The notes below the pieces were generated by a model. The model saw only the letters and a program-made list of their open reading frames with translations. It had not been told where the DNA came from and did not search any database. 64,000 bases of DNA from Psilocybe cubensis (lineage: Eukaryota): the NCBI GenBank assembly GCA_017499595.2, contig CM039000.1, forward strand, positions 3,286,001 through 3,350,000. Direction: 5' to 3'. A program made the translations under genes and the position numbers. Positions 1 through 64,000 of the stretch are shown in pieces. How positions within the stretch are numbered: position 1 is the first letter of the stretch; each line of letters opens with the position of its first letter.

Positions 1-60
1 CCTCACTTCTCGCCGGGTTTCTTTAACCCTGTTTCTTTATTTTCTCCTTTTTGACTGCAG

Positions 61-1494
61 ACTTTTTCGCCCGACTCACGATGGCTCGTCGCGTCCTCGC
101 TCGACGCGGTAATCCGCACGTTCGACGTGCCGACCGGCCGTCTCATCGACGCGTTCCGCACGGCGAGCGTCGCGACCAGCATCTCGTTTTCACCTACAAA
201 TGACTTCCTCGCCACTGCCCACGTCGACAGCGTCGGCGTGTTCTTGTGGTACGTATGGATCTTCGGTGTACACGAGAATATTCCACTGACGTCTCATTTT
301 TTTCATAGGGCCAACCGCGCGCAATATGCTGAGGTGTCGTTCCAGAGCATAAGCGACAACGAGATCTTTGACGTTGCACTCCCCTCCGTGCAGGGTGTCG
401 CAGAAGATGAAGGTCAGCAATCCATATCCGCCTTGGTGTGTCCATTTACATCGCTAAACATTTCATTACTTTTTCTTTCTTGTATACATAGCCCTGGAAG
501 CTTTGACTGCGCTCAAAATGGCCGACGCACCGCAAGACGTGTTCTCGACGCCGCCACAGCTCGACGGGGAGCTTATCACGCTCACACTCCTCCCGCGCGC
601 GCGCTGGCAGACATTGCTCAACCTTGAGGTCATTCAGGTGCGTCCGTCCGTCCCATTCGCAGCAGCGGCACTCCTCCAAACATAATCGCTAATCACTAAT
701 CTTGGATTCGTATTTCATATTTGCATCGCGAACAACAGCAACGCAACAAGCCGAAAGAGCCGCCGAAAGCGCCTGAGCACGCGCCGTTCTTCCTGCCTAC
801 GCTGCCTGGCGTCGAGGCGCGCTTCGCGGCTCCGACAGACGCTGCCAAGGCACAAGAACAGGAGAAGAAGAAGGAGAAAAAGTCGACGAGGAGGATCGAC
901 CAGCTGATGGCGTCTGGAAATGAAAGTGTGTTTTACCAGAAACTCGCGGCGGAGGATACTCATGGAGATTGTAAGCCGTTTTTCACTCTCCCATCTCGGC
1001 TACCCAAGTTCTTTCGAACGCTGACGTTTTTTTTTGGTTTCCTTCTCCTCTTTTTTTGTGTGCGATGTGCGATGGTGGATATAGATGAGACGTTCTTCAG
1101 CTACGCGAAACATCTCTCGCCCGCCGCACTCGACCTCGAACTGCGCACGCTCCCTTCGTCTTCGTCGATCCACCCGCTCGCAGCACTTGCGCTCCTCCTA
1201 CACGCGCTCGCACAGCGGCTGCGCGCGCACCGCGACTTTGAGGCAGTACAGGCGATGCAAGCCGTTGTGCTGCGCGCACACGGGGATGTGCTCATCGCCA
1301 CCGCTGCTGAGGCTGAGGCGGGCGCCGGCGCGGGTGTAGGGCAGATGGAAGCGGATGCGGAGACAGCGCCGGAAAGGGCGGTGCTGGACAAGTTGCGCGA
1401 GTTGGAGGAGGTGCAGAGGGTGGAGAGTAAGCGCGTGCTGGAGCTTATTGCGAGTTCGTTGGGTACGCTTGGGTTTGTGAGGGATACGTTGTGA
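61..1494 (+). CDS. UTP21: Utp21/WDR36 SSU processome WD40 protein, 3' part (5' end outside window; spliced)
   Basis: Exon after acceptor at 60 reads TFSPDSRWLVASSLDAVIRTFDVPTGRLID. Later exons give the Utp21 C-terminal motifs TLLPRARWQTLLNLEVI, RNKPKEPPKAPEHAPFFLPTL, LSPAALDLELR and RDFEAVQA. Stop TGA ends at 1494. Confidence 0.9.
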
Positions 1495-1893
1495 TGTTGT
1501 TGAACTTGAAGTTTTTTTCTTACCCTTTTTTACTTGCTTTTGTGAGGGAAATCCTAGTGTAATTGGGATCCATAGTTGTTGTTGTTCTGATCTCATCTTA
1601 TTACTTTTCCAAAAAGATTGGATAATTGAAAGTTAATTTTTGACGATGAGGTATATGTATATGTAAAGAAAGTTGAGAACAATCTCTCGACCCTCCCTCG
1701 ATTTTGCTGGTTGGTGTAAGGGAATTAAATGCTATAGTATATAATTCCCTGTACATCTGAACTTGTCGATTTTTTATCTGGGAAGAACGTCAGTGGTCAC
1801 GCCAACGGTTCTGCACCGCCACCGAATCCGATTCTATTCCGCCAACACTCGACTTAGCAGTAAGTTCTCCTCAAAACCATACAACTACGCAAC

Positions 1894-2887
1894 ATGTGCG
1901 ACAAAAATCTCCCATGCGATCCAGAGGTAGTACCTCTATCAACGACAATTACACCGACATCATTGGCTATTGCCTCTCTAATCGTAGCGCTTGTGATCGT
2001 AGCAGGTACGGTATTTCATTCTTTATGACGCAGTGACTCTCTGACCCACAGCTAGCTATCTTCTTCCTGACCAAGAAGAGCTCTAAATCGCGAGGAAATA
2101 CCTTTTTACTAGTCGGACCACCAGATGCCGGAAAGACATCTATACTGTCCCAGGTCACTCTTGTCGTCGATAAAACACCTTATGACGCAACGCTGATATG
2201 AGGTTTTCCAGTTGGCGTATAGCCAGACATTGCCCACACAAACCTCCATGCAGATCAACTCTGCAGGTGTGACTCTTTCACAGAGCAAATCAATACGCGT
2301 CGTAGATGTACCTGGGCATGCCAGACTACGAAACCAATTCGAAGAATACCTTCCCGAGACGAAAGTCGTCGGATTTGTCGTAGACGCAAGCACAATATCG
2401 CGTAATGCGCCCGCTGTAGCAGAGTGAGTGGAAGGTCGTATGGAGTGTGGTGTCGACTCATTCATTTTGTAGGCATCTTCACCACATATTACACGCTCTC
2501 ACGTCATTTCCGCCGTCACAACAACCGCCTCTGCTCGTTATACTCGCCCACAAAGCTGATCTATTCAAGTCAACCTCGTCTTCCAACGCAAACACAAGTA
2601 CGCTGGCGATCAATAGGGTCAAAGCAATCCTTGAGCGAGAGTTAGAGAAGAGAAGAGCGTCACAGAGTGGAGGGGTCAATGTCGAAGGGTTGGGTGAGGA
2701 GGGTGAGCGTGCAGATATGGGAGGCCTGGAATGCGGAGAGAAGGAGGGTTCGGCCTTCAAGTTTGACGAATGGGAGGGAGGAGACGTCGTGTTCCTGGGT
2801 ACATCCATTGTATCTAGTTCCAGCGAAAAGGTTGCGTCCGAAGGCAGCCTCGAAACTTTATGGGAATTCCTGGCAGATAATATGTAA
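1894..2887 (+). CDS. SRP102: Signal recognition particle receptor beta subunit (spliced)
   Basis: ATG 1894; N-terminal TM helix (SLAIASLIVALVIVAAIFFL); P-loop LLVGPPDAGKT; G3 region VVDVPGHARLR; ILAHKADL; LERELEKRR; stop TAA ends at 2887. Confidence 0.9.
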
Positions 2888-4229
2888 ACCTTGCCCAAAA
2901 TGTACAATAGTTTTCTAGCAATTTCAGCTCTTGAAAATAAGATTGCCCTTGGTTTTCTATGTACAGTTCATAATTAAGGTTGGGGGACTCGCGTGGCAGA
3001 TTGAAATTCTTTCCTACAGATCGTCAATCCCTAGGACGCAGGGCGCGCTGCCCAAGCGCCGCCACGCCCTGAATGTCGGCGGCAATGATGCGCATCACAG
3101 CCAGTGGAAGCTTCTGACAAGCACAGCCAAACAAAGTTTTGTATTTAAAGCGACGCTTGCTTCTGGTTTCTCCTTGTCGCAACCTGCATAGACAGTGCCA
3201 GCCCTATGAACATCCACATGTGGCGCGGTGATTCAGGTAAAGCGCAGAGGGATGCCTGGCCGGGTATAAGAACTCGCCCACTAGATTTGTAGTGTCGTGA
3301 GTGTCAGACCTTTCCTACAAATACTTTGTCGCAATGCTATTTTTTTTCCAACATTGAATTGTCCATTTGTCCTGCATCAACTTGCTGTCTGCCTTCGAGC
3401 CCTTCCGCTACCTTGCAACAACGATCGAACGGTGGAGACTATTGCCATACATTGCTGGCGGAATCATGATCGACGGTAAAATTTTACTGGAGTAACCAAC
3501 ATCCATTGATCATCCGCCAGATCTCTTAAATATCGCACCTACCATTCTACTTCCATCTCTAGTACGACCTCAAAATGTTGAGATATCTATCCAGCTTACC
3601 GATTCCCACAAGTTTTTCAAATCTGCTTCAAGCCAAAAGAATTATTGATATTGATTTATGTGTGAATACTCCTGGTAAAGAGGGACAGAAAGTTAAACTT
3701 CGAGAGGTCAGTGTACCAGTTCAGTACGATGATCTTGTTCATCGGCTGGAGCAGCTAGGTGTGTACAGTGTCTGCGTTGACTTTGCCATCGGGCGGCTAA
3801 TACACCAAATGCAGGATACCATAACCGTGATCCTAGCGTATTTTTTTTGCCTCAAATACGTATGGCGTTGAAATCACGTCCGAGAAATCATACTCTGACT
3901 TTTGCAATGGTGGTGAAATTAATCTATGACGGTCGCTCCAGCGGCAGCAGCAAACTGTACTGCAAAGCTGTGTTGATGAGACCCACGACGCTTATGAAGA
4001 ATAAGGATAGGCAGTAGATTGAAAGGATAGAAACTTACATATATAAGAAGGTAAATCACAACGTGTGTGACACGTAGCACCTGATTGAGTGACTCATGTG
4101 ACAAGAAAGGTGTCATATGGATCCACGTCGCGGGCTTGTACGAGTACAAGTAGCGCTCCGAGTTACACTTCTTGACAAATTTAAGCCTTCTCAATCTTCG
4201 AGTTTGATACACGAAATTCATCACCAGCC

Positions 4230-5196
4230 ATGTTCATCTTAAACTGGTTCTGGGACGTCCTCGCACAGCTTGGTATATATGCCACCACTTTTTGTAATAT
4301 CATGGCCACTGACGTGTTTGCTTTCCCAACTTGCACAGGCCTGTTGCACAAGAACGCTAAAATCTTGTTCCTCGGTTTGGATAATGCTGGAAAGACTGTA
4401 TGTATATATGACTTAATAATGAATTCAATTAACCCAAAATCTCTCCAGACACTGTTGCACATGCTCAAAAATGACCGACTTGCCACGCTGCAACCCACAC
4501 TTCATCCCAGTAATACAACTCCGTCATATACTTTGAAAGCCATTCATTAACATGCAATCTGACAGCCTCGGAAGAATTGGCTATTGGAAATGTAAAATTC
4601 ACCACCTACGACTTGGGTGGACATCAACAGGGTTCGCCTACCTTTATTCCTCGTATTTCTCCCATACCCATAATCCTTCTGCAGCTCGTCGCCTCTGGCG
4701 TGACTACTTCCCCGAAGTCGATGGTATCGTCTTCCTTGTAGATAGCGCCGACTTTGAGCGTTTCTCCGAATCGAAAGCGGAGCTGGACGCCCTTCTTTCT
4801 ATCGAGGAGCTCTCAAAGGTTCCTTTCCTCGTCCTCGGCAATAAGATTGATGCACCCGGTGCCGTCAGTGAAGAGGAGTTGAGGCATCACCTTGGTCTTT
4901 ACCAGACAACTGGAAAGGTACGTAGAATCTATTGTTTGGGGTTTTGTACATCTGCTTTAATACTATTTAATATGTTACAGGGCAAGGTACCTCTCAGTGA
5001 CATTAGGCCCATTGAGATTTTCATGTGCTCAGTCGTCCAAAGGCAAGGTTACGGAGAAGGTCAGTACCTTTGCGTTCTTATCTTTGACCATGGCTTACCG
5101 AGCTTCTCTTCAGGTTTCCGCTGGATCTCTCAATATGTAAGTCTAGATCTTCTTTTCACTACGAATACTGTTTTAACAACGCCTTTCCAGATCTAA
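4230..5196 (+). CDS. SAR1: Sar1 small GTPase (COPII), 8 exons
   Basis: [88 protein letters not shown]. Introns at 4273-4338, 4398-4448, 4510-4565, 4632-4684, 4918-4980, 5060-5113 and 5137-5190. Confidence 0.98.
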
Positions 5197-5567
5197 TCGG
5201 CTCCGATTATACCGAAGCGTTTTCCATGGACTCCCCTTCGTCGTATATGCATTTTCTTTCACTTCTCTGGTACTCAGTAGAGCTGCACTTTCTTTGATTG
5301 CTTGAGTACAGTAGCCCTTTTCTTCAATACACTTTGTTATTAGAATTACAACTATTAGCATTGTCTGGATCTACTGGGTAGGTAGTTTTAATAATGGATG
5401 TCCAGATTGCAGACTTTTTCAAAATAGCCATGAAACTTGTAAAGAAGTTACTGTGCGTCATCGTTAAGGCTTCGAGTTCACAGTGACAAAGTGCAAGTTA
5501 TCTGTTGCGTTGTATGTTTCGAACATGTGAAATTGAAGTTCCTGTCCGCATCAGGAAGAGAAGGGCC

Positions 5568-7157
5568 ATGCTGTCTTCTTCCCCCTCACTCTCGTTACCT
5601 TCCTTCCAAAATGTCCTACTATCTTCAATTATTATAAGAGTCGCCTTGATTCTTTACAGCGAGTGGCATGATGCTCATTCCATCGTGAAATACACGGACG
5701 TCGATTATCGCGTCTTTAGCGACGCGGCATCCTTTTTGCTCCATCCTGGTCCTGGCGAAGCCAATCGAGCGCAAGGACCGCTCACAAAATTGTTTGGGCG
5801 CGTTCTGAATTTCGGAGAGTGCGTTACTTGTCCTTCTAATCCTTGCAGAAAGTAGTCATTTTCTAACATAAAGCTACCTTACAGTCCGTATACCAGAGAG
5901 ACATACCGGTATACGCCTTTGCTTGCATTGCTTGTTACGCCCAACGCGTGGCTGCTACCTTCGTTTGGAAAATACGTGTTCGCACTCTGCGATATCATAA
6001 ATGGGGTCTTGACATACCGACTACTCAAAACAGAGATCCTTCCGGCCGTCAATACTTCCAGCCTTTACGACAAAGGAGACAAGAAAGAAAATGAGGACAC
6101 TTCTCCTGAACGTATAGAGCGCCTGGCGACGTTGTACAGTGCAGTGCACCTGCTGAACCCTCTCGTCTTCTCGATATCCACACGCGGCTCGTCCGAGTCT
6201 GTTCTGTCGCTTTTTGTCCTATTGACGTTGTACGCGGCCGTGAAAGGCCGGTGGGACATGGCCGCTGCTTTGCTCGGGCTGAGTACGCATTGGAAGATAT
6301 ACCCTGTTATATATGGAGTTGCATGTTTGGGCGTTGTCGGTCAGCGGGAAGTGGGTTCAGGGACGAGGATGGAGTATGTAAAGACGTTGGTGAATAAGAA
6401 GACTATGAGGTTTGCGGCAGTGAGTGCGGGCACTTTTGGACTGCTGGGTATTGGGTGCTATGCCATGTAAGCCTTGGGTTTTTAGCCTTCATCTTGCTTT
6501 CCATACTCACACATTTTTTTGCATTTATAGTTGGGGGTATCCCTTTTTATTTGAGTCGTACCTTTACCACCTCCACAGACTAGACCACCGACACAATTTT
6601 TCGCCCTACTTTTATCTGACATACCTCACATACCCATCCTTCTCATCTGGCTCCTCGTCAACATCGGATCCTCTTCCCTTGTGGAACACCATTCTACGAT
6701 CGCCCCTGACGAGCTTTATCCCTCAGATGGGGCTTTCACTCTGCTCAGGCTTGCTTTTCGGGAGGAGGAAAAAGGATTTAGTTTTTGCATGGTTCGTACA
6801 GACATGCGTATTCGTAATATTCAACAAAGTATGCACATCACAGGTGAGCACTCTTTAGATTGAAAAATTTCCCCAAAAAATCAACTTATTATATAACAAA
6901 ATAACACTTCACTGTTATAGTACTTCCTGTGGTATCTGCTCCTCCTACCGCTGCTTCTCCCTCAACTGTCGATGTCTCTACGAGACTCCGTCTTATACGG
7001 CGGCGTATGGATCGGAACACAAGCACTCTGGCTTAGCCATGCATACCAGCTTGAGTTCCTGGGAGAGAATGTGTTCGTAGGGCTGTGGGTGCGCGGGCTG
7101 GTGTACGTCATTGGAAATTGTTGGGTATTGGTAGGCATTATGCAGGCGTACCAGTGA
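5568..7157 (+). CDS. GPI14: GPI mannosyltransferase I (PIG-M)
   Basis: [15 protein letters not shown] (DxD), [65 protein letters not shown]; multiple TM segments. Confidence 0.95.
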
Positions 7158-7300
7158 CATATAGTAGGTATGTGTGTCTAGTTGACCTTAGGTATGCTGT
7201 GCGAGTCGGTCCCAAAACGATGACAGTCATATACTGCTTCCCAAGAGTCAAGATTGATATGAGTGTATTGTACACCGTGGCTCAGCAGATGTCGATAGTA

Positions 7301-8449
7301 TTATTCTGAGTCTGAGAAATCCATATCACATTCAGATAGATCAGCTTGATCATTTTCAAGCGTTAAATCTTTGGGCTTGTCGGGCAACGGTGCAGAAGCA
7401 TGACTAAGCACTTTTGCAGGAGGGGGTGGCGGTGGGGGTGAAGACGGAGGTGGGGGCATTGAAGGAGGCGGCGGCGGCGGCGGGTCAAACGGCGGCGGAA
7501 GAGGCGGCGGTTCCTCAGATGGAGGTGGAGGCGGCTGGGAACCATAGTACGAAAATTGACACAGATATGCGGTGGTATTCTCGAAACGAGTACTATACCA
7601 TGTTTCAGAGGGAGGAGGCGATTTGTAGGGTATCAGGTGCTGCGAAGAGAAATAGCTAGGAGGGTAATTTGCCCATCGGATAGGTACGAGAGGTTCATCC
7701 CTGGATTCCTCGTCAGAAGAGGAGGCTGAACTACTCAAGTGGCGACTAGATGAATCTTCAGAGCCAGATTGGTCCTCATGCTTTATATCAGTAAGACGGG
7801 TAATCTTGAAGGTATCTCCAAATGACACTTGGTCTATATGATCATCATCCCCATGGATCTCGAAAGGCGTTGAATCATCAAGTTCACCTTCAATGTCACC
7901 ATCTATTTCGTTCCAGATACGTGATCTAACACGTTCTCGTGGATCAATTGGGCTGATCCATCCAGGAGGGTAACCCCAGACAGAGATATTTCTAAGCCAT
8001 TCTTCGTTGTAGGTCCCCAGGGCTTCCTTCAGGAGTTCTCCCTTGATTTTACCTGGTTCGAATTCTTCCAGCCAATTCAAACGTTGCTGCCTCCAGGCTT
8101 CAACAGCATGAATTCTTTGCCAATTTCCGGTCCCTAGAGTTCCTTGTTTAAATTGATAATATTGCCTTGAGAGTGCTATGAGCTCGCGATTGAGACGAAG
8201 GGGACATTCTGTGACTTTATGATCCGGTTCTCCACAGTTGAAGCACCTGCTTTGATCTGAATCAAGTTGGTGATCCGTCGATTCGCCGTCAACATCATCT
8301 CCTAGAACATTGGTGTCTGACCGTTCGTACACCCCATAGAGTTCATAGAAGCCAGGAATAGGTTCCGCAGAGGAATGATAGAAAAATAAAGGCCCTAATT
8401 CGTTGGTTTGATCTCCGTTGTTTCCGACGGTATTTGGTTCTGATCCCAT
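7301..8449 (-). CDS. ZCCHC8-like protein: CCHC zinc knuckle + PSP domain + Pro-rich tail
   Basis: 382-aa intronless ORF with knuckle CFNCGEPDHKVTEC, PSP-like PGKIKGELLKEALG...WLRNISVWGYPPGW, poly-Pro tract and C-terminal DMDFSD. The start codon overlaps the neighbouring gene. Confidence 0.8.
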   Translation of the reverse strand: MGSEPNTVGNNGDQTNELGPLFFYHSSAEPIPGFYELYGVYERSDTNVLGDDVDGESTDHQLDSDQSRCFNCGEPDHKVTECPLRLNRELIALSRQYYQFKQGTLGTGNWQRIHAVEAWRQQRLNWLEEFEPGKIKGELLKEALGTYNEEWLRNISVWGYPPGWISPIDPRERVRSRIWNEIDGDIEGELDDSTPFEIHGDDDHIDQVSFGDTFKITRLTDIKHEDQSGSEDSSSRHLSSSASSSDEESRDEPLVPIRWANYPPSYFSSQHLIPYKSPPPSETWYSTRFENTTAYLCQFSYYGSQPPPPPSEEPPPLPPPFDPPPPPPPSMPPPPSSPPPPPPPAKVLSHASAPLPDKPKDLTLENDQADLSECDMDFSDSE

Positions 8450-8821
8450 TCTTGCAAGGCTTTGAAGACTGCACTTTCGTCCCAGCGGCCCTTGGCTATT
8501 TCTTTGCCTTCAAGATGTAAAGCAGGAATCCAATAGACATATTTTTTCTTCCACTTTTCCTGTCCTTTGTCTTGGATATTAATAGTATCCAGTTCAAACG
8601 GTCTCTAGATATTGAGCGATGTATGAGTTGAGGCAGTACTTGGTTTGATCTGGACTAGCAATCACCGTCTGCCTAACTTTTGCTAGCGCTGCCTTGGCTG
8701 TCTATAACAGAGTGTCAGAAGTTGTAAGCTTAAACTGGTATGAAAAACTCACGTCGCACAGGGAGCAATTTGGGCCAGAGAAAAGAGTGAGTCGTGGTAT
8801 ACGAGCACCGCGAAGAGCCAT
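8395..8821 (-). CDS. Glutaredoxin-like protein (DUF836, YDR286C/C5orf63-like), 104 aa, 3 exons; absent from the ORF track
   Basis: Exons 8821-8753, 8701-8666 and 8604-8395 with GT-AG introns translate to MALRGARIPRLTLFSGPNCSLCD-TAKAALAKVRQT-RPFELDTINIQDKGQEKWKKKYVYWIPALHLEG...KPTN*. It has a CxxC motif and the IP cis-Pro position of a thioredoxin fold. Confidence 0.9.
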
Positions 8822-8895
8822 TGGTGTTCGAGTCAAATTCTGTTCGAGCTCGCGGCCACGGCTGTCGGCACTTGACGGCAGAATCCAGAAACTCG

Positions 8896-8903
8896 GTCAC
8901 GTG
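8896..8903. promoter_or_regulatory. GTCACGTG E-box in short divergent promoter
   Basis: Lies in the ~245 bp gap between the divergent ATGs at 8821 and 9066. The same 8-mer occurs in the PAM17/SNF2 divergent promoter. Confidence 0.4.
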
Positions 8904-9065
8904 AAAATGATCGGCCCTGGTTGAACTTGATGCGTTTCTGTTGGTACATGCACTTTACATAAAGTTAGCACTGTTGACAGACAGTTAGGGACTTTTTTCG
9001 CGTTACTCGGTTTTCCATTCTTTTCGGGCCACGGATTGTAGGAGTGTGCAGGTCAATGTCTTGCG

Positions 9066-12000
9066 ATGGCTTTGCCAGAACCCTCATGGCGAGTTAAATG
9101 TGCGTTTACTTTACTCTCCACGTTTATGGTCTCCATTCATCCATGAGAACAACATTATAGCACGACCATGTCCTTTTTACCAAGCAGGCAGATGCATGTT
9201 TGCAGAATCATGCAATTTTATTCACAATGCCTCTGCAACTATTAATGCAGAAGTTTTACATTCGAAAGACTCGTCAATCACCCCACACATCGCAGCGGGT
9301 CCCAGCACACCCCATAAATCCCCCGAGGTTATCATAGAGTCACCTCGTTCCATTCGTTCCCCACCCCGCTCGCCGAGAACCACTAGTTTGCTACTTGCTC
9401 TAAGAGATGTCATTGGGGACCCCGACGAAGAAGAAGACGAACTCCGAACGGTTGTTGGAAACCAAGCAATTTCGGCACAGGGTGATAATTGGTCCGAAGC
9501 TTTGCCTACGCTCGTCAACATTGAAAGTGGCTTTGGAGAATTTTCTCAGCCTGAAAACAGTAACGCGAATCACTCAGATTTGGACGAACCGGAAGACGAC
9601 GATTGCGAAGGACACTGGACTGCTATATCAGACTATGACGACGAAGATGGGGATGAGGCAAATAGCGCCTCGGGGGAAAACATTTTCGAGGACGAAACCG
9701 TACACAATGAACCACCGGATGTTATTACACCAGGTGACGATGAACCCACTGTACAACTTTCTGCAGTCGGCCACACAGAAGCAGGTACCATCAGGCCCCT
9801 ATCTTCAGCGTCCTCGGGTTCCCATCGTCAAAGTGTAGCATCTGACATCTCAGCCAACCTTACTGCGTCCAGTCTTTTATCTCCCATCGAATTAGCTGAT
9901 ATCAAGCTCAAACCTATATTTCCAATCGAACGGGGTCATTCTTCTAGAGGTTCCAATTCCTTCGACTCTGGCTATGGGGAAAACTGGAAACCTCCCATTC
10001 CTTTACAAGCAAGTCCCCCGCGCAGTCCATCTGTTAGCTCAACTTTCGACCTTAATTTGTCACCGTTCGGCACACGCACTAGTCGCCTTTTGTCCCCTCG
10101 GCTGGGTGCATTCATTGCTCGCTCACCAGTTTCACCAGCAAAAACAATATTGTCACCAGCAGTGCAAGAAGAAGTCGAAGAATTGGACTTGAGTCTCGAT
10201 TCTCCATCTACCTATCAACAACAGAATGACGCAAACTTTGTAACGAGATCGTTTTCCAGCGAAGAAATAGAAGGGCAAGATAATACTCATTCTTCAGCTG
10301 AACTGATGGAAATTCTGGAAGGCGGAGAAACGCAGGATGAGCAAGAGGATGAAACATCGCCGGATTCCTATGGACATACATCTATATGGGACCCAGAAGG
10401 TGGACCAACAGCTGTCTACATGGGCGATCCTTCAGTTTCTCAGCAAAGTAGCGAAGACGATGCTGAAGATGACACAGCTTTCCTAGCATACCTGAACAGC
10501 CCGCAGTTAGCTCAACAGCCCAACGAAAACGACACGCTTGGTTCATTCTACGACATTTATTCTGGTATTGCACCAGACATTGCCAACCCTTCTCCCTCTC
10601 ACAGCTACGTTGCCGATGCTGGCCGCACCACTCCTCAACCAGAGCCTGCATCTCGGTCAAATTCTTCAACACCCGCCAGCTCTCTGCGAGAGCGCGTTTT
10701 CACTCCGCCAGCACCGATGCGAAAGCGGTCCGGTACTATCACTGCAGCGGATTCACCCAATTCACTATCTTCTCCTATTACTTCACTGGACTCGATTTCA
10801 AGAGGGCGAGCATCGCCTTTTTCTGTATCAGAGCACAATTCTGTTGCTAGAGGTACAGGTAGCCAAAGCCCCTTCGGCCAAGAAGTCGAGGTGTCGAAGA
10901 AAGTACCGTTTGGGTTTAAGAACTCATTTTCATTGGTACGCCAGACAAATAATGCACATATGATGTATACATGTATCTTATACTTCACTTCATCAGGGAC
11001 GCGCTAGTCGATCCTCATTGATGACGAGCCGTAGTGACAGGAGGAGCGTGCCTGCATCTCCTCTTCAACAATATACCCCTGCACCAGGACAGGACTCTTC
11101 TTTAGCGTCTACGAACCAATCTCCTATGACTTCCAGACCAGGCTTGAAGCCTCTACGACTTGTAAGCCTGCCTATCTTGTAGCTGTCGGATATCATCTTA
11201 TTTTATGATTTCTAGTCTACTCTGTTGGATTCTAATCACACTTCACGATCTCATCTGCAATCTCGCATGCCTGCTACTGCCTCAGCTACCGTTACTAATT
11301 TTTCACGTTCTGGTACGTGTTAAGATTGATTCAAAGTTCAAGTCTGATATCATTTTTTTAGGACTTTCTCATCGCACATCTTTATCATCTGCAAGTGTAT
11401 CATCTAGCAATTCATTTTCCGACAATCGTTTGGTAAGCATTAGAAATGTCATTTTGTTGGAGTATGCAACACAAACCTTCTTTTTTTTTGCCTAGTTTTC
11501 ATCTGCACGTTCTTCCGTTATTCTTCCCAAGAATCGCACTAGCGTGACTTCTTCGAAATCTCCAATAATTTCACCCTATATCAGGTCTTTAGCTGATCTT
11601 GAAGAACCCCACTCTGCACCTGCAAATTCCTGGCGCCAATCCATAAATTACTCACGACCTTCCAGTCGGCTTTCCGAGCGGTTCATCGAGGATGACAACG
11701 AAGACGACGACACAGGTCACTTCTCGACGAATGATCCGTACGGAGAAACGATCCGCAGACCTATACCCGCTATGCCTCATACTGCCCCTGCGTTCTATCC
11801 ACCAACGTATGCCATCGAAACGCCCAAGCCGACACTAATGTTCGCCATTGCCAGCGATAATGTAGACGAAGTCAGGCACGTACTTGACTCGGGCGAGGTC
11901 GATCCAAACGAGACCGTTGGCCCGCAATCGGCGCTAATGTTTGCGCTGACGAACGACAAGCTCTCAAATAAACTTGAGATTGTGAAGACACTCTTGGCGT

Positions 12001-13457
12001 ACGGTGCGGACCCCGCTACCGCGAAGAATGTTGTTATGTCGCATTCGCGTTCGTCGTCCTTTGAAGGCCAAGAGGAAGAAGTTCAAGGCGAAGCTCTGCC
12101 ATCACCGTCATCAGATCCCCCAAAGACTCTGATGGATGAGATAGATCCTGCAACAAGGTCAGTTACTTGCCATCTCATCTTTTCTCTGTTATAGAAAATC
12201 TGATTGATATGATTCCCCGCAAACACAGGTACTATCTTGAGCGCGCAGATGCCATCCATACACGGAGGATATCTGTTCTGATAAAACGTTCTGTGTTCAA
12301 ACCCTTGACGAGAGTCCGGTATGAAATTATTGGACAGGACAGAGCTCTGGAACAACTATTCAGAGTTCTGTCTATGCACTCCAAGGAGGTCGCTGTGACC
12401 CCTATGGTTGTCATGCTTTGTGGTGGGTTTTTATCAGCACTTCAAAAGGTTTTTCCATCATTAATTTCATTCTTTGTAGGACCAAGTGGACACGGAAAGA
12501 GTCTGTTGGCGCGCAAATGTAAGTGGTTTCGACATGGTGCAACTTCCAACTTGTTCCGACATCTGCTTTTCTAGTCGGATCATTACTCGACGTTCCAACA
12601 CATACCGTAAACATGACAACTCTGCGATCAACTCATGATTTGTGGCAATCGTACTCTATGAGTCCATACGAGGTCCGTTTCATCCCCCCAAAGCGTCCTT
12701 TAGAGAAATTTGGGGTTATAATATACTGACTGCTTGCTGTCATTCTAGGAGCCAACCAATTGTACTTTGGCGGAGTTTCTTATCAACAATGAAGGCAAGA
12801 GATGTGTCGTCGTTCTCGACGTAAGTGGTATCACATTATTTCTCAGAAAGTCTGACCCTCAAACTATATACGTTATAAGGAAATCGAGAAGACTGTCGAT
12901 CAGACTGCACTATGGTCCTTGCTCATGCCCTGGGAACTTGGGCGGTGTTCCTTTGAGGCCGGTAGCCGTCACGTAGATGTTCGAAATGTCATCTGGCTTG
13001 GGACATCAAACATAGGCCATGATTTAGTCTTCCAGCATCGTGAAGCGCGAAAGAACCCGAACGAGCCCATGTCCCGAGAAGAATACGTCGAGCTTATGGC
13101 GCTATTGCGACCTCGAGTGTCAGAAAAGCTAGGGGTAAGTGAAAGAAATTTCATTCTTTGCTTTTTATATGCATATTTTCTCGAGCTGCAGCGCTGACTG
13201 TTAACTCGTTTTGACATCGACAGGCTTCTGTCTTGTCAAGGATTACAACTGTCTTACCTTTCGTGCCTTTCTCCTTGGAAGAAAAGAGAGCGATCTGCTC
13301 AGAGGCATTCTACACCCTGGGAGGAGAGTTTGCAAGGTCGCTGCCTCAGGAGAGAGTGGAGAAGATTATTTCTAATGCTTTGACGAGTTATATCGCCGAT
13401 GAGGGCGCTAGGTCATTGTCGCGAGCCATTTCCAACCAATTGGTAGATATCATTTAA
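9066..13457 (+). CDS. CCCH zinc finger + long Ser/Pro/acidic region + ankyrin-like repeats + ClpB-NBD2/Skd3-like AAA+ ATPase
   Basis: ATG 9066 MALPEPSWRVK; CCCH finger CPFYQAGRCMFAESCNFIH; ANK-like TLMFAIASDNVDEVRHVLDSGEVDPN...EIVKTLLAYGADP; IIGQDRAL; Walker A GPSGHGKS; Walker B VVVLDEIEK; TSNIG; LSRITTVLPFVPFS; EGARSL. Frame continuity checked by hand across the small exons at about 10997-11543. Confidence 0.8.
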
Positions 13458-14031
13458 TCATTGTGTCTGTATGTGACAGTGTAATAGTATGAGAACGGGT
13501 GGAACATTGATGATGAAGCAGATATACTTTCGGTAGGCTATGCCCTAGGATACGCGGAGATAAAAAAAACAGGCCTGCCGATTTTCCGCAAACGATGGAC
13601 TTGGGTGTTCAGGATGGCATCACCGTCGCAACGACTATGATGGACAGTGCTATTGTTAGCGTGCATGTAACGCAAAGTGCTATGTTTGGGCAACACGCAT
13701 TTCATTAGACAAGACAGTTGCATATGCACTAGAGAACGGTACGAGTGACACTCCTATCATTAACTGTAAATCAAGATTGATGCAAGTCTGTGTTCTGTAC
13801 ACCCGTGGTATTTCATGCAGGCGTGTCTGTGAGGGGTTCTTGTTCTCTCATTCCTGATCCCCCCGAGTTCAGTGAAAGAGGGTAGTGGTTTTTCCTGCTC
13901 GTCAGTCCCGCCGTTGGGTTCTCCATCCCAGATCGTTTCTTCCCTTCCTGTCGTTTTTCGGTTCTTATTTTGTACTCGCTAACCAATAACGACGCGAAAC
14001 ACCCTTGGAATTTATCCCTTTCTATACGACC

Positions 14032-15457
14032 ATGATTGGCTCTAATTACCACGCTAAAAGGATGGTGAAAGTTCACGTAGCCCGTGCGCCTCAGAACACT
14101 TACTCTCCGAGTACCGCTTCTACAACGGTTCAGGAGGCTTCTGGACCGACACATTCCAGTGTAAGCGTATCGCTTCCCACTTCAACTGCGACGCTCGCGG
14201 GAGTTATCTCGTTCCTGGGAGTTGCCTTGATTATAGGTTAGTGAAATTTGTGATACATATATTACAAAATGGATTTTAAAGAGCTCACATATTGTAAATC
14301 GTTTTTTAGTTGTCGGTATTTACCTCTACCGTCGACATAAAAACAGGAGCGTGTGGAAACGCAAAACGCCCGCAGTTGAATTTGACCCAAATGCGTTCAC
14401 TGTCGAGAAGAAGGGTATGCAGCAGCAGCAGCGAACAGAAAGCCCCATGATTCCCGTCCGCTCGCACACCTACCAAGCCAGCGTTGCATCCAAGGACTCC
14501 GATGACTCAAGCACCACCTCGGAGAGCGGTGCAGGCTGGAGGCCGCAGGCTTCTCCTGTCACCACAACCACGACTGCGACCACCCCCAAATTCAGAGTGA
14601 CGAACGAAAACAGAGGCTCCGCCCCGGCGCTGCCTAAGATCCTCACGGACAAGAAGCGACCATCCCGCGCGAAAGCGTGGACGGACTCGCTTGCTCTCTC
14701 ATTGGATGACTCTCTCGTTCGTTCGCCTCCACCCTCGTACGACCTGGCCAATTCGGCCGGACCTGAGTTTTTAATACCCGTGCCGACGATGATGCCTGTG
14801 GAGAAGGGAAGGAGGGCAGCTCCGACGCCCCCGACACCGCCTGCGCATAGTAGTAGAAAGTCGATAATGTCGGCAGTGGCGAAAGCATCCTCGTCGAAGC
14901 CATCGACACCTGTCACTCCCTTGTCCTCAGCAAGCAGTATGTATGTCCAGACGTTGACGGTGCCTGTGAAAAAAGACGACGATGCACCCCCATCAGTATC
15001 AAGTCCTGCGCGATCCGAGTCATTCGCGCCAAAAGACTTGATGATGCCATCTCCCCCAAGCTCCGCCACCACCAGCAAGACAAAGAACAACTCACCACCA
15101 AGCGCCAACCCGTTCGCTTCTTCAGAAGATTCGTATTACAGCGGAAATACCTCTACCACCAGCAGCAGCAGTAGCAACAGTAACAGCATTAAACACAAGA
15201 CCCCGCGCATGATGCACGTCATCGCGCACTACACCCCGACACTTTCTGATGAGCTTCGTGTGCACGTCGGAGACACGGTCAAGGTGCTGGAAGAGTACAA
15301 AGACGGATGGTGCTTCGCACAATACGTAGGCAAAGCGGATGCGCCGAAGGGCGTCGTCCCCTTGATTTGCCTCGAGGAGAGACTGAGGATGGTCCCTGTC
15401 GCTCATAGCAGGTCGCCCAACGGGTCGCTTTCGAGTCTGTCTAGTTGGCGTCATTAA
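14032..15457 (+). CDS. Single-pass membrane protein: Ser/Thr-rich N-terminus, TM helix, Pro/Ser-rich tail, C-terminal SH3
   Basis: TM LAGVISFLGVALIIVVGIYLY followed by basic RRHK; one intron near 14238-14309; SH3 VIAHYTPTLSDELRVHVGDTVKVLEEYKDGWC...KGVVPLICL. Confidence 0.85.
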
Positions 15458-16072
15458 AGCCTTTTAATGTTTTTGACGACGACTAGGACAAGATGATGTT
15501 AGTCCTGCTGACATGGACACGACCAATGTTTACAATCCCACACGCCCGGTACACTTCTCATGTCTTTCCAACTACGCATTGAATGATTTTTTATCATCTG
15601 GACACTCACCAGGATACAATATTTCCCTGGATTTTTTAATCCTCTTCCACTCTTTTCTGTGACCCTCCAGGATCCATGAACCTTACACTCGTTTTTAATT
15701 TATTTATTGTTGTTTTACTATCCTTCTTTCTTGGGCTGCGACGTTACCCACCATACTTCATCCCTCCGCCGAAATCGAAATCGAACGTTTCTTTGCACTA
15801 GTTTCCCGAAGAACTGTATGGGCCTTGGTCCCTAACTGACTGGCTGGTGCCCTGGAGGCCTGTGGGCATTTGGCTCCCCATTACTATACCTTTGCACTTT
15901 CAATCTTCCTATATCCCACCTGTTGTTATTTAAACATAAGTATCAAGCAGAAATTGTGAAAGAAATCATATCATATCATTATTTGACGGAGTGGGGTGGT
16001 TTCGATCCCAGGTTCAAGATGGAAAAAAGCAAGTAGATTGCGACAAGAAGGAGAGTAACGTATAGTAGATGT

Positions 16073-16939
16073 CTATTCTTCAGGAAGCAAAGCTTTACGC
16101 TTGTACTTTGCCTGGTCACGTAACCACTAGCAGATACATCAAAGATAAGCGACTGTAGAGACCAGCACGAGACCCAACTCACTTGTCTATACTGGTGCAA
16201 GGAACCAATTTTTTCCCCTAGTTAGATAGTTAGAGGTGCAATAGAATTGACAGAAAATGCGAAACTACCATAGTAATCTGGAACGGGATGTGTTGGGCTT
16301 TGGAGGGTAGCATCTACTCGGTTTTTAGCAATACGCTGGAAGAAATCGTGATCTTTCTTGTCTAGTACGGATAGTATGTTGCGGTTCTTGAAGCGCCATA
16401 TAGATGCACCAATGGTGGGACCAGCTAATGCACCCGCGCCTAGATTTCAAGATAGGTTTAACGGAGAAAACACGCGGATATAGGACGACGCACCTGCGCA
16501 TCCCAGTGTGCAAAACCCATAGAAAAAGAATGGGTCTATACCCTGAAGGGAAATGAGCGTCTTTCAAACTATACTGCGAGGAGATACCTCACCATGATGA
16601 GTTTTGTAGGATCTGTATCGAGGTTCCCGAAGTACAGACCGCCCAGAGCCAAACCCAGCAGAGTCGTTGGAATGGTGAGAGCCTGTTGAAAAGATGAAGC
16701 GTAGACTACATGAAAGCACAGGGACGTACAGTTTGTACTCTTCTCTTGTTCCGTCGAATTGCGAGGTATTCTGGCCATGTGATGGATGCTTGTGCGGTCG
16801 TGGGTGGGGGAGTTGCCTGTACTTTTGGTGCAGAATTCGGTTTCGCGGCAGTTGACTTGCCCCTAAGCAAGACCAATGGAGAATTCTTCATTTTCAGGTT
16901 TTTGGAGACGCTTAGGCCTCTGGCGACACAGGATTCCAT
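16073..16939 (-). CDS. PAM17: Mitochondrial presequence translocase-associated motor subunit Pam17
   Basis: Basic presequence-like N-terminus; ITWPEYLAIRR; two hydrophobic segments; [48 protein letters not shown]; stop TAG at 16073-16075. Confidence 0.9.
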
Positions 16940-17028
16940 GGTGTGGAGGTGAGTTTGAAATAAACCTATAAGACCTAGAGGTTGATGAACCTCAGCGTGG
17001 CTGTGCACTAGCGTGTCGAGGCGTCACA

Positions 17029-17036
17029 GTCACGTG
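17029..17036. promoter_or_regulatory. GTCACGTG E-box in short divergent promoter
   Basis: Lies between divergent PAM17 (ATG 16939) and the SNF2 gene (ATG 17176). Confidence 0.4.
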
Positions 17037-17175
17037 CAATGATGTGAATCTAAATCGGGAACGACGTCTCTTTTTAGCTCCATTAACCGCTACCGTGTAC
17101 CGACATACACTGCTTTAAGTTGCAGTGAGTCAACTACCATCGTTCAATGACATTTCCCTCTCTTTCCTGTACATC

Positions 17176-20100
17176 ATGTCGCGGACACAATGCTGCCAAT
17201 CCTGTTGTGCGCCATGCTTTACTGACAAACCATGCCCTACAGGAAGAGACACAATTTCTGCACCATTCTCTCTTCGTAGATTGCTGGGGGTTGGGACTAT
17301 CACTCTACCTGTAGACGCCAGAACAATTCACAAGATCTGCGACCACGAGCATGCAGTTGATGGATGGCACATATTGAAACCGGAGTCATTGCTGCCGTAT
17401 CTTTCTAATCCAGAGGACCTCACATTTTGTCGAGACTTGCATTTTTTGATCAGGCAGCAGTTTATTTCGGTGACCTACAATGTTCTAAGTCCAAATGATT
17501 GCATGGTCCTGCGCATCTACCTCATTCCCTATGATTTGAGTGGAGTAAAAGGTGTTTTAAAAATCCGGAAAGACAACGTACTCATCCCAGCAAGACGGTT
17601 GATGCGCAATCTATTACCCAGGATATCCAAGGATGTTGAGAAGTGGTATGGCATGGAACGGGTGATGGTGGATGACCCTTTGATCCCTCATTCGTCGGTG
17701 CGACTTACGTCTCAAATTCTGAATTACAATTCTGCCTACTGAGATGCATTTATCACAGGATACTCGTACACTGGCCGATATCTACACCGATTTAGCATCT
17801 CCTCGCCCAATTCCCGTAAAAGGCTACGGCGAAATTGCCAGTCGTCTGCTGGATTTTTCAGACGATCTTGAAGGATTAGGAATGCGGAGCAGCCTATATC
17901 GCTATCAGCGTCGGTCGGTCGCTGCTATGCTGCACCATGAAATAAATACCGACACTATACCGGACCCACTTTATATACCTCTCAAAACAGTCGACAACAA
18001 AACTTTCTTTTTCCAACCAGGGACGATGGAAGTTATCGTTGAACGTCAGGAAACTGATTCATTTAGAGGAGGTATCTTATGTGAAGAACTAGGTATGTGT
18101 TATGTTTTCTTCTCATATTATTTTCTTCATTCTAGTTTGAAGGTACTGGGAAAACTGTCATGATTCTTAGCCTCATTGTCGCAACACGAAACCAGATTTC
18201 CTCTCCAGAACCAACCATAATTGACAATCGACCCATAATGACTCCTCTTGCTTTGCGACACTTTCCATCTGATGTTTTCGCCTCGACGCGGAAACAAATA
18301 TCCTCACAGAAATCACCAGCGGAACCAACAACCATTCCCACTCTCGTAGAATTGATGTTACATAAAGCCCGCACAAGCCCAAATTGTACCATACCCACTG
18401 ATATCACCAGCAAAAGGTCGAGTCGGCTAGCTGAAAAGGAAGAAGAAGTAGAGATCTTGCCGGTGGGAGAAATGCTGAAGGCAAACGTCCCATTTTATTT
18501 TCAACACATGGTAGAGCCTAGCAATCGCGAACGAACACAACGACGGAATAAAGACCTGCGGCCTCGGATCATGTACTTGACGTCGGCGACCCTAATCATT
18601 GTTCCTGCGAACCTATTGAGCCAATGGGATCGAGAAATCATCAAGCATTGCGATGTCCCTTTACGAGTGTTGATCTTGAGGGCGAAGACGCCTGTACCAA
18701 TCGTACAGAGCCTTGCAACAGATTATGACGTGAGGTATACCATCTCAATTTCATGATCAGAATACTGACACTGCTCTTAGATTATTCTAATGAGCTATAC
18801 CCGTAAATCACACTACCTTATATTTTTAAATGCGATTCTAACATACTGATTTTACAGGGTTCACCACAGAAGCTAACAACGCTGACGTCTCCAAACTTCA
18901 CACCGACACTGTCTGCACATGCCCTGAAATTCCAGGCTCCCGTGTTCCCAGATGCAGCTGTCAAATACCCAATGTATCGCCATTCCTTCAAATCCGGTGG
19001 AAGAGACTGGTAATCGACGAAGGTCACGTCTCCTCATCGCTTTCCACACACCTTGTACCGTTTGTACAACTTTTGAGTGTTGAAAGGAGATGGATTGTGA
19101 CGGGCACACCCACAACTAACCTACTGGGACTTTCTCTGGGAAGCAAATCAGTTGAAGAGATGGATGTAAAGATCAGCATTTCTGATGTCATGGAGAAAGA
19201 TGAAGATCCGACGCCAAGCTCGACCAGGTCATCTACACCACATCGCACTGATTCAGACGAAGGCATGCTTGAATCTCCATCAGAAGCAGACACCAATCAT
19301 TCTAGTATGTCTCTCAGCGAGAGCGCTGCGTCGCCACCTTCGTCAGTGCAAGTTACTGGCTCGCGGGTCTGGAATCGATACGACAGGGAGGATCTCAACA
19401 AGCTGAGCAACATGATAACATATTTTATCGCTGTGCCACAATTCAACGCAGACAAGAAGCTCATTCCGACGCATGTTATTGAGCCACTGCTCGATCCGCA
19501 CGGCCCAAGACCTGGCGCGATACAGGTTTTGAATCAGGTTATGGAGATGGTCATGATTCGACATAGGTAAGTCGTGCTTCGTAATATATTCAACTGTGGT
19601 GGTAGCAGCAGGGCTAAGACGGCAATGATGTAGGATCGAAGATGTCGAAAAGGACGTGGTTCTGCCACCTGTATCGCAAGAATCTGTTTTGCTTGATTTG
19701 GACCCATTTGTTATCAGGTCGTTCAATGCCTTGCAAGCCATTATCACTATAAATGCTGTTGATTCACAGCGAACTGATCAAGTAAGTCTCCTTTTTCAAC
19801 AGAATCTATCAGAATGCTCACTTGTGTCATTCAGGATTATATGTTTCACCCTCGTGTAAGAATCACGTTGAATATTTTACTTTCTCTCACTAATTCTACA
19901 TCTTTTGCTTCAAGAACGCTGAGCATCTCCAGGATACCGTCAGGAACATGTCACAGTTAGTATCGCACAGCTCATATTCCCCTACAAATAGGCATATCTA
20001 ATCCATTGCGTTAGAATTTGCTTCTGGCACATCGACGAAAACCTCTATAATGCTAGGGATCTAGTGCGTGATGCCGAAATAATTACGAAGAGGGCAGAAG

Positions 20101-21920
20101 ACAGGAATATGCCTCCTAGTGATATTTCGGCTCTCAAACTCGCATTCGATCACCTGTATGTGCGATTTTCTCTTCCCATTTGACCAATCTTACCTGACGA
20201 TATAAACAGACGTAATGCATTGTCTGATTCACTCTGGGTGTCAATGCAGACTCATGAAGATGTTCCATACCGTGTTTACAATCTCCCCCAACGTATTTTT
20301 AATGCTTGGACTCGCACTCCAGGTCAGGAACCGGGATGCCCACCTAACCAAAATGGTTTCATGCACGCCGACAGACTGCTCAAGCTCCATGACATGGTCG
20401 TCAACATGCCCCTAAAGTCACGCTCAGAAGACGCGATCGTTGAATTGGGCGGTGTTACTGCTCGCCGTGATATGTTTATTCGACAACAGTACGAAGAATC
20501 ACAGAGACGGAAGAATAAAGGTCATAAGCGGAAAAGGTTTAGCGACGAGGCACCGGGCTCGGGAAGCCAGCTGGCGAGCGACTTTGGGAAGAAGGCGTCT
20601 GCGGCGGATACACTGAAGGAGATGCAGATGGAGCTGGATGCGACCCTGGAGAGGATAAGGATGGAGGAAGAAAATGACGGGGATGCACACGGATCGTTGC
20701 CAACGGTACCTTCCCGTGAAAATGGGCCTCACATCGTCTCTTCGCTTGTGGCTTCTTCACCTCTTGTCAAACTGCACATTGGCTCCTCAGCCTCATCGAA
20801 GCTGAACTTCATAATAAATGAGGTAAGTTCAATTGTGGCGACCTTTTACAAATAGATGGCGTATCGTGGCTTACGAATGATCTTGCATCCCTTTCTTTTA
20901 TAGGTTCAGCGATATTCACCGACTGAAAAGTTCCTAATTTTTTCGGAATCTCCGCTTTCGTTGGCTCATGTCGCTGAATCTCTGGAGCTCATTGGCGTCA
21001 AATTTTTGCGATTTACTACCCAAGTAAACCCACAATTTCGTGAACAGCTGGTGTTGACTTTTGAGACATCGGAAACGTACCGAGTCTTCTTGATGGAACT
21101 AAAGCATGGCGCTCGTGGCTTGTATGTGGATCCACAATCACGGTAGACTTTTTCTACAGTTTGCTTACCAGTATCACAATTTCTTTAGGAACCTGATATC
21201 CGCGTCAAGAGTCATCTTTTGCGAACCTGTATGGCAAGCAGATGTAGAGAGTCAAGCCATTAAGGTAGTCTTGCTTTTATATTTATTCTTCGGAGCATTG
21301 TTTGACCGCCGTCTCCTTTCTGTAGCGTGCGCATCGAATAGGCCAAACACGTCCTATATCAGGTATTTACCGTTGTGGCGCATCTTCGCTTTCTATCTTA
21401 ATCTGATCATCAATCCAGTGAAAACCCTTGCAATCCGAGGAACGGCCGAAGAAAACATGGTGGCTAGGCGCACCATTCTTAAGGACAGCCATGAAAAGCT
21501 TCCAAAAGTGATCGAGGAAGCCGGCATGAGACATTACATAGCTGTACGTTTCTTTCGTGCCTATCGGCTCCGTCGACTCCGTTTCCGCCTCTTTGTGTTT
21601 ACTTGCATCTGTGGCGCTTTTCAACTAATACCAATTTTTCACCTTTACAGAACCCAAAGTTCATTTCTCGACCGCCTGTTTTAACACCGATAAACGCCTT
21701 CCCATTGATTCACCTGCCTCCGGAGTTTGATGAACCGCGTTTTCCTGTACTTACGATACGATTACCTGCGCGGCCCAAGGTATCGCCCTCTCTCAAGCGT
21801 GTACGTGTTGAGGACCCAATTGAGGAAGAAACAACCCCTTCAACCCCTGGGCCTGCCAACATGTCAGACGACGGCTCGCCTAAGAAGAAAAAGAAGACGA
21901 TACGATTCGCCTTACCCTGA
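17176..21920 (+). CDS. SNF2-family helicase/ATPase (Rad5/Rad16-like group), many introns
   Basis: [22 protein letters not shown] (motif I); [18 protein letters not shown] (Ia); [11 protein letters not shown] (II); RWIVTGTPT (III); [44 protein letters not shown] (V/VI); C-terminal basic NLS PKKKKK. Confidence 0.9.
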
Positions 21921-22521
21921 TGTCTTTTCCTTTTTGCGGGGTTCCATTTGTGCGTTTCATCCCGGATGACTTGTATTTTTTGACTGCTTGTATGTAAACT
22001 TGTAACTTAACTTTTATTTATAGAATCATTGTTGAATAGGAACATCTTTTTCTCTTGTTATCTCGCTCGCCTAGATGGCTTTATATAATGTTGATGTTTA
22101 GACTTTAGTTATCGTCATTTGAATCCACTTCATATTCAGGCGCCCAAATCATTTTACCCAACCAATATACGGGGAAATAGTTGGAGCTGGAATTCGGGTT
22201 ATTTATCTATCATTTGATAGTTGGTCTTGATTTGTGGAGTGGCCTCTGGCATGCTCCGGCGGTTGCAGACAGAACGGAAATATGCACATATTTGACAACG
22301 ACTACTAACTTCTAGCGCGTCTGTAATGATCACTCGTGTTGCGGATGACGGAAGGTGCTATATTAAGCACAGACACATACAAATTATTGGCAGGCCTTCT
22401 ATTCGGTTTGTATATAAGCTAGCTTGGCCCTAAGTGTTGACCTACATTCCAACAACTCCTCTTCTTCCTTCCTTCCACAGGCCGTCCCTCTTTTACCTGT
22501 TTCTTGGGCCCCGACACTACA

Positions 22522-23090
22522 ATGTTCTCTTTTATCACTTTCTTTACCACCCTTTTCTTCTTCGCCTTTGTCGTTCAGGCTTCTCCCGTGGACCTAGTTG
22601 ACAGGGCCAAACTCGACGTTTTCGTACCCGTTATTCTCAAGCCAGACTCCAGAACGACTTGGACCATTGGACGTACAGCTATTGTTTCATGGTATCTTTC
22701 TTTTCGTAACCTTTAATTTTGCCTTGTCAGATTTTTGACGCCATTGGTGTAATTTGCAGGGATACCACGAACGCGCCGAAGTCTATCTCCAACGGTGCTT
22801 CCGTTTACCTGAACGGTTGTAAGTCTGAAATATTTTTTAAAATTCGAGAGTGTATGTGCACGATATCTGAAATCATTTTTGAAGACGGTACTATCGCATC
22901 TGGGTTCAGTCTAAGGGATGGAAATGTGACGGTCACCGTTCCATCAGTACCACAGGGGCCTTACTTTATCACCCGTAAGCTTATGCTTATAAAAATCTTA
23001 GAATCAAAGTAGTACTGACATTCACGCTTAAATCCAACAGTCTTCGGAGACTCCGGAAATTACAGCCCCGTTTTCACGATCTCTAACTGA
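22522..23090 (+). CDS. Small secreted Ig-like protein (agaricomycete family resembling the Ser/Thr-rich GPI-anchored/Kre9 N-terminal domain), 4 exons
   Basis: Signal peptide MFSFITFFTTLFFFAFVVQA; DVFVPVILKPDSRTTWTIG; VSWDTTNAP; IASGFSLRDGNVTVTVP; LFGDSGNYSPVFTI; stop TGA ends at 23090. Confidence 0.8.
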
Positions 23091-23349
23091 GGATGTAACT
23101 CGGGCCTTCATTCCGTTGCTTTTCTTCGACCTTCGATTGAGAACAAGTATTGCCTGCAGCCTCACGGACTTTGACACGGACTTGCGTTTCGGACTTCTGA
23201 ATGATTCACGAACATTATCTTCTTCACGTTAGCATAACTCTTCCTTTCTGTCATTTTTGGTAAACCCGGCGTTTAGTACACGTAGTAGCATGAAAACTAC
23301 AGATTGAACCTTTCACTCTCGATAACCATCCATGATTGCGCTCCCAAAA

Positions 23350-25149
23350 CTATGAGATCGAGGAAAATTCCCTCAGAGCCTGGTTTAGCTCATCGCGTTC
23401 GATGCAATTTTCGAAAGCAAAGCTCTTGGCGAGATCTTCCAATTGCGCCTCATCGAGCCCTCGGAATGTGTCTGCCCACTCCTTGACCATGAATTCAGCT
23501 ACAAGAATGGTCCTCGATATACGCGTCACTCGCTCCTCGACGCTCCAAATAGGTGGGTACAGTTTGAGGTGAGATGGATCAGCTACTGAGTTCTTGATGA
23601 GATCGATGAGAGGTTGATAGATGTGTTTGACATGCTTGTCGTCTTTGCCCCAAGCATCCACTGCAAGCCGCTGTTTTCTCCGAAGAAATTCTTCGAAGCG
23701 CTGCATGTAAGGCGTGGCCCTTGAGACGTACACCATACCCTGAAACCCAATATCTTTGTAGAGCCAAATTGACCAGCTCAGTCCGTCCTGATGGAAAAAA
23801 ATAAAATATAGTCAAGCTTGCGCCAACAGACCTCATGCCCAGGATCGGAACGAACCTTCTTGTAGATTGTCAGCTGGTCTTTGAGCACAGCGTATCTTCG
23901 CTTATTGATCGCGTCCGTTTCGTCGCCATCGTATTCGATTCTTCCATACACAGGGCCCCACTCGCCGTTCCAAGCACACAACCCACGCTTGTCCATCCAC
24001 TCGCGCTTCCTCTGATACGTCTTTTCCATCCTCTCAATCTGAGCCGGCGTGCCCTCATATGGCTCAGGAGAACTAGGAAACCCAAACACCGCATAGTCAT
24101 GCAAAGCATACGCAGTATTACTCCATCGCTGCCCAGCATCCTCAGGAAACTTTGTAAAGTCAGTAGCATACGTGTTCCCGTCCAGGAAGAGAATATGGTT
24201 CGCGTCCACCGCGCGAATAGCGGCATGCGCGCGGTCGTAGAACGCGATCAGCGACGCATGCTGCGGGTGTGGGTCGGCAGGCTCGTTGAGCACGTTGTAG
24301 CCCGCGATCCACTCGTTGTCCTTGTACCGCGCCGCGATCTGCTCCCATATCCAGACGAGCCGGTCCTGGAAGTCCTTGTGCCGCCAAAAGTAGCCGATGT
24401 GCGACCCACCGTCCGCGTGCCACCCGCCGCTCTGGCCCCCAGGCGCGGTGTGCATGTCGATGACAGTATAGATGTTGTGCTTGGCGCAGATGGATATTGC
24501 CCTGTCGAGATGCTTGAAAGCGTTAGCTTTCAGCACACGAGGGTTCATGTCATCTATAGTTTTTTATTTACACGTTTCAGAATGCATTTATCCAATTTAA
24601 TTTCTTTGGATAGTAGCCCTCGGGAGAAGAGGGTAATGGCGCGTACCTTCAAAATGGCGATAGCCAACCGCGATCCGGATGCAGTTCAGCCCGAGAGATT
24701 TGAAGAATTGCGCATCTGGCTCAGCAAAGAAGTGCTCTAGAAACTATCCACCAGCATGGGTCAGGGGGGAGGTAATAGCTAGAGCAACTTATACACGTAC
24801 CCTGTCAAAGAAGAACTCTGCCTTTTCTTGTCCAATCGTCTCCGCGAGCGCCTCACGCACTTGATATTCGCACCCAGGATATCCTTTCGTAAATTGTCGC
24901 CAAATACGTTTCGTTCAAGGTAAAAATGAATTCATTCAATTACGAGATTATAAGAACAAACCCGAGATAAAGTTCTCCATCCTATTACGATGGGCCAGGA
25001 TTTTTGTTTCACCATCGACACTTTCGCTACGAAGAGTAAACTCAGAATCGCACTCACGTCATCCAGCCTCCGAGACCAGCACCATGAAGTCTGACCTCCT
25101 TTCCTTCCGCATCAACAATTTTCGTTCCTGCAACGTGCAAAAATCCCAT
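23350..25149 (-). CDS. Glycoside hydrolase family 5, no signal peptide (GH5_22-like)
   Basis: MGFLHVAGTKIVDAEGKEVRLHGAGLGGWM, MENFISGYPG, IDMHTAPGGQSGGWHAD; acid/base YNVLNEP; nucleophile WNGEWG; WLYKDIGFQGMVY. Subfamily assigned from remembered motifs. Confidence 0.9.
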
Positions 25150-25505
25150 TCTATCTCTTCGTCAGTAAAAGGTGTGTGTGAGAGAGCCTCGAAAAGCGCA
25201 CAACACCCCAAGTGATGGGGTGAGTTCAGGTTGATATAATAGTCAGCGCGGACAGGTGGCCCGGGTACCCGCAGATCCGCAGGGTGATAGAAAAGCATCG
25301 GTCAATTGTCGGTCAGGTGGGTGGGCGATACCCAGCCATGGCTTCATGCGAAAGTATAGCCAAGAATGCGAGTAAAGCGGTACGAAAAATTCAAGACCCC
25401 GAAGAAGTAGAATGACATTGAGTGTTGTATGGTTCGAAAAGTACACAGGCAGCACGAAGTGTTCGAAAGAGAAAGACCAAAAAAAAAAAAAACCACAGAA
25501 AACAA

Positions 25506-28113
25506 TCAAGGAATGAAACTGGTATCGATGCCATGAGAAAAGTCCCAGATGCATATCCTCTGATGAAATAATCAGCGTCAAGAAACCCCTAAAGGCCGGG
25601 AAAAAAATCATACCTGGTCTTCTCCGCATGACACAATCTAAGCGAAGAAATTCAATTGTTCAAGGTTAGTTTGGCAAAACGAATCAGCATCCAAGGGAGT
25701 GCTTGCCTTTTTGGCGTCAAATCCAATACAGAAAATCCGCCCGGTATGACCTCCTGTAAGGTTAGCGACAAGATACCCCGTCTTTCTATCCCAAACCTAT
25801 AGCAAAATATCAATGAAGAAGTACCACAGACACAGCACAAAATGTACATGCCTTGACACTCAGGTCATAACTACCACTCAGCACAAAGTCCTCTCCTAGA
25901 GCCACCGTCCGCACAAGATCACTGTGATGGCATCCGCCACCAGTATGTCCATAACGATCCGGCGGGCCCCTATGCACAGAAAACGCTGATTCTATGCTGC
26001 TGCTACCGCAGATTTGGCATATCAGCCCCCCATTGCTTATACTGCCGCTGTGCGCGCTCCCGTCCGAGGCGAAATGGAGTGCTGAGGCGCTGGTGGTAGC
26101 GTCGTCGGGTCCGAATTTGGGGTCTGTCGACCAGCCTTGCTGTGTGTGCATGTCAAAGAGGCGGACGTGTTTGTCTGAAGAACCCGAGACGACGAAAGGT
26201 GGGCAGAAATCGATCGAGGCGATTCTATATTTTGTACATAGGATTAGATTTGTTTGAATCGGGTAGAGCAAGAAGAAGCCTTACCCTCGAGTGTGATGAT
26301 CATTCAACGTTCGTAGCAGTTTGCCTGTTTCAGCGTCCCATAATCTCACTGAACGGTCGCCCGAGGCTGATACAATATAAGTGTCTGATATCGAAACAGC
26401 GTTGACAGCCGCTCGATGAGCATTCAAAACAAATTGCTGTTCTAATTCTGGGAATGAATAAATTCTGACAGTGCGATCTGAACAAAATAAAACGGTCAGT
26501 AAAGCGAAAAGAAACAAGATCATTCCACGGGTACCTTTCGAACACGACACCAGTCTGCGGTCGTCAAACCTAACACAAAGCACACTCTCCTCATGGTCCG
26601 TAAGAACCTTGACCAACTTATTCGTCTCCAAATGCCACAGCGCGACCTTGCGATCACTGCCCGCGCTCGCCAGGTACCCATTATGCACACATATACTCAA
26701 CACCGAGCTATTATGCACGTCCGCAATCACACGCTCAACCATACCCGTGCTCAAATTCCACTCGCGCACCGTCCGATCGCGCGAGCCCGTGAACAGCACC
26801 TGCCGCCCCGTCTCCGGGTACGTGTACAGCTGCAAACAGTACACATGGCTCGTGTGCGTGTTCGTCGCCGGCGCGCCTGCCCGCGTCTGCAGCGGCGACA
26901 GCCGGTACGACGACGCGAGCACGCGGTTCCGCAGCTTGATGTGCGTCTGGTGCAGCAGCTTGTAGTTTGGCTTTGCGGTGGAGAAGTCTTGCAATACGGA
27001 CGGCGCGGAGTAGCGGTTTTGGTGCCGCGCGGCGACGGCTGCGGTGAGACGGGTGTGGTGTGGTATTGGTGGGTGGTTGGGAAGCGGGAGGAGGGTCGCG
27101 CGGGATGAGGAGGCTTTGCTTGAGGAGGGCATGCTCGGGTAGGAGGCAACGGACGTCTCGATAGAGGACACCGTGTTCAAATTGACGCTCAGGTTCGCGA
27201 TGGACGCCGCGATGGATGCGAATCCCGAGTCGAGCTCGGCCTGCATGAGCGTCAGCTCTGCTTTGGCGGCCTCTACGCTGTCGATCATGGGCGCGTGGAA
27301 GGTAAAGTCATCGCCGTCTTCATCTGAACCCTCCCCATCCTCTTCTTCTTCTTCTTCTTCCTCCTCCTCCTCTTCATCTGAGTCGCCCATGCCCTCATCA
27401 TCCGAATTGTCCCAGTCGGCAAAGTTGCGATTGTACGCGTGCGACCGCGGGACATGGCGCCATGTCCACCCGCGGGCCTGGCAGAGCGCCTTCCACAACG
27501 ACTGGTCATTCGCGAGCGCCTGCCACCGCCGGCTCACAAGCGCACATGCCAGCAGCGTCGTATACGGCAGATACCCAAAGATCTGGAGCGAGACTTCCGT
27601 CGGTAGACACTACACATGCACATGAATACACACAAAGGAAATTCAAACAAAAAATGGTGAGAGAGAGGGGGGACAGGTCAGCAAATCTGTGACAAAAAGG
27701 CAAAGAGCGGGCGAACCGCGTCATACGCACTCCGACAACGTCAAATTGGAGCAGCGGCGCGATGCGTCTTTGGATGGTAGCCAACCGCGAGCGAGGCAGC
27801 GATGCCAGAAGCTTATACGCCAACTCTAAGCGCAAAGGGTGAGTGGTCCATGCAAGGCGTACAAAATGTAGAAAAGCGAACAAAACACACCTTCGGTGTC
27901 GTGCACCGAGCGTGACGCGGAGCCTGGGTTCGAGTTTTCCATCGTGGTCGCAGCGGGCTCGGGGTGGTTGGAGTCGGAGTGTGAGTGGGCGAGGAGGTGG
28001 TGTTGCACAGCTACGGCATCCTCCTCGATGAACCCTTCATCTGGCGCCAACGGCGAACCTGAACCTGAACCTGAACCTGAACCTAATGGGACAGCAGTAC
28101 CGTTTCCGAGCAT
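25506..28113 (-). CDS. F-box + WD40 repeat protein (SCF substrate adaptor, beta-TrCP/Cdc4-like architecture)
   Basis: F-box LPTEVSLQIFGYLPYTTLLACALVSRRWQALANDQSLWKALC; poly-Glu tract; WD repeats (TGSRDRTVREWN, SAGSDRKVALWH, SASGDRSVRLWD, SGSSDKHVRLFD, SGSYDLSVKVWD, SCGEDQRICIWD); stop TGA at 25506-25508. Confidence 0.9.
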
Positions 28114-30521
28114 CGCTAAAGGAGCATATACAAGGCAACAACACAAAAAAACCAAGTCCGTCAAAGATCTCCTTTGCTCGCCAGTAATAGGTATTGCAGT
28201 AAGGGGTGTGTGGTAGGCGCACCAAATGAAAAGGCGAATGTTTATTTAATATATCGAGAGAATTCTCATAAGAAAGGAAGCCGTAACTACAAGTTTTATG
28301 GACCGAATTCGAAAACAGCAGGCTACGACGACGAAACGACGACGACGGCCAGGTTTGATCTGAATCAGAGTTAAATCATGGCAACAACGTCCCAGGCACG
28401 TGGCGGGAACTAATGCACTCTCCAGCTCGCAACGAACAACGAAGATCAAAGGCTGCCATTGGCTCGTCGCTGGACCCGTGACGATTGGGACAGGATATCC
28501 CACGCTACAATAGATACATAAAATGATACAGATGATCGTTTAGCTTCGTTTCTTCTCCTCCCCCGGGTCTGACATGGACTCGCAGTCTAGACTGTCCTCT
28601 AAAAGCAGGCGACAAATCCGAAAACCCTTGACAATCCACGAACAACAATATGACCCATATCAATCTCCCAGCGCCTCACTTGTCATCTGCGCACAGTAGC
28701 ACAAAGCCTCAGATACTACTAGGACTCCCCACCCAAGCCGCGCTCGCGCTCGTCCATCTTCCGATTGGCTTGGACCAACAAAACATAATTCAAAACCCAC
28801 ACCCATACCCACACGCACAAGTCATATGCCTCTCATAGCTCCGAGCTCCCAGAAACCACTGATCAAGCTTCAAGGGCGACACCCAATCGGACCCAACCCA
28901 TCCATCCACCCAACCAACAGACAGGAGCAAACCTTGTGTTGCGGCTCATCCATTGGTTTCCAAATTCCCTGGGTATATTATAATCAAGGCGGCATAAACC
29001 ATGATTCGTGATTCGTGCGACGTGAATCCATCAAAACTCTCGAGACTCGAGAGAGCGGTCACTCACGGTACCACTTTTAGCGCGCGGTCTAGACGCGTCC
29101 ATTGTCGATTATGTCTGATTCCTGATTCGGACTCGACTTGACTTGACTTGTATCGTTTCTGATTTCTCCCCATGGCTAGAGAGCATGCATGGCAACAGGA
29201 TCTTGACACTGTCCACTGTCCGAGTCTGGCACCACCACCACCATCATCATCATAGCACATAACGCATAACGCATATATTTGCACTATACTGTCACTAGTC
29301 TTGCTACTAGCTAGTCGACTGACTCTGCGCTGGGTGCTAAGTCCGCCCGCAACCAGACATTCCGAATTCTGAATGGATGGCCGGGAGCCTCGAGACTCGA
29401 GAGGCGGAGGGACCGGATGATCGATGATCGATGACGATGAGGTGTGGGGATGTATGCATATACATACATACACACCTATACACCATCTGAATGTCATCCC
29501 CGTGGTCTCCCATATCCCATATCCCATATCCCGACGGCTGGACTCTGGACTCTGGACTCTGACCGGAACAAACCGATCATACTGTACATCTATGATGTAT
29601 ATCGACGCCGGACGGGTTGCCTGCGAATACTGCGAATATATGCACATGTACTACGAGACCGATATCCTTAGCGGCGGATTATAATTATGATAGGAGCAAA
29701 CGCCAATGCCAATGCCAATGCAAGTGCCGTAGTACGCCATTGCGCCCAAGAGTCAGTCACCCTTTGTATGTGCTCTGAGATCCGAAAAATAGGGATGCTC
29801 AAGCTCACATTCTATTCATTCATTCATTCATTTCTGTACATGTCTGCCGTCATAAGTTAGAACACAGGATCCAGGGCTGGTAACGTACTCACTACTCATT
29901 CATGCAGTCATACAAATCGACACTGGCAAGGAGACGATTACATTGAAATTTGAATTTAAAGTCATTAAAGTAAATGAAAGGTGACAGGAAAGCCCTGTAC
30001 AATGGCAAAACGAGGATACTTGGCTCTGTCAAGTGCGTCGGTCACGGATTACAGCATGCAATAGCAGCAGCAGTAGACTAGTAGTAATAGTACTAGTAGC
30101 TGGTCAGAGCTGAGCGACTTTGTCATTGTCATTGCCAGTCATTGCCAGTCAGCGCCGTCTCTGTCATTATAATATGAGCACGGGCCCGGGCACACTAACA
30201 CTTACTACTATTAGAATTAAACTTAAAGCTTGAATAAACCCTACCAAATCATTGGTCCATTGTTCTGTCATATTTAAATAACTTGAAGTAAGTAACGTTC
30301 GAAACCGCCATGCTACCTTGGTAAGTACATGGTTTCAAAGGTGTTATCCGGGGAATTTGAAGCCATTATCATTATCACTATCACTATCACTTCATAATTA
30401 CCTCTAGCACAAATACAATGATTGTGAATCTGTGACTCCTCCATTTCATTCATTTTATTGTATTTCATACCACTGATTCCCTGAGCGCCAGCGCTTCAAA
30501 TCAAATACTACAAAAGAAAGC

Positions 30522-30545
30522 GAGAGAGAGAGAGAGAGAGAGAGA
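30522..30545. repeat. (GA)12 microsatellite
   Basis: Perfect dinucleotide run in the long intergenic region. Confidence 0.9.
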
Positions 30546-31614
30546 ACAATACTGAGCTTCAATTTTTCAATTTCTCAATTCAGTTCAATTGTCGTTTCAA
30601 GCCAATTCCAGTGCCATATGTAGTACTACTACTAGTCAATATGTACAGGCTTGTCAGCGGCAAGGTTGAGGTTCAAGTTAAACCTTGAATCCTGAAGCAT
30701 GAAGCCTGAAGCATGAAAGCGCACAACCACAAAAAAAAAACCAAAACCAAAAAAATAAAAGTCTACCTAGGAAGCAGAGGTAAACGAACAATAGACAATG
30801 GAATTCTTACCCTTCAGTCATCAGTCATCAGTCATCAGTCTTCACCGCTCAGCCTGACTCCAGAGCCTCGAGGCTCGCTCGCTTTTCCATAACGAATATG
30901 TAGCTAAGGCTTACGGCACGCTTCTTTCTGGATTCTAATTCCCCCGACGCGCTATATATACACGCACACTCACACGGTATGACGGAAGGAGTGACTGGTG
31001 AAAGGGATCAAAGGGATCAAAGTCAAAGAATAGATCAATGATAATGGTATTGATAATGGTGTGGCAGGTGAAAGGGATCAATCATCAATGGGTGAATAAG
31101 AATAGTGAATAATAGATTGTATAGAATGGATTGTATGGATAGAGTGGATAGAGTGGATAGAATGATAGATTGTGTGAAATGGATAGATTCAAGTTGGGTG
31201 GAACGGGGTATGGGGTGAATCAACGAGCGATGCGGGAAGTTCAAGGCGATTCAGACCGGTCAAGGTGGGATTGAATGGGGCGTAGCAAGGCGCAAATGCA
31301 GATGCAGATGGCGAAAGGTCGGAAGGGAGGGGAAGGGAAGGGTTCCCTCCCAGTCCCAGATCCCAAATCACATTTCACTCGCAAATGTGCAGTAATGTAG
31401 GATTTGTGTGTTATTGCAATTTTTTAATCATACAATGGCTGATTTTTCAGATGGTGGGTGGTTCTAGTCGTACATAATGCATAATTTATAGTAATATAGT
31501 CATGTTGTGGATGATGAAGGGGAAGATGCAAAGTGAAGAGAGAGAAACAGCGAAAAAAAAGCGAATCGCAAAGTCCAATGCAAGAAACTCCAATCAAATC
31601 AAATCAAACAGCGT

Positions 31615-32619
31615 TCACGACTCTTCAGGCATCGGCGCGCCCGTAGCCTTCGCAATCGCCTCAAGAACGACCCTCCACACCTGCTGCACGACCTCAAACA
31701 CCTGGGCATCCACCACACCCAGCGCACACGCATTCGCCCAGAGCCCATGGACCACCGTCGCCCTCTGCATCATCCCACCCACATCTGCATCCCAGCCCGC
31801 AGGCAACAGCGAGCGCCTCAGCCTCTCCGCGTCCTGGACGTACAAATACCAAAGCAACAACCCGAACTGCGCGGGTGCCGGGAGCGCGAGGCGCACGACG
31901 GGGAGTGTGACGCTGGGAGAAGAGGAGGGCGGGAGCGGGTAGGCGGCGGCGGAGGAGGGGAAGTGCGGGAGGGATGCGCAGAAAGCGCCGAGCACGAGCT
32001 GGTGGGCGGGGAAGAGGGTGTATTTGCGGGAGGAGGAGGAGGGGAGGGAGGAGGTGATGGCGAGGATGTGGGTGGGGCAGATGCTCCCGTGCGAGATGGG
32101 ATCGGAGAGGAGAACTTGGAGTTCATCGGGCAGCTGCGAGCGATGGTGCTGTGGGATCGCACCCTGCACTCCTGCGTACATGCTAGAGAAGGCATGGGTA
32201 AGTTTGTTGAACGATGGCTGGATGGGGGGATCAGAGACGTACTGAGTAGAGAGATGTTTGAGGCCTTCGCGGGCGTAGGTGAGGGGCGTGTCGCCGAGAC
32301 CCGGGCAGGCCTTGCGCAGCTCCTCCTCGTCGATGGCGAGCGGAGCGGGGCGCGGGAGGTGTGCGCGGATAGATACGCGGCCCGAGCGGGGCTGCACTGG
32401 AGGCTGAGTCAGGAGAGACTGGGGCTGAGCAGGTCTGTTCATGGTTATACTGGCGAGCTTGAGCAGAGAAGCACGGCGGCGGCGGGATGTGTGTGGGCGG
32501 CGGAAAGTTGTTGGACGCCGGGTTGATTTATAGGCGGATGGTGATGGGACGGACAAAGGGCATACAGGGCCCGAGACGGTCTTGCAGGCCACTTTGTTGT
32601 TGTGGAGACGTGCAATCAT
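31615..32619 (-). CDS. clp1: Clp1 (clampless1)-like dikaryon/clamp regulator
   Basis: Motifs I recognise as Clp1 family: PTHILAI, TLFPAHQLVLGAFCASLPHFP, LPVVRLALPAPAQFGLLLWYLY, VHGLWANACALGVVD..F..V...W.VVLEAI. One probable 60-nt intron (~32184-32243). The start could be ATG 32619 or the later MNRPAQ. Confidence 0.8.
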   Translation of the reverse strand: MIARLHNNKVACKTVSGPVCPLSVPSPSAYKSTRRPTTFRRPHTSRRRRASLLKLASITMNRPAQPQSLLTQPPVQPRSGRVSIRAHLPRPAPLAIDEEELRKACPGLGDTPLTYAREGLKHLSTQYVSDPPIQPSFNKLTHAFSSMYAGVQGAIPQHHRSQLPDELQVLLSDPISHGSICPTHILAITSSLPSSSSRKYTLFPAHQLVLGAFCASLPHFPSSAAAYPLPPSSSPSVTLPVVRLALPAPAQFGLLLWYLYVQDAERLRRSLLPAGWDADVGGMMQRATVVHGLWANACALGVVDAQVFEVVQQVWRVVLEAIAKATGAPMPEES

Positions 32620-32965
32620 CTTGTCTGCAATTTGATGGATGGTCAACTTGGGCGGGGCGCTGGTCTCTGCAGAGGCGGATGGCCCATCGCTCAGCGGCGC
32701 AGAGTGGTTATATACGATAGGAGAACAATGGACCAGCTCTCCCTCCGCTCAGAACCAATCCCGCTGATTGCGCTGGGATCCCATCAATACCTGATTGCCT
32801 TCTCAGGCAACTGTCCTTACTCGGAAGGGAATGTGTTGTGGTTTGATTATGTCTGCTTACAGCTGCTTGGTTGCCAATCCGTGTGCGATGGCATGTATGC
32901 CGGCATCCAATCCCCCATTTTTCTGTTCTACAGGCGGGAGTGTTAACGTAACCGTATGGCGCCTG

Positions 32966-32981
32966 TGTTTTTTCATCCATC
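32966..32981 (-). promoter_or_regulatory. GATG-N9-ACA candidate homeodomain-heterodimer site upstream of clp1
   Basis: Plus strand reads TGT-tttttcatc-CATC, about 350 bp upstream of the clp1 ATG. TATATAA lies on the minus strand at about 32708-32714. Confidence 0.35.
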
Positions 32982-34926
32982 CGCAAAAATACATTCATTC
33001 AAATGCATGGGCCAGTTGATTGGTACAAGTAATACGTCCATGTCCACAGTATACCGCCGTCTCGCACAAACATAACCCCGCGCGTCTAACCTAACACTTA
33101 TGGTACACATATGAACGTGGGATTTCAACCCAGTTGAACGACATTGCCCCCGAGCCGAGTCATACCATCAATGGAAACCAACTTACTCAAACGGGCCAAC
33201 AAACACGCTGAAAGCGGTTCCTGTGCCACCCATCAGGCCATTGCATGACAATCTTTTTTCCTATTTCGTCAGACCGCTCCTTGCTCCGTGCACAGGGAAA
33301 TTAGAAGTTGCCTATATGGTCCATGTCGGTCCAAGCACCGCGCCAATTGGGGTAAACTTGCTCCTTTCTTTGTTCGGACGTTGAAGCTGAAGAAGCAAAG
33401 CTGAGGGGTGGAAGTAGCTGTATATGACCCGTAAAGACAATGGATGGTTGAATTCTGAAAGATACCGTCACTCTCGTCTATTACTATTAATATCATCACA
33501 AAGAGAAAGAAACTTGAAGGTCCTGACTCCTAGTAGAAAGGCGTCCAACAGAGAAAAGCCACAAAGATTGAATATTGACTCCGAGTCCATTGGTTGATAA
33601 TCATCAAAAGTCCACAATGGAGCACCAAAGCCAAAGTCAAGGTCAAGGTCATAGATCTAGCGTTTCGAGTCATCGAAGCGCATAACGTATTGCCAGTGTT
33701 CGGAGAACCTTTGCAAAGACAATAAGCACCACCGTATCAAAGTCCAAGTCCATGTCTGGTCCAATTACGAAGCACAGTCGCAGAAGAACGCCCGAGTCCC
33801 ACATATCAAGCGAACAATGAATGGGTCCCTGACGCCTAGTCTGAATTCCGTCGTAATACTAATACTGTCAGATGGGATTAGGTCGGTCCAACTTGTTCGC
33901 GAATCGTGATCAACCAGGTCAGAGTTAAGAACACAGCCACACAGCTCTACTTCAAAGGTTCACAGATGAGGCTATTGACGTCTATTTAAATCAAAGGATA
34001 CTGGCAAATAAGGCGGTACATGCCAGCGTCGCCCCCTCTCACTCCAGCTCGTTCGACTTCGAGAATTCGAAAAGGAAGCGAAAAGTCGTGTCGTGTCGTT
34101 GCTTTTTTTTGCGTCCTTCCCTGTCCTGTCCTGTCCTCTTCGCTCAATTGGACTTTGCATCCGCTTCTCGCTTGGACTTTTGTTTTTAAGTGGTGAGTTC
34201 GCTTTGCTTTTTTTCGAAATGGGTGTTTTGGGATGTGTGTTTTGTATTTGCGTGTTGTGATTTTTTGGGATTTGGTTGGTGTACATTTGAGGCTGGACCT
34301 GGACCTGGAGTTGGATTTTTGCTGGAGTTGGAGTTGGAAGTGCAATGGGGGCAAGGTCCATGACAATGACAATGACAATGACAAGGGCAAGGGCAGGGGC
34401 AAATGGGGGGCGAAGGTGAAATGGGCAACGCAACTGGGCGAAAACTCCTACGGGAGAGGAGAGTTGGTGTAACAGTAATAACGACATCCACACGGGAGCC
34501 ACGCCAGCTGCACCGGTAATGGTAATAATGGTAGTGGATGGGTGGTAACGCAGAAAGAGTGCGAAATCGACGCGCCACGTCGTGGTCGTGGTTGTTGGAG
34601 TAGTCTGTCCGCGTCGTTGTCGTTGTCGTTGGCCTCGTCGTTGGCGTTGGCGCGGTAACACATCGCCTCGCCTCTCGCTCGCACTCCCACTCATCCTCAG
34701 CTAAAAGCTGTATATCACATATTACACACGCCCTCCCTCCTCTGCATAGCCTACCTGAATGCTGAATGTGCAACTAACAACTAACAACTTACTCTATCAC
34801 CCCCACAGGTCCCCCCCCCCTAATCCACTCCTCTCTGCGAATCTCATCGGCAACCCTCAAGATCCCATTCCCATTCCCGTTCCCAATCCCTTGTCTAAAC
34901 GCCAAACTAAAGCAAGCTAAAGAACA

Positions 34927-36756
34927 ATGGCAGAAGAAATCCGCGCCACGTCCTACGTCGGCTTCGACAGCATCACCCAGCAGATCGAGCATAAACTGCT
35001 CAAGCGCGGGTTTCAGTTTAATGTTATTGTCGTTGGTACGTTGCGTTTTCGTTTTTTTTTGTTTGGTTTTTCGTTTGGGTTTTCGTTGCGTTGCGTAGCG
35101 TTGTTTTTTTGTTTTTGTTTTTTTTGCTCTGTGTTGCAATTTTTTTTCGTGTTTTTCGTTATTCGCTTTTTGTTTGCGTTTTTTTTCTCTCTCTCTTGCT
35201 GGCGTTTTCGTTGTCGTCGACACGTTGACGAGATACACCTGCACCTGCATCTGTGATGGGTGATGTGATGCGTTGCGTTCGTTGCGCACTACCTACGCCA
35301 CGATATGCTATGCTAGGCTTTTCGCTCAGGAGTCAATTTGACACCTGTCCACTTCGCCCTATCTTCACACCAAAGCAAAAGTAAAGGCAAAAAAGCAAAG
35401 AGTTCCTCTTACCTCTTTCCTTTCCTTTCCCTTATTCTCATCCATTCCCCCACTCACCTTACCACCTCCAAAAAAACTCCTACTAACCCCCCTCTTTCTT
35501 TTACTTTTACTGCACCACAGGCCAAACAGGGTTGGGCAAGTCGACGCTGATCAACACCATTTTCGCGTCGCACCTTATTGATTCCAAGGGGCGGCTTGCG
35601 GCTGATGAGCCGGTTAGGCAGACGACGGAGATTCAGGCTGTTTCGCATGGTGAGTTTACGGTTTTTTTTGGTGGCCTGCGGATGCAAAGGGGCGGTAAAG
35701 GAAGAATGTGGCGCGTTTTGATTGATTTTTACGTGTTGCTTTGATTCTTTTGCGTTGTGCATTGCGCTCTAGACTTCCTTCTTGCGTACTTTTTTGTTTC
35801 CTTTTTGCTAACGCGTGTTCTTTTTTTGATTGATAGTTATTGTTGAGAATGGTGTGAAGCTTAGGCTTAACATTGTTGATACCCCTGGGTACGGAGACCA
35901 GATCAACAACGAGGGATGGTACGTTTTCCTTCCCGCTTCCTCTATCATATTTCTCACCAAAGCAATGCAGCTGGGACCCCATCATCAAATACATCAAAGA
36001 CCAACACTCGGCGTACCTCCGCAAAGAGCTGACAGCGCAGAGGGACCCGTACATCCAAGACACGCGGATCCACTGCTGCTTGTACTTTTTCAATCCGACG
36101 GGACACTCGCTGCGCCCGATTGATGTGATTGTGATGAAGAAGCTTAGTGAGGTTGTGAATGTTGTGCCTGTTATTGCGAAGAGTGATAGTTTGACGTTGG
36201 AGGAGAGGGAGAGTTTTAAGGCTAAGGTGGGTGTTTTTTTTTTTTTAAGTTTTAGACTTTTTGTTGGGGGGGATGAGAGTTCTGATTGTTTTTGCTCTTT
36301 TTTTGATTTTTTTTGGTGGATAGATCAGGGAAGAGTTGGTTTATCATAATATCCGCCTTTATCCCTTTGACACGGATGAGGACGATGAAGAGGAAGTCCA
36401 CTTGAACGAGTCAATCAGGGTACGTCTCTTTTCCCATCCCATCCAAAATTCCCATCCAAATCTCACACTTTATTACCAATCACTTATAGCAAATCGTCCC
36501 CTTCGCCGTCGTCGGCTCGGAAAGCAACGTCATCATCGACGGGAAATCCGTACGAGGGCGCAAGAACCGATGGGGAGTAGTGAACGTTGAAGACCCGGAA
36601 CATTGTGAATTTGTGCATTTGAGGAATTTTTTGACGAGGACGCATTTGCAGGATTTGATTGAGACGACTGCGAGGATACATTATGAGGCGTTTAGGTCGA
36701 AGCAGCTGCTTGCGTTGAAGGAGGGTGCGGCGAGGGGGCCTGCTGCTGCTCAGTAG
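34927..36756 (+). CDS. CDC10: Septin, Cdc10/AspD group
   Basis: YVGFDSITQQIEHKLLKRGFQFNVIVVGQTGLGKSTLINTIF, IVDTPGYGDQINN, DTRIHCCLYF, VIAKSDSLT, RGRKNRWGVVNVEDPEHCEF; short C-terminus without coiled coil. Confidence 0.95.
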
Positions 36757-38586
36757 GTGGTTAAGCGTGCGTGGTAGGTGGTGTGTGGGATTGGGATGTG
36801 ATGTTTTAAGCGGAGGTTTGGTGATGGTGATGTTATCCCCCCCGCTCCTTTCCTCAAAAATGATGTATACCCCCCCTTCCCTTCTTTTTTCTTGGACTTG
36901 GACCTGGTTGTTGGATCCAAAAACCTTCCATAACCTTCCTTTTGGCGTCTTTCCTTTCCTTTCCTTTCCTTATATTTGTCTCGTATGTTTGTTTTTTTCT
37001 TTTCTTGTTGGAACCTTGGAAGTACATATGTGTTCCGTACTACTCGCGATGACCTCCGTCTGTCCTCCGTACCCTCGTTTAAGTTTTTTCTTTTTTGACT
37101 ACTTTTTTTCTTTTTGACTTTGCATGATACCTTATACAGACATACAGACACAGATATACACGTCTCTTTTTTCTTGGATATGCGCTTAGTGGGCGGGCGG
37201 CGTGGCTGTTCAGTGTTAGTACGGTGTTAGTGTTATGTCGCGGCTCGCGAGTTGTAAGCACTACTGTAAGCGGAGCGGCTTCCAAAGAGTGACTTATGTA
37301 CGCGTGCGTGCGCGTCGCGTGTTATATACATCCGTGATCCTGTAATGGCCGATTGCTCGAATCTTGCCGTTTTTGGATAGGATTTGTAGGTAAAGTGGTG
37401 CGTTTTTGCGGGGTTTTGGGATGCGATGATGTCCCGAGGGAGGTGAAAGTGAAAGTGATGTGTAATGGGGGATGAGTCAGAGTTATAAAGTCATGTGTGG
37501 TGTGTCAGCGGGTGTATTGGAAGTGACATAAGTTGGGTCCTTTCGCTTTGTCTCCTTGCAATTCGGGGGAGTCGAGACGGGCACACACGTTTTGTTGTGT
37601 TTGTGTGTTTTTTTTGTCACTTGGTCAAGCTTGCATTACGCATTTACATACATACAACCGCACCCCCCCCCCCCCCCCTCTACCCTTACCCTTACCCTAC
37701 CCTACCCCCTACAGGTACCCTTTTCCTACTGGGCCCTGTATTTTTTTCTTGGAAGGGTTTTCGGCGGCGGATTTCCGAGGTTGTGTGTGTGGGTTTATTC
37801 TGGTTCTGGTTCTTGTTACTGGTTCTGTGCTCTTTTTTCTTGACTCCGACGACATCGTTATGCCTGTGTGAGGCTTGCGTCTCCCTTCCCTTTTCCCGCT
37901 TCCGCTTATTACACACGACACACGACATACGACGCTACATACATTATCACACCTGCGACTCTGACCTTTGTAGGCTAACTTCTGGACTGAACCCGCTGCG
38001 TTTGAAAGAGGACTGGGCTTTTGCATCTTTCCTCCACACACATACATCACACAGAGAGACAGAAACAGAGAGACAGGCGGACGGACGGACATACGCTACG
38101 CTACGCACGCACGCACACGCCCACCACCCTCGACAGACGTCATTCGCACTCACTCACACGAGTACGACGGTTTAGCGCCTACGACTTATTTTCACGATTT
38201 GTTCTTTTTGACTGCGTATTTGGATTTTGGATTTGGAGAGCCTTGAGCCTGTGATTGGTGTACGGAACGGAACGAACGTACATTCATAGGATTCGACGGT
38301 ATCGAGCATCGAGCAACGAGCAACGAGCATCGAGGAGTTGGATATTGGGTGTATCGCTATCTTTGGATTTTGGGAGGTGGAGAGACATAGGGCTTTTGCA
38401 CCTTTGTACTCGGAACTTGAACTCGAACTCGAAATATCGACACGACCACGACTTGACTTGACCTGACTTAACCCAATTCCATCCGACCTCAACTCACCTC
38501 ACCTCACTTCACCCAACCTCCAACCTCCAACCTCCAACCTCCAACTCAAACCAAACCCCAACCCCCGTACAACACCGACCCCACCC

Positions 38587-41500
38587 ATGGCTCCGGTGCA
38601 CCGCCAGTCGCGCTTGGGGCAACTCTACTCCCGGTGGGCGGCGTTCAAAGTCGAGGACCTGTTCTCGCGCAAGAAGGAGCCCGGCCCGCGCCGCACGATC
38701 TTCATCAACGAGGACCTCCCGGACGACTACCGCGACGCCCGCGGCAGAGTCAAGCAGGAGCATGTTTATGCGACGAATCAGGTTATCACGTCCAAGTACA
38801 CTCTCATCACGTTTTTGCCGAGGAATTTGCTCGAGCAGTTTAGGCGCATTGCGAATGTGTGAGTCGTACTTTTTCTCTTACTTTTTTGCTGTGTGTTTTT
38901 TTCTTTGGGTTTTTTGTGGGTTTTGTGGGTGGATTTTTTCAGCTGAGAAGCGGTTGGGGTGTCTGAGATTTTGGGCGCTTTTTTGTGTGTGTGCTTTGAC
39001 CTTTGGACGGCGACGAAGGCCCATGGTGTATATCGTGCTCGTATTCGCATTCGCATTACCTCCCCCTCCATCCATCCATCCGGCTGCCCCTTCATCTCCC
39101 ACTCCCGTCGTCATTTCCGACGACATCCGCTTCTCGATGCGGTATAATTGGACGAGGGGGGGGTGGGAAGCCCCACGTGCATTCATGGTGCTTTCCGCGT
39201 AATTGCGTCTAAAATGCGGCGCGCAGCACGGAGGGGGGTGTGGGGGGGGCAAGAGCAAACATGCAGGCTAGAGGCAGGCAAGAGCGCTTAACCGATGTCT
39301 CTTTGCTCATTTGCTCAGATCGCATCATGCGTTTTGACACACGCACACGTCCTGCCGGTTGTTGGGTTTCGTTCTTCCTCGACAAGTCGACTCTGGGCTT
39401 GAGCTTAGAGCTTAACCCGGGTCTGCCGGAGTTCTCGCGGTTTACCTCGATTCGCGGATATTCTTGCTCTTTGTGTTTTTTTTTTTTTTCGGAGGGCTCG
39501 TCATTTCGAGTTTGATCACTGTTACATCTTCATTAACACTTATGCGATTTCACTTTTATTATGGTTTATGGGTTTATGGTTATGGTTATGGTTATGATTA
39601 TTTTACTTACGCTCTATCAACACCATCAGATTCTTCTTGGCGATCGCAATTCTTCAGTTCTTCCCCAAATTCTCGACGATCTCTCCTGGACTCGTCATCC
39701 TGCCATTACTCATCGTGCTCGGGATCACCGCGCTGAAAGACGCATATGAAGACGTGAAGCGGCACCAGTCCGACAGGCGCGTGAATAACTCGCTAGTACG
39801 TGTGCTAGGCGGCGGGGATTTTGTGAACCCGAATGTTATGCAGCGCAAGAGCAGGACGTTTGTGCGTGGTGTCTTGCGCACGTATGGGCGCAGGATGAAG
39901 AAGGTTAAGCGCGCGGGGAAGGAGGAGGAGCTTGCGGGTGTGACGGCGCCTGCGACTGAGGCGGATGTGGCGCCTGTGGATGAGGTGGAGTATGATGACC
40001 TCGACGAGCACCAGCAGCATCACCACCATTCTATATTCCCGCACCGGCACTCGGGGGAGGACGCGCGCGCGCACGATAGGCCGCACTGGAAAAAGTGCGC
40101 GTGGGAGGACGTGGCGGTGGGCGACTTTGTGAAGATCATGGACAACGAGCCTCTGCCTGCGGACATCATCATCTGCGCGACGTCCGAGGAGGAGAACGTG
40201 GCGTTCGTGGAGACGAAGAATCTGGACGGGGAGACGAATCTCAAGTCGCGGAACGCGGTGCCGGCGCTCTCGCACCTGCGCTCGGCGAGGGAGTGCGCGT
40301 CGCCGCATAATGCGTTCAGGCTTGACTGTGACCGCCCGGATGTGAATATGTATAAGCTGAATGCGGCGGTGAAGGTTGGGAAGGAGACGTTCCCGGCGGA
40401 TATGCAGACTGTGCTGTTGAGAGGGACGGTGTTGAGGAATACGGCGTGGGTTATTGGTGTTGTCATTTTTACGGGCGAGGATACGCGCATCGTGATGAAC
40501 TCTGGAGGCACGCCTAGTAAGCGCAGCAAAGTCGAGAGGCAGATGAACCCGCAAGTGTAAGCCTATCCATTTGTTTTTTTTTTACAACTCGGCAATGGTT
40601 TTTTGACGTTTTGACTTTTTTTTATTGTTTAGATTTATAAATTTAATCCTGTTGGCTATGATGGCGATTGCGTGTGGTATTGTCGATTCGGTCCTTGAGC
40701 ATCGGTATTATCCAAAACTTGCACCATGGCTGTTTGGCGCTAACCGACCGGGCGACAATCCATCTATCAACGGCCTAATCACATTTGCCTTTGCACTCAT
40801 CACGTACGTATTAAACTTTATTATCCCTTTTCATCTCCCTTCGATGCGGGGGGGGGGGGGGGGGGGGGGGGGATGTGTTCGCGTGCAAAAAAGCAAGCCG
40901 CTGACCATTTCTATTCTATTATGTCGCTGCTGTTGTGCACAGGTTCCAAAACATCGTGCCGATTTCGCTGTACATCTCAATTGAGTTTGTGCGGACGTGT
41001 CAGGCTGCGTTCATTTACTTTGACCACAATATGGTCTATAATGAGCAGACGACGTTGGCACGCAGCTGGAACTTATCCGACGACCTAGGCCAGATTGAAT
41101 ATATTTTCTCGGACAAGACAGGGACGCTGACACAGGTACGTGTTGGGTTTATGCTATTTTCATCTTTTTAGTTTCGGTAATGCCAATCGCAATCTGTAGA
41201 ATTCAATGGTGTTCAGACAATGTTCTATCGGAGGTAAAATCTACACCGGCGAGCAAGAGGAAGAGCGGGATAGTCTGGAAAAGCAAAACTTTTCGCCTGA
41301 CGTCAAGAGCCCGCCTCCTGCGTATGCATCGGGCGACTCGCGCAAAAACCTGCAGCCGGATATCCCACTCGAGCAGCTGCGCCTATCCGGTTCCTCAACC
41401 GCAGCGGACAAGAACAACACTGACTCGGCCTCAGAGAACAAAGATGATGACGGCCCAACGGCGCCGCCGCCCAAGGTGGTACACCACTTCCGCGACGCGG

Positions 41501-44500
41501 ACCTCGCGCGCGACCTTGAGTCCGCGGTGCACGACGATCTGGACGCGGCGGGCGCAGCGCACGCGCGGCATCTCAATGGCTTTTTCTCCGTGCTTGCGCT
41601 ATGCCATACGGTGCTGACAAGTGTGGACCCCGAGACGGGCAAGATCGAGTATAAGGCGCAGAGCCCGGACGAGGCGGCGCTTGTGCAGGCTGCGGCGGAC
41701 GTCGGGTTCGTGTTTAGAGGGCGCGAGAAGGAGATTTTGTATCTGCAGACGCCGTTCCAGAGCGCCGGGGGCATTGAGAGTGTTGATGGCCACGAGGGCC
41801 ACCATGTTGGGGATGTGAAGAGCGCGAAGGATGTCGGTGGTGCGTCTGGTGCGGTTGGGCCGTCGAGCGCGGGTGGATTCGAGGGCGGGAAGAGTCTTGC
41901 GGCGCTGGCGAAGGAGGGTCTGGTTGAGCGCTATGAGCTGCTTAACATCCTTGAGTTTACGAGTGCGCGCAAGCGGATGAGTGTGGTGCTTCGCAAGTTG
42001 GATGCGGACGACGGCCGGCTGTTTTTGTTGAGCAAAGGAGCGGATAATGTGATCTTTGAAAGGCTCAAGCTGGGTAGTAGCGAGGAGCTCAAGGCGACGA
42101 CGGAGAAGCACCTTGATCATTTTGCGAGCCAGGGTCTGAGGACGCTTACGTTGGCATACAAGGTCATCAATGGTAAGTCGTTTATATGCTTTCCGTTTTT
42201 AAGTTGGATTCACGGTGCTGAACATTTTTATAGAGCAAGAGTATAACTCGTGGAGTGAGCGATATCATGAAGCGACTGTGGCTATGGAGGACCGTGATGG
42301 CAAGATCGATGCCGTTTCGGACGAGCTTGAGCGCGACTTGAGGCTGCTTGGTGCTACTGCCATTGAAGATCGTCTACAGGACGGTGTCCCGGAAACTATC
42401 GCCGATTTAAAACGCGCAGGTATCAAGGTCTGGGTCGCTACAGGTGACAAATTGGAAACCGCCATCGGTATGTTTTTTATAACCTGCTTTTTCTCGAGTT
42501 GGGTAACTGACGTTCAATTCGTCCAGCTATCGGACACAGTACCAATCTTATCGGTCGAGAATCAAACATCATCGTCATTCGAGGAAATCGATCCGGAAGA
42601 GCGGTGTACGACCAGATTCTGCACGCTGCGCAAGAGTTCTTCCCCGACAGCAATATCCTTGATAATCAAGGCAATCCCACCGCGCCTAGCGAAGCTGACG
42701 CCGAAGCACTGAGCAACAGCCCACGACCCATGTCCCGAACGAGCAACAACGCGAACCAACCGTCGTCCTACCCGGCCGGTGGCCCTCTGCGCCGGATGGA
42801 CACAGGCATCTCGTCCATTGTCGGTTCGAACAATGGTGATAAGCCCGGAGGTTTCGTGCTTGTCATTGACGGTAACGCCTTGGAGGTGGCGTTGTCCGAT
42901 GATAGGCATAAAAATCTGCTGCTTAGGCTGGCGATGGTATGCGAGGGCGTTATTTGCTGTCGTGTGTCGCCGCTGCAGAAAGCGTTGGTTGTTAAGCTTG
43001 TCAAGGATGGATTGGGTGCGATGACACTGGCTATTGGAGATGGCGCGAATGATGTTAGCATGATTCAGGTGCGTTGGAATTTTTTGTTAAATGGGTGTGA
43101 AGGATCTGTGTAGAACTGATCGTTGTGGTTCATTTTAGGCTGCTGATGTTGGTGTCGGTATTTCTGGTGAAGAAGGTCTTCAGGCTGTCAACTCGTCGGA
43201 TTATGCAATTGCTCAGGTGTGCACATTTTCAGCACTTGTCAATAAATAGGACATCTTTGTTCATAGTGTTTTTTAGTTCCGTTTCCTCAAGCGCCTATTA
43301 CTTGTCCACGGTCACTGGTCATATGCTCGCAATGGAACGATGTTAGTGTTTCTGCTTTGTAAAGATTTGAATCACCTCTGACATTTTCCTCTTTTTTTCT
43401 AATAGGATTCTAAACTTCTTTTACAAGAACATTGTCTGTATTGGCGTCCTCTGGTGGTTCCAAATATATTGCGCTTGGAGCTCAAATTAGTGCGTATACA
43501 TTTTTTCTCAGTCTCGTGTCTGCGATCTGACCTTTTTTGCCAGCGTGTTCGAATATACTTATCTGTTATTCTGGAACTCTTTCTGGACTATTGCCCCAGT
43601 TATTGGCATAGGCTTGTTTGACAGATTTGCCGGTAAGCTATCTTAATGTTTTTTGTTGTACGGAATAGTATTGACGAAGCATTTGCAGACGATCACGTAT
43701 TGATGGCGGTACCAGAGTTATACTGGTATGGTCGAGAAGGCAAATGGTTTGGAATGAAGCAATTCATAGTTTACATGTTCGATGGAACGCTCCAGGTAAA
43801 TGTTCATAATTTCTTAGTAGCGCATATTCACCACTGACAATGACATAGTCTGCAATCATCTTTTTCCTAATTCTATACGCATATGTTACTACGGCTGCAC
43901 GATCGGATGGATGGCAAGTTTCGCTTTACGAATTTTCAACTGTACGTGAAAGGTGTTGTTCCATTGAGGGAAAATATTCTAATTTTCTTATGTAGACTAT
44001 GGCATTTGCTGCTGTCTTTGCTGCCAACTTCTACAACGGACTGAATACTAGTGCCTGGACTGGCTGGGTTTTCTTTGCTGTCTTTATTGGCGATATTCTG
44101 GTATTGGTGTACACCGTAAGTTGAAGAATTGTGCACATCTTGAGGACAAATTTGACTTTTCAATAGGCCGTTTACAACGCCATCTCTCCCGGATGGTTTG
44201 TTACTCCAGTTTATGGAAACAACAACTTCCTTTTCAAATCCGCATTTTTCTGGTTTGGAATCCCCCTTACCGTCCTTCTTGCACTGCTGCCTCGGTATCT
44301 TTACAAGTCATGGAAGTTTGCGTTCGCCCCAGATGATGTCGATATTCTGCGATACATCTACAAGAAAGATCCCCAAAGAGACCTTGCGCAAGAGCTTCAT
44401 GATGACGGCCCTCTTCGTGCAATGAAGCGTCCTCGCCCAGCGTCTATGGCATCTCATGGACATACGGAAAGCGTCACATCTCTTCCTGTACGACCCTCTA

Positions 44501-44769
44501 TGGACCTCCGTTCAGCAAGCCGGACAGATATGTCCACTGGTATACGGTCGCAGCATCGCGGTTTCGATTTTTCGACAGAGGAAAACGGTGTCGCTATGCA
44601 AAGAATGCAGACCAATCTTTCAGAGCGACGACAGAGCAGTCGAAACCTTGCTACTGTCCAGGAAACTGGAACAACCCGCAAAACTGGGCTTCGCCATGTC
44701 CTTTCCGTTCCTCGACAATTTATGCGCAAAAAAGGATCAAACATCAAAGAAAAGGAAGCGGACCATTGA
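38587..44769 (+). CDS. P4-type ATPase phospholipid flippase (Dnf1/Dnf2-like)
   Basis: [50 protein letters not shown] (phosphorylation site), [47 protein letters not shown]. Confidence 0.97.
40848..40872 (+). repeat. Poly-G homopolymer (25 nt) inside a flippase intron
   Basis: Uninterrupted G run between donor gtacgt (~40804) and acceptor (~40942). Confidence 0.9.
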
Positions 44770-45344
44770 TGAGGCTTTCATGTCTTTTTTTTTTCTCCTC
44801 GTTTTCTCATTTTCACAGCCTATCCTTTATTTCGTTCTTCTTCAGTTGTTCATAGCTCTACTCACTGATATCCCCATGACTCATTCACCCCCAAACTCAT
44901 CTCGCTATCAACTGCTCACTAGAAATATTTTATTCATCCATCGGGTTTTCCAAGATCTACGCTGCATTGTTAGTATTGTGTATATTTTCTGTATCCAACA
45001 TCATCTTTTTCCATAACGTTTACCCCAAACCATTCACGTCGTATTTATTCTTTAGCGCACGTTGATGACCTCCCATAATACAATAAACTTTTTATTAATC
45101 ATGCTGCTGTGCACTGTCGATCAATCGTTCAGCATTACATAAAGCGTACTTGGGAAGCGCCGACATCCATTTCAGGACCCTTCCAAGAACTTAGATGCTA
45201 ACCATCACCATTCCTTAGAGTGATATCGCGATTGTCTTGTAAAACGGACTCTTTTTAACTCTCGTCGCGCAATTGTCGGCTCGGTTGACGCCCGAACCCC
45301 AACTTGTGGGCCTCGCCGGGTCCACACCTCGTGAAGCGCTCAAC

Positions 45345-46807
45345 ATGCGTCAGTCGTCTACCGATTCAGACAACACCCCCGATCCTTCCTTGAATGAAAC
45401 GGCCTTGGAATCCAAGAGGGTCAAATGCTACGGCTCTGAGCATTCAAGTTCAAACCATTGGGTTTTACAAGACGTGACTGGTAATAATATCCCGACGATT
45501 GAGGACCTTCATCAGGTTATTGACGCGTCCAATGGGATGATGTACATGTACAAGCCAGCGGAGACGACGAAGAAAGGGTGTAGCTTGTTCGTGTTTAATC
45601 CTTTGACTATGAAGGTGGATGATCTGTCGGTACGCATTTGTAAACGCCCATTCTTTCCACGGTCGTTAGCAGCGTTGACATTCTGGGGTATAGAACAGGC
45701 TTCAATACCGAAAACGACGATCTTCGATTGTAACTGACACCGTCGATTCTCATGAAAAGAAGAAATTCCCCATGATCGATTTTCCTTCTCTGGCAATTAT
45801 TCAGTCTGGGACCTCCAAATTTTTGGCTGTAATCGGCGGCTATATTTACACAGATGAAATCCCGGATGGCGAACCTAACAACAAACTTTTTCTTATAGAT
45901 GTGACGGACCAAGCTCGGCCCCACTGGTGGTGCCAAAAAGTCGAAGGGAGGGCCCAACCACGACTGGATGCTACCGCGATTGTTGTCGACAATAGGGTAT
46001 ATCTCTTTGGAGGTGTCGATAGACCTAATGGACCCACCGAAGAGCCAGGAGTCCACCTCAGATCGTACAGCATATTGGAGCATGATTGGGACATCCATCG
46101 TTGGAAGTGGATTGTATCTGACGTGCCCTATCCACCGCAAGATGTCCCTGAGGAGATAAATTTTGGACATGGGGTCCCCGTTTTCTTTGGCGGTCGCTTG
46201 CTCCTTTTCCCTTCGAGGAAGATGCCTTCTTTTGTTAGTGCGCCCTTTATATCACTAAGATTCGGATATGACTGAACACTTAAGCATTTGATAGGAAGCG
46301 ACTTTCACGAAAAAGAACATTTTCTACTTTGATACCAAATACCACACCTTCGAACTAGCACGCATAATGACTGAAGACATAAACCTTCCTTGCAGTCTCT
46401 CCTTTTTTTCTGCTTGCTCGTATATCCCCCCTCCGAATAATTACCCGCCAGGGAGTACCACGCAATATCTCAACTTCTCTCCCCAAAAACGACGCTTACT
46501 TTATACCCCAATAACGTCTGCCGAATCCGTCATCATCTGCGGATGGCAAACCACTGGAATCGACCATGACCATCTCGTTCCCGAGATGTGGCGTTTCTTT
46601 CTATTCCCCTGCAATCGTATTGTTTGCCTGAGCATCGAAGCCGCAAATGACCTTATTCAACAACCAGCACAATTCTATTACTTTGCTTTGATAGGATCTA
46701 GTATATATTTCTTGGGCAGTGCAGACGATGAGGATCAACTGGACAGAATTGACAGTTCTGATAAACTTCTGGATGTCTGTTTGGAGCTTACTATCCACCC
46801 TGACTGA
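45345..46807 (+). CDS. Hypothetical kelch/beta-propeller-like protein, 3 exons
   Basis: Exons join in frame via GT-AG introns. Kelch-like segments KFLAVIGG, AQPRLDATAIVVDNRVYLFGG and IYFLG. Confidence 0.6.
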
Positions 46808-47412
46808 TCATTTAAGTTGTACACTTTGCCAGATTTTTTACCCCTATCTTTCTTTCTCTAGTTCCGGAGTCATTTGAATTGTACTTACCAAAACTATCCA
46901 GCTTTTCTCTCTTGCTTTCGAAGTCGTTTTGCACCCGTCGATCAGTGTTTTGCTACTTGTCGTAACAGTCATGTATCATTCAATATGGAGTTGATTTCTT
47001 GAATTTTACAAGCATTATGAATCAAGATTCAATGAGCTTGCGGTTCTAGTCTTGAAACCTAAATTGATTCTTGCGCCCAAAGAACTCAAATGCTCTTTCT
47101 AAAAATAGTGACGCAATTTCGACGCAGTAGCTTTCTTCGAGTCAATTAAGTGGTTGTACGTATCATGCAGTCATTGCAGGCGCCAAATACACTTCGAAGA
47201 GGAAGACGCGCAAGGTGAACGATTAAATGTATATAAGCATTTTAGATGTTCCCAATTTGATTTATTGCTATAGTTTCTACTGTATGCATCGTACAATCTG
47301 ATTTCTACTTCGGTTCCTTCTCCAATTCTATCCTAGAGCAATGAGCGACTCTTTGCACAACGGTACGGAAGCAAGGTTGCTCGCTTCCACGTCGACAGGT
47401 ATCAGGGTCGGT

Positions 47413-49119
47413 TTACAGTTCAGTTCCCAACCTATAATTATGAAAAGAAAAGAAAAACAGAAAAAACATGCTCAGTATAATTATTCAATAAAAAGGAATC
47501 ACTTGGAGGAAGAAGAGACTGGGGGAGTAGGGATGCCCGACGATGAAAGGAGGGGTATTGCAAATGCTGCTGCAAGCACCAGAACGGCTATTGCTACCGC
47601 TGGAAAATAGGGCGAAAATGTAGATGGTTTAGTCTGATCGCGATGTACGGCAGGCCCCAGTTTCGATTTGTTTTGCAGGTAGGAAGAGGAATAGACGGGG
47701 GCTGATGGGATAAGGTGAACGTACCCTATGGACTTGAAACCGTGGATACTAGTAAAAGGTCATCAATACACCGATGGAGGAGGGTAAAACTAATCAAAAG
47801 AGCTTACTAGTATCCTTCAATATTCCGTTTAATCTCATCCTCCATACCAAGAGGAACACCAGCGAGAGAGAAAACAACCTTGGTTGATTCAGATCCTTGT
47901 TCCAAAGTTGTCGTAAGAGTAGCCTCGTGTCCTATAGCAGAGTGAGCATTCTCTTCGAAAGAGGAATTGGAGGCGCAGTAACGAACCTGAAGGCCATGTT
48001 GGGCTATGGAGTGCCCATGTCTGAACAATCTCCTTCTGTGGCGTCAGGGAAATATATTTGCCCTTCACGCCACCCCCGAACAGAGAGTATTCAGTACCAG
48101 CTTTGCCTTGCGACTAAACGCAATGAAGTTTCAGAATGTGATAATATGAAGGAAATGAAGGGTTAATACCTGAGCGGCAGCACGAGTCCACATTGGAATA
48201 CGCTTCTCGTCCGTCAAAAGACCAAAGAGATCGTCAGAAGAGGCACGGAAATCAGCCTCAACCACAATGGAGGTAGAGTTCACTTTTGCTTTCTCTTGAG
48301 CTTTGGGTGCGGCGGGAGCGGGAGTAGATGATGATGAGGCAACAGGGGTTGGCTTTGTTGCGTTTACATTGGCGGAAACTGGAGTCCCGGATCGACTGGG
48401 ATCGGCACTGACAGTTAGATCTTTGCCATGGGTATCGACGATTGCAGCCGGGAATGTAGCAAATTTAGCCTCCAAAGCGGCAGGCAGCCGGGTCCTCGCC
48501 AATGTGAATACGGAGTCAACGGCTGGGGAGGATTCTGTAGTAAGACGCCAGTTGTACTGGCAAAGCGAATATATCAGATAAAATTCGACTAGACAGCACA
48601 TGCCAAAAAAGGTGGAAGAAGATAGCAATTACTTACAACAAATTCAGACAGTTGGTCACAGATAATTTCATGGGAGACTTCTGGAATTGTGAGGGTGCCT
48701 TTTACTTCTGTGCCATCGCTAGTCGTGCCCTTCCACTTTAGAACGACTTTACAATCGAAGATCGTAATTAGCCTATATGCGCCAGAAATCATGGATTAGC
48801 ACGAGTTTCAAGCATGATATAAGATAAATTTATCGTATAACGAGAAGAAAAAACATGTTGGATTGACACGGCAACATGGAGGAGGCAGACTAGCAGACTA
48901 AAGGGACCAAAGTCAAGTTGATTTCACTCACTTTGACTTCCTCTGACCCAGTTCAATATCTCCATCCACTTCTGTCACTTGCGAAATTGAAACGCTCTCG
49001 CCCTCAGTGTCACCAGTGATGGTGATGGTGGGCAGTTCGCGTTCAAACCATTCGGTGCCCCAGCGAGTAACGTTTTTGTTCTTCCAGTGCCAGTTAGCGG
49101 TGCTAGGAGGTAGTGCCAT
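47413..49119 (-). CDS. AHA1: Activator of Hsp90 ATPase Aha1 (spliced form ends SIGLGTEL*)
   Basis: ANWHWKNKN, GDIELGQRKSKLITIFD, GTLTIPEVSHE, AIVDTHGKD; START-like C-domain (LTDEKRIPMWTR, YSLFGGGVKG, LAGVPLGMEDE); last intron 47432-47724; stop TAA at 47413-47415. Confidence 0.95.
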
Positions 49120-51283
49120 TGATAATGAAGGAGGTTGTCGATGTACGTAGCAGAGATGGGAACAGATTTCGAGTTTATTTGGCCGGAGTGAACGGGTTAA
49201 GGTTGGTCTAGCGGATTTATTTATTTGCGTGGCACGGCGTATCGTTGCTTGTCCTCTTCCATGATGTTCCAGGGCTTTCTCGTACTTTCACTCGTATCTC
49301 ATATTTTCCAAGTTCCAACGCCCGTGTTGTTTTCGTATATCACTTCGTCTTTTTGTATAACATCGTCATGAAAGCGGAAAAGCATGCAATTTTGCTCCGG
49401 TGCTGTCTCACAAATTTATCACCCAACGGTTCATCAAATCTTTGTTCATTTTGTTCCAACAAGATCTTCAAAAACTTCATCATGCCTCATGGAGCGACTA
49501 TAATGCACTTCATTTTCGGCCTCTGCTCGGAAGATCCAATCTCCTACTTGGATTGTAGTCCCCAAGTAACGCGAGGCACCAGATTTTCACACATGAAAAC
49601 AATCTTGTATTGCACGAGGCTCTCCACCTTGCAATTGTCTCTGAAATATGTCAAGTCTTGATGCTGTCTTCATTCCAATAATCTCACCGTCTTCTGAAGC
49701 CTCACGATTATGGTGGAGCCCCAAAGATTTGCCGTTCTCTACATCACCTCCTCGGATTGTGTCATCTGCGTTCCTGGCTCTGCTCTATGCTCATGGCGTG
49801 GGCACCTACGCCTGTCATTGGTTTAGACCAACGGGATTTGTTACATATCGTGCCTTGACTGATGCCAATGCAAGGTCAGTCCTATAATATCTCGTGTTCT
49901 CTTGATTTGACACTGGTTATCTTTTATTGCGAAATCCCGATATAAGTCTCGATGTTCCGAGCCAAAAAAAAAAAAAAAACCCACAGCCCAGACGCTCATT
50001 TGACACCTAAGCTAATGAATGCATTAGTCTGTCAGACTTGCAGTGCACCTGATAATACTATATATGATTATAACTGCATCTGTAGGCGCCGTTCTATCGC
50101 TAGTGAGCGATCGCACACCTAGCTACCAGTTGGGACCAGGAGGCCCGGTGGAAATGGAGAGTATGTGATCCGGTTACCTATAACGTACGCCGTTCAAAAA
50201 TCTGTAACGACGACTATTTCCATTTTTCAGAATCCAATCTACCTCCATTTCTAGACACGCAATTGTCTAAATCTTTTTGAATCCTGAAAATAGTAATCAC
50301 AAGTGCTTGAGGCAAGCCACTACAAGCTACCGATAGCGGCCTTGACGGCCGGCGCCTCTGAACGGACCTGATGCCCGACAACAATACTACCTGCATTAGC
50401 AAATTTTTAGTCCGTGACGTTTATTTGTTTGTAGGCGCCACCTCATTTTTTCTCTGATGTAGGTCCGAGTCGGTATGTCGCGGTCATCCTAGCTTTTTAT
50501 GTCCTTTTAACACATACCAAGACTATACGGTCTATGTCTCATAAACCAAGCATAATTGGACGGTCTCGGTGGTAATGTTATTTCCACTAGTTTCCGCGCA
50601 TGGTCAAATCTATTCTGTCAAACACATATGGTCAACCATTTGGCTCCGCCTCGCCGGGGACACATTGTCAATGCGTATGGGAATATCATCGCTTTTCTTT
50701 TGTTCTCGACCTTGCCATAATCTTTACATATTCCTACTTTGATTTGCTGCCGTGAAGGAGGGAGCGAACGCCACCGCCGTATGTTTTAAAGACCCATTAC
50801 CCTATACAATCGGGAGTTGGTTGTAGCATATTTTGCATTCGAGGACTACGTTTATGTCGGGTCAATGGCAGGAAACAACTTAGGCTTGAACTCTGCGGCG
50901 AGGTGGGAGTTGACCTTTTCATAGTCAAGCACTGATGAAAAGCTCACGTATATTGGCAAAAATTTAGATGCCGTATAGCAGATATTAGATTTGGATCGTA
51001 CCCCCGATTTCCTGGGATCATGGACTAATTAGTATCGGGCCTGAGAATGGGGGAAGAAAGGGCCAACGCGGAAAGGTCAAATAAATGAGCACGTCCTTCG
51101 CAAAGACCGTGACGCGAACTTTAAGAAGGGACACCTCTCCGTGGATTATCCCCACCACGCTCTCGTCCTCGAGCCTACCCCTGGAACATTGAGTTCGCGT
51201 ATTTTACCTCGTGGTTCAACATATATCTTCGACCCGTCCTTTATATTTCTCTTTGTTGACCTTCCACCCCGTGCTCAACCACC

Positions 51284-52772
51284 ATGACTATTGCTTTGAC
51301 CCCCGTCATCAACTCGCCTCCAAAGCCGACTTCGTTCAAGCTTCCTGATCTTGTATCCCATTGTAAATTTGCGTTGTCCTATAACGTCAATGGTGATGAA
51401 GTCGCTCAACAGTCCGTTGACTGGCTTGACACTAACTGCCCGGATCTGAACCCTAAACAACGGCTGGCTCTACGTGGACTGCAAGCGGGGGAACTCACGG
51501 CTTATTGCTACCATAGTGCATCGGCAGAGCGACTACGTGTCGTGTCTGATTTCATGAACTACCTTTTCCATCTGTGCGTGATACCACTTTATTATTCCGC
51601 ATAACCTCATGTCTCTCTTGTGCGGGACATGAGGCTGATGCTTGTGTTTGCCGCTGAACTCATTCAATGTTATTTCTGCCAGTGACAACATCAGCGATGG
51701 AATGATGACTCGGGAGACTAACGTCTTAGCTGATTCCGTCATGAATGCTTTATGGTTCAGTGATGAATACGTCCCCACTAAAGCAGCGGGACGCAAAGAG
51801 GAGCTTAATCCTGGAAAGCTTGCCAGAGAGTCAGTGTCGATCCAATTTATTTAACCTTTTGATCGCCAACGGATCGTGGGCTAATTCTATTTTTAGTTTT
51901 TGGGCGCGTTGCATTCCAGGCTGCGGCCCTGGTGCACAAGCTAGGTTCAAAGAGACAATGTCACTTTTCTTCACTTGCGTGAACATTGAGGCGCGAGCCC
52001 GTGATGAGGGTATTATTCCAGATCTGGAAACGTACATCGACATTCGCAGAGACACATCAGGTAATGCTAAATCTCACACAAATTGGCGCTGTTCGGCTGC
52101 TGATAATTACTGTCTGGTAGGATGCAAGCCTTGTTGGGCACTTATTGAGTATGTTATGTCGCGTGTATGACGTTGACAAATGTGCAGTCATTAATCTATC
52201 TGTCAGGTATGCTCAGGACATAGACCTTCCGGATTTCGTTGTGGATCATCCTGTCATTCATGCTCTTGGTCAAGGCGCAAACGACCTCGTAACTTGGTCT
52301 AATGTGAGCTATTATGAATTTTTTCAAATGGTCCCCCATGCAAAAAACACGTTTAATTAATTATCCTCACAGGACATTTTTTCATACAATGTTGAACAAT
52401 CCCGAGGCGACACGCATAACATGATCATTATCCTCATGCATCACAACGCCATGACCTTGCAAGAGGCTGTGGACTATGTTGGAGAGCTATGCGCACAGAC
52501 CATCGATACGTTCTGCCGAAACAAACAAAACTTGCCGTCATGGAACCCAGAAGTTGACGACATGGTTGCACGATATGTGCAAGGTCTCCAGGACTGGATC
52601 GTGGGGTATGCACTTTCTTTTTTTGTAGTATTTTTCTTCGGTGTCTGACATGAAATAACTGTATTTTCTCAGGTCTTTACACTGGAGCTTCCAGACACGC
52701 CGTTACTTCGGTGAGCAAGGAATGGAGGTTAAGAAACATAGAGTTGTCAAGTTGTTGCCATTGAGGGTTTGA
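51284..52772 (+). CDS. Sesquiterpene synthase, Cop3 (alpha-muurolene synthase)-like
   Basis: FKLPDLVSHC, LQAGELTAYCY, Asp-rich YLFHLDNISDGMMTRE, RRDTSGCKPCW, NSE motif WSNDIFSYNVEQ, WSFQTRRYFG. Closely matches the Coprinopsis Cop3 sequence as I remember it. Confidence 0.93.
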
Positions 52773-53258
52773 GTCATTCTTTCCGTCTGGATATCTATAC
52801 ATAATTAGTCCTAGCTACTCGCACTTTGCGGTACTATATATTACGAGCCTTCGATCTTCTTTATAGTAGACTGATATTTGACAATATATCATACTGATTA
52901 TAATTTTACCTTTGATGCAAAACTCAGACCTGAAATCAGCTGTTGAAAACGTTGCAATCGCAAGTCACCTAGCCTGATATTTTCTTATTGTTCGAGTCAG
53001 AAGTGGCGGACTTCGGTTGTTAACTGCAGGTGTTCCGTTATGACGGAATCTATCAATCAATATACCCTTAACTGCTCACGCGGTCTATAGCAGCCGCAAT
53101 GCGCAATATATTTCCTTAAACCGACGCTGCTTATATGGAACCCTCAAAGGTCAAGTTGATACAATAAAGTTATTCAATTGAAGATAGTACATAGATCCAT
53201 CCAGTGACGACTCATACTACTACAAGGTCTGGCGTGTTATCGTTAAATAATCGTGAAT

Positions 53259-54126
53259 CTACAAGTGGGTGACGGAAAGGGATGAGCTGCTGCCAATGGA
53301 AACGCTGGTGAGAGTTTTCGAGTTCTGCTGCATGTCGATGATGGTGCCTCCGGTGACACCGACGGATTGGGAGGAGGTTGAGGCAGAAGCACCGGTGAAG
53401 GTGACTGTGCCGAAGTTGGTGAGGGTCACAAGAGATCCTCCCTCCTCAAAGTCCTCAACGATCCACTCAGCGTTCTGGCCGGCAAGGGCAGCCTGTTTAA
53501 ATGAATTAGACGGAGTTAGTTAGCCAGAATTCTCACTTGGAACGCGGAGTGTTATTTACCGAGGAAGAAGGTGCGCTGACGGACTGGGTGATTGACTTGC
53601 CGGTGGAGACGTTGGTCATCACAACGGTACCAGTAGTCTTGGATGTGGAGTGAACGCTGACCGTGATGGTCTGGCCGGCAGAGATGGGGAAGTTGTTGAA
53701 GTCGATCGCGAAGTTGGGGAACCACTCAAACCAAGCTTGGTAAGAGACGCGACCGTTGGTGACGGTGAAGTCAACACCGGATTGGAGGATGGAGTTCTGG
53801 GCAGTGTCTCCGTCAATTCCAACCCAGGCAGAGGCAGCGCCATTGCCGCTGGGTGTGGGGACGACAAAGGTTCCGGTGACGGTCGTGAAGGTCTGTCCAG
53901 AAGGTGGGCTTTCGAGGACGACACCAGACCAGTTGGAACTGAATTCAACGTGGCTGTTGTTGGTTGGGACTACACCTGCCTGCAAAACTCTTGATGGGTC
54001 GGCGCGAACAAGGGCACGCGAGCTACGAGCACGCGAGGCAATGCGTTCCTGGAGGCGGGAAGGACGCGCGGCCGCGAGATCGGCGAAGAGGAATGCAAAA
54101 GCAACGGCAGCAGTGGAGAACTTCAT
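53259..54126 (-). CDS. Secreted glutamic protease, family G1 (eqolisin / Peptidase_A4)
   Basis: Signal peptide and basic propeptide; SSNWSGVV; SAWVGIDG; catalytic Gln in ILQSGVD; WFEWFP; catalytic Glu in QNAEWIVEDF; one intron; stop TAG at 53259-53261. Confidence 0.95.
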
Positions 54127-55228
54127 GTCGAGTTTGTCAGAAGATACGAGCGAAGGCTAGCTGGTTAGAAAACACCTGAGCTACGACAGGTTTTATAGTA
54201 CAATTCTTCCTGTATACTGGTCAGAATATTCAGCAGAACCGCTACAGTTACCGCATTGTGATATCCCATATTTTTTAATCAGGTCGCATGGGGCGCTGCA
54301 TCATGTGAAGAAGAGAAGCTCTGAAGCACGCTGCAGTGACTCCATATCACGACGATTTTCTTCGCTTGCATACCAACTTCGTTGTCGAATGCACCGGTTT
54401 CGTATTAGCCTGCGGCGAGGATGCACAAACAAGGAAATTGAATGCAGATGGAGATGTGAGATAAGAAACGGAACGACTAAAATTGCTATCATGTGCGTTG
54501 GCTGTTGTGATAATCATGCAAGAATCGTGAGTGAAAGAAGAAAGGTTACATGGTTGTTGCAGCAATGTTATTTTTAGATGACTTATTAATAGCGCATTTG
54601 CCTTTCCGACGTTCTCACAAAACTATACCTCGCTGCACCGGCATGCGTATCATTCTATCGCGGCATATGCATCCTAGATGACGTGTATTACTCATCTGAT
54701 AGATTTACAGCAAGTAAAACTGTCACGATAAACCATGGACTGTAGTGCTTCTTGTCATATAATTTATCTCAATGTTGCGATAGTGTTATTAGGACAGAAT
54801 ACCCGGTCGTTCGAAAACCGGTGGAACTTGTAATAGTTCCGCTATTTAATTATGCCGCTGTATACTATGTACTAACATGACACGATAAAATTGCTCTGTG
54901 GGTGTCAATGCGCGCTATTGCAATACAAATTAATAATATCCACTACATATATGAGGGTACTGTGATGTTCAATCAAAGTGATATATGTTGCATTTACTCT
55001 ACTTGTGTAACAGTCTCTACATACTTGGGATAATACTTGATAATGGTTGCTTTTTTTGACCTTCAATGTTTGACTTGGGATTCCAGCGGCAAATCAAGCG
55101 CATCTATTTATAGACGGTCGCTTGCGTGACCGCGTTTGGGTAAATGACGTCAGTGTGTTTGTCTCGGAGTCTTCCTGGAGCACTCAAAAGAGGCGCAAAA
55201 TGAGAGATTTACAGGTTGAACACGAACC

Positions 55229-56513
55229 ATGAACACTCTTTTTCGCCCTTTATTGCGCTCTGTCGCTGTCCGAAATGTCCCGCTCGCCTATCGCCGCCCA
55301 CCGCCTATTGTAAGAAGACCCCAATTCATGGGAAGTACCTCCATTCTGCAGCAGGCAAGATTGGTTGCCAGCAGTGTCTCCGGCCGTCCTGGTAGTCAAA
55401 GCCTTGAACATGCAGCTACAAATGTGAAGGAAGAACTTGGAAACTCGGCGCAAGATCTCGCTAAGATGATTGCTGGGGCGAATGTTACTATGGACAGCGT
55501 CGTCGACTCAAGTGGTGCATCATTTGTGGGGCATGTTCAATGCATTACATCATAGGATTTCTTAACAAATCTATGTTATTACAGATTGGAATTACTTCTA
55601 AGATTGCCCATGAAGTACCGCAGCCTATCTTCGTTCTTGGCTTGGCTGGTATGGTATACGTATGCTTTTTTATGATTTAAATATTTACACGAGGTCTTCA
55701 ACTAGGCGGAATTCCCTACATTGCTGCTTCTGCTACTACTGTGTATTTGGCTCACAAAGCACAGCTCGCAGCCAGCGGCCTTGACATAGGGATGGATCCA
55801 GGCGTTGCGTTGACCATCCTCGATCAAGCTTTAAATTTGCAAGTAACTTATGGTGCAGTCATGCTCTCGTTCTTGGGTAAGTTTCCTCATAGTTCTTTGT
55901 CACATTCTCTTATAAAGTATAATGCTATTTCAGGGGCAATGCATTGGGGTATGGAATTTGCAGCATATGGAGGCCACAAAGGATTCCCTCGACTTATTCT
56001 TGGAACCATCCCCATGCTGGTTGCATGGCCCACATTGGGTATGCAGCCCATGACAGCACTTATAGTACAATGGTGCGGTTTCACCGGGCTCTGGTACGCT
56101 GATTCAAAAGCTACGGTAGCTGGATGGAGTCAGTCATCATATAACTAAACAATGATCGGATTTTTGACTTTTTCAATGTCACAGCACCCAAGTGGTATTC
56201 GCAATATAGGTTCTACCTCTCAATTCTCGTCGGGACATGGTACGTTTTGCAGTTTCCGCGTAGACCGCCCATTGAAATCTATCTTAGTATCATTGGATCT
56301 CTGGCCGGAACATCATACTTTGGACCCGTCGCTGGCCATGGATTGCTCACTCATGACCTTGATGAATTGCGTGAGGAGAGAAGAAAAACTATGCCATCTA
56401 AGCATGGCATGATTGTTGGCCCCATCGAAGCAGTCCCAGCACCTGAAAACGCTGACCATTTCACCCGCATACATAAACGTGATATCAAGCAAGAGCAGCA
56501 AAAGCAGCAGTGA
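55229..56513 (+). CDS. DUF3429/TMEM69-like mitochondrial membrane protein
   Basis: Arg-rich presequence; LGLAGGIPY; QVTYGAVMLSFLGAMHWGMEFAAYGGHKG; GWTPKWYSQYRFYLS. Confidence 0.85.
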
Positions 56514-57599
56514 ATTGATTTTGTTCGAATACGCCAGTGTAGCAGTAAATCTTGATACAAACGTAATTGAAACCCACTCGCCGTATGCCACGAATACCGA
56601 TAGCCTCACTCTGTACTCTATGTAGTTTGTATGTAATTGTATACTCGCCCAATATTCAGTGTACAGATTTTTGTGCCTAACGTAGCGATATGCAAGTAGT
56701 TCCCCGATGCCAATTGAAAGTGGGGTGGACATGAAATCAATCGGACATGTTACCAAATGGAAAACGAAGATCTGCCCCCGCGTGCGCCACACATGCCAAT
56801 TAGCATTGAAGGTTTTGCTTCCGTAATGGACCCGGGAGGCGATGATGACATTGTCGGTAATTCTGAAGCCAACACTCCATTTTGAACGGAAAACCTTATA
56901 CCTTATATACTGAATTCAAGGTACATAATTGAAAGAGATCCGTGCGCATACAGAATTGTAAAAACAAGTGAATACATACCTGTATGCGACTATATCGGGG
57001 ACTAATGGTACCTGAGTATGCCTTTGGACTGCTCATCGACTAGGCACGGTGAACATGCTCTGAGCGAGACATCACATCAAAATGCTATGCAAAATCACAA
57101 TACTTGGGTGATCTATTTTATTCGGGGCTGTATGACGTCTCCTTACCTTTCTCATCAAGGAAACCAAGCTTCATGTTACAGAGTCTAGAATGGTCGAGAT
57201 ATTTCTTCGACAAGTTGGTGTCCTAAGTGTTCTATGGAGAAATAGGACAATCGGCCGCTAGCAGCTAAGACTTGTAGTTATACCCGTTAATCCATCTGCT
57301 TTAGCTCTTGCCGTCGGTGATCATGATCTTGAAGCTTCTTCGCATTTGAGATGATGCATCGGATAGGCTATACAATGATTATTATAGATCTGAAAGATCA
57401 ACCTCACGAACGGGGTAATGTTTATTAACGGAAGTATGTGGGTAGGTGCTGAATGAGAAGTTCCGAGAACAGGTAGCCGCCGGTATTTACCAAACCGCGA
57501 AGTCGACCTTCGGGAAAAAAAGAATATGAGCAAAGGTGTGCGTAAAGGTGATATGAGGAGCCATAGAGTTAAAGGTATACGATTCTGACCCTCCAATAG

Positions 57600-58716
57600 A
57601 TTAAAATTGACATCCGTAAATCGCGCAACGAGTCTGGCATCTCAGTCGCTGTCGATTATCGGGGGTGACAGAGACATCAAAACACCAGCATTTTCCCTTG
57701 AACACGGAAATACGCTTCAATGGCACCGTCAGAAAGTGTTGGAACGACTCTGTAGCGTTCGGTAGCCAGATTCGTCGAATCCAGTATGGTTCGTGCGTTA
57801 TCAGTGACATCCATCTCCGAGTCCTCTAGTCCATCTGTAGTAAGGGTAACGGTGTCTTCGGCAACATCGAGTTTTGTCACCACATGAGGCTTCAAGCGAT
57901 CGCAATACCTGACCGGCAGTTTAATTAAAACAAGGCCCGAAAATTCGGATGTGTTCCTCTTCAGATAATCAGAACCATGAAGAACTGGAACTGCTTCCTG
58001 CTGTAGGTATGACGTAGGACTAGGAACGCCCACTCAGATATGAAATGGGGAAGTCGATCGCGAGCCTTGTGTATGATTTAAAAGGCATATACGACTCGGC
58101 AAAGACGTAAGATGAACTATTCCAAATCGTCGATATAGGTATAAAATTTGTTGACGAAGGATCAAAACATTGGCGTGTGCTTGATGGATTTGACGGCACA
58201 AGAGCTTTGTTAGCAAAATGGTCTAAGAATTGTCGGTGAATCCCATGAGAGATATATGCACACACTTGAGAAAACTGTGCCCGACATTTTGAGATCTCTA
58301 ATGGAGCCATGATTTCTCCTTGTATGCCTTCCAGAGACTCGCAACGTACATCACCTTTTAGCAGCAGCATCAATAGATGTATTGTTGCGTACTGCTTCGT
58401 ATGACCTGCGTGAGGGGGAAGGTTTCCTCGTGGGATGATATGTTAAGTCATCATAGTGATACTCACATCCCCTGATGATGTTTCATAAGGACCACTCAGC
58501 TCCAGAAAATAACAAACACGATCCTACAGTCTTTGCATCTACTTCGACAGGATGATAAGCTGGTGCGACTTGGTGAGCAATAAGTAGGACAGGAACTCAA
58601 ACAAAAGAACCCACAAAGCAGATGCATTGGCGTAGGAAGGAGACCAAAAATCACCCGGGTGGCTTAGACTTGTATTGCTTGTTGCATGATGATGGATTGA
58701 TGATAGAAAAGTTCAT
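57600..58716 (-). pseudogene. Possible decayed gene of unknown family
   Basis: Intron-like signals (gtgagt...cgcag near 58467-58406) and abutting same-frame ORFs 58034-58216 and 57677-58033 separated by one TGA. I could build no intact model and recognised no family motif. Confidence 0.25.
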
Positions 58717-59229
58717 AAAAAATAGCTGACTGACAGTATTTCCGGTAAATGCCGTGGCAGTAGCGAGCGCGAGCATGTGACCGCGTTTAATAACGAGTTA
58801 GGGGCTAATACGCGTTACGCGCGTGGCCATTGGAAACATTTTTTTCTGACTGGTTATCGCCTGAAGTTCAAATGAAGTAAAACTAGCCAACATCTATTTA
58901 TTACACAATCTTTCTGTACGGTATGGAGACATGGAGACGTGACTCAAGATAGCTTAGTATTCGGGGGTTCTCTGAGTCAGGAAGGTCACTATAGTGGTAT
59001 TCAATTTCTAAAATTGAATGAAAGAATATACTATTTACATCATGATTGCGTGTAGTTAAAGTTTTCAAAAGCAGTAAGCCCATTTACGTATGGTACAAGC
59101 TCCAGTCGAAGGTATAATCAACGAAGGAGAGTGTAGTGTACGTACACGTATTGTCAGGGCAAAAATATTACAGCATTACAAATGCCACCTCCAATGTTCC
59201 ACCGCGGCGGTGCAGCCATTTCTTTGTTC

Positions 59230-61277
59230 TTAGAGGGCCTTAATTGCATCGTCAAATAGCGCCAGCACCATAGGATATTGAATGTTGGAGTGTTGTCTCA
59301 GCTCTTTGTAGGTGGGCCTTTGAGTGTCTGGATCATCAATGCTTTCAGCTGCATCCAGCCTTTGTAAAACCATCGGCTTCAGATGCTCTCTGTACCGCGA
59401 GAGTAAAGTCCCAAATACCCCACCAAAGGGTGCAGAGGCATTGAGCTGCTTCCAAATATTATCATCGCGGAACAGTGCCTCCTTAGAAATGGCCTCGAGG
59501 GAAGGTGTCTCCTCGTTCCAAGGTCTGATGAAGATAGGCGACGCGTGTACAGAGATTGGTTTTTCCTTTGCACACTCGTTCCTTAGCGCAATGTAGCACA
59601 GTACATGAAAGAATGACTCCAGGTCATCGAAGTAGTCATGAGTAGTCCTTTGGGTGCGATCATTGAGAGATCGAAGAACAATGGTCGATTGGAACGGCCT
59701 CGTTCCCTAAAAATGAGATTTTAGTTGGGGAACTACATCGTTGATGATTCTATATGAAATACGTACCGTATTGTGGTTAGCAAAGTCGGGAACCAAGTTT
59801 TCGTTTTCGAGCCAGATTGCCTCGCTGAAGTCGATAAGAGTACCCTGCCCGTTGTTGTCCAATAAAATGTTGCTTATAGAAATATCACGATGGAGGACTC
59901 GATAATTCCATAACTGTTGGTGGGCTAGTCACAAAAATAAGGAAGTCAGTTTTGAAGCAAGTGTTAACGAGGAATCTGACTCACCCGCAATAGCACTACG
60001 CATAGCGATGAGCACACTTTTCGCGTCCTCAATATCAGAAAGGGGTACCCCAGCGTATTCGACAATTATTCTGGAATGTCTTTTCGCTTGATACTCGATG
60101 CCGCATGGTCCTCGGCTCATGCCATCTATCACTGCCTTGATGAATGAGGCCGGGTAGGACTCTCGCAAGTTAAATTCCCTTATCTTGCTGATTCCTTGAG
60201 CCAAGCCAGCACTTTTCAGAGAATCCAAAACGTGAGCTTCTGCAACGCGATTCCCTGTGGGGACCGGAATCCAGCTGTCCTTGACGACTACTAGTTTTCC
60301 CTCTGGGTCCCGAGCAAGCCAGCAGCAGGTCCCGTTTCCTATTAAGCCGTTATGTCGCCAACGGGGTTGGTTATTCAAGATTTCGTAAATTTGCGTATCT
60401 TCACATTGTTTATCAAGTTTTATGTAACCTTGACTTTTATCCTCTGACCAGCTTATGCAGGGATCGATCCCGATTTGCGCCTCGTCCTTGGAACTAATGG
60501 CCAGAACGAGACAAACAAATTCTATGGCCTCTTTGTGGATGTCAATTTGACGTGAATACCAACAGCCACTGCGGTCAAACAGGAAGAGTTGTGCCGACTC
60601 CTCCGTTAAGAAAAGAGAATAAACAAAATTTCTATTTTGTTGCACCTTGAAGCATTGCCTGTGTATACACACAGTCAGGAGGGTCCGCCGATGCAACGAT
60701 GATGAAGACCATACCTAGCATAAAGTGCCATTTGAATCCTTTCGCTGGTATGAACAACGTAGCTGTTTGGCTTGACATGGATTGGAGTAACACAGTTTGT
60801 GTATATCGAGAGGTCCACTGCCACATTATACTTGGAAACATGGGCAGCAGACGAGAAGCTGGCCCCAAAACCACAGATCGTGATATCTGGTAGCACCCTC
60901 AGTTGGTCCGTCTCTCCAATATCTTCTTCCCGAACACGATTCCGCAATTGCAGGCCGTCGATTTCTTTCTCAAATCGAACGTCGCGAGTCTCAGCCAAAC
61001 CCCCAAAGTAAATAATCGCCCTGATTATCTCGGACAACGGACCCGTAAGGTGGTGTTCGTTAATGACGTTTCTTTTCAGATGTTTCCATCTCTTGTTCTC
61101 GCCGTCGTATAGGGGACTATCATGGAGAAAGCGTTGGATGTCATCTTTCGGGAAAGGGCTGTTTGCTAAAAGTGAATCAGCCCAAGCATCGTTTTTGAAC
61201 ATACGATGTTTCAGTTCAGCTGAAATTTCCTTAAATTCATTCTTGAGGAAAATTAGAACAGAATTCGACTGTTCCAT
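59230..61277 (-). CDS. Fungal-type protein kinase (FunK1 / Pkinase_fungal)
   Basis: QMALYARQCF..QQNRNFVYSL, LFLFDRSG, GLIGNGTCCW, VVVKDSW, catalytic loop VLHRDISISNILL, LIDFSEAI, TGTRPFQS, HDYFDDLESFFHVL; stop TAA at 59230-59232. Confidence 0.92.
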
Positions 61278-62936
61278 AACTAGATGAGTGTCCAAGCAGT
61301 AATGAACTGTGAGCAGCCAATATGATAGAAAGGAAACGATGGGTAAAAGGAAAGGGAAGAGGGTACGACGAGAGCGCCTGAAAGATACCAGAGGCCACTT
61401 TAAATAATCGTTCAAAGCCATTAAACAGAACGTGCCACGGGCCACCACATTAACGTGAGGCCTGAGTCTGACTATTGTTTGCCATTATGGTGTTGAGCAC
61501 AGCTTGGATAAGCGCCTTCTACATGAGTATGGATGGTAAATGCTCCTTTTGGTCATGAATCTAACAAAGCCAAATGTGGAATAGTCGCGCCAACGGCAAA
61601 TGATACTGATAGACGTCTGAGTGGCGTAGGCTGGACATATGGGAACTTCAACGGTGAAGAACTGTCTGGAGGAATTCACCACTGTGGCCGACCCCGTTTG
61701 CAGAGATAAGCTACTCACTTCCTAAAGAGGTCCCGCGGCGGGAGGGCAACGTTGATTTAGCGTTGTCATGGTCCTATGAGTCTGAAATGACATCTCCAAT
61801 AGAATCGGAACGAGCCCAGGACTTTCTTCAACGAATGTGGCCAGTGCAACAAATCCATTCCGAGGAACATTAGGAGCTGCTGAAACCGACTTACTATGAA
61901 GGTGTCCTGATATATTTAAACTCCGTAAGGTGAATGCATTGTGTTACACCTCGGAGGTGTTTAACTGCAAGTTGACATGATCTGGACGTCTGAACTCGGC
62001 GTCGGTATCGAGTGACTACTGTTCATTTTGTATAACGCATGGCGACCCGTCGAAACCGATCAGAGAGACAATTATATCCAGTTAATTATACATAACTCAC
62101 TTGGCTCAACCACACACGAGGTTTGTTCTTGTGCACAGATAGATACGAGTTGAATTCTGTTGAATTGGGCTCACATACTGAACCCGCTTGGAAAATAGCC
62201 CCGAAGACTGTGCAGTGTTAATGGAGGGCCACACCAAAATTTCGATTGCGCGTACCAGAGGCTTGGTACCGATGAGATGATGTAGGGTTACTACTGGGGT
62301 ACAGCTTGAAAGACATGCCGGCCCATACTTTGCCATTCTCAGGAGACAACATGGGAAGCTTCAACTGGCTAGTGGAGGCCAGTGGCAGGCCCAATGACTG
62401 AATAAGCGAGATTCAGGTTTTGTAGAAGCTGTGGGATTTCCAATGGCATATTAACTCAGAATATAGCTCATCTGCATCATGTCTCGTACCTGTGTTGATT
62501 CATGAGATCAACTTGAAAAGTTGGGAACAACTTGAAGTGACATCTTGAACGCTGCACTATATGTCGAGCCTTCGCATTCTGGAGAAACTTTGGCTACATA
62601 ACATCAAGTAGTATCAGTAACCAAGGGTGAAGCCAGGTCTCCGCAAACTGTAAACTCGGATATGATGGACGCTAATGACAGAAGGGGAAAATGAATGATG
62701 GAGCAATTATGGGGCCACCGAATTGGCCAGGTCCCGTGCCTATAATGGCCCTGGTCACAATGGCTCTTTTGATTGCAACCAACGGCGAACACACCCTATC
62801 TCTTTCTTTAACTTCTTCTATCATTATTTGGATTATGACTTTATAGCTCACAGGTCACTCTTTTTTCCACCTTTCTTTTATGCCCAGGACTTTTGTTCTT
62901 GATTTCGAGGCGGGCTTCGACTAGTGTTCACGGCAG

Positions 62937-64000
62937 ATGCATCCCAGGTATCATCGACGTCTCCCACACGCTGAGCGTGCTCAACTCTGGAGACGCCAAG
63001 CGACAGCAACCAAAGCTATTGGAGAAGAGAGTGAAACTTCGACTGCCAGTTTTATCTTGACAACGCCTATTACTCTTACCATTATTCAAACTATACGAGA
63101 CTCGACGTCTACCTCTGTCTCTTCAACCTCCATCTCTACAATTGTTAAACCAACTTCATCAAGCACTTCATCAAGCTCCACTGCACAATCTACGAGTTCC
63201 ACGAGCAGCAGCAGCAGCATTTCTCAGACTTCCCTTGTGACGTCGACGGGATCATCAAGTTCATCATTATCTCCTGCTTCGTCGACGGTGTCGTCTTCGG
63301 GGACGTTAAGCGGGACTAACAGTTCCACTCCAAGTGCTGTTGGCTCACTATCATCTTCGACTAATGAACTACCCGGCGGGGCCATTGCGGCCATCGTTAT
63401 TGTGGTTATAATTTCCTTCGTCGGGGGTATCCTCTATTTAATGCGTTCAAAATCAAGACGTACTCGTATGAAGCTCAGACCTTTGTGGACGCAGTCGAAG
63501 GCACTTAACAAACCCGTCGGTATATCATCGGCAACCTATCCATTTGAACCTGTAGAGTCAGCGTACCCCGCAACAGAAACTCGTCAAGTCCCATCAAGGA
63601 CCTCTGGATTGTCTATCAGCATTCCGGCTGCTAGCGTCTCCGTGCCACCCACTTCATACAACAGTGATAGTAACAGCAGCATTTCAGCCAACATCGTATC
63701 AGCAACAAGCACATTACCCCCAACTCTAGCTGTCTATTCTCCAGGTGCAAAGTCAGCCCCGTCACCTTTCAGCGCCGTAGTGTCTTCTTCCTTCATCACC
63801 CGGCTTCCTGATGAGCTCTCAATTGCTGTAGGGGAGAGACTACGGGTCTTGGCAGAGTATGACGACGGATGGTCATTATGCATGAACAGCACAGGAGAGC
63901 AGGGTATGGTGCCCAATGAATGTCTAAATCGTGGTGGAGGTTTGTCGCAACGACCGACAATGGCACAAGCAGCGACTCAGAGTGCGGAACGAAGGAGCAG
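62937..64000 (+). CDS. Single-pass membrane protein: Ser/Thr-rich ectodomain, TM helix, C-terminal SH3 (runs off window end; absent from the ORF track)
   Basis: ATG 62937 MHPRYHRRLPHAER; long Ser/Thr tract; TM GAIAAIVIVVIISFVGGILYLM followed by RSKSRR; SH3 FITRLPDELSIAVGERLRVLAEYDDGWSLC...GMVPNECL. I saw no stop before 64000. Confidence 0.85.
   Translation, partial: MHPRYHRRLPHAERAQLWRRQATATKAIGEESETSTASFILTTPITLTIIQTIRDSTSTSVSSTSISTIVKPTSSSTSSSSTAQSTSSTSSSSSISQTSLVTSTGSSSSSLSPASSTVSSSGTLSGTNSSTPSAVGSLSSSTNELPGGAIAAIVIVVIISFVGGILYLMRSKSRRTRMKLRPLWTQSKALNKPVGISSATYPFEPVESAYPATETRQVPSRTSGLSISIPAASVSVPPTSYNSDSNSSISANIVSATSTLPPTLAVYSPGAKSAPSPFSAVVSSSFITRLPDELSIAVGERLRVLAEYDDGWSLCMNSTGEQGMVPNECLNRGGGLSQRPTMAQAATQSAERRS

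Follow-up and report, generated by a model that had tools for sequence, protein, structure and literature searches.

How can a gene be expressed when its start codon lies inside the coding sequence of the gene before it? The question is raised by a locus on the minus strand of a 64,000 nt stretch of Psilocybe cubensis contig CM039000.1 (positions 3,286,001–3,350,000, hereafter the window). The upstream gene is glutaredoxin-like and encodes 104 aa in three exons: exon 1 (8753–8821), with a start codon that has C at −3 and a CxxC motif, exon 2 (8666–8701), placed by the sequence and by RNA-type runs, and exon 3 (8395–8604), which carries a PF05768 match and ends in the stop codon TAG (8397–8395). 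Both introns are GT-AG and free of ATG; intron 1 (8702–8752, 51 nt) is removed in the intronless contig of a relative (L005), and intron 2 (8605–8665, 61 nt) is spliced at the joint 8604/8666 in sequencing run X2. The downstream gene is a ZCCHC8-like ORF of 382 aa (7301–8449, no intron seen; zf-CCHC and a profile match to human ZCCHC8), which is in the −1 frame relative to the first, giving a dual-coding overlap of 55 nt (8395–8449). The ORF takes its start codon from the point where a Glu and a Trp codon of the glutaredoxin meet, xxA-TGG being read as ATG, and each gene has a single match in a search of the genome.

The sequence-only reading had stated that there is no intergenic space between the two genes, that 8449 is the only Met before the Pro-rich tail and that the glutaredoxin coding sequence has no internal Met. 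All three statements hold: the ORFs overlap by 55 nt, the next in-frame Met of the ZCCHC8-like ORF is at 7459, within the tail, and translation confirmed zero internal Met in the glutaredoxin. A reading-frame scan found the ZCCHC8-like frame closed four times upstream in this genome, the last stop lying at 8510–8512 on the minus strand, so that 8449 is the only ATG start available before the tail. This AUG has A at −3, the glutaredoxin AUG has C. Further upstream, a CACGTG element (8898–8903) of putative regulatory function lies in a divergent promoter of ~240 nt which is common with a CCCH zinc-finger gene, and CACGTG or a listed variant occurs 3–100 nt 5′ of the glutaredoxin ATG in 24 of 26 sequences, the remaining two having just 0 and 42 nt of upstream DNA. 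A bacterial promoter scan gave chance-level results, this method not being applicable here.

Both gene identities proposed by the sequence-only reading were upheld, by PF05768, zf-CCHC and ZCCHC8 profile matches, although the functions of the two proteins, including a redox role for the glutaredoxin-like protein, are predicted from sequence. Exon 3 alone matched PF05768 (Glrx-like/DUF836) with an E-value of 1.6e-05 and 25.5 bits against a cut-off of 26, homologues at 47–97% identity carry PF05768, and both Cys of the CxxC motif, which comes from exon 1 and lies near the N-terminus, are kept in 89–90 of 90 relatives. The closest named relative of the ZCCHC8-like protein is from Psilocybe cyanescens (72% identity). 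A profile of 22 relatives placed human ZCCHC8 top among solved structures, over the knuckle and the PSP segment (E 2.5e-12). The knuckle and PSP domains had both been claimed for this ORF; the CCHC zinc knuckle (8201–8248) was found by Pfam (PF00098), but the Pfam scan of this protein did not reach PF04046 (PSP), and the PSP-like segment (approximately 7946–8062, from an alignment to human ZCCHC8 up to residue 330) rests on the human match and on PF04046 matches in relatives.

Immediately after the glutaredoxin stop, beginning a few codons past it and ~46 residues before the knuckle, is an aromatic motif (8375–8386) at about the position of the human C-AIM, with His replacing the acidic residue. 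HMMER did not align it, and its homology to C-AIM is suggested by position and pattern; 63 of 106 unfused representatives carry a loose form of this pattern, which closes with Asp in 52 and with His in 11 (raw counts without a background rate). Human ZCCHC8, the scaffold of NEXT (PDB 7z4y, 7s7b, 7z52), contacts MTR4 via Phe178 and Asp181, which precede its knuckle (222–246) by a similar distance, as given in the available part of PMC6662825. The likeness lies in a knuckle followed by a PSP-like segment and, in many fungal relatives, in an aromatic-x-x-Asp ~45–50 residues before the knuckle; the human protein differs in its length (~700 aa vs. 382 aa) and in having Asp in the motif where this species has His. 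The 21 residues before the aromatic motif are too few to hold the N-terminal coiled coil or I-AIM at the positions that PMC6662825 describes for the human protein, and the profile search gave a weak match (E 0.57) to the ZCCHC8 peptide of 5lxr. As the human N-terminal elements have no space here and the partners MTR4 and RBM7 are putative, we do not claim membership of a NEXT complex.

Four of five listed sequencing runs, from two studies, were compared with the locus, X1 and X2 being spliced (RNA-type) and X3 and X4 unspliced. None of the runs is recorded as RNA; we take X1 and X2 as such because the introns of three genes are skipped in them. Within 8395–8449 the four runs contained two substitutions and zero indels, and an assembly indel, which the sequence-only reading had weighed as a source of the overlap, is ruled out. 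The X2 contig joins exon 2 to exon 3 (8604/8666, 27 letters on the short side) and continues to 8342, past the stop, whilst the X1 contig covers 8605–7978 gap-free and carries 10 loose letters identical to exon 2; the short sides of both joints at intron 2 fall below the 31 letters asked by the alignment tool. Coverage in X1 and X2 excludes exon 1 and intron 1 and gives no evidence either way there. The intronless contig L005 spans the whole pair end to end and continues into the antisense PIG-M transcript. Since L005 and the X contigs also join that antisense transcript, these contigs are no proof of a single molecule. Contig depth (7.5–8.5 over the glutaredoxin and the 5′ ZCCHC8-like part, 19–28 over the 3′ part) cannot rank the parts of the genes and was set aside.

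The same runs revealed variation and processing elsewhere in the locus. About 150 nt past the ZCCHC8-like stop, a 54 nt GT-AG intron (7098–7151, minus strand, antisense to the last PIG-M exon) is spliced from the 3′ UTR in X1 only (joint 7097/7152, with a short side of 29 letters); its presence could be the sign of an isoform targeted to nonsense-mediated decay. Within the ZCCHC8-like ORF, 11 nt between two 4 nt direct repeats (~8175–8186) are absent in X3 and X4, both of one study; no other allele is listed at this site, but contigs drop rare variants. The resulting frameshift would leave 96 aa, with the knuckle present and the PSP segment gone, which suggests that some strains can lose the protein and tempers claims of essentiality. 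Two further length polymorphisms were seen, one of 15 nt, in frame, in a poly-Pro tract at 7474 (X3), the other a 6 nt insertion at 8938 in the divergent promoter (X3, X4).

The arrangement recurs well beyond this genome. Both genes were present in 25 of 27 metagenome loci (L016 and L025 are cut short upstream), and in 25/25 of these informative loci the ZCCHC8-like ORF enters the glutaredoxin end in the −1 frame, with 40–61 nt from the last glutaredoxin Trp to the stop. The codon at the last Trp gives ATG in 15 loci and GTG in 10, the latter all in a distant clade whose 10 loci lack intron 2 and the neighbours found in the other loci. An invariant frame and overlap across 25 of 25 loci is more than chance, and the 55 bp different-frame overlap of the sequence-only reading, together with its proposed check for conservation, is borne out by loci that include ten with other neighbours. 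After removal of near-duplicates (L007, L009, L011, L012) 12 near lineages remained, the window among them, and in all 12 an A closes the codon that precedes the last Trp, compared with 118 of 214 Glu/Gln/Lys codons elsewhere.

Among 150 distant cluster representatives (50% identity), 53 have −1-frame glutaredoxin sequence at the N-terminus and none has +1-frame sequence; 27 are in-frame fused models, two of which are also counted among the 53. Each glutaredoxin Trp codon gives N-U-G followed by G in the −1 frame, and the second residue is Gly/Ala/Glu/Asp/Val in 43 of 48 shorter unfused representatives (a raw count without background), as a Trp-derived start forces it to be. The Met is not always drawn from the same place, coming from the first, third or last glutaredoxin Trp; in P0051 and P0057 the last Trp gives Val and the third gives Met. 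The wider gene order, a Sar1/Arf-family GTPase, PIG-M, the ZCCHC8-like/glutaredoxin pair and the CCCH gene (window 4200–11000), is also kept in most near loci (noted for L002, L004, L006–L009 and L013), with PIG-M farther away and reversed in L010–L012. Judged from these sequences, the pair is old and conserved over many Agaricomycete genera. The overlap may have persisted because of the aromatic motif: a protein that depended on that motif would have to begin ahead of it, within the glutaredoxin coding sequence.

The best explanation, to which we would give about an even chance of being right, is a bicistronic spliced mRNA in which the ZCCHC8-like ORF is reached by scanning. What places this option ahead of the others is a shortage of start codons along the glutaredoxin coding sequence. 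Out-of-frame ATGs there numbered 4 against 26.8 expected in the 12 near lineages outside one site (16 against 33.9 with that site included) and 5 against 28.6 in nine distant loci (L024 left out as a near-duplicate), compared with observed/expected ratios of 0.83–1.16 in control genes, although the loci are related and the codon sites in common are few, so that the independence of these counts is overstated. The depletion extends over glutaredoxin exons 1–2. Met is absent from 79 of 79 glutaredoxin cores (5,139 residues), whilst the ZCCHC8 core of 60 of the same models has 70 Met in 6,173 residues, a comparison in which the high conservation of the glutaredoxin by itself lowers Met turnover.

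The two genes would then form one transcription unit, with a promoter 5′ of the glutaredoxin gene yielding a spliced mRNA with both ORFs on it. The majority of ribosomes would make the 104 aa glutaredoxin, but some 40S subunits would skip its AUG, through its weak context or through a 5′ end at or just past it, would scan a nearly AUG-free coding sequence, would pass or translate a short upstream ORF (uORF), and would initiate the ZCCHC8-like protein at 8449, on the AUG which the −1 frame makes of a glutaredoxin Trp codon. The outcome would be two separate proteins, with the putative nuclear RNA-decay adaptor at a low level. What we observed directly is the layout of the pair, how it is conserved, the codon pattern and contigs that are spliced and cross both ORFs; the single molecule, its 5′ ends, the scanning route and the output ratio we infer.

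Several observations complicate scanning in its simple form. The sequence-only reading had suggested a search for out-of-frame ATGs in the spliced message; when run, it found a strong one that the reading had not reported, at 8540, the sole other ATG between the two starts. It opens a uORF of 14 codons in the +1 frame (8496–8540, minus strand; A at −3) which ends 46 nt before the ZCCHC8-like ATG. The Tyr codon that forms this ATG is kept in 12 of 12 near lineages (12 observed vs. 7.1 expected), so that the site is kept, not avoided, against plain scanning, and the uORF is 9–39 codons long and ends ahead of the ZCCHC8-like start except in L008 and L009, where it runs past. Its 14 codons exceed the usual yeast reinitiation limit of 10, the figure given in the part of PMC5972666 at hand. 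The proposal of leaky scanning through a coding sequence without internal Met is therefore partly upheld: Met is absent and start codons are depleted, but the conserved ATG at 8540 obstructs simple leaky scanning and makes it insufficient. The uORF would damp the second protein or serve for reinitiation.

Nor is a weak first start codon general. The basidiomycete consensus is a purine at −3 and leaky scanning is widespread in Cryptococcus, according to the sections available of PMC7049704; here, of the 11 near lineages that have a start codon, 5 show a pyrimidine at −3 of the glutaredoxin AUG, and none of the 10 distant loci does. In the distant clade the CACGTG-type motif lies 3–13 nt before the glutaredoxin AUG, and in L018 (2500–2565) ~60 nt separate the glutaredoxin start from a likely divergent-ORF start, with CACGTG 7 nt before the former, a spacing that may indicate a very short leader. 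In fungi, AUG starts are known to be exchanged with near-cognate ones (reported in that part of PMC7049704). Two GTG loci, L018 and L026, count against the scanning model: even their unspliced DNA offers no ATG in frame ahead of the knuckle.

The strongest alternative, unlikely in our view but deserving of serious weight, is that the ZCCHC8-like gene has a transcription start of its own in intron 1, intron 2 or exon 3, yields a monocistronic mRNA, and overlaps its neighbour merely as common DNA. A start below 8540 would bypass the uAUG, and in Agaricomycete polycistronic units the downstream genes have transcripts of their own as well, as stated in the accessible part of PMC4503453. Representatives without a nearby in-frame Met were open to a far-upstream Met in 13 of 15 cases, against 25 of 95 with one (Fisher p 1e-5; 110 of 150 representatives classifiable, the 40 dropped being 27 fused models, seven without the knuckle and six short), though gene callers choose the farthest start and the dropped fused models may hide cases without any Met. 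Several of these far-upstream Mets map to introns, and four lineages (L006/7, L010–12, L017 and 8 of 10 distant loci) carry an in-frame ATG close to the end of intron 1 that is open into the ZCCHC8-like ORF; in the distant clade, however, it sits at a likely branch point and is missing or out of frame in L018 and L026. In the P. cubensis genome neither intron contains an ATG and four stops close the frame upstream, and depletion of ATGs in exons 1–2 would be purposeless if transcription began in exon 3. The internal promoter raised by the sequence-only reading thus draws some support from the far-upstream and intronic Mets of other lineages, whilst the exon 1–2 depletion speaks against a start in exon 3. 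Lineages without a nearby ATG are mostly open to a far-upstream, often intronic, ATG, a pattern suggestive of a second route, through internal starts or intron retention, and some lineages may start the ZCCHC8-like protein on a transcript that begins in, or retains, intron 1.

An improbable variant of that route is a processing switch, in which intron retention or a shifted splice site converts the glutaredoxin message into a ZCCHC8 message; the glutaredoxin of many lineages would then be mostly dual-coding. The −1 frame is stop-free over the entire spliced glutaredoxin coding sequence in L006/7, in L017 and in all 10 distant loci, with per-locus probabilities of 0.001–0.014 under the codon usage of the partner gene and 0.003–0.06 under that of the glutaredoxin itself, and between the first and last Trp 4 stops were seen vs. 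22.7 expected (controls 0.65–0.9). Retained introns make up 67.5% of splice variants in Coprinopsis (from the portion seen of PMC12230235), and in 38 of 110 representatives the open frame reaches back beyond exon 3. Five of the ORFs (P0174, P0212, P0229, P0237, P0244) seem by eye to begin at the glutaredoxin start and to pass into the −1 frame by way of intron 1, but five among 38 open is about what we estimate for chance. In this genome no such start is possible, as there is no intronic ATG and the frame is closed until 8509. In a synonymous-site test for dual coding, variation at four-fold sites was not clearly reduced (0.29 vs. 0.27 in the distant clade; 0.57 vs. 0.62 in near lineages); two-fold sites showed lower variation in the distant clade only (0.115 vs. 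0.27). Two candidate splice shifts were rejected: a +4 donor in intron 1 is a strong second donor in L017 only, with the frame closed in this genome, and the stop TAG as a common splice acceptor is present in 24 of 26 sequences with no conserved matching donor.

Still less probable is coupled termination–reinitiation, by which ribosomes would end the glutaredoxin, step back 55 nt and restart. The stop always lies 40–61 nt past the start, which supports such coupling, and ATG and GTG interchange at one place just as viral reinitiation tolerates altered start codons; yet the calicivirus overlaps are 1–14 nt and their efficiency drops with distance (both points from the same part of PMC5972666). 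UGGGA stands 32–93 nt before the stop in 25 of 26 sequences, but it is forced by Trp-Asp/Glu codons, and TURBS-type pairing was rejected, this genome's 18S rRNA having UCCCA nowhere, so UGGGA cannot pair with it. Coupled reinitiation also leaves the depletion of upstream ATGs unexplained.

The least credible reading, a single fused glutaredoxin-ZCCHC8 protein made by splicing or by a −1 ribosomal frameshift, is the one that many public gene models state and that the sequence-only reading had listed as a frameshift or alternative-splice fusion, and it is unlikely, judged on scattered junctions (glutaredoxin motif to knuckle 27–192 aa in 95 models vs. 89–100 codons in 26 DNA sequences; three cut classes of 47, 30 and 18 among 99 fused models), on the lack of any joint fusing the frames between 8604 and 7978 in the X1 contig or in L005, and on the lack, by eye, of a common slippery site in the overlap and of an exon 3 RNA fold better than shuffles (z 0.16). 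In its favour were counted the 99 fetched proteins with both domains in one frame, from many Agaricomycete genera, and the invariant frame offset, but a Trp-derived start fixes the frame with no fusion needed. The named fused models belong to Agaricales, Boletales, Atheliales, Amylocorticiales, Polyporales, Gloeophyllales and Hymenochaetales. One Ganoderma adspersum assembly contains the fused model in several copies (P0092, P0111, P0113, P0117), three of them on one contig, suggesting local duplication of the pair. Gene finders are built to avoid predicting overlaps, as the part of PMC11590231 at hand notes, and the roughly one hundred public 'glutaredoxin-CCHC' proteins are probably gene-finder artefacts hiding a ZCCHC8-like exosome adaptor and a separate glutaredoxin.

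More tentatively, the bicistronic scanning model could be extended to a class-wide, obligate two-protein message, in which the ZCCHC8-like gene would have neither promoter nor start codon of its own and would take its start from a Trp codon (as AUG or GUG) or from an intron. Almost the whole glutaredoxin coding sequence would then be dual-frame in some lineages, and dose would be set by scanning, the conserved uORF, intron retention and possibly feedback of the protein on its own unspliced RNA. Judged by titles and abstract starts, we found no report of a glutaredoxin/ZCCHC8-like pair, nothing by title on fungi in the DUF836 literature, and no literature on fungal intron retention with alternative-frame dual coding; the supplementary text of long-read papers (12–49 thousand characters) does not contain the pair, although full gene tables may already show it. 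The part of PMC4503453 consulted left unanswered how fungal polycistronic RNAs have their downstream ORF translated, and this pair makes the question directly testable in Coprinopsis or Schizophyllum, because it has no promoter spacer, is conserved over genera and offers natural variants (ATG/GTG; first, third or last Trp; open or closed upstream frame).

Three known systems bear comparison. Agaricomycete polycistronic units, from the same fungal class, likewise place same-strand neighbours on one transcript, with gene order conserved for some pairs, but their spacers average 364 and 434 nt where here there is none (available parts of PMC4503453 and PMC11590231), and their genes are also transcribed independently (PMC4503453, same part). 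Same-strand coding overlaps are described as uncommon in eukaryotes in that portion of PMC11590231, and the pair departs from such units in its fixed-frame coding overlap, in a start codon set within the upstream protein's code and in the depth of its conservation. The reinitiation of caliciviruses and some human mRNAs, as far as PMC5972666 was available, shares a stop placed after the start and tolerance of non-AUG codons at the restart site, but differs in overlap length (1–14 nt vs. 40–61 nt here) and in that the host 18S rRNA here lacks a complement to the TURBS core. The leaky-scanning bicistrons of green algae, as presented in the accessible part of PMC11291117, are marked by the same two signatures, start-codon depletion and a weak first context, and resemble the pair in a small first ORF, few start codons before ORF 2 and, in this genome, the weak first context. 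Unlike them, the pair has overlapping ORFs and a conserved, strong out-of-frame uAUG; its weak first context does not hold across lineages, and the case is known from sequence alone. By analogy with what is described there, it is the green-algal bicistron that the glutaredoxin/ZCCHC8-like pair would work most like.

What the first reader, a model, noticed from the sequence alone, without database searches (positions are those of the whole stretch)
47413..47724. AHA1 last intron encodes an alternative, transmembrane-anchored C-terminus
Seen: the last intron (47432-47724, minus strand) is 293 nt, against 50-70 nt for most introns here. It has a canonical donor GTACGT, branch-like TACTGAG, a pyrimidine tract and a TAG acceptor. 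Splicing gives ...KSIG-LGTEL*, resembling the usual Aha1 end. Reading through the donor stays open for 74 codons (stop TGA 47499-47501): YVHLIPSAPVYSSSYLQNKSKLGPAVHRDQTKPSTFSPYFPAVAIAVLVLAAAFAIPLLSSSGIPTPPVSSSSK*. That is a polar linker, a ~20-residue uncharged hydrophobic helix and a short tail, the layout of a tail anchor. Known: Aha1 is described as a soluble Hsp90 co-chaperone. Inference: intron retention or intronic polyadenylation makes a membrane-tethered Hsp90 activator at the ER, mitochondrial outer membrane or peroxisome. I know of no description of this.
Basis: partly seen in the sequence, partly recalled or inferred. Interest (0 to 1): 0.85.

Follow-up and report, generated by a model that had tools for sequence, protein, structure and literature searches.

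The report
Membrane-anchored Aha1 isoform from retained intron
In this mushroom, and in many related mushroom-forming fungi, the last intron of the Hsp90 co-chaperone gene AHA1 is itself a conserved coding sequence, so leaving it unspliced replaces the last five residues of Aha1 with a flexible linker and a membrane-spanning helix.

Summary
AHA1 (minus strand, identical to Psilocybe cubensis JR316_0003913) has a 293-nt last intron (47432-47724). Its first 223 nt continue the reading frame for 74 codons: linker, 20-residue hydrophobic helix, short tail. Alone this is weak, since 1.4% of shuffles do as well. Three further lines support it.

1. Conservation. The same read-through tail occurs in 25 of 120 Agaricomycete Aha1 gene models (Agaricales, Polyporales, Amylocorticiales), plus Jaapia and Schizopora. 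It is complete in 44 of 47 metagenome loci. 42 of those 44 also keep the downstream acceptor and the LGxxL-stop mini-exon. Substitutions show codon periodicity (161/123/284). Pooled pN/pS is 0.60, against about 1.0 in shifted frames.

2. Transcripts. In P. cubensis, RNA-like contigs splice all six introns in one run. In the other, the whole last intron is covered at about half the exon depth while introns 1-5 are spliced out.

3. Other species. Transcript-like contigs, and one genome annotation with two variants, show both forms.

Membrane insertion, the target organelle and the function are inferred, not shown. Eight full-text searches found no description of an anchored Aha1.

The parts
47413..49119 (-). 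AHA1 coding region. Seven exons: 49119-48932, 48772-48637, 48556-48170, 48113-47987, 47931-47808, 47748-47725, 47431-47413.
   Evidence: The gene model translates to 334 aa identical to P0001 (Psilocybe cubensis JR316_0003913). P0001's precomputed Pfam domains are Aha1_N and AHSA1, and the P. cyanescens orthologue P0002 scored both. Introns 1-5 are confirmed as joints in RNA-like contigs of X1 and X2 (table 5).
47725..47748 (-). 24-nt mini-exon 6, encoding (Y)IHGFKSIG. This is the last sequence shared by both isoforms.
   Evidence: The motif HG[FL]KSIG is conserved in all 47 metagenome loci. The AlphaFold model ends the last helix of the C-domain at residue 326, just before the branch point.
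47432..47724 (-). Last intron, 293 nt, either spliced out or retained.
   Evidence: Spliced in X2 record 5 (47255-47429 joined to 47723-47748). Covered end to end by X1 record 2 (47403-47748, word depth 56.9 against 114.9 for the exon contig).
47719..47724 (-). Splice donor GTACGT. It also encodes the third base of Gly and then Tyr-Val, so it is dual-use sequence.
   Evidence: The donor is GTACGT or GTATGT in 47 of 47 loci. This accounts for the invariant 'GYV' in alignments A1, A2 and A3.
47502..47723 (-). Alternative C-terminal coding extension of 74 codons: a proximal YVHLIP..YSSSY segment, a polar basic linker, the TMD, and a short S/P-rich tail ending in K.
   Evidence: GC is 51.6% against 20.9% for the rest of the intron. 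Homologous tails appear. Selection signal.
47547..47606 (-). Predicted transmembrane helix (F40-L59 of the tail) carrying the conserved AAF-x-I/V-P motif.
   Evidence: Best 19-residue Kyte-Doolittle mean is 2.62. A60, A61, F62 and P65 are invariant in A1 and at least 90% conserved in A2. The model of the P. cyanescens orthologue has a helix at 367-388, with pLDDT about 85 for residues 371-380.
47499..47501 (-). TGA stop codon of the retained-intron isoform.
47432..47498 (-). Non-coding 3' part of the intron: T-rich, with branch-like TACTGAG at 47471-47477 and the acceptor TAG.
   Evidence: GC 20.9%. In 37 distinct orthologous introns this part is 40-131 nt (median 54). It carries a CTGAG- or CTAAC-like element in most of the sequences printed, and median GC is 0.37 against 0.50 for the ORF part.
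47413..47431 (-). Terminal exon 7, encoding (G)LGTEL plus the TAA stop. This is the canonical Aha1 end.
   Evidence: The same LG[ST]xL-stop mini-exon lies 219-333 nt from the donor in 42 of 44 complete loci. 71 of 120 gene models end this way.
47255..47412 (-). 3' UTR, reaching at least as far as 47255.
   Evidence: X2 record 5 reaches 47255. X1 has no depth below 47322 and X2 none below 47248.

Best explanation
AHA1 of Psilocybe cubensis, and of Agaricomycetes at least from Hymenochaetales to Agaricales, makes two proteins from one gene by alternative use of its last intron.

When the intron is spliced, the product is ordinary soluble Aha1 ending ...KSIG-LGTEL.

When the intron is retained, or in some species possibly cut and polyadenylated inside it, translation runs through the donor (G|GTAYGT reads Gly-Tyr-Val). 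It adds a tail of 52-83 residues:

- a conserved proximal segment;
- a disordered, net-basic linker;
- one hydrophobic helix of about 20 residues with a conserved AAF-x-I/V-P-Y motif;
- a short C-terminal stub, median 9 residues, usually +1 in charge.

The split falls directly after the last helix of the Aha1 C-domain, so both Hsp90-binding domains stay intact. The layout is that of a tail-anchored protein. It would be inserted after translation, with the Aha1 domains in the cytosol tethered to a membrane surface, and would stimulate the Hsp90 ATPase there.

The ER is my first guess for the membrane (hydrophobic helix, weakly charged stub). The mitochondrial outer membrane is second.

Shown here: the sequence anatomy, conservation of both ends, purifying selection on the tail's frame, and transcripts of both kinds.

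Inferred: translation, membrane insertion, the organelle, local Hsp90 activation, and regulation of the ratio.
For: Anatomy.

Identity: P0001 is 100% identical. Aha1_N and AHSA1 domains scored in the orthologue P0002.

Conservation in a search that did not use the tail (exon 3 as query):
- Of the 120 models listed, 25 carry the homologous tail, 71 have the spliced end, 21 stop at ..EGY and 3 are other.
- Further tail models are Galerina, Hermanssonia, Jaapia, Schizopora, Steccherinum, Gymnopus and Collybiopsis.

Metagenome loci:
- 47 loci; 44 have complete tails, and all 44 have a hydrophobic 19-mer with mean KD of 1.96 or more.
- 42 of 44 also have the downstream acceptor and LGxxL-stop exon.
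- The donor is GTAYGT in 47 of 47.
- Loci closest to Hebeloma and Laccaria, whose annotated models are the spliced form, also carry the tail.

Selection:
- Pooled pN/pS is 0.60 in frame, against 1.04 and 1.00 in shifted frames (64 pairs).
- Window against L013 gives 0.15.
- Differences by codon position are 161/123/284.
- By region: proximal 0.42, TMD 0.49, linker 0.77, stub 0.70.
- Between close loci, ORF lengths differ by whole codons, while the post-stop parts differ by 17-20 nt.
- Antisense frames are open in only 2-3 of 38 sequences.

Tail features across 72 distinct tails: TMD mean KD 1.77-3.01; stub 1-25 aa; linker mostly +3.

Structure: C-domain helix 309-326, disorder 336-363, helix 367-388.

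Transcripts:
- In X1 and X2, five introns are joined out and the intergenic flank is silent.
- X2 splices intron 6. X1 covers it whole at depth 56.9 against 114.9.
- L014 is an intron-free contig with the tail ORF and an A-run about 75 nt after its stop.
- P0056 (tail) and P0054 (spliced) are 100% identical over 323 residues, from two sources.
- Stygiomarasmius scandens has 'Co-chaperone' (338 aa) and 'Co-chaperone, variant 2' (401 aa) on the same contig, identical up to ..KSIG.
Against: - No protein-level evidence, no localisation and no function test.
- The 47 loci were selected by similarity to the tail (155 pattern matches, 47 confirmed, 108 never shown). They cannot show how universal the tail is, and lineages that lost it would be invisible.
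- Their open frame is partly true by construction.
- The pyrimidine-rich composition favours open frames. Frames +1 and +2 are fully open in 14 and 21 of 38, and 19% of shuffles stay open for 50 or more codons.
- Selection is moderate. Pooled pN/pS is 0.60, and within one clade (L026-L042) pairwise values are 0.7-1.3. The pairs are not phylogenetically independent.
- X1 record 2 has only 24 aligned letters (plus 4 unaligned) and 29 letters in the flanking exons. That is below the tool's 31-letter criterion for bridging. Its link to spliced upstream exons is inferred from where it stops and from the absence of cover on the other introns.
- X1 and X2 are labelled RNA only as a guess. Contig depth is a poor measure of abundance.
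- Retained last introns can also be slowly spliced pre-mRNA.
- The read-through gene models are predictor output, not independent evidence of expression.
- Only 4 of the 35 short, transcript-like contigs carry the tail.
Confidence: 0.8

Rival explanations
1. The tail is translated, but it acts as a regulatory or degradation device rather than an anchor. In this view, retention diverts part of the AHA1 output into a protein whose hydrophobic C-terminus marks it for quality control, so the event tunes the dose of soluble Aha1.
For: Retention is sizeable in X1 and unseen in the contigs of X2, which would fit dose control. Selection on the linker and the stub is weak (pN/pS 0.77 and 0.70).
Against: A degron would not need a helix of constant length placed 1-25 residues from the end, a basic upstream flank, and an invariant AAF..P motif across 72 distinct tails from at least five orders. 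Dose control alone would also not keep 52-83 codons open.
Confidence: 0.08
2. This is ordinary inefficient splicing of an unusually long intron, and the open frame and hydrophobic stretch are a by-product of pyrimidine-rich composition. The long gene models would then be predictor artefacts.
For: 19% of shuffles stay open for 50 or more codons, and 1.4% also have a hydrophobic segment. Other sense frames are often open. Intron retention is the commonest splice variation in fungi (recalled; compare PMC5034255, passages read).
Against: The tail aligns at the amino-acid level across orders. Third-position substitutions are in excess, and pN/pS is below the shifted-frame controls. Indels in the ORF part are in frame only. 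The stop always falls 40-131 nt before the acceptor.
Confidence: 0.03
3. The conserved signal belongs to something else inside the intron: an antisense gene, a snoRNA, or a structured regulatory RNA.
For: Long introns in fungal housekeeping genes can host snoRNAs (recalled). A 102-codon open frame exists on the plus strand at 47302-47610.
Against: Rfam at a permissive threshold gave only 4 matches over 47200-48000. All had E above 4 and scored far below the gathering scores. Antisense frames are open in 2-3 of 38 orthologous sequences. The conservation pattern is codon-periodic in the sense frame.
Confidence: 0.02

Closest known systems
Canonical Aha1 / AHSA1 (yeast Aha1, human AHSA1)
   Same: It has the same two domains, Aha1_N and AHSA1. 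The spliced isoform ends in the usual short ..IG-LGxxL end.
   Different: The known protein is described as soluble (recalled). Here a second, conserved isoform replaces the last five residues with a linker and a transmembrane helix.
FKBP8 (FKBP38), a membrane-anchored Hsp90 co-chaperone of animals
   Same: It is a precedent for tethering the Hsp90 machinery to the cytosolic face of a membrane. PMC13470449 calls FKBP8 ER-anchored and links it to membrane-protein folding (abstract start seen in the listing only).
   Different: The family is unrelated: PPIase plus TPR (recalled). It is a constitutive anchor, not a splice variant, and it docks Hsp90 rather than stimulating its ATPase. The tail here has no Pfam family.
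Dual targeting of fungal enzymes by alternative 3' splicing or stop-codon read-through (cryptic peroxisomal targeting)
   Same: One gene yields a cytosolic form and an organelle-directed form through an alternative C-terminus. PMC4207609 describes dual localisation of metabolic enzymes in fungi by read-through (title and abstract start seen in the listing). The original splicing paper is recalled, not read.
   Different: Those cases add a three-residue peroxisomal signal to metabolic enzymes. Here a 52-83-residue linker and membrane helix are added to a chaperone regulator by intron retention.
SKI7/HBS1, an ancient conserved alternative splicing event in fungi
   Same: It is a rare example of a protein-diversifying splice choice conserved over long fungal evolution (PMC3597508, title and abstract start seen in the listing).
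   Different: The gene and mechanism differ, and no localisation change of this kind is involved.
Tail-anchored chaperone receptors such as plant AtTPR7/OEP61, and mitochondrial Tom70
   Same: These are membrane-bound docking sites for Hsp90/Hsp70 at the organelle surface (recalled, not from a call).
   Different: They are TPR clamp receptors, not Aha1-type ATPase activators, and are not produced by intron retention.

Membership tests
Aha1 / AHSA1 co-chaperone family | An N-terminal Aha1_N domain (PF09229) and a C-terminal AHSA1 domain (PF08327) | tested here: met
   P0002 (P. cyanescens orthologue carrying the tail): Aha1_N at 14-151, E 6.9e-35; AHSA1 at 212-325, E 3.4e-17. The window's own product P0001 has both as precomputed Pfam domains.
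Aha1 / AHSA1 co-chaperone family | Binds Hsp90 and stimulates its ATPase | not testable with these tools
   Inferred from family membership only.
Tail-anchored membrane proteins | A single hydrophobic transmembrane segment close to the C-terminus, with roughly 30 or fewer residues after it | tested here: met
   72 distinct tails: best 17-23-residue window has mean KD 1.77-3.01, followed by 1-25 residues (median 9). Helix at 367-388 of 403 in the model.
Tail-anchored membrane proteins | No N-terminal signal peptide and no other transmembrane segment | tested here: inconclusive
   No signal-peptide or topology predictor was run. The rest of the protein models as the two soluble Aha1 domains at high pLDDT, with no other long helix of this kind.
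Tail-anchored membrane proteins | Post-translational insertion (GET/TRC40 or another pathway) with the N-terminus in the cytosol | not testable with these tools
   Inference only. The net-basic upstream flank (mostly +3) and weakly charged stub (mostly +1) fit that orientation.
Conserved protein-diversifying alternative splicing (intron retention) | Transcripts of both forms exist | tested here: met
   X2 spliced, X1 with the intron covered. L014. P0054 and P0056. Two annotated variants in S. scandens. Caveat: all are contigs or annotations, not raw reads.
Conserved protein-diversifying alternative splicing (intron retention) | Both alternative coding ends are conserved under selection | tested here: met
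   42 of 44 complete loci keep both ends. pN/pS is 0.60 in frame against about 1.0 in shifted frames.
Conserved protein-diversifying alternative splicing (intron retention) | Both proteins are made | not testable with these tools
   No proteomic or ribosome-profiling data were at hand.
FKBP8-type or TPR-type membrane Hsp90 co-chaperones | TPR clamp and/or PPIase domain | tested here: not met
   Only Aha1_N and AHSA1 were found in P0002. The tail has no family; the best match is DUF2339, E 0.087, below the cut-off. The comparison is of how it works, not of membership.

The most novel reading that the evidence does not exclude
Mushroom-forming fungi have kept, since before the Hymenochaetales-Agaricales split, a regulated splice switch that moves part of the cell's Hsp90 activator onto an organelle surface. 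The invariant AAF-x-I/V-P-Y face of the helix would then be more than an anchor: it would be a specific contact with a membrane partner or targeting factor. The switch would couple Hsp90 cycling to the folding or import of membrane-associated clients, and would respond to condition or developmental stage, as the X1/X2 difference hints.
Probability: 0.35. Interest if true: 0.85.

Novelty: new variant of a known kind. Interest (0 to 1): 0.72.

Why it matters
Aha1 is the strongest known accelerator of the Hsp90 ATPase and is treated as a soluble cytosolic factor (recalled). A conserved membrane-anchored isoform would mean that Hsp90 activation can be localised to a membrane surface by a splice choice.

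That bears on how cytosolic domains of membrane proteins are chaperoned. In animals this theme is tied to AHA1 and CFTR, and to FKBP8 (listings).

It would also add one of the few deeply conserved, protein-diversifying alternative splicing events known in fungi. Intron retention there is usually read as noise.

On the practical side, public annotations of this gene split three ways: 71 spliced, 25 read-through and 21 truncated at ..EGY of 120. The first two are both real products. The third is likely an annotation artefact.

Tried and rejected
- Whole genome of the window: none is held. I made no genome-wide intron-length survey and no search for paralogues of the tail.
- The look-up of sequencing runs: no RNA holder listed. 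X1 and X2 are 'RNA?' by guess, and their spliced contigs were then seen.
- Rfam over 47200-48000 at E up to 10: 4 matches, all far below the gathering scores. The snoRNA or riboswitch idea was dropped.
- Pfam on the tail: only DUF2339 at E 0.087, below the cut-off.
- HMMER of the 82-residue tail against 1.84 billion representatives: 11 hits, all short ORF fragments of the same tail. No other protein family shares it.
- Profile search with 26 tails in 'longer' mode was capped at 8000 candidates. It returned only 17 proteins and missed many known tail models, so it is no census.
- Earlier findings of this scan: none.
- Antisense coding: rejected.
- Chance ORF: the single sequence is weak, so I do not rest on it.
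- Literature: eight full-text searches found no paper describing a membrane-anchored or tail-anchored Aha1. Searches addressed Aha1, AHSA1 or tail-anchored splice isoforms directly. Searches covered fungal alternative splicing generally. In the Schizophyllum splicing paper, 'Aha1', 'Hsp90' and 'chaperone' each occur 0 times in the main text.
- Not attempted: complex prediction and fold search. Neither bears on the question.
Full report
**What is in the window**

The gene lies on the minus strand from ATG 49119 to TAA 47415-47413. It has seven exons and introns of 159, 80, 56, 55, 59 and 293 nt. The spliced product (334 aa) is identical to P0001, annotated in Psilocybe cubensis as JR316_0003913. 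P0001 carries Aha1_N and AHSA1 as precomputed Pfam domains, and the P. cyanescens orthologue P0002 scored both directly.

Exon 6 is a 24-nt mini-exon (47748-47725) ending ..KSIG. Exon 7 (47431-47413) adds LGTEL and the stop.

- donor GTACGT;
- TACTGAG at 47477-47471;
- a T-rich tract;
- acceptor TAG.

Read through the donor, the frame stays open for 74 codons to TGA 47501-47499. The open part has 51.6% GC and the remaining 67 nt have 20.9%.

**Is the single observation more than chance?**

Barely. Of 5000 dinucleotide-preserving shuffles, 956 stayed open for 50 or more codons. 70 (1.4%) also had a hydrophobic 19-mer near the end. In orthologous sequences the two other sense frames are fully open in 14 and 21 of 38. 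So this composition favours open frames, and the case rests on comparison and transcripts.

**Conservation in annotated proteins**

I searched with exon 3 only, so the search was blind to the tail. It returned 173 Aha1 relatives, of which 120 were listed. Sorted by C-terminus:
- 71 have the spliced ..SIG-LGxxL end.
- 25 read through the same donor into a homologous tail.
- 21 stop at ..EGY. That is what reading into intron 5 gives, so these are probably annotation truncations.
- 3 are other.

The 25 tail models come from Agaricales (Psilocybe, Pholiota, Gymnopilus, Cyclocybe, Crepidotus, Phlegmacium, Hypsizygus, Tricholomella, Panaeolus, Tetrapyrgos, Stygiomarasmius). They also come from Polyporales (Panus, Trametes, Ganoderma, Fibroporia, Amylocystis, Trametopsis) and from Plicaturopsis.

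Later searches added Galerina, Hermanssonia and Jaapia. They also added Schizopora (Hymenochaetales), Steccherinum, Gymnopus and Collybiopsis.

Spliced and tail models occur side by side within the genera Psilocybe, Pholiota, Trametes and Ganoderma.

**Conservation in DNA**

One scan of metagenome contigs with the pattern HG[FL]KSIGY gave 155 matches, and 47 were confirmed as loci. All but one are genomic, with intron 5 present. From:
- 44 have a complete tail ORF. The other 3 run off their contigs.
- All 44 have a hydrophobic 19-mer with mean KD of 1.96 or more.
- 42 of 44 also keep an AG acceptor followed by an LG[ST]xL-stop mini-exon, 219-333 nt from the donor.
- The two exceptions are a contig that ends too early (L005) and the transcript-like L014.

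The donor is GTACGT or GTATGT in 47 of 47. This explains the invariant Gly-Tyr-Val and shows the splice site itself is kept.

In 37 distinct introns the ORF part has median GC 0.50 and the post-stop part 0.37. The post-stop part is only 40-131 nt, and most of the printed sequences carry a CTGAG- or CTAAC-like element.

Between close loci the ORF differs by whole codons, while the post-stop part differs by 17-20 nt. Loci nearest to Hebeloma and Laccaria, whose annotated proteins are the spliced form, carry the tail as well.

Caveat: these loci were chosen by likeness to the tail, and the other 108 pattern matches were never shown. Prevalence and losses therefore cannot be read from this set.

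**Selection**

Nei-Gojobori counts on 38 distinct tail sequences used pairs with pS between 0.03 and 0.6 (64 pairs). Pooled pN/pS is 0.60 in frame, against 1.04 and 1.00 in the two shifted frames. Window against L013 gives 0.15. Over 17 chosen pairs, differences by codon position are 161/123/284.

By region, pN/pS is:

| Region | pN/pS |
|---|---|
| Proximal segment | 0.42 |
| Helix | 0.49 |
| Variable linker | 0.77 |
| Stub | 0.70 |

One clade (L026-L042) shows values near 1. The pairs are not independent. Constraint is therefore real but moderate, and strongest on the proximal segment and the helix.

Antisense frames are open in only 2-3 of 38. Rfam finds nothing in the region.

**The tail as a protein**

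Across 72 distinct tails:
- length is 52-83 residues;
- the best hydrophobic window averages KD 1.77-3.01 (median 2.25);
- 1-25 residues follow it (median 9), usually with net charge +1;
- the part before the helix is mostly +3.

A, A, F and P of the motif AAF-x-I/V-P are invariant or nearly so.

An AlphaFold model of the P. cyanescens orthologue, built with 28 aligned sequences, shows:
- the last helix of the Aha1 C-domain ending at residue 326, just before the split;
- disorder over 336-363;
- a helix at 367-388, with pLDDT about 85 for residues 371-380.

So the alternative end leaves both Aha1 domains whole and hangs them on a flexible tether from one helix near the C-terminus. That is the tail-anchor layout. 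The tail matches no Pfam family. A full HMMER scan found only fragments of this same tail.

**Transcripts**

Contigs of four runs were laid on 47100-49300.

X3 and X4 cover everything evenly and are DNA. X1 and X2 behave as RNA:
- Five introns are skipped with GT..AG ends.
- The one depth bin that lies wholly inside an intron (48802-48875, intron 1) has no cover.
- The downstream flank is silent.

In X2 a single contig joins 47255-47429 to 47723-47748 and runs on through all exons, so the last intron is spliced.

In X1 a 350-letter contig covers 47403-47748 without a break, at word depth 56.9 against 114.9 for the exon contig. It stops exactly at the exon 6 / intron 5 border.

Cautions:
- That contig has fewer than 31 letters in either flanking exon, so it does not meet the tool's own criterion for bridging.
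- Contig depth is a rough measure.
- The RNA label is a guess.

Independent support from other species:
- L014 is an intron-free contig that carries the CDS, the tail, a stop, and an A-run about 75 nt later. This hints at polyadenylation inside the intron.
- P0056 (tail, 383 aa on a 1235-nt contig) and P0054 (spliced, 328 aa on a 1064-nt contig) come from different sources and are 100% identical over 323 residues up to ..KSIG.
- The Stygiomarasmius scandens annotation lists 'Co-chaperone' (338 aa) and 'Co-chaperone, variant 2' (401 aa) on the same contigs, identical over 333 residues.
- Of the 35 models that sit on contigs under 5 kb, 4 carry the tail, 28 the spliced end, 2 end at ..EGY and 1 is other.

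**Mechanism**

This part is inference. The choice between splicing and retention (or intronic polyadenylation) of an intron four to five times the usual length decides the product. One outcome is soluble Aha1. The other is Aha1 tethered by its C-terminus to the cytosolic face of a membrane.

Because the retained intron is the last one and its stop lies within it, the mRNA need not be a decay target (inference). The hydrophobic helix and weakly charged stub point first to the ER, and second to the mitochondrial outer membrane. These rules are recalled, not tested here.

The tethered form would raise Hsp90 ATPase activity locally.

**Comparison and novelty**

The protein is a member of the Aha1 family. 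The tail fits the tail-anchored class on the features I could test. Functionally it resembles membrane-bound Hsp90 co-chaperones such as FKBP8 (abstract start seen), but it is not of their family. As a genetic device it resembles fungal dual targeting through alternative C-termini, and the conserved SKI7/HBS1 splice event (listings).

Both isoforms already sit unremarked in public annotations. Eight full-text searches found no paper describing a membrane-anchored Aha1. Six of them addressed Aha1, AHSA1 or tail-anchored splice isoforms directly, and two covered fungal alternative splicing generally. The Schizophyllum splicing paper does not mention the gene in its main text.

I rate it a new variant of a known kind: well supported as a conserved coding alternative, and untested as a membrane protein.

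Noticed in passing
window 47749-47808 (intron 5, minus strand) and proteins P0003, P0008, P0010 and others: Reading into intron 5 gives an immediate stop (..EGY-TAG). 21 of the 120 listed Aha1 gene models end exactly at ..EGY or ..QGY. Gene predictors probably missed the 24-nt mini-exon, so these are annotation truncations rather than a third isoform.
   Followed up: partly
L014:706-810: In this transcript-like metagenome contig, a run of about 30 A begins about 75 nt after the tail's stop codon. It is followed by C and T runs and then unrelated sequence. This could be a poly(A) tail inside the 'intron' joined to another transcript by the assembler, or a genomic A-run.
   Followed up: partly
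proteins P0042 (Favolaschia claudopus, 583 aa) and P0080 (Grifola frondosa, 1444 aa): These gene models fuse Aha1 with a YJU2 splicing-factor domain and with an SNF2-type helicase respectively (Pfam columns). P0080 departs from Aha1 right after ..KAIG. They are likely merged neighbouring genes.
   Followed up: no
window 48369 (also 47148, 47957, 48625, 48823): There are single-letter differences between the window and the laid contigs. T>C at 48369 is seen in both RNA-like runs and in DNA run X4. The others are seen in DNA runs only and lie in introns or the flank. They look like strain variation.
   Followed up: no
window 48114-48169 and 47932-47986 (minus strand): Introns 3 and 4 have unusual donors, GTATTA and GTTCGT. 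They are nevertheless cleanly joined out in both RNA-like runs.
   Followed up: no
loci L026-L029, L032-L040 and L042: Within this clade of metagenome loci, pairwise dN/dS of the tail is 0.7-1.3. The linker seems to evolve almost freely there, while the helix motif is kept.
   Followed up: partly
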